Positions 1 to 16,955 of a DNA stretch of 16,955 nucleotides are shown here, piece after piece. The position numbers and the translations under genes were made by a program. The notes under the pieces were generated by a model that was given only the letters and a program-made list of their open reading frames with translations, ran no database searches and was not told the DNA's origin. The stretch is from Candidatus Thorarchaeota archaeon (GTDB lineage Archaea > Asgardarchaeota > Thorarchaeia > Thorarchaeales > Thorarchaeaceae). The DNA lies in the NCBI GenBank assembly GCA_003345555.1, contig PRDJ01000070.1:1-16955 (forward strand), given 5' to 3'. Position 1 is the stretch's first letter. Every line of letters begins with the position of its first letter.

Positions 1-2
1 TC

Positions 3-209
3 GGCTTCGAGCTTGCCGCTCAGAAGGTCATTCATTACCATGATTCTTCCGCGAGAGGAATAGGCCTCGAACCCGAGAACGTTCTTCACTGCACAAGGCA
101 GGAACACGTCCCGATGAGACGCGACTGTCTTGTCGGCTAAAGAACAGTCTCCACATCTTGCACACAGCCATAAATCATCCTTGAACTTGGAGAGATTCGC
201 ATACTGCAG
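3..209 (-). CDS. (Fe-S)-binding protein, GlcF/HdrD-like, N-terminal part only (runs off the left edge of the window)
   Basis: Not in the ORF track. Hand translation of the minus frame beginning at 209 gives LQYANLSKFKDDLWLCARCGDCSLADKTVASHRDVFLPCAVKNVLGFEAYSSRGRIMVMNDLLSGKLEA. It has a CxxCGxC...C ferredoxin motif and the E-x-x-S-x-R-G-R signature of GlcF/HdrD-type proteins, and lies directly downstream of an FAD-linked oxidase. The start is uncertain: CTG at 209 behind GGGGGTGG, or TTG at 242. Confidence 0.8.
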   Translation of the reverse strand, partial: MQYANLSKFKDDLWLCARCGDCSLADKTVASHRDVFLPCAVKNVLGFEAYSSRGRIMVMNDLLSGKLEA

Positions 210-210
210 T

Positions 211-1635
211 TCATTCCACCCCCGTGAATACTTCTGGAGCAAGAATGTTGTCAGGGTCGAGGGCTTTCTTGATGGCTCGATACGTCTCCAAGAACGCAGG
301 ATTGGTTTGCTTGAGAGCACGATTCTCCCATAGAAGCCCGTTCCAATACGGGCAGCCGCCGGTGTCTATAATCGCATCAAGCATTTCATTCCACGCTTTG
401 AGACCAAGGTCCATCTTGCTGCGCTCAGGCACAAAGAGGGTGACCCAGCCAGTAGCATAAGCCCGGTCTGCGCCGAGACAGCTGGCAATCCATTTGATAC
501 CGTTGTTGAGAAGTCTGTACTTCTCAAATATCTTCCAGCAGCGTTTCATCAGCTCAGGAATTGATGTGATGGGTCTGAGATGACATGTGTTCAACCAGAA
601 CCCATTGTTGTATAACGGCTGGACCAGATTGAACATCTCGCTCCAGTGCATCTGGGATGCGAAGTTGCCGAGGTCCTTTCCTCCATGCTTCAGCGCAATC
701 TCACGTACAATCTCCATCTTTCGAGCTGCGAGCTGCTCATCGGTCTCCTGGACAATCGAAGCGAACATCGAGTTGATTTCTTTATGCCTGTCCAAGAATC
801 CGGGGAAGAATGTGTCTGTCGACTGCCGATCTGCCAGAAGATTCAGCTCTTCGGTGAGCCCTCTCTTCTGCACCTCGAGGAATGCCGCTGTCGATTCCTC
901 AAGTGTCTTGAATCCGAAATCGCCGTATACAATGTGTTCAGCCTTCGGATAGATCTTGAGGGTCACCTTTGTCTTGACACCAAGTGTGCCACTATCACCG
1001 AGAAAAAGCCCAGTAAGGTCATTGTATGTTGAGTACCGGGCAAACAACTTGGCCCCCATGTTCCAGCCTGTGCCAGTTCGAATGACTTCCCCACTAGACA
1101 GGACAACTTCGAGCGACACAACCCCTTCTGTCGATGGGCCAAACTTTGAAGCAGCATACCCTATGCTATTGATGCTGGTTGAACCACCCACCGTGCCAAC
1201 GTTGCCGCCATATGGTCCTCTGAATCCCAGCTTGTAGCCCTTCTCGTCGAGTCGATGAATGAGTTCTGCCCAGCGCAAACCCGCCTCTACTGTTACTGTC
1301 ATAACATCTTCGTCAATCTTCACGATTCTGTCCATATTGACCATGTCCAGCATCACTGCGTTCTTGACTCGTGGCAAACAGGCACCGCATATGCCATTGC
1401 GTCCTCCCGCCGGTACTAGCGGACTCTTGGTCTCGCGGCACAGGTTGACAATTGCCTGTACCTCTTCGAGGCTATTCGGCATTACAACAACGCCAGGCCG
1501 CTCAGCAGTCAGGTGACACGCATCTTTACTGTACGCAGATACAATCACTGGGCTGTCACTTACTCTTTCATCACCTACTATGGCTTGAAGTGCGTCATAG
1601 AGTGGGTGGATTTTAGATGCTTGGACAGCAGTCAT
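211..1635 (-). CDS. FAD-binding oxidoreductase (GlcD / FAD-linked oxidase, VAO-type fold)
   Basis: FAD_binding_4 motifs: PGVVVMPNSLEEVQAIV, LVPAGGRNG, VTVEAG, GTVGG, SLEVVLSSGEVI, LFLGDSGTLGVKTKVTLK, and C-terminal IKKALDPDNILAP. ATG at 1635 is preferred over TTG at 1653 because GAGGAAGTGG sits upstream as an SD-like element. Confidence 0.9.
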   Translation of the reverse strand: MTAVQASKIHPLYDALQAIVGDERVSDSPVIVSAYSKDACHLTAERPGVVVMPNSLEEVQAIVNLCRETKSPLVPAGGRNGICGACLPRVKNAVMLDMVNMDRIVKIDEDVMTVTVEAGLRWAELIHRLDEKGYKLGFRGPYGGNVGTVGGSTSINSIGYAASKFGPSTEGVVSLEVVLSSGEVIRTGTGWNMGAKLFARYSTYNDLTGLFLGDSGTLGVKTKVTLKIYPKAEHIVYGDFGFKTLEESTAAFLEVQKRGLTEELNLLADRQSTDTFFPGFLDRHKEINSMFASIVQETDEQLAARKMEIVREIALKHGGKDLGNFASQMHWSEMFNLVQPLYNNGFWLNTCHLRPITSIPELMKRCWKIFEKYRLLNNGIKWIASCLGADRAYATGWVTLFVPERSKMDLGLKAWNEMLDAIIDTGGCPYWNGLLWENRALKQTNPAFLETYRAIKKALDPDNILAPEVFTGVE

Positions 1636-1669
1636 ATTGAACCACTTCCTCAAGCTCTGAGAAATCCGC

Positions 1670-1675
1670 TATAAG
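1670..1675 (-). promoter_or_regulatory. Putative TATA box (CTTATA) for the FAD oxidase / Fe-S operon
   Basis: CTTATAG on the minus strand about 35 nt upstream of ATG 1635, in a divergent intergenic region. Confidence 0.5.
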
Positions 1676-1771
1676 TACTCAGCGAAACAACTGTGCACTC
1701 CTAGCCCTAAGGACCTTGATGCCCCGCAACATCAACCTCTCTTACGGAGATTCTGCAGAACTGGACAATGG

Positions 1772-1779
1772 TTTAATAT
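1772..1779 (+). promoter_or_regulatory. Putative TATA box (TTTAATAT) for the DUF2341 gene
   Basis: The only strongly AT-rich patch in the region, about 60 nt upstream of GTG 1838. Confidence 0.35.
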
Positions 1780-1837
1780 GCTATCATTCAAGAGGTACTC
1801 CGTTCGCAAGTCCTGTTCCTAGAAACGTGCGTACATC

Positions 1838-3211
1838 GTGTGGTTTGGGGAATTGAGTAGTCGACATCTTCTCGTCATTATCGTGTCCATCGCCATGCTC
1901 GCCCAGTACTCACTCCTTCAACCGATTCAGACCGGAGCGCAGTTGTTGAACAGCAACAAGACCGGTTGGTTAGGTTACGATGTTGAACAGGCTCAATCAT
2001 CGCCCTGGCTTTACGGATGGGACTTCAGGAAAGCTTACAATATAACGGGGGCTATGGGTGCGGGCGCAAACTACCAAATCGAACTTACTGTTAACTACGA
2101 TGTGGGCAACGACTCAGGCGGGGTCTTGTATTGTGGCCGCCTCTGCAAGCCAGATTTCGGTGACATACGTTTCACCGATAACGACGGCCTTACTCTTCTG
2201 CACTGTTGGCAACAGACCTCGGTTCCCTTCGACCACGCGATCTTTTGGGTGCAAGTGGCAGACGATCTTAGCTCTTCTGCCACAATCTACGTGTACTATG
2301 GTAACACGGCAGCAACAAGCGACAGCGATGCAGATGCCACTTTCCGCTTCTGTGACGATTTCTCCAGCGGCCTAGATAAGTGGAACTTGACTGAATTTGG
2401 CCAGGGTACTCAAGCTCATACTCTCGACTCAGCTAACGGAAAGCTGCATGTCCACGCTGAATCGAGTGCAGCGAACGTGACATCAGGCTACTTGCTCGAG
2501 ACCAAGCAGTCATTCAGTAGTTTAGGTGCTTGGGGTTTCTGTGTTTTTGCCACGGCTAGCTGGGATAACCTGACCGAGGAGCATTCTGCGGTCGGATTGA
2601 TCCAATGCATTGAGCTTTATGATGGCCATAAAACCTGTTGGGCTATCGGACTGAGTGGTATTCAAAACATCATGATCTCGTTGTATGTGGATAATGACAT
2701 TCCTCTGACGACGTATAATCAGTCTCTGTACCGAAGTGGGACTTCGTGGTTTAGATATTACGTTGATTGCTCTCCTCAAGTCATTGATATGCAATACGGA
2801 TGGAATCATCCACCCCTGGCGGGAGGCGAGGCTCTTGAGTGGCTTACAAACTTCACATTGAGCTCATACAAGATACGACTCTGGGCCATAGTGCAATCAT
2901 CATCTGGCCTAGTCAAGGTTGATAGCTACTATGACCATGTTTTCTTGGCGAAGTGGACTCCGGACTGGACGGGTGGCGGCTCGTGGGGCGCCGAGGAGAT
3001 TTGGGATAGTAAGGAGAGCGGCCAGCAAGCGGTCCTGCCTATGAATATAGCATCGGCTATCGTAACAATCGGGTCCTTTGCAGTAATCGTAATCTTCTCC
3101 ACAAAGATATACAAATTCAGAAGGGATTCTAGAACAGCTCCGCTGCAGCGTGAGTCTAATACGGATAAGGCAATCAACTCGCATCGGCCAGACAGATGGT
3201 TTGTCATGTGA
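1838..3211 (+). CDS. DUF2341-domain membrane-anchored surface glycoprotein
   Basis: Typical DUF2341 string W..RK...I......NYQ...CKPDFGDIRFTDNDGLTLL..W......AIFWVQV......TIYVYYGN. N-terminal hydrophobic segment LLVIIVSIAMLA, C-terminal TM helix IASAIVTIGSFAVIVIF followed by a basic tail, and 8 N-x-S/T sequons. Confidence 0.85.
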   Translation: MWFGELSSRHLLVIIVSIAMLAQYSLLQPIQTGAQLLNSNKTGWLGYDVEQAQSSPWLYGWDFRKAYNITGAMGAGANYQIELTVNYDVGNDSGGVLYCGRLCKPDFGDIRFTDNDGLTLLHCWQQTSVPFDHAIFWVQVADDLSSSATIYVYYGNTAATSDSDADATFRFCDDFSSGLDKWNLTEFGQGTQAHTLDSANGKLHVHAESSAANVTSGYLLETKQSFSSLGAWGFCVFATASWDNLTEEHSAVGLIQCIELYDGHKTCWAIGLSGIQNIMISLYVDNDIPLTTYNQSLYRSGTSWFRYYVDCSPQVIDMQYGWNHPPLAGGEALEWLTNFTLSSYKIRLWAIVQSSSGLVKVDSYYDHVFLAKWTPDWTGGGSWGAEEIWDSKESGQQAVLPMNIASAIVTIGSFAVIVIFSTKIYKFRRDSRTAPLQRESNTDKAINSHRPDRWFVM

Positions 3212-3417
3212 CCTCAGCCATAGAGCACTATTCCTATGTCTGGTCGTGGAGACAACTGGAACGTGGTCCGTAGCAGGACATAGACAGAATCTTACCAACC
3301 CAGTAGAAGGAAACTGTACCTACGTAGACGTGAACTCCAAGACTACAATTGCAGAACGAACCCATGACCAGAACTCTTTATGAGCACAAGTCACATCGAC
3401 CCTCAGCGAGGTTCCCA

Positions 3418-3900
3418 ATGAGGAAGATAGCAGTTGTCCTTGGCCGCGGAGGTCACACAGCTCAGACATTCGCCCTTCTTGATCTGCTGGGACCAAGATT
3501 TCGCTATCTCTACATGGTTGACCTTCTTGACAAGCTGACACCGAAGAAGATTCGGATACCGGGCAGGGTATTGCCAGTGATTCAGCCTCGCCTTCTTCCC
3601 CAAGACTCGAGAATCATGTCCGCTCTGCGAACTTTGACAACGCTTCTATTGTCCTTCGTGTATCTTCTCGTCAGCCGTCCCAGTGTCGTTGTGAGCTGCG
3701 GAACGGGGCTAACTGTTCCCGTCTTTTACTCTGCTCGACTGTTGGGCTTGAAAACCGTTTACATTGAAAGCATGTCACGCGTGGAGACTCTGTCGATAAC
3801 CGGCAGGATTCTGCTCGGCAGAACAGATCTCTTTGTTGTACAGTGGCCTCGTCTTGCAGAACGGACACGAGGAGCTGTATATGGAGGTCAGCTGCTATGA
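3418..3900 (+). CDS. alg14: Alg14-like UDP-GlcNAc transferase subunit (Alg14/PssD/Cps14F family)
   Basis: VVLGRGGHT (G-x-GGH), RPSVVVSCGTGLTVPV, TVYIESMSRVETLSITGRIL and FVVQWP.L match Alg14. Start set at ATG 3418 (MRKIAVVLG); the longer TTG-led ORF has a low-complexity leader. Confidence 0.9.
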   Translation: MRKIAVVLGRGGHTAQTFALLDLLGPRFRYLYMVDLLDKLTPKKIRIPGRVLPVIQPRLLPQDSRIMSALRTLTTLLLSFVYLLVSRPSVVVSCGTGLTVPVFYSARLLGLKTVYIESMSRVETLSITGRILLGRTDLFVVQWPRLAERTRGAVYGGQLL

Positions 3901-4358
3901 TCTTTGTAACAGTCGGCACGGCATCGTATGACCCTCTCATTGCTGAAATTGATCGCTTGGTGGGAGAGGGAACTATCAAGGACAAAGTCGTTGCACAGAT
4001 AGGGCGAGGCTCATACATTCCCAAGAACTTCAGATACTTCAGGTTCATGCGCTCGCTGGAGCCAGCATACAAGCGCGCCGAAGTGATAGTAAGCACAGGC
4101 GGCGCGGGCACTACGATGGAGTGCGTAAAGAAAGGACTCAAGCTTGTCGTTGTCGAAAACAAGGATCTCATGGAGGGGCATCAAGCGCAGCTTGTGGGGG
4201 AGATGTCGAGAAGAGGCCACCTCATTTGGTGCAAGGAGCTATCATCTCTGCCTCAGTGCATTTCTGATGCGAGGCGGCGATCCTTCACCAAATTCGTGAG
4301 CGACACTCCAAGAGTGCATAGCCTCATACTGGATTTGCTCCGGAGAGACAACCTTTGA
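3897..4358 (+). CDS. alg13: Alg13-like glycosyltransferase family 28 C-terminal subunit (Alg13/PssE/Cps14G family)
   Basis: MIFVTVGT, VVAQIG, AEVIVSTGGAGT, LVVVEN..LMEGHQ.QL. ATGA start/stop overlap with alg14 at 3897-3900 indicates translational coupling. Confidence 0.9.
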   Translation: MIFVTVGTASYDPLIAEIDRLVGEGTIKDKVVAQIGRGSYIPKNFRYFRFMRSLEPAYKRAEVIVSTGGAGTTMECVKKGLKLVVVENKDLMEGHQAQLVGEMSRRGHLIWCKELSSLPQCISDARRRSFTKFVSDTPRVHSLILDLLRRDNL

Positions 4359-4626
4359 TATCAGGGTTCCTAGCGCTCACGATAGTTGCGTTGGGACTGA
4401 TTTGTAGATTCAGAAGATAGCGTCTCAGACAAGCCGTATTGTTTGAGCAGTTCTCAGAAAGCGAAGTGAAGAACCGGCTATATGCCAACGGAGTACGTTC
4501 GGGGATCAGCCAGCACAGTGCTAAGATTCCTGCACGGGTTTTCCCAGTCTTGATTTCCCAGACCCAATTGGCGCCAAATTCCGAGAGCGCCTCTGACGTA
4601 ACTGAGGTGATAGTATCGGGTTTCAT
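4324..4626 (-). CDS. Doubtful small ORF, possibly a nuclease remnant
   Basis: 100-codon ORF filling the largest gap in the window, with KPDTI...WVWEIKTGK. It overlaps the alg13 3' end by 35 nt. No firm family assignment. Confidence 0.2.
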   Translation of the reverse strand: MKPDTITSVTSEALSEFGANWVWEIKTGKTRAGILALCWLIPERTPLAYSRFFTSLSENCSNNTACLRRYLLNLQISPNATIVSARNPDIKGCLSGANPV

Positions 4627-4651
4627 ATTCCCGTAGATACGAGTGTAATGC

Positions 4652-4668
4652 CCTCCGTAATACGGAGG
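4652..4668. repeat. Perfect 8-bp inverted repeat CCTCCGTA-A-TACGGAGG (possible operator)
   Basis: Read directly from the sequence; it lies about 25 nt upstream of the TATA-like CTTATA at 4692. Confidence 0.6.
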
Positions 4669-4691
4669 TAATACGTAGGTTTGACATTCAT

Positions 4692-4698
4692 CTTATAT
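4692..4698 (+). promoter_or_regulatory. Putative TATA box (CTTATAT) upstream of the 4782 gene; could also act on the minus strand
   Basis: Same CTTATA core as at 1670-1675 (minus) and 11914-11919 (plus). Confidence 0.45.
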
Positions 4699-4781
4699 TG
4701 CGGGGTGCAGTTACTCCACTGGAAGTTGAGGTCAGTTGTGACTGACATCAGTTCATCACCAGAGATGAGGAAGACTGGAAA

Positions 4782-5576
4782 TTGAGTAAGAAGAAGGCGA
4801 CACCGACTAAGGCGGCTCCCACTAAGAGTGTCTCTGCCAAGGGCGGCAATCTCATCCGGACCAAAGGGATGGGAATGTCAATAAAGCTCTTCAAGCACTC
4901 CGGCGTAGACCTGACTTCAAGTCAGATTGCTACTATGCTGAAGGCCTCTCCCTATAGCCCGAAGAATCCCAACTCCATCGAGACTGGCTTTTCAAACGTA
5001 AGCTCCACCGCGAAGAGCGTCACGGCAGATTTCGCGGCAGGATTCAGAGTTCCTGTCCTGATAATGGGTAAGGATGGGGCACTGACGCCGGTCCATTATG
5101 TGAGTGTTGACAGAGGCACGGCTGTGATAAAGCTCGACCGCGGAACAATCGAAGTAAGAGGCTCGGAACGCATTGCGCGCAAGTTCCGAAGCTTGTTCGA
5201 GGAAATGACCGGAGCCAAGATTACTCCACTGAATCTGAACGGCGGCACCATGAAGCTGTACAACAGCGCTGCCGATATTGCCTCGGTTCTCTTGACTAAT
5301 GTAGAGAAGGGTAACATCACTCAAGCGGAGTTCAGAGGACAAGGGATACAGCGAGAAGAAGACATAGGTATGTATACCCGGAGGTACAAGGGCCAGATAA
5401 GCAGATTCAGGGGCACATTCCCGTACCCGAGTGGGGCGTTGCTTACCACGAGTGTTAACGCCGAGGTCGGCTCCTTGATGGTATACCGTGGTGGCGAAGG
5501 TATCCTGGAGAAGGACCTTAACTGGATTGTCGAGTTGATGGAAGACTCGGCCTTGGAACAAGGTCAACATAACTAG
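4782..5576 (+). CDS. Hypothetical protein, basic, with a Lys/Ala/Pro/Thr-rich N-terminal tail
   Basis: 264-aa ORF with protein-like alternation of beta and alpha segments, a TTG start after purine-rich GAGGAAG, an upstream TATA and a downstream terminator-like hairpin. Family not recognised. Confidence 0.75.
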   Translation: MSKKKATPTKAAPTKSVSAKGGNLIRTKGMGMSIKLFKHSGVDLTSSQIATMLKASPYSPKNPNSIETGFSNVSSTAKSVTADFAAGFRVPVLIMGKDGALTPVHYVSVDRGTAVIKLDRGTIEVRGSERIARKFRSLFEEMTGAKITPLNLNGGTMKLYNSAADIASVLLTNVEKGNITQAEFRGQGIQREEDIGMYTRRYKGQISRFRGTFPYPSGALLTTSVNAEVGSLMVYRGGEGILEKDLNWIVELMEDSALEQGQHN

Positions 5577-5579
5577 AGT

Positions 5580-5617
5580 CCGGGAGAGGGTCACTTGGCC
5601 CTCCCGGTCTTCCTTTT
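5580..5617 (+). terminator. GC-rich hairpin followed by a pyrimidine/T tract
   Basis: CCGGGAG(A)GG at 5580-5589 pairs with CCCTCCCGG at 5599-5607 (9 bp, one bulge), followed by TCTTCCTTTT. It begins 3 nt after the TAG at 5576. Confidence 0.55.
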
Positions 5618-5745
5618 GAGCGGCACGTGACGGGGTACGCTAGCTCAGAGTCTCATCGGCAATATACTCAGGACTCATTGGGTTCGCATGACTTCTGCAA
5701 GTCAATGAATTAAAAAGAAGTACTATCACTACGTCCAGACCGAGC

Positions 5746-6477
5746 ATGAGCGTGTCAGCGAAGGAAATTGTACGAAAGGAGTTGCGCCAAGGACCAATAG
5801 CGTACAATTTCCAATGGAATCGCACAAACCATGAGATACTCGGCCGCTTGCAAGGCGACTTGGCTTCACTCTGGGCACATCTATCGACTATATGCTCGGG
5901 AAAAATCCCGTCGGCTGCCTTTTCGGACCCGTTCTACACGCGCGCTTCGTCCTTGAAATTCTCCAAGATGACTCCTGCTTCAAGAGTAGGACTCCGAAGG
6001 AGGCTCATGAAGCACGGATTGTTGACGAGCCAGTCCGAGAGCGATCTCGTGTCCATAATCCGGACCTACCACCGAGCTGTCAACAGCTCAAACTACGCCG
6101 CAGACCATTCGATTGTTCAGCAGTTCATTCTCGATGACCCGCTCACAATCGCGGTAGAAGTGCCGGTTTGGTCGGATGCGTATCGTCTGTCAGGACATAT
6201 AGACCTGCTCCGGTTCGTGGATAATCACATTCAAGTATGTGATTACAAGCCCGGACCTCTGGACTCGACTCAGGGTAGGTTTCTGGAATCGCTTCCTCAG
6301 GTGTCAGCATACGGGGAGATGATGGCTCACCATCTTGCGTCCACCCTGAGGACCGCGCTTGAGGCACCGCTCTTGCCCAGAATCACATGCTGCATCTTTG
6401 ACACGCACTCGTGCTGGCAATTTGGAGCAGAGCTGTTTGTGAATCTTCGAGCTTTGGGGCTGATTGAGGGGGTCTAG
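5746..6477 (+). CDS. PD-(D/E)XK superfamily nuclease (RecB/Cas4-like catalytic core, no Fe-S cysteine set)
   Basis: AVEVPV (motif I), LSGHIDLLR (motif II), VCDYKP (motif III) and PQVSAYG (QxxxY motif). TATA-like TTAAAAA at 5710-5716. Confidence 0.85.
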   Translation: MSVSAKEIVRKELRQGPIAYNFQWNRTNHEILGRLQGDLASLWAHLSTICSGKIPSAAFSDPFYTRASSLKFSKMTPASRVGLRRRLMKHGLLTSQSESDLVSIIRTYHRAVNSSNYAADHSIVQQFILDDPLTIAVEVPVWSDAYRLSGHIDLLRFVDNHIQVCDYKPGPLDSTQGRFLESLPQVSAYGEMMAHHLASTLRTALEAPLLPRITCCIFDTHSCWQFGAELFVNLRALGLIEGV

Positions 6478-7295
6478 ATGAGGGACATTTTGACCGTCTC
6501 TTCAACGACGGGTATGTTTGCCCCGACTGCATTCCACTTGAGCTGAATTGTAGGTCGCTCTGAAGTGAGGCCTTCTCTGACGCGAGAGAAGTAACTCTCT
6601 GAGAGCATCCCGAAATGATTCAGAGCAGGGTCTACAGGTACCCATCCGTGATCTTTGAGGAAGACTTCACACCACGCATGTGGGTCAGGGTCAGGGCCAT
6701 TCCCCAAGAGGTGGCCAACGACTCGCCGTGATGGTATTTTGACCGCCCTAGTCAAGGCAATGAAGAGATCTGCATGTTCGTCGCAGTCGCCTTCTTTTTC
6801 TCTGGCGGCTCTAGCTGCCCCACGTCTGTCTTCTAGGTTAGTCTTCAGCTTCACTCTTTCCCTACCCGCCTTTACAGCGAGCCTTGCATAAGATTCATCA
6901 TCGTTGCTCCTTTCAGCGATATCACCGCACATTTCTTGGACTGCAACATCATCCGTCTCCCAGTATTTCTGCATCCCAGAATATGTTCCCCTGATTCTGG
7001 CAATAACGTTGTCAGGAGTTGGCTGCGACTCCATTAGCCAGTCGCGGGAAATCGTATCAATACGCAGAACGGCCGAAGGAGAGAAGCTTTCTCCCGAGTC
7101 CAGCTCAGGAACCTTCATTAATGCTACCATGTTTCTCTCGGCTTTCTCGAGAATGCGGGCTGGAGGGAATATGTCGATGGCGTGCACGAACTGGTTGGTC
7201 ATGTCAGTATAGAGATGCCATACCATCTTGCCCTCGTGCAACCGCGAGGAGGTCCTGTTGTGCACGTTCGCTTGCATCTCTACTAGAAGTCTCAT
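6474..7295 (-). CDS. Transglutaminase-like domain protein
   Basis: GDCDEHADLFIALTRAVKIPSRRVVG, HAWCEVF and GWVPVDP supply an intact Cys-His-Asp triad. Confidence 0.9.
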   Translation of the reverse strand: MRLLVEMQANVHNRTSSRLHEGKMVWHLYTDMTNQFVHAIDIFPPARILEKAERNMVALMKVPELDSGESFSPSAVLRIDTISRDWLMESQPTPDNVIARIRGTYSGMQKYWETDDVAVQEMCGDIAERSNDDESYARLAVKAGRERVKLKTNLEDRRGAARAAREKEGDCDEHADLFIALTRAVKIPSRRVVGHLLGNGPDPDPHAWCEVFLKDHGWVPVDPALNHFGMLSESYFSRVREGLTSERPTIQLKWNAVGANIPVVEETVKMSLI

Positions 7296-7340
7296 AGCTG
7301 GCTCGACCGAATATGACTGAACTGTCCAGCGTGCGAATAG

Positions 7341-7350
7341 ATTTATGTAT
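7341..7350. promoter_or_regulatory. Putative bidirectional TATA region (ATTTATGTAT)
   Basis: Single AT-rich patch in the 109-nt divergent gap between ATG 7295 (minus) and ATG 7405 (plus). Confidence 0.4.
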
Positions 7351-7404
7351 TGTCAAGCATCACAGCAGCCGTCACACATAGGATTGAAACCGCGAGGTCG
7401 GACT

Positions 7405-8862
7405 ATGGCGAAAACTCCCGAAGACCAGATACCTACCAGCGATGAGGGCGAAATGATTGACAAACTACTAATTGAGCTGGGTGTCGACGAGGCGATGAAA
7501 CGCAAGCTGATCGAGTCAGGAAGGCTGTCGAAAGACATCTTCAAGGTCGAGTCGGCAGAACAGGTGCGTAGGCGAATAGAGATGGAGAAGAGCTCGGAGC
7601 GGGTTCAAGATAGCCTTCATCTCATTGAGCGCGACATGACGACAATCGATACGGGCATTGACAGGATTGAGAGAGACTTGGTTCCTGTTGTCCTATCATT
7701 CTTGGTCGGTTTGAAGGGCAATCTGGTCGCTCTTAGAGGGAACATCGTAACTAGAAGTAAGAAGCAGGCCAAAACGAACTTGCAGGCCCAGTACATCGAT
7801 ACCGAAGTGAGGCAGATTGTTGACGAGTCGTTCGGCAAGGTAGAATCAACGCTTACGGCCGAGATGGCATCTCCGATTCTTGAGAAACTGCGCGAGCTGA
7901 CTGAAGGCCTGAAAGGATCATTGAAGCTTACAACTGAAGAACTCACTAACCTAAAGGCAAGCCTAGATGACTTGACGCAGAGAAGCTCGACCGAAGTTGA
8001 GTTCTTGACGAAGGAACTCACCATGAAGCCCCGCCTAGAAGTCCCGAAAGAGGTTTCTGACCAGTTGAAAGCGATGGAACGCCAAATTGAGGAGCTGAAG
8101 AGGGACTTTGACCTCTCGGAACAGAGAGTCAAGAATCGTGAAAGCGAAGTTTCTGCACTACAGCAGGAACTATCAGTGACAAAAGCCCGAAGTGGTGAAC
8201 TCGAGGATAGAGTCGCCCGCCTGCGCTCCGGTCCTGTAACAGACTCAGCGACATTGGTCGAACTCAGGCAAAACATCAGATCACTTCAGGCTTCACAAGG
8301 AGTTCTGGAGGAGAAGCTCAGCGAAGAAGCCAGAAGATACGAGGAATCGGAAACAAAGGTGAAGCAGTATGCCTCGGACCTCGCAAGAACCGAACTCAAT
8401 CTGCAGGATGCCCTCGCGCGGATTCAGGAACTCGTGGATGAAATAAACAGATCTCGTGAGCGTCTGGCAGAGATAGATGACCTTGAGTCCCGAATAAGAA
8501 CTTACGAGTCAGGCGACAAGATGCGGGAACTCGACAGAATAAAGACCGAACTGGACCGCACATCAGCATCCCTGCAGAGACTGAGCTCGGACCATTCGGA
8601 AGCGCTTGAGACACTGGCGTACCTGCAGAAAAGACTTGATGGTTACCTCGGGCTAATGCAATCCACGGAGAAAACCAGGGCTTTCCTTATGCTTGAGGAG
8701 ACAGGAGAGCTCGCGGTCAGAGAGATTGCGAGGTCTCTGGGAATAGCACCTGCCACCGCCATGAAATGGGCTGAGGACTTCCAGAGGCTCGGCATTGCCA
8801 GACTGGTCGATGGCAAGACCTTGGTCTTGATATTGAAGAAGCCAGTAAAGGGAGAAGCCTGA
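7405..8862 (+). CDS. Long coiled-coil protein with C-terminal winged-helix domain
   Basis: About 200 residues of E/K/R/L/Q-rich heptads (VSDQLKAMERQIEELK through LAYLQKRLDGY), then RAFLMLEETGELAVREIARSLGIAPATAMKWAEDFQRLGIARLVDGKTLVL (HTH plus beta wing). ATG 7405 has GAGGT 6 nt upstream. Confidence 0.85.
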   Translation: MAKTPEDQIPTSDEGEMIDKLLIELGVDEAMKRKLIESGRLSKDIFKVESAEQVRRRIEMEKSSERVQDSLHLIERDMTTIDTGIDRIERDLVPVVLSFLVGLKGNLVALRGNIVTRSKKQAKTNLQAQYIDTEVRQIVDESFGKVESTLTAEMASPILEKLRELTEGLKGSLKLTTEELTNLKASLDDLTQRSSTEVEFLTKELTMKPRLEVPKEVSDQLKAMERQIEELKRDFDLSEQRVKNRESEVSALQQELSVTKARSGELEDRVARLRSGPVTDSATLVELRQNIRSLQASQGVLEEKLSEEARRYEESETKVKQYASDLARTELNLQDALARIQELVDEINRSRERLAEIDDLESRIRTYESGDKMRELDRIKTELDRTSASLQRLSSDHSEALETLAYLQKRLDGYLGLMQSTEKTRAFLMLEETGELAVREIARSLGIAPATAMKWAEDFQRLGIARLVDGKTLVLILKKPVKGEA

Positions 8863-8955
8863 AAGCATTCGGCCCAATGAGTGCCACATTCCTTCATTAC
8901 AAGCCACCGTCCTAGAGATTCATTGGCTGCCAGAGTGGGACGATACTGTGCTTTC

Positions 8956-8998
8956 CACATCCGGACCGCAAATAGCATAAGAGAAGCCACCGGATGTG
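8956..8998. repeat. 9-bp perfect inverted repeat CACATCCGG-N25-CCGGATGTG just upstream of amrS
   Basis: Arms at 8956-8964 and 8990-8998, ending 8 nt before ATG 9007. Confidence 0.5.
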
Positions 8999-9006
8999 CT
9001 TCTGAA

Positions 9007-10050
9007 ATGAAAGAGGCAGTGATGTATTCAAAGCTGAAGAACGGAGTCCGCTGCAACCTTTGTGCGCGTCGCTGCGTTATTCAAGAGGGCGAGAGTGGTT
9101 TCTGTCGTGTCCGCACACTGAGAGATGGTGTTCTGTACAGCAGTGTCTACGGTCTCATCGATGGGATGGCGGCAGATCCCATCGAGAAGAAGCCGCTATT
9201 TCATTTTGCCCCCGGGTCCAGAACCTTCTCTATCAGCACATCGTCCTGCAATTTCCGGTGTCAGTTCTGCCTCAACTATCATTCGTCTCAGAGAGAGACA
9301 CCGGTTGGAGAGAGGCTTGAACCAGCAGACATTGTCAGCCTTGCAAAACGTTACGACTGTTCCGGTTTGAGTTACACGTATACTGAGCCGACAATCTTCA
9401 TGGAACTTGCCCATGATACAGCGAAGATAGCTCATGAAGAAGGAATGTACAATACTTTCGTGACAAACGGATACATGACGACTGAGGCAATCGACTACAT
9501 AGCACCCTACCTCGACGCCGCCACTGTCGACTTCAAAGGCAGCGGCAACAAGGAGTTCTACAAGAACTACATGTCAGTGCCGAAGGTTGAGCCAATCTTT
9601 GACGCTCTGGCACACATGAAGGAAAAGGGAGTATTTGTCGAAATCACGAACCTCATCATTCCGGAGATTGGGGACCATGAGGATGATACTCGAGCAATGG
9701 CAAGTTGGATTGAGGAGAACCTCGGCTCCTTGACTCCGCTGCACTTCACCGCCTTCAGCCCGATGTACAAGATGACCCACCTCCCTAGTACTCCAGCGTC
9801 GACGTTGGAGCGACATATCAAGATCGCAAAAGATGCAGGCCTTGTATTCGTCTACTCGGGAAACATACCCGGACACGACTATGAGAACACATTCTGTCCA
9901 AGCTGTGGTTACAAAGCCGTCGAGCGCTGGTCCGTCTATATGAAGAAGAATAACCTTAGAGAGGACGGGCACTGTCCAAAATGCGGTCACGACTTGAACA
10001 TCGCCGGGGCTAAGTGGATGGGACAAGGTACTGGCCTTCTTAGGTTCTGA
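9007..10050 (+). CDS. amrS: AmmeMemoRadiSam system radical SAM enzyme (PflA-like)
   Basis: N-terminal VRCNLCARRC...GFCRVR, DPIEKKPLFHF.PG, CNFRCQFC (CxxxCxxC), YTYTEPTI, FVTNGY, LHFTAF.P.YK, YSGNIPG...ENTFCPSCG and C-terminal CPKCG. Start at ATG 9007 (MKEAVMY). Confidence 0.92.
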   Translation: MKEAVMYSKLKNGVRCNLCARRCVIQEGESGFCRVRTLRDGVLYSSVYGLIDGMAADPIEKKPLFHFAPGSRTFSISTSSCNFRCQFCLNYHSSQRETPVGERLEPADIVSLAKRYDCSGLSYTYTEPTIFMELAHDTAKIAHEEGMYNTFVTNGYMTTEAIDYIAPYLDAATVDFKGSGNKEFYKNYMSVPKVEPIFDALAHMKEKGVFVEITNLIIPEIGDHEDDTRAMASWIEENLGSLTPLHFTAFSPMYKMTHLPSTPASTLERHIKIAKDAGLVFVYSGNIPGHDYENTFCPSCGYKAVERWSVYMKKNNLREDGHCPKCGHDLNIAGAKWMGQGTGLLRF

Positions 10051-10061
10051 AGGTTCTCAGT

Positions 10062-10952
10062 ATGCTTGTCATCGACGTCATATGGCAAGCAATGGACAAG
10101 AATCAGTTCGTGCCCGGAATCGCTTCATGGCAAGGTCGCGATACTCCCGACTTCGTCCCTCTTGTCACTTCTAGTCATTTGTCTTGGACAATCGAAGGTC
10201 CAAGGAGATGTATTGGCAGCCGAGACGCCAGTGGCCACAGCATTCAATGTCCAGAGCAGAGCATAGTGCCAGCGAACGGCCTTCGATGTGGTCCGTGCAC
10301 TGCAATGGATCAGCTGGACCCGTGCATTCGATGCAAGGGCGCAGACTGCAAGGCCTCCGAAAGCCGCAGGAACAGATGTCAGAACTCGCAATATGCAGTG
10401 TATATCGCTGTCTTCAAGGACCAAACACTGAAGGTTGGAGTCTCAACCCTAGGCAGAGCGAAAACCCGATGGCTTGAGCAGGGAGCAGATTTCGCAGGAA
10501 TCATCTCGACAGCCAACAACGGTTTGGAAGCGAGACGGATAGAGGAATCCCTTGGGCATCTGGCAGGAGCCACGAAGCAGGTGAGCGGACAGAGAAAGGT
10601 CTCGGGAATCACCCAGCATCTCGATTCCTCGACAGCTTTCAACCTAGCGCAATCGTTTCTCAAGTCAAACAATGTGACTCCTCCGGACTCCGGATTCACC
10701 TTGGAGGATCTTTCTCCTTACTATGGTCTGTCTGGAATCGATGCTATGCCTGGGTCATGGCGGTTCTCTCCGGAGTCGAGAATTACCCAGCATCTTGTGG
10801 GAGACGTACGTGGAGTCAAGGGCTCGCTCTTGGTGACAAGTACCGGCTCTTCATTCACAGTCACGAACCTAAAACAGCTGATAGGCTATACGATCACACT
10901 GAATCCGGATGCAACCATGATAGCTCAGGCGGGTCTGCTCGATTTCCTATGA
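10062..10952 (+). CDS. DUF2797-domain protein (Cys-rich, GIY-YIG-like core)
   Basis: RRCIG...C...CGPC...C..C cysteine cluster, VYIAVF...LKVGVS...RWLEQGA, EARRIEE and GDVRGVKGSLL, ending in the typical archaeal Q.GL.DFL tail. Confidence 0.8.
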   Translation: MLVIDVIWQAMDKNQFVPGIASWQGRDTPDFVPLVTSSHLSWTIEGPRRCIGSRDASGHSIQCPEQSIVPANGLRCGPCTAMDQLDPCIRCKGADCKASESRRNRCQNSQYAVYIAVFKDQTLKVGVSTLGRAKTRWLEQGADFAGIISTANNGLEARRIEESLGHLAGATKQVSGQRKVSGITQHLDSSTAFNLAQSFLKSNNVTPPDSGFTLEDLSPYYGLSGIDAMPGSWRFSPESRITQHLVGDVRGVKGSLLVTSTGSSFTVTNLKQLIGYTITLNPDATMIAQAGLLDFL

Positions 10953-10959
10953 ACATGCA

Positions 10960-11841
10960 ATGTTATTATCTGAGATTGTGAGTACATTCGTTAGGATGTG
11001 CGCGACCAGCGATTACGAGGAACACGTGCGTTACGTCTCGCTCGTGCGGAGAGAAGGCGGTGAGCCGGTCATAGGCATAACCTATCGCGAGATGAGTGTG
11101 GATCCTGATCTGGTCGCCAGTTTCGTCCTTGCGGTAATCATCTTCGAGAATAGGCAGTTGAGGAGGTTTGTGAAAGAGGGGTATGTAGTTGTAATCGAAG
11201 AAGGGAAAGAGATGGTCGGGCTACTTATCATAGACAAGGTCGAAGACGAGGACCCCTACAGAGAGGTCTTGAAGGGCATCATCAGGACCTTTGAAACTGT
11301 GTACGAAGCTCAGTTGGAAAGCTGGAAAGGAGATGTCAGACCTTTCAGAGAATTCGCTCTGAGCATCTTAGGTGCATATCCTTATCGCAGGTTTGACTGG
11401 GAGCTTGTTCCCAGATTATCAAGGAAATCGGACCCTGCATTCGAAGGATATGCTCCGATACCCTGGAGCGTTGGTGAAGCAGACAAGAAGATACAGACTG
11501 TCGTGAGCTTCGTTAATGGCAAAAGAACGATACTTGAAATAATGCAGTCGACTGGTCTGTCTCAAGAGGACATGGTGGCTATTGTCTCAATCCTCGACCA
11601 CTTTGGCTGGGCAACCTTTGGCAGAAAGATAACCGCGGAAACGTACCTTGTCAAGGTGAGCGACCCGCACAAGTTCCTCGTCGGCGTATACGGAGAACAG
11701 ATCAATCGGTTTGTTGAACTCTGCGATGGAACCAAGAACTTGGAAGATGTAGCGGCCCTTCTTTCCTATAGCATGGAGGTATTGCTGACTGTTGCGAAGA
11801 GCCTTGTGGACGCAGGGGTGCTCGGGTTCGGTGAGACCTAA
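10960..11841 (+). CDS. Longin-like domain + two winged-helix domains (NPRL2/NPRL3-like), paralogue 1
   Basis: N-terminal VRYVSLV..EGG...DPDLVASFVLAV..F...IEEG...LLII...Y...L..I...FE.VY...L.SWKGD..PF.EF (Asgard longin pattern), then FVNGKRTILEI...LDHFGW and LCDGTKNLEDVA...LVDAGVL (two wH repeats). Alternative start ATG 10996. Confidence 0.75.
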   Translation: MLLSEIVSTFVRMCATSDYEEHVRYVSLVRREGGEPVIGITYREMSVDPDLVASFVLAVIIFENRQLRRFVKEGYVVVIEEGKEMVGLLIIDKVEDEDPYREVLKGIIRTFETVYEAQLESWKGDVRPFREFALSILGAYPYRRFDWELVPRLSRKSDPAFEGYAPIPWSVGEADKKIQTVVSFVNGKRTILEIMQSTGLSQEDMVAIVSILDHFGWATFGRKITAETYLVKVSDPHKFLVGVYGEQINRFVELCDGTKNLEDVAALLSYSMEVLLTVAKSLVDAGVLGFGET

Positions 11842-11913
11842 TCACGGACGAAGGCGTTCAGATGCCGTATTGCTCTATCCGCGCCCAGTATGTGGTCTTG
11901 GCACAGGAGAAGC

Positions 11914-11920
11914 CTTATAT
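11914..11920 (+). promoter_or_regulatory. Putative BRE/TATA (GGAGAAGC-CTTATAT) for paralogue 2
   Basis: CTTATAT preceded by a purine-rich stretch, in the gap between the two longin genes. Confidence 0.5.
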
Positions 11921-11992
11921 CAGGCGCGACGAAGGCTCGACTCTCCCAACGCCTCACAGCCATATTCGCCGTGATTGAGGGTGTTGATGCGG

Positions 11993-12814
11993 ATGCCGCT
12001 GGATGTATCTAAGGTTCGGTATGTGTCATTGATTCGCCTTGAAGGTGGCGAATCGATTCTAAACATACCGTACGCGGAGATGACAGTCGATCCTGACTTG
12101 ATAGCAGGATTCGTATCCGCAGTAATCATCTTTGCAAAGACACCCATTAGAACGATCCGTAAAGCCGCGTATGACATTCTCATAGAAGTTGGACAAACAG
12201 TCCTCGTGCTCTTGGTTGTTGATCCTGTTGCTGATGAGGCGCCCTATCGCGAACGTCTTATCAAGATACTCAAGCTTGTTGAAGAGGAGCACGGTGACAA
12301 GATACGGGCCTTCGAGGGAGACATAAGGCGATTCAGAGAGTTTGCGTTGGCCATACTTACAGAGTTTCCTTACGGTGAACCTGACCTCAACTTGGTTCCA
12401 GCACGCCGAAAGGAGGGTCAGCACATACCGTTCCGAGTGGGACTTATCGACACCAAACTTGAGAAGCTCGAGGGCTTCATAAACGGCAAACGCACGATTG
12501 GCGAGATAATGAACCTAATCGACATGCCGGATACCGAAGTCGTTGCCCTAGTCTCGATTCTTCAAAAATATGGGTGGATTGACTTTAAGAAGAAGCTCGT
12601 AGAATCGGATAGGCTCAGCAGGCGAGACTGCACACCCCAAGTGTTGCTGAAACTGAGAGGAGAATACGGCACACCGGTCGACGACATACTCAATGCCTGC
12701 GATGGAACCAGACGCATCAAGGATATTATGGATTCCCTGCAATACGACAGAAACGCGATATGGTTCTTGGTCAACAAGCTCGTTGAAGTTGGATGCCTAG
12801 CAGTTGCCCAATAG
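11993..12814 (+). CDS. Longin-like domain + two winged-helix domains (NPRL2/NPRL3-like), paralogue 2
   Basis: Same architecture as paralogue 1: VRYVSLIRLEGG...DPDLIAGFVSAV, FINGKRTIGEI...LQKYGW, ACDGTRRIKDI...LVEVGCL. 28 of the first 40 aligned residues are identical to paralogue 1 (hand count). ATG 11993 is 9 nt after GAGGGTG; alternatives are 11987 and 11975. Confidence 0.75.
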   Translation: MPLDVSKVRYVSLIRLEGGESILNIPYAEMTVDPDLIAGFVSAVIIFAKTPIRTIRKAAYDILIEVGQTVLVLLVVDPVADEAPYRERLIKILKLVEEEHGDKIRAFEGDIRRFREFALAILTEFPYGEPDLNLVPARRKEGQHIPFRVGLIDTKLEKLEGFINGKRTIGEIMNLIDMPDTEVVALVSILQKYGWIDFKKKLVESDRLSRRDCTPQVLLKLRGEYGTPVDDILNACDGTRRIKDIMDSLQYDRNAIWFLVNKLVEVGCLAVAQ

Positions 12815-12815
12815 T

Positions 12816-13640
12816 CTACAGGATTGTGTCAGATCCAGGAATGCCTACAACATCTGCCCTGCACTGGTGGCAATGGTAGAACTGCTTGACATGCTTCCCG
12901 GCTTCTGCCCTTGCTTGTTCTAATCTGCTCAAGCTCGGTGGCCTGCATCCTGACATAGTTCCACAAGGTACAAGCGGAATGACGTTCTGAAGCTCAGCCC
13001 CAGCAGCCGCAACGTCCTCTGCCAACTTGGCAATGTCCCCTTCGTTGACCCCGGGAATAAGCACAGAGTTGATTTTCACATGGATTCCGGCATCTGTTGC
13101 GTCCTTGATTCCTGCAATCTGGATCCTTACGATTGTCTTGCCCATGTCGAGTCCGGTCATCCTCTTTCCACGAATGTCAGCCCATTCATAAATCGTTGCA
13201 GCGGTTGCAGGACTGCTTGTGCTCATTGAAACGCTCAGACCGTTAACACCAAGATCGACAAGCTGTCTCACACAATCCCCAAGGAGCACTCCATTCGTGC
13301 TCAAACAGAAATGCACCTTATGTTCGTTGTTCAGGAGACGAGCCATTACCTCGAATGTGGCGGCGTTAATCAACGGTTCGCCAGGTCCGGCTACGGCGAC
13401 GATACGAAGATTCGGTCTCCGGCTCAGCTCTCTCTCAGCCACGTCGACGGCTTGGCCGGCTGACATGATTCTACCTGCACTGCCGGGACGATGTATCTGA
13501 CATGACATTTGTGTCCAGCCATCGCAAAATGCACACTTGACATTGCAGGCTGTCGCCACCGGCAGGTGGATTCTTTCCCAAAGGTCTGTTCTGTCTTCTG
13601 ACCAACACGGGTGGTGCTGGTTCAAGTACGAATCTGTCAT
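12816..13640 (-). CDS. nifB: NifB-like radical SAM protein (stand-alone SAM domain, no NifX domain)
   Basis: HPC, RIHLPVA..CNVKCAFC (CxxxCxxC), RPG, AGPGEPL, CLSTNG, KINSVLIPGVN, N.IPL.P and HCHQCRADVVG (CxxCRxDxxG) are the NifB motif set. Confidence 0.8.
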   Translation of the reverse strand: MTDSYLNQHHPCWSEDRTDLWERIHLPVATACNVKCAFCDGWTQMSCQIHRPGSAGRIMSAGQAVDVAERELSRRPNLRIVAVAGPGEPLINAATFEVMARLLNNEHKVHFCLSTNGVLLGDCVRQLVDLGVNGLSVSMSTSSPATAATIYEWADIRGKRMTGLDMGKTIVRIQIAGIKDATDAGIHVKINSVLIPGVNEGDIAKLAEDVAAAGAELQNVIPLVPCGTMSGCRPPSLSRLEQARAEAGKHVKQFYHCHQCRADVVGIPGSDTIL

Positions 13641-13689
13641 TTGGCTGCCTGCTTGCGTAGCTTGTTTGAGAACGGAGGCAAGGCCCCTC

Positions 13690-14073
13690 TCAGGATAGTA
13701 TCTTGAGGAGTTTGGTTACTTCCCTTGCTAACTTCTTAGCATCTGAGAAAACCAAGCCCGTTCTGGCAATATCAGGCGCGGTCACCGCAAGGAGATACCC
13801 AGGAGGGATAGCTATCACAATTGTCTTGCCTGTCGTCCCTTCGACGATTATGGACTTCAGTGTGCCTTGGCGCAATTCCTGGACTGTTTGAGTACTCGCA
13901 GAGTGAAGGCTGGCTACAATCGCGGCCACTGCTACCTCTTCTGTTCCTGCATGGAAATAGCTAACAAATGGAAGGCCCTCAATACTGAATATGGCTGCCC
14001 CGAGTACGGGTGAGGTGTTACAAAGATCCTTCAACGCCTGTTTTAGAACCGAGGGCACACTTTCGGCGCTCAC
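13690..14073 (-). CDS. Roadblock/LC7 domain protein (MglB/LAMTOR-like)
   Basis: LKQALKDL...VLGAAIFSIEGLPF...VAAIVASL...ELRQGTLKSIIVEGTTG..IV.....LLAV.......GLV..D.KK.A.EV matches the roadblock pattern. GTG 14073 gives 127 aa; the ORF-track extension to 14169 looks non-coding. Confidence 0.9.
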   Translation of the reverse strand: MSAESVPSVLKQALKDLCNTSPVLGAAIFSIEGLPFVSYFHAGTEEVAVAAIVASLHSASTQTVQELRQGTLKSIIVEGTTGKTIVIAIPPGYLLAVTAPDIARTGLVFSDAKKLAREVTKLLKILS

Positions 14074-14208
14074 TTGTCTTGAATGCCTGGATTCTGGCAA
14101 GACACACGACTCCCCTTTCGGAGTTGATACTACAGCCAAGATGTTCCAGATTGATAAAGCTTGGCGCAAGCGGGTTGTATGGTATCAATGACCAAGAGAC
14201 GCAGTAGG

Positions 14209-15213
14209 TCAGCTCACGAGTCTCAGTGAAGTTACGGAATCGCTGTGTAGCAGGTCCGTTGGCAACTTCATTATTCTTGTGACCTGAGTGGCTTCGTCAG
14301 CCAGCCCTGTCTTCTCGAGCATCTCAGCAAATTCAAGGCCAGTAGTAATCGTCAAGCCCTTGATTGGCTTGCCCTCACGACATGACCTAATCATGTCATC
14401 TGCAGGCACTACCATACATTGCAGGCTTATGCCGCGGGCCTTTTCAAGCTGAATAAGACCTTTCTTGGCTATGCCCCTAATCTCTCGCTGCTCGTCTGTG
14501 AACGCCTTTCGCTTTACGATTCGTTCGAGTCTTACAGTGCCACTTCTAATCAGTTTCTCGGCGGATAGCCTTGTCCCGTAAAGAGATTGTACGGTCTTCA
14601 CAGTTGTTGTGACAAGCCATGCAGAACCATAGGCCTCTTGATACCGCATAGCCTTGATGATTTCCGCCTCGCTCAGAAGAGTAATCGACCGATAACCCTT
14701 GTACTCGACACAGAGAGTCCAGTCAGGGTCCTTGTGAGTCACAATGAGGTCGGGCGTTAGTCCTTCACCGGTTACAGGAACGCTTGTTGTCACGTCCGGG
14801 AAGAGACGTGAGACCAAGGCAGTGAAAGACTGGTGGAATAGGTTGTGGCGGAGATTCCGGGCCTCCTGTGGATGCCTTAGTCCGGCATCTTGATACAACT
14901 GTGGCATGTCAGCCCTGTGTCCAGTCCTTAGACTTACCTCACTTCTTGTCGTCAGCCGCCCTCGGGATTGGTTGTACCTGACCAGTCGGACCGCAGCTTC
15001 ACTACCCAGAAGCTCAAAAACAAGCCCTCCAAGATCCGTATTGTGAGCAGCCAACCCCTCTTGCTTCCTGCGGCGGGCCTCCGACTCAGCCCACCTGATG
15101 ACATCTTGAGCATCATTGCCCAGCAGATCTACTATCGAATCGAGCTTGTCCTCTAGGCTGTGCGCTCTGATGTATTTCCTCAGAGCGAGGCTGTAGGTGA
15201 TTCTCGAATGCAT
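14209..15213 (-). CDS. Restriction-endonuclease-like PD-(D/E)XK protein (Mrr-like core)
   Basis: GLTPDLIV....LCVEYKG (PD...ExK), followed by AWLVTTT and, later, LTITTGLEFAEML, the Mrr-type terminal strand-helix. Confidence 0.7.
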   Translation of the reverse strand: MHSRITYSLALRKYIRAHSLEDKLDSIVDLLGNDAQDVIRWAESEARRRKQEGLAAHNTDLGGLVFELLGSEAAVRLVRYNQSRGRLTTRSEVSLRTGHRADMPQLYQDAGLRHPQEARNLRHNLFHQSFTALVSRLFPDVTTSVPVTGEGLTPDLIVTHKDPDWTLCVEYKGYRSITLLSEAEIIKAMRYQEAYGSAWLVTTTVKTVQSLYGTRLSAEKLIRSGTVRLERIVKRKAFTDEQREIRGIAKKGLIQLEKARGISLQCMVVPADDMIRSCREGKPIKGLTITTGLEFAEMLEKTGLADEATQVTRIMKLPTDLLHSDSVTSLRLVS

Positions 15214-15260
15214 GTATCGCCCACTCTCGGCTTAGACCTTGCACAAAGAACGCGTTGCCA

Positions 15261-15740
15261 TCAGAGGATGTCCTTGATCAGCTTCACTTCTTGGGTCTCG
15301 TCGTCGTAGGACACCAACTGGGCGTTTCGAAGGTCATGGATTGCCTTGATTACTGCAGTTGGCATGATACCTGTACTCGACTCCAGGTTCTTCCTTGTGA
15401 TAGCTGTCTTCGTGTTGTGCAGAGTGTAGAGGACCCGAGCATGCGGCTTTCCTCCAAAGACAGTCTCAATGAGCGTTATGTAAATGGCAAGCAAGTCACT
15501 AACGTCCACTTTTTCCTTGAGCTTGTCTTTCTCTGCTGACGCCTCTCTGTAGAGTTCTGAGACTCGCTGGAGCTGCTCAGTTATTTGAGACATCTCACTC
15601 TTGAGCTCGTCGCGCTCCTTCGTGACATCCTCTAGAGCTCTTGAGGATTGACCCGCCTTATCGAGGTCGTCAAGGAGCCCTTCGATTCTTGTTCTTAGCT
15701 CATCAACCTGCTGAAGCATGCTGCTTCTATCCGATACCAT
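15261..15740 (-). CDS. Short coiled-coil protein with C-terminal winged-helix domain (paralogous head to 7405..8862)
   Basis: About 75 aa of heptads, then HARVLYTLHNTKTAITRKNLESSTGIMPTAVIKAIHDLRNAQLVSYDDETQEVKL. ATG 15740 has GAGGAG 6 nt upstream and a TATA at 15775-15780, so it is preferred over 15875. Confidence 0.85.
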   Translation of the reverse strand: MVSDRSSMLQQVDELRTRIEGLLDDLDKAGQSSRALEDVTKERDELKSEMSQITEQLQRVSELYREASAEKDKLKEKVDVSDLLAIYITLIETVFGGKPHARVLYTLHNTKTAITRKNLESSTGIMPTAVIKAIHDLRNAQLVSYDDETQEVKLIKDIL

Positions 15741-15774
15741 TTGGCTCTCCTCAATCTTGGATATGGATAGCCGC

Positions 15775-15780
15775 TTTATA
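15775..15780 (-). promoter_or_regulatory. Putative TATA box (TATAAA) for the short coiled-coil-wH gene
   Basis: Minus strand GTGAAACTCATATAAAGCGG, 35 nt upstream of ATG 15740. Confidence 0.55.
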
Positions 15781-15878
15781 TGAGTTTCACATATACATGC
15801 CGCGGCCCCGCGAGGAAGGCTACGGTTATCCCGTTTCTTAGTCTGACCGTGACCAATCTCACCAACAGAAGCCATGGT

Positions 15879-16787
15879 TTAAGTCCAGAGCATTGGAATC
15901 AAGACATAGGCCGCGATTAACAAAGTCAGCAGCGCCACAAGTAGGGCGACCCATACGTCCTTTCTCCAAAGAACGATCCGTGCTCCGTCAAACGGGGGAA
16001 ACGGAATAAGATTGAACAAACCAAGCATGCCGTTGAGAATCGCGGCATATTGAATCACGTAGCTGAACGGAAATCCCAGTGACCCAAGGAAGAAAGCAAT
16101 CACGGCAACTCCCACGAAGATCGAAGCCAACACAGCGTTCGATAGCGGGCCTGCCAACGTGGATTTGGCATCCTTATCTGGACTCGAAGATCCTGATGTG
16201 AATACTGCACCTGTACCAAACACCGGAATCGAGAACAGTATCGCCATGGCTGATAGAAAGTAACCATAGGGCAGCATTCTGAACTCGCTCCACATGCCAT
16301 AGTGCTGCGCTACGAACTTGTGGGCCATCTCATGTATCATAAACGAAGATAGAAAGATGACTACAAGTGCGACTGGATACCACCACAAGCCAGCGGCAAT
16401 TATGCCGGGTAGCACGAACAAGGTTGAGATGATACCACCCGGACTCCCCATCATAGACAAAGCAACCAAGCAGACAAGAATAGACGCAATGCCAATGTCT
16501 CTCCTCTCATGTGATGAGAATCTCGACCGCCTAACCTGACTGACCTCGATAGGCCGTCTCAAAATCGGCGGGCGAACGGAAGTTGTGTTCTCCTCTGTCT
16601 CTTCGTCAGCCTCTACGTATTCACCGCTGAACGAATCAGCTATCCTCTTCCTAGCATCATCACGAGCTCTTTGCATGCTCGGGCATCCGTGACTCTCTGG
16701 AAGACGGTGCTCTGCACAGAATACTCCATTGCAGTACTGGCATGTAAAACAGAGTTCTTCCTGTCCGCACAGAGAGCATCGGACCAT
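15879..16787 (-). CDS. AN1-type zinc finger fused to M50 (site-2) intramembrane metalloprotease
   Basis: CSLCG...CFTCQYCNGVFCAEHRLPESHGC (zf-AN1), HEMAH (HExxH) within a TM segment, AGPLSN and FNLIPFPPFDG (NxxPxxxxDG). ATG 16787 is 9 nt after GGAGG; 16796 abuts the SD. Confidence 0.92.
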   Translation of the reverse strand: MVRCSLCGQEELCFTCQYCNGVFCAEHRLPESHGCPSMQRARDDARKRIADSFSGEYVEADEETEENTTSVRPPILRRPIEVSQVRRSRFSSHERRDIGIASILVCLVALSMMGSPGGIISTLFVLPGIIAAGLWWYPVALVVIFLSSFMIHEMAHKFVAQHYGMWSEFRMLPYGYFLSAMAILFSIPVFGTGAVFTSGSSSPDKDAKSTLAGPLSNAVLASIFVGVAVIAFFLGSLGFPFSYVIQYAAILNGMLGLFNLIPFPPFDGARIVLWRKDVWVALLVALLTLLIAAYVLIPMLWT

Positions 16788-16955
16788 ATCACGCATCCTC
16801 CAAATCAGGTCTGCATCGTATGCTGCGAGGATGATTCGGTTTTGTTATATCCGTATTCCTTCCGGCGCGTCATTAGCAACGGATTGATCGCGTGCGGCAC
16901 GGCAACAGGGGACAATCGATTCGGGCATGGTATCCATTATGATAGTCCAACCCTG

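Follow-up and report, generated by a model that had tools for sequence, protein, structure and literature searches.

In this work, two adjacent co-oriented genes, P1 and P2, in the window (the whole stretch of 16,955 nucleotides that was analysed) were shown to be lineage-specific tandem duplicates of the Asgard "NPRL2-like" family and distant homologues of NPRL2 and NPRL3. Their products probably act as a putative longin dimer that regulates a small GTPase, most likely an Arf-like one.

Gene pair and domain architecture

The likely translation starts of both genes were derived from the N-termini of orthologues, and they correct the earlier starts of the longest open reading frames. The genes and the domains of their products are as follows.

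10996..11841, + strand: P1 gene, 281 aa from ATG 10996; NPRL2-like protein with a longin domain and two winged helices
10960-11841, + strand: longest open reading frame of P1, 293 aa from ATG 10960
11014..11391, + strand: P1 longin domain, residues 7-132, placed via the P1/P2 alignment onto the P2 model
11473..11838, + strand: P1 winged helix 1 and winged helix 2, residues ~160-222 and ~223-281 (pLDDT 82-94)
11993..12814, + strand: P2 gene, 273 aa from ATG 11993; paralogue of P1
11975-12814, + strand: longest open reading frame of P2, 279 aa from TTG 11975
12002..12379, + strand: P2 longin domain, residues 4-129, from the P2 model
12380..12628, + strand: P2 connector strand with the LVP motif (residues 130-149) and winged helix 1 (150-212)
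12629..12811, + strand: P2 winged helix 2, residues 213-273, from the P2 model

P1 and P2 are separated by a spacer of 151 nt and share 40% identity across 274 residues (BLASTP, E 1e-62), so that the two adjacent co-oriented paralogues read by the first-pass annotation are indeed present. Its count of 28 identical residues among the N-terminal 40 was reproduced as 27-28, and the motifs that it quoted, GD.R.FREFAL.IL..(Y/F)PY, LVP and the repeats of the (N/D)G.(R/K).I.(E/D)I type, were found in both proteins. In P2, these repeats read INGKRTIGEI and CDGTRRIKDI. Both proteins are acidic (pI 4.9 and 5.5), as is winged helix 2 (pI 5.0), and winged helix 1 is mildly basic (pI 8.65).

The AF2 model of P2 (pLDDT 88.5, pTM 0.80) has the longin order β1-β2-α1-β3-β4-β5-α2-α3, followed by two winged helices, both at pLDDT 87-96. 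The strands of the longin domain are located at residues 8-15 (β1), 21-26 (β2), 54-57 (β3), 60-66 (β4) and 70-76 (β5), and the helices at 34-47 (α1), 83-105 (α2) and 111-124 (α3). The longin domain of Sec22b was matched to that of P2 by VIA-align with Z 15.6 and rmsd 2.1 Å over 118 aligned residues. Thus, the architecture of a longin domain with two winged helices, previously proposed from the sequence, is seen in the P2 model. The GD.R.FREFAL stretch, which had been taken for a linker, corresponds instead to longin helix α3 in the model (P2 residues 111-124). The AF2 model of P1, built with 25 close orthologues, has pLDDT <50 across much of the longin domain and shows, at this low longin confidence, the same β-β-α-β-β-β-α order as P2; the domain boundaries were taken from the P2 model and not from the low-confidence P1 model. 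Among Pfam families, HTH_47 matched P1 weakly (E 2e-4). It matched 22 of 50 family members, and HTH_NPRL3 matched 7 of 50 with a best E of 1.6e-4.

Relation to NPRL2 and NPRL3

In NPRL2 and NPRL3, two or more C-terminal winged helices come after the N-terminal longin domain (Levine et al., 2013, PMC3747258). The NPRL2-NPRL3 pair (Npr2-Npr3 in yeast), the longin core of GATOR1/SEACIT with GAP function towards RagA/Gtr1, thus resembles P1 and P2 in its longin domain, tandem winged helices and two paralogous subunits. In Foldseek searches, the 13 best PDB matches of the P1 model and the 12 best PDB matches of the P2 model were all NPRL2, NPRL3, Npr2 or Npr3, and the full-length matches to these proteins had E of 6e-7 to 3e-4 with two independently built models. 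Moreover, the best 5 of 550,129 Swiss-Prot models for P2 were NPRL2 from fly, human, S. pombe, cow and mouse, covering P2 residues 2-270 at E of 4e-9 to 5e-7. Full-length superposition on NPRL2/NPRL3 gave a TM of only 0.34-0.40 and an rmsd of 10-13 Å, because the relative orientation of the domains differs; NPRL2 and NPRL3 are also ~100-300 residues longer than P1 and P2. In rigid-body comparison with VIA-align, Sec22b, Fuzzy, VAMP7 and Ykt6 outranked NPRL2/3, which were outside the best 50. This ranking is read as the dominance of single-domain matches, and not as evidence against the full-length relationship.

The same relatives were reached by sequence. When the diverse profile A2 was searched against 177,635 PDB sequences, human NPRL2 ranked first with E 3.3e-4, and yeast Npr2 was found at E 0.024. 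The alignment joins A2 positions 129-203 to residues 166-239 of human NPRL2 (6ces_N), that is, to the connector and winged helix 1 only. The NPRL2 stretch that the first-pass annotation had given is real and is reproduced by this HMMER alignment. A profile of close orthologues (A1) gave only noise against the PDB sequences, so the more diverse A2 was needed to reach NPRL2. The longin-only profile A4, made of 40 sequences including longin modules of large multidomain Asgard proteins, returned neither a longin protein nor NPRL2 among the PDB sequences, only chance matches, and the longin homology is therefore drawn from structure alone. Neither P1 nor P2 matched the Pfam families NPR2 (PF06218) and NPR3 (PF03666) with E values of up to 10 allowed; among 50 family members, two matched NPR2 (E 0.038), short of its threshold. 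By both Foldseek and the profile-sequence search, NPRL2 and NPRL3 are nevertheless the closest known proteins, as had been suspected.

A longin or roadblock dimer also serves as a GTPase platform in FLCN-FNIP, C9orf72-SMCR8, Mon1-Ccz1, Fuzzy-Inturned, the TRAPP longins and bacterial MglB. Structural matches to Fuzzy, Mon1/Ccz1, TRAPP, LAMTOR and MglB were found at the domain level (VIA-align, Z 10.9-13.7). However, those longin regulators carry DENN domains, additional longin domains or no C-terminal domains in place of two winged helices, and they rank below NPRL2/3 when the full-length proteins are compared by Foldseek.

The arginine finger of human NPRL2, which we take to be Arg78, lies in the loop before strand β5. 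The corresponding region and the conserved loop residues of P1 are located as follows.

11056..11067, + strand: P1 β1-β2 loop G-G-E-P, residues 21-24
11086..11088, + strand: P1 Arg31, directly after strand β2
11197..11211, + strand: P1 β4-β5 hairpin E-E-G-K-E, without Arg; strand positions from the P2 model

No Arg was found in the β4-β5 hairpin of the window proteins (EEGKE in P1, EVGQT in P2) or of any aligned orthologue; in P1 orthologues the sequence there is always E-E-G-x-x, in P2 orthologues always E-V-G-x-x. Unlike in NPRL2, the canonical arginine finger is thus absent from both proteins, in line with the earlier reading. Other conserved arginines are located at the end of β1 in both proteins and at Arg31 in P1 only. 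Arg31 is invariant among 13 P1 orthologues, and all 13 P2 orthologues have Ala28 in its place; scored as R43 in the 293-aa numbering, this same P1 residue is at least 90% conserved. In the GAP-type longins NPRL2, FLCN, SMCR8 and C9orf72, a GP motif ends the β1-β2 loop (PMC12290439). At this position P1 and P2 differ from NPRL2 in having no literal G-P, the loop being an invariant G-G-E-P in P1, with Pro24 in every orthologue, and G-G-E-S in P2, with an equally invariant Ser21. In the wider family, only the Gly of this motif is near-invariant. Judged from these alignments, the P24/S21 and R31/A28 asymmetry would be in keeping with an active subunit paired with a scaffolding one.

Distribution and origin of the duplication

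Liu et al. (bioRxiv 10.1101/2020.10.19.343400; Nature 2021) describe an "NPRL2-like" family that combines a longin domain with an NPRL2-type C-terminal region and occurs in most Thor MAGs. P1 and P2 almost certainly belong to it, and the earlier caveat that Asgard surveys may already report NPRL2-like proteins was well placed. The distribution found here is the same: of the 81 Thorarchaeia genomes sampled, 80 have a family match (E 1e-5 or better), all 24 high-quality genomes included.

The adjacent and co-oriented pair, P1 followed by P2, is present in at least 63 of the 81 Thorarchaeia genomes and at least 15 of the 17 genera. In the 26 Thorarchaeia loci with a P1 gene, the orthologues are 54-86% identical. 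The two genes overlap by 1 nt or are separated by a gap of ≤3 nt in 15 of 29 fetched pairs, and about half have spacers of 60-150 nt. In the tree, P1 and P2 each form a monophyletic clade (support 100/100 and 100/99). The sister family has one copy, and the relatives in Lokiarchaeia, Baldrarchaeia and other Asgard classes are likewise single copies, with no neighbours in common with the window. The duplication arose inside Thorarchaeia, independently of the NPRL2/NPRL3 split; given the single copies outside, the pair therefore parallels that split and is not ancestral to it.

In genus g4 (three genomes, 96-99% complete), P2 is kept and P1 is missing at the syntenic locus, and no P1-type matches were found elsewhere in these three genomes. 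A P1-P2 heterodimer therefore cannot be obligatory. Furthermore, in one genome of the same genus as the window genome (G028), P1 is split over two reading frames. From the NPRL2/NPRL3 reading of the first-pass annotation, the architecture, the closest relatives and the missing arginine finger stand; the designation "proto-GATOR1" is not supported, as the duplication is nested inside Thorarchaeia, and neither is an obligate heterodimer, as one genus lives with P2 only.

GTPase link and possible function of the pair

Throughout the class, a third paralogue of the module comes fused to an Arf-like GTPase, an arrangement that, from sequence, points to GTPase regulation. In P0131, P0142, L049:7277-9235 and L050:4667-6598, an Arf/Roc/Ras G domain is followed by the full longin-winged helix-winged helix module. 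Thorarchaeia genomes with an ORF of this fused type (610-683 aa) number more than 30, and the sister family has such ORFs as well. A full-length homologue of P1/P2 makes up the last 270 residues (E 1e-33 to 1e-71 with the family profiles), and an extra N-terminal domain is carried beside the G domain. One example, MGY5880388.1, is annotated as "ADP-ribosylation factor-like protein". The fused paralogue forms a separate clade with support of 100/99; it has the same module and occurs in the same class as P1 and P2, but its G domain is covalently attached. In the assembly that contains the window (93% complete), no such fusion was found, only relatives of its N-terminal/G-domain part. The window genome contains 16 Ras-family matches, two of which are stand-alone relatives of the fused GTPase without the longin-winged helix-winged helix module, and no GTPase gene was found on the window's contig. 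Arf-like proteins of the assembly are encoded at C77:60461-62107 and C39:60686-61531. For a Rag/Gtr-type GTPase, which combines a G domain with a C-terminal roadblock domain, Gtr1_RagA gave only weak matches in this genome (five, the best at E 5.8e-8 and 32.5 bits); four of them were on loci with much higher Ras-family scores, and none was on the contig of the window. For DEPDC5/Iml1, the third GATOR1 subunit, Pfam IML1 (PF12257) found nothing in the window genome, but the control genomes were equally silent.

We hypothesize that P1 and P2 most likely dimerize via the edges of their longin sheets, like other longin/roadblock proteins, in a P1-P2 heterodimer or in homodimers, and that the dimer would be a platform for binding and regulating a Ras-superfamily small GTPase. 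The likeliest target would be one of the Arf-like GTPases of the genome, because the third paralogue is fused to one throughout Thorarchaeia. The acidic winged helices would make protein-protein contacts, as in NPRL2/NPRL3, and would not be DNA binders. The regulation could be that of a GAP, a GEF or a scaffold. Prediction of the full-length P1 + P2 complex with alignments A3 and A2, run without controls, gave ipSAE of 0.02 and 0.01, against a mark of 0.32, which speaks neither for nor against binding.

It is a real, if minor, possibility that P1 and P2 are two separate sub-functionalized GTPase-regulating homodimers and that their tandem arrangement is a trace of the duplication only. As other Asgard classes and the sister family have single copies, the ancestral protein presumably was monomeric or homodimeric, the solved Asgard roadblock/longin proteins are homodimeric (PMC10933270; PDB 8yqg, 9jue), and P2 occurs without P1 in genus g4. 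The spacers of 60-150 nt in about half of the pairs, like the 151 nt in the window, also mean that translational coupling is not needed. On the other hand, the other half overlap or lie ≤3 nt apart, which suggests co-translation in a fixed ratio, and the two copies have stayed side by side across most genomes and genera. The clade-invariant differences in the same loops (P24/S21 and R31/A28) fit complementary roles in one complex.

In its most specific form, the GTPase-regulator reading would make P1-P2 an asymmetric heterodimeric GAP or GEF of an Arf-like GTPase, in which P1 would be the catalytic or contact subunit through Arg31 and G-G-E-P, P2 would be the scaffold, and a Roadblock protein would take part. 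We regard this form as tentative and rather unlikely. The candidate partner is encoded next to the pair.

13690..14169, - strand: Roadblock/LC7 gene (context), Pfam Robl_LC7, E 4e-12; convergent to the pair

Among the fetched Thorarchaeia loci, 20 extend over this side, the sister family included, and in these a Roadblock/LC7 gene adjoins the family gene. If the asymmetric heterodimer were true, an NPRL2/NPRL3-style division of labour would have evolved a second time, independently, in an archaeon and with a non-canonical arginine.

The winged helices could instead bind DNA in the manner of MarR-, IclR-, TrmB- or ArsR-type proteins, which would make P1 and P2 transcription regulators with the longin-like domain as sensor of a ligand or partner. 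Weak Pfam matches to HTH_IclR, HTH_24, TrmB, MarR and HTH_5 in some family members, MarR-family chains at E 0.004-0.005 in the profile-versus-PDB search, and the automatic annotation "ArsR family transcriptional regulator" on some AFDB cluster relatives are consistent with it, and possible DNA binding by the winged helices of NPRL2/3 was raised by Levine et al. (PMC3747258). However, both proteins and winged helix 2 are acidic, with only winged helix 1 on the basic side, the protein-binding winged helices of NPRL2/3 outrank every DNA-binding regulator by sequence and by fold, and fusions of this module to a small GTPase occur across the class. A role in transcription is thus unlikely.

The flanks of the pair contain an AmmeMemoRadiSam-type radical SAM enzyme and DUF2797 upstream and a NifB-like radical SAM enzyme downstream. 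Across Thorarchaeia, and in the sister family too, rSAM389, DUF2797, P1 and P2 follow one another in this order, co-oriented and syntenic. Whether this synteny shows an operon with the DUF2797 and radical SAM genes was considered, and the idea was rejected: the entire 15-kb block keeps its synteny within one taxonomic family, breaks in g4 and G077 and is absent in other classes. It is highly improbable that P1 and P2 present a substrate or peptide to these enzymes by PqqD-like peptide-recognition winged helices, as the matches in question (Pfam PqqD in 5 of 50 family members, best E 8e-4; LynD, TruD and MusD at E 0.5-1.8 in the profile search against the PDB) are weaker than that to NPRL2, and the conserved co-orientation, which would favour it, may reflect relatedness alone. 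G077 has an intact P1-P2 pair without adjoining DUF2797, P2 of genus g4 adjoins neither DUF2797 nor P1, the NifB-like gene is missing at the sister-family locus, and the family gene of other Asgard classes has none of these neighbours.

GATOR1, folliculin and C9orf72-SMCR8 are longin-based GAP complexes that control nutrient signalling at the eukaryotic lysosome. The P1-P2 pair does not settle the origin of such complexes, because earlier work had reported the family and the duplication belongs to this lineage only. The available part of the text of Liu et al. makes no mention of a conserved tandem pair, of P1 loss in one genus or of a GTPase-fused paralogue. What is added here is the conservation of the tandem pair, the lineage's own duplication, the P2-only genus, the GTPase-fused paralogue and the lack of the arginine finger. 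As a putative longin regulator of an Arf-like GTPase, the pair offers a practical system: both proteins are small and look soluble, the natural fusion indicates the probable class of GTPase, and the clade-invariant residues can be mutated. Such a system could probe whether archaeal NPRL2-like longin proteins act on small GTPases and whether heterodimeric asymmetry can arise more than once.

Paired genes and their domain layout

The first-pass annotation had described two co-oriented paralogues, and this is borne out by the longest open reading frames and by comparison of their products:

10960-11841, P1, co-oriented with P2, 293 aa
11975-12814, P2, co-oriented with P1, 279 aa

The N-termini of orthologues indicate that translation starts at ATG 10996 in P1 (281 aa) and at ATG 11993 in P2 (273 aa). 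Since BLASTP gave 40% identity over 274 aligned residues (E 1e-62), P1 and P2 are clear paralogues. The motifs quoted previously were all found in both proteins alike, both proteins are acidic, and the opposite-strand ORFs across this stretch are short, with no homologues found.

Pfam returned weak winged-helix matches only, and the first AlphaFold2 model of P1, based on 25 close orthologues, was confident in the C-terminal half only. The family alignment A2 comprises 50 sequences, namely P2 and P1 orthologues, the single copy of a sister Thorarchaeia family, and distant Asgard relatives obtained by an exhaustive HMMER search. The AlphaFold2 model of P2 built with A2 reached a pLDDT of 88.5 and a pTM of 0.80, with the following layout:

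Residues 4-129, longin fold, b1-b2-a1-b3-b4-b5-a2-a3
Between the longin and the winged helices, short connector strand with the LVP motif
Residues 150-212 and 213-273, two winged helices

Alignment of this model with Sec22b (VIA-align; Z 15.6, rmsd 2.1 A, 118 residues aligned) confirms the predicted longin fold, and the proposed architecture of a longin domain with two winged helices therefore stands. The GD.R.FREFAL stretch, on the other hand, is not the linker it was taken for, as it forms longin helix a3 in the P2 model.

Resemblance to NPRL2 and NPRL3

Both NPRL2 and NPRL3 consist of a longin domain and at least two winged HTH repeats (PMC3747258), an architecture that P1 and P2 match. In a Foldseek search of the PDB, NPRL2/NPRL3 of GATOR1 and Npr2/Npr3 of yeast SEAC made up the 13 highest-ranking matches of the P1 model and the 12 highest of the P2 model (E 6e-7 to 3e-4; 320-370 aligned columns). 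Among 550,129 Swiss-Prot AlphaFold models, the five best matches to the P2 model were NPRL2 of fly, human, fission yeast, cow, and mouse, which cover P2 residues 2-270. The TM-scores of both models to NPRL2/NPRL3 are low (0.34-0.40), so what is shared is the domain order and local geometry, not the rigid overall shape. When the A2 profile was compared with 177,635 PDB sequences, the best match was human NPRL2 (E 3.3e-4), followed by yeast Npr2 (E 0.024). Positions 129-203 of A2 align with human NPRL2 residues 166-239, which verifies the alignment given in the annotation. Pfam HTH_NPRL3 matches 7 of the 50 family members, Pfam NPR2 and NPR3 remain below threshold for P1, P2, and all 50, and a longin-only profile found no solved longin among the PDB sequences. 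The resemblance to NPRL2/NPRL3 is a real, distant homology.

The arginine finger of NPRL2 is Arg78, in the b4-b5 hairpin. No Arg was found in this hairpin in P1, P2, or any aligned orthologue, in agreement with what had been read from the two sequences. GAP longins carry a GP motif in the b1-b2 loop (PMC12290439). In the orthologue alignment, this loop is G-G-E-P in all P1 and G-G-E-S in all P2; moreover, Arg31 directly past b2 is invariant in P1, its place in P2 being held by an invariant Ala. Such an asymmetry may be considered suggestive at the level of sequence.

Distribution, origin, and neighbourhood of the pair

An Asgard NPRL2-like family present in most Thor MAGs was reported by Liu et al. 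(bioRxiv 10.1101/2020.10.19.343400). Our genome searches reproduce this distribution. Of the 81 Thorarchaeia genomes sampled, 80 carry the family; phylum-wide, 187 of 201 genomes have weaker relatives; and named members come from Lokiarchaeia, Baldrarchaeia, and others. The family is therefore already known. No mention of the tandem pair was found in the literature searched. Adjacent co-oriented genes in the order P1, P2 occur, among the matches listed, in at least 63 of the 81 genomes. They overlap by 1 nt or lie at most 3 nt apart in 15 of 29 fetched pair-bearing loci, and the remaining loci have spacers of 30-150 nt (151 nt in the window).

In a midpoint-rooted maximum-likelihood tree with some long branches, the orthologues of P1 and those of P2 separate cleanly into two clades with support of 100/100 and 100/99. 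The sister-family copy falls outside P1, P2, and two additional Thorarchaeial paralogue groups (92/93), and copies from other Asgard classes, which have one copy per locus and no neighbours in common with the window, lie further out. This topology, together with the single copies elsewhere, places the duplication inside Thorarchaeia, as an event parallel to the NPRL2/NPRL3 duplication of eukaryotes and not its source. Furthermore, in three genomes of one genus (g4; 96-99% complete), P2 is present and P1 and DUF2797 are missing at an otherwise syntenic locus, and no P1-type match was found elsewhere in these genomes. Evidently, P2 is able to work without P1. At these loci (L069 in G003, L070 in G004, L071 in G013), P2 directly follows the radical SAM gene, which looks like a single deletion of two adjacent genes. 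In genome G028 of the window's genus, the P1 orthologue (C4:272565-273406) is split into two reading frames of 172 and 118 aa beside an intact P2, either as a frameshift pseudogene or by an assembly error.

The genes preceding the pair encode, in order, PD-(D/E)XK, transglutaminase-like, coiled-coil/HTH, AmmeMemoRadiSam-type radical SAM, and DUF2797 proteins; after P2, on the opposite strand, follow a NifB-like radical SAM protein, Roadblock/LC7, and two proteins without assigned family. Since the whole block is syntenic in the fetched Thorarchaeia loci, little weight can be given to the adjacency of these genes within a single taxonomic family. The sister-family copy is also flanked by a Roadblock gene and upstream radical SAM/DUF2797 genes, and neither was found beside the family gene in other Asgard classes. 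The Roadblock gene is regarded here as context for P1/P2, not as an established partner.

The NifB-like gene (12816-13640, minus strand, 274 aa; TIGR01290 E 5e-62, below the family cut-off) is absent from the sister-family locus, and the window contains no nif genes. A conserved 334-aa protein (14209-15213, minus strand) without Pfam or NCBIfam match always adjoins the Roadblock gene, also in the sister family, where its counterpart is 39% identical. Two genes conserved throughout Thorarchaeia, both with SMC/Rad50-like coiled-coil matches, flank the convergent gene runs (7345-8862, plus strand, with a C-terminal Pfam HTH; 15261-15875, minus strand, with a weak DUF5847 match only). The overlapping genes 3349-3900 and 3843-4358 (plus strand), Alg14-like and Glyco_tran_28_C (Alg13-like), would be the two halves of a eukaryote-type UDP-GlcNAc transferase of N-glycosylation.

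GTPase fusions and proposed function

A third paralogue of the full longin-wH-wH module forms the C-terminus of a protein of ~650 aa, in which it is preceded by an N-terminal domain of ~110 aa and a G domain of Arf/Roc/Ras type whose DxxGQ motif is intact. Examples are:

P0131 and P0142, fusion proteins
L049:7277-9235, minus strand, fusion gene
L050:4667-6598, plus strand, fusion gene

More than 30 Thorarchaeia genomes carry fusion-type ORFs, among them members of the window's genus and of the sister family; the modules of these ORFs form a clade of their own. In G029, of the window's genus, a 573-aa protein with a divergent module copy adjoins the fusion (L049:9331-11049). The fusion was not found in the window's assembly (93% complete), which holds two relatives of its N-terminal and G-domain part without the module and 14 other Ras-family matches, none of them on the window's contig. 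In the same assembly, contig C36 carries a cluster of longin-type relatives at ~55.9-68.1 kb (profile matches at 55936-56217, 66753-67130, and 67750-68091) close to a Ras-family GTPase (57840-58319). Pfam DUF742, a winged-helix component of actinobacterial 'conservon' operons alongside roadblock protein and small GTPase genes, matches the second winged helix of several family members, e.g., L044:8045-8953.

The natural GTPase fusion is the strongest clue to the function of P1/P2. Because of it, and as their acidity speaks mildly against DNA binding, we favour the reading that P1 and P2 may form a longin-dimer platform regulating a small GTPase. The proposed 'proto-GATOR1 heterodimer' is only partly supported: the NPRL2/NPRL3 resemblance is real, but the duplication arose inside Thorarchaeia, and P2 occurs without P1 in g4. 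P1/P2 is a lineage-specific tandem pair within an already reported Asgard family, and as such it represents a useful test system, not a surprise.
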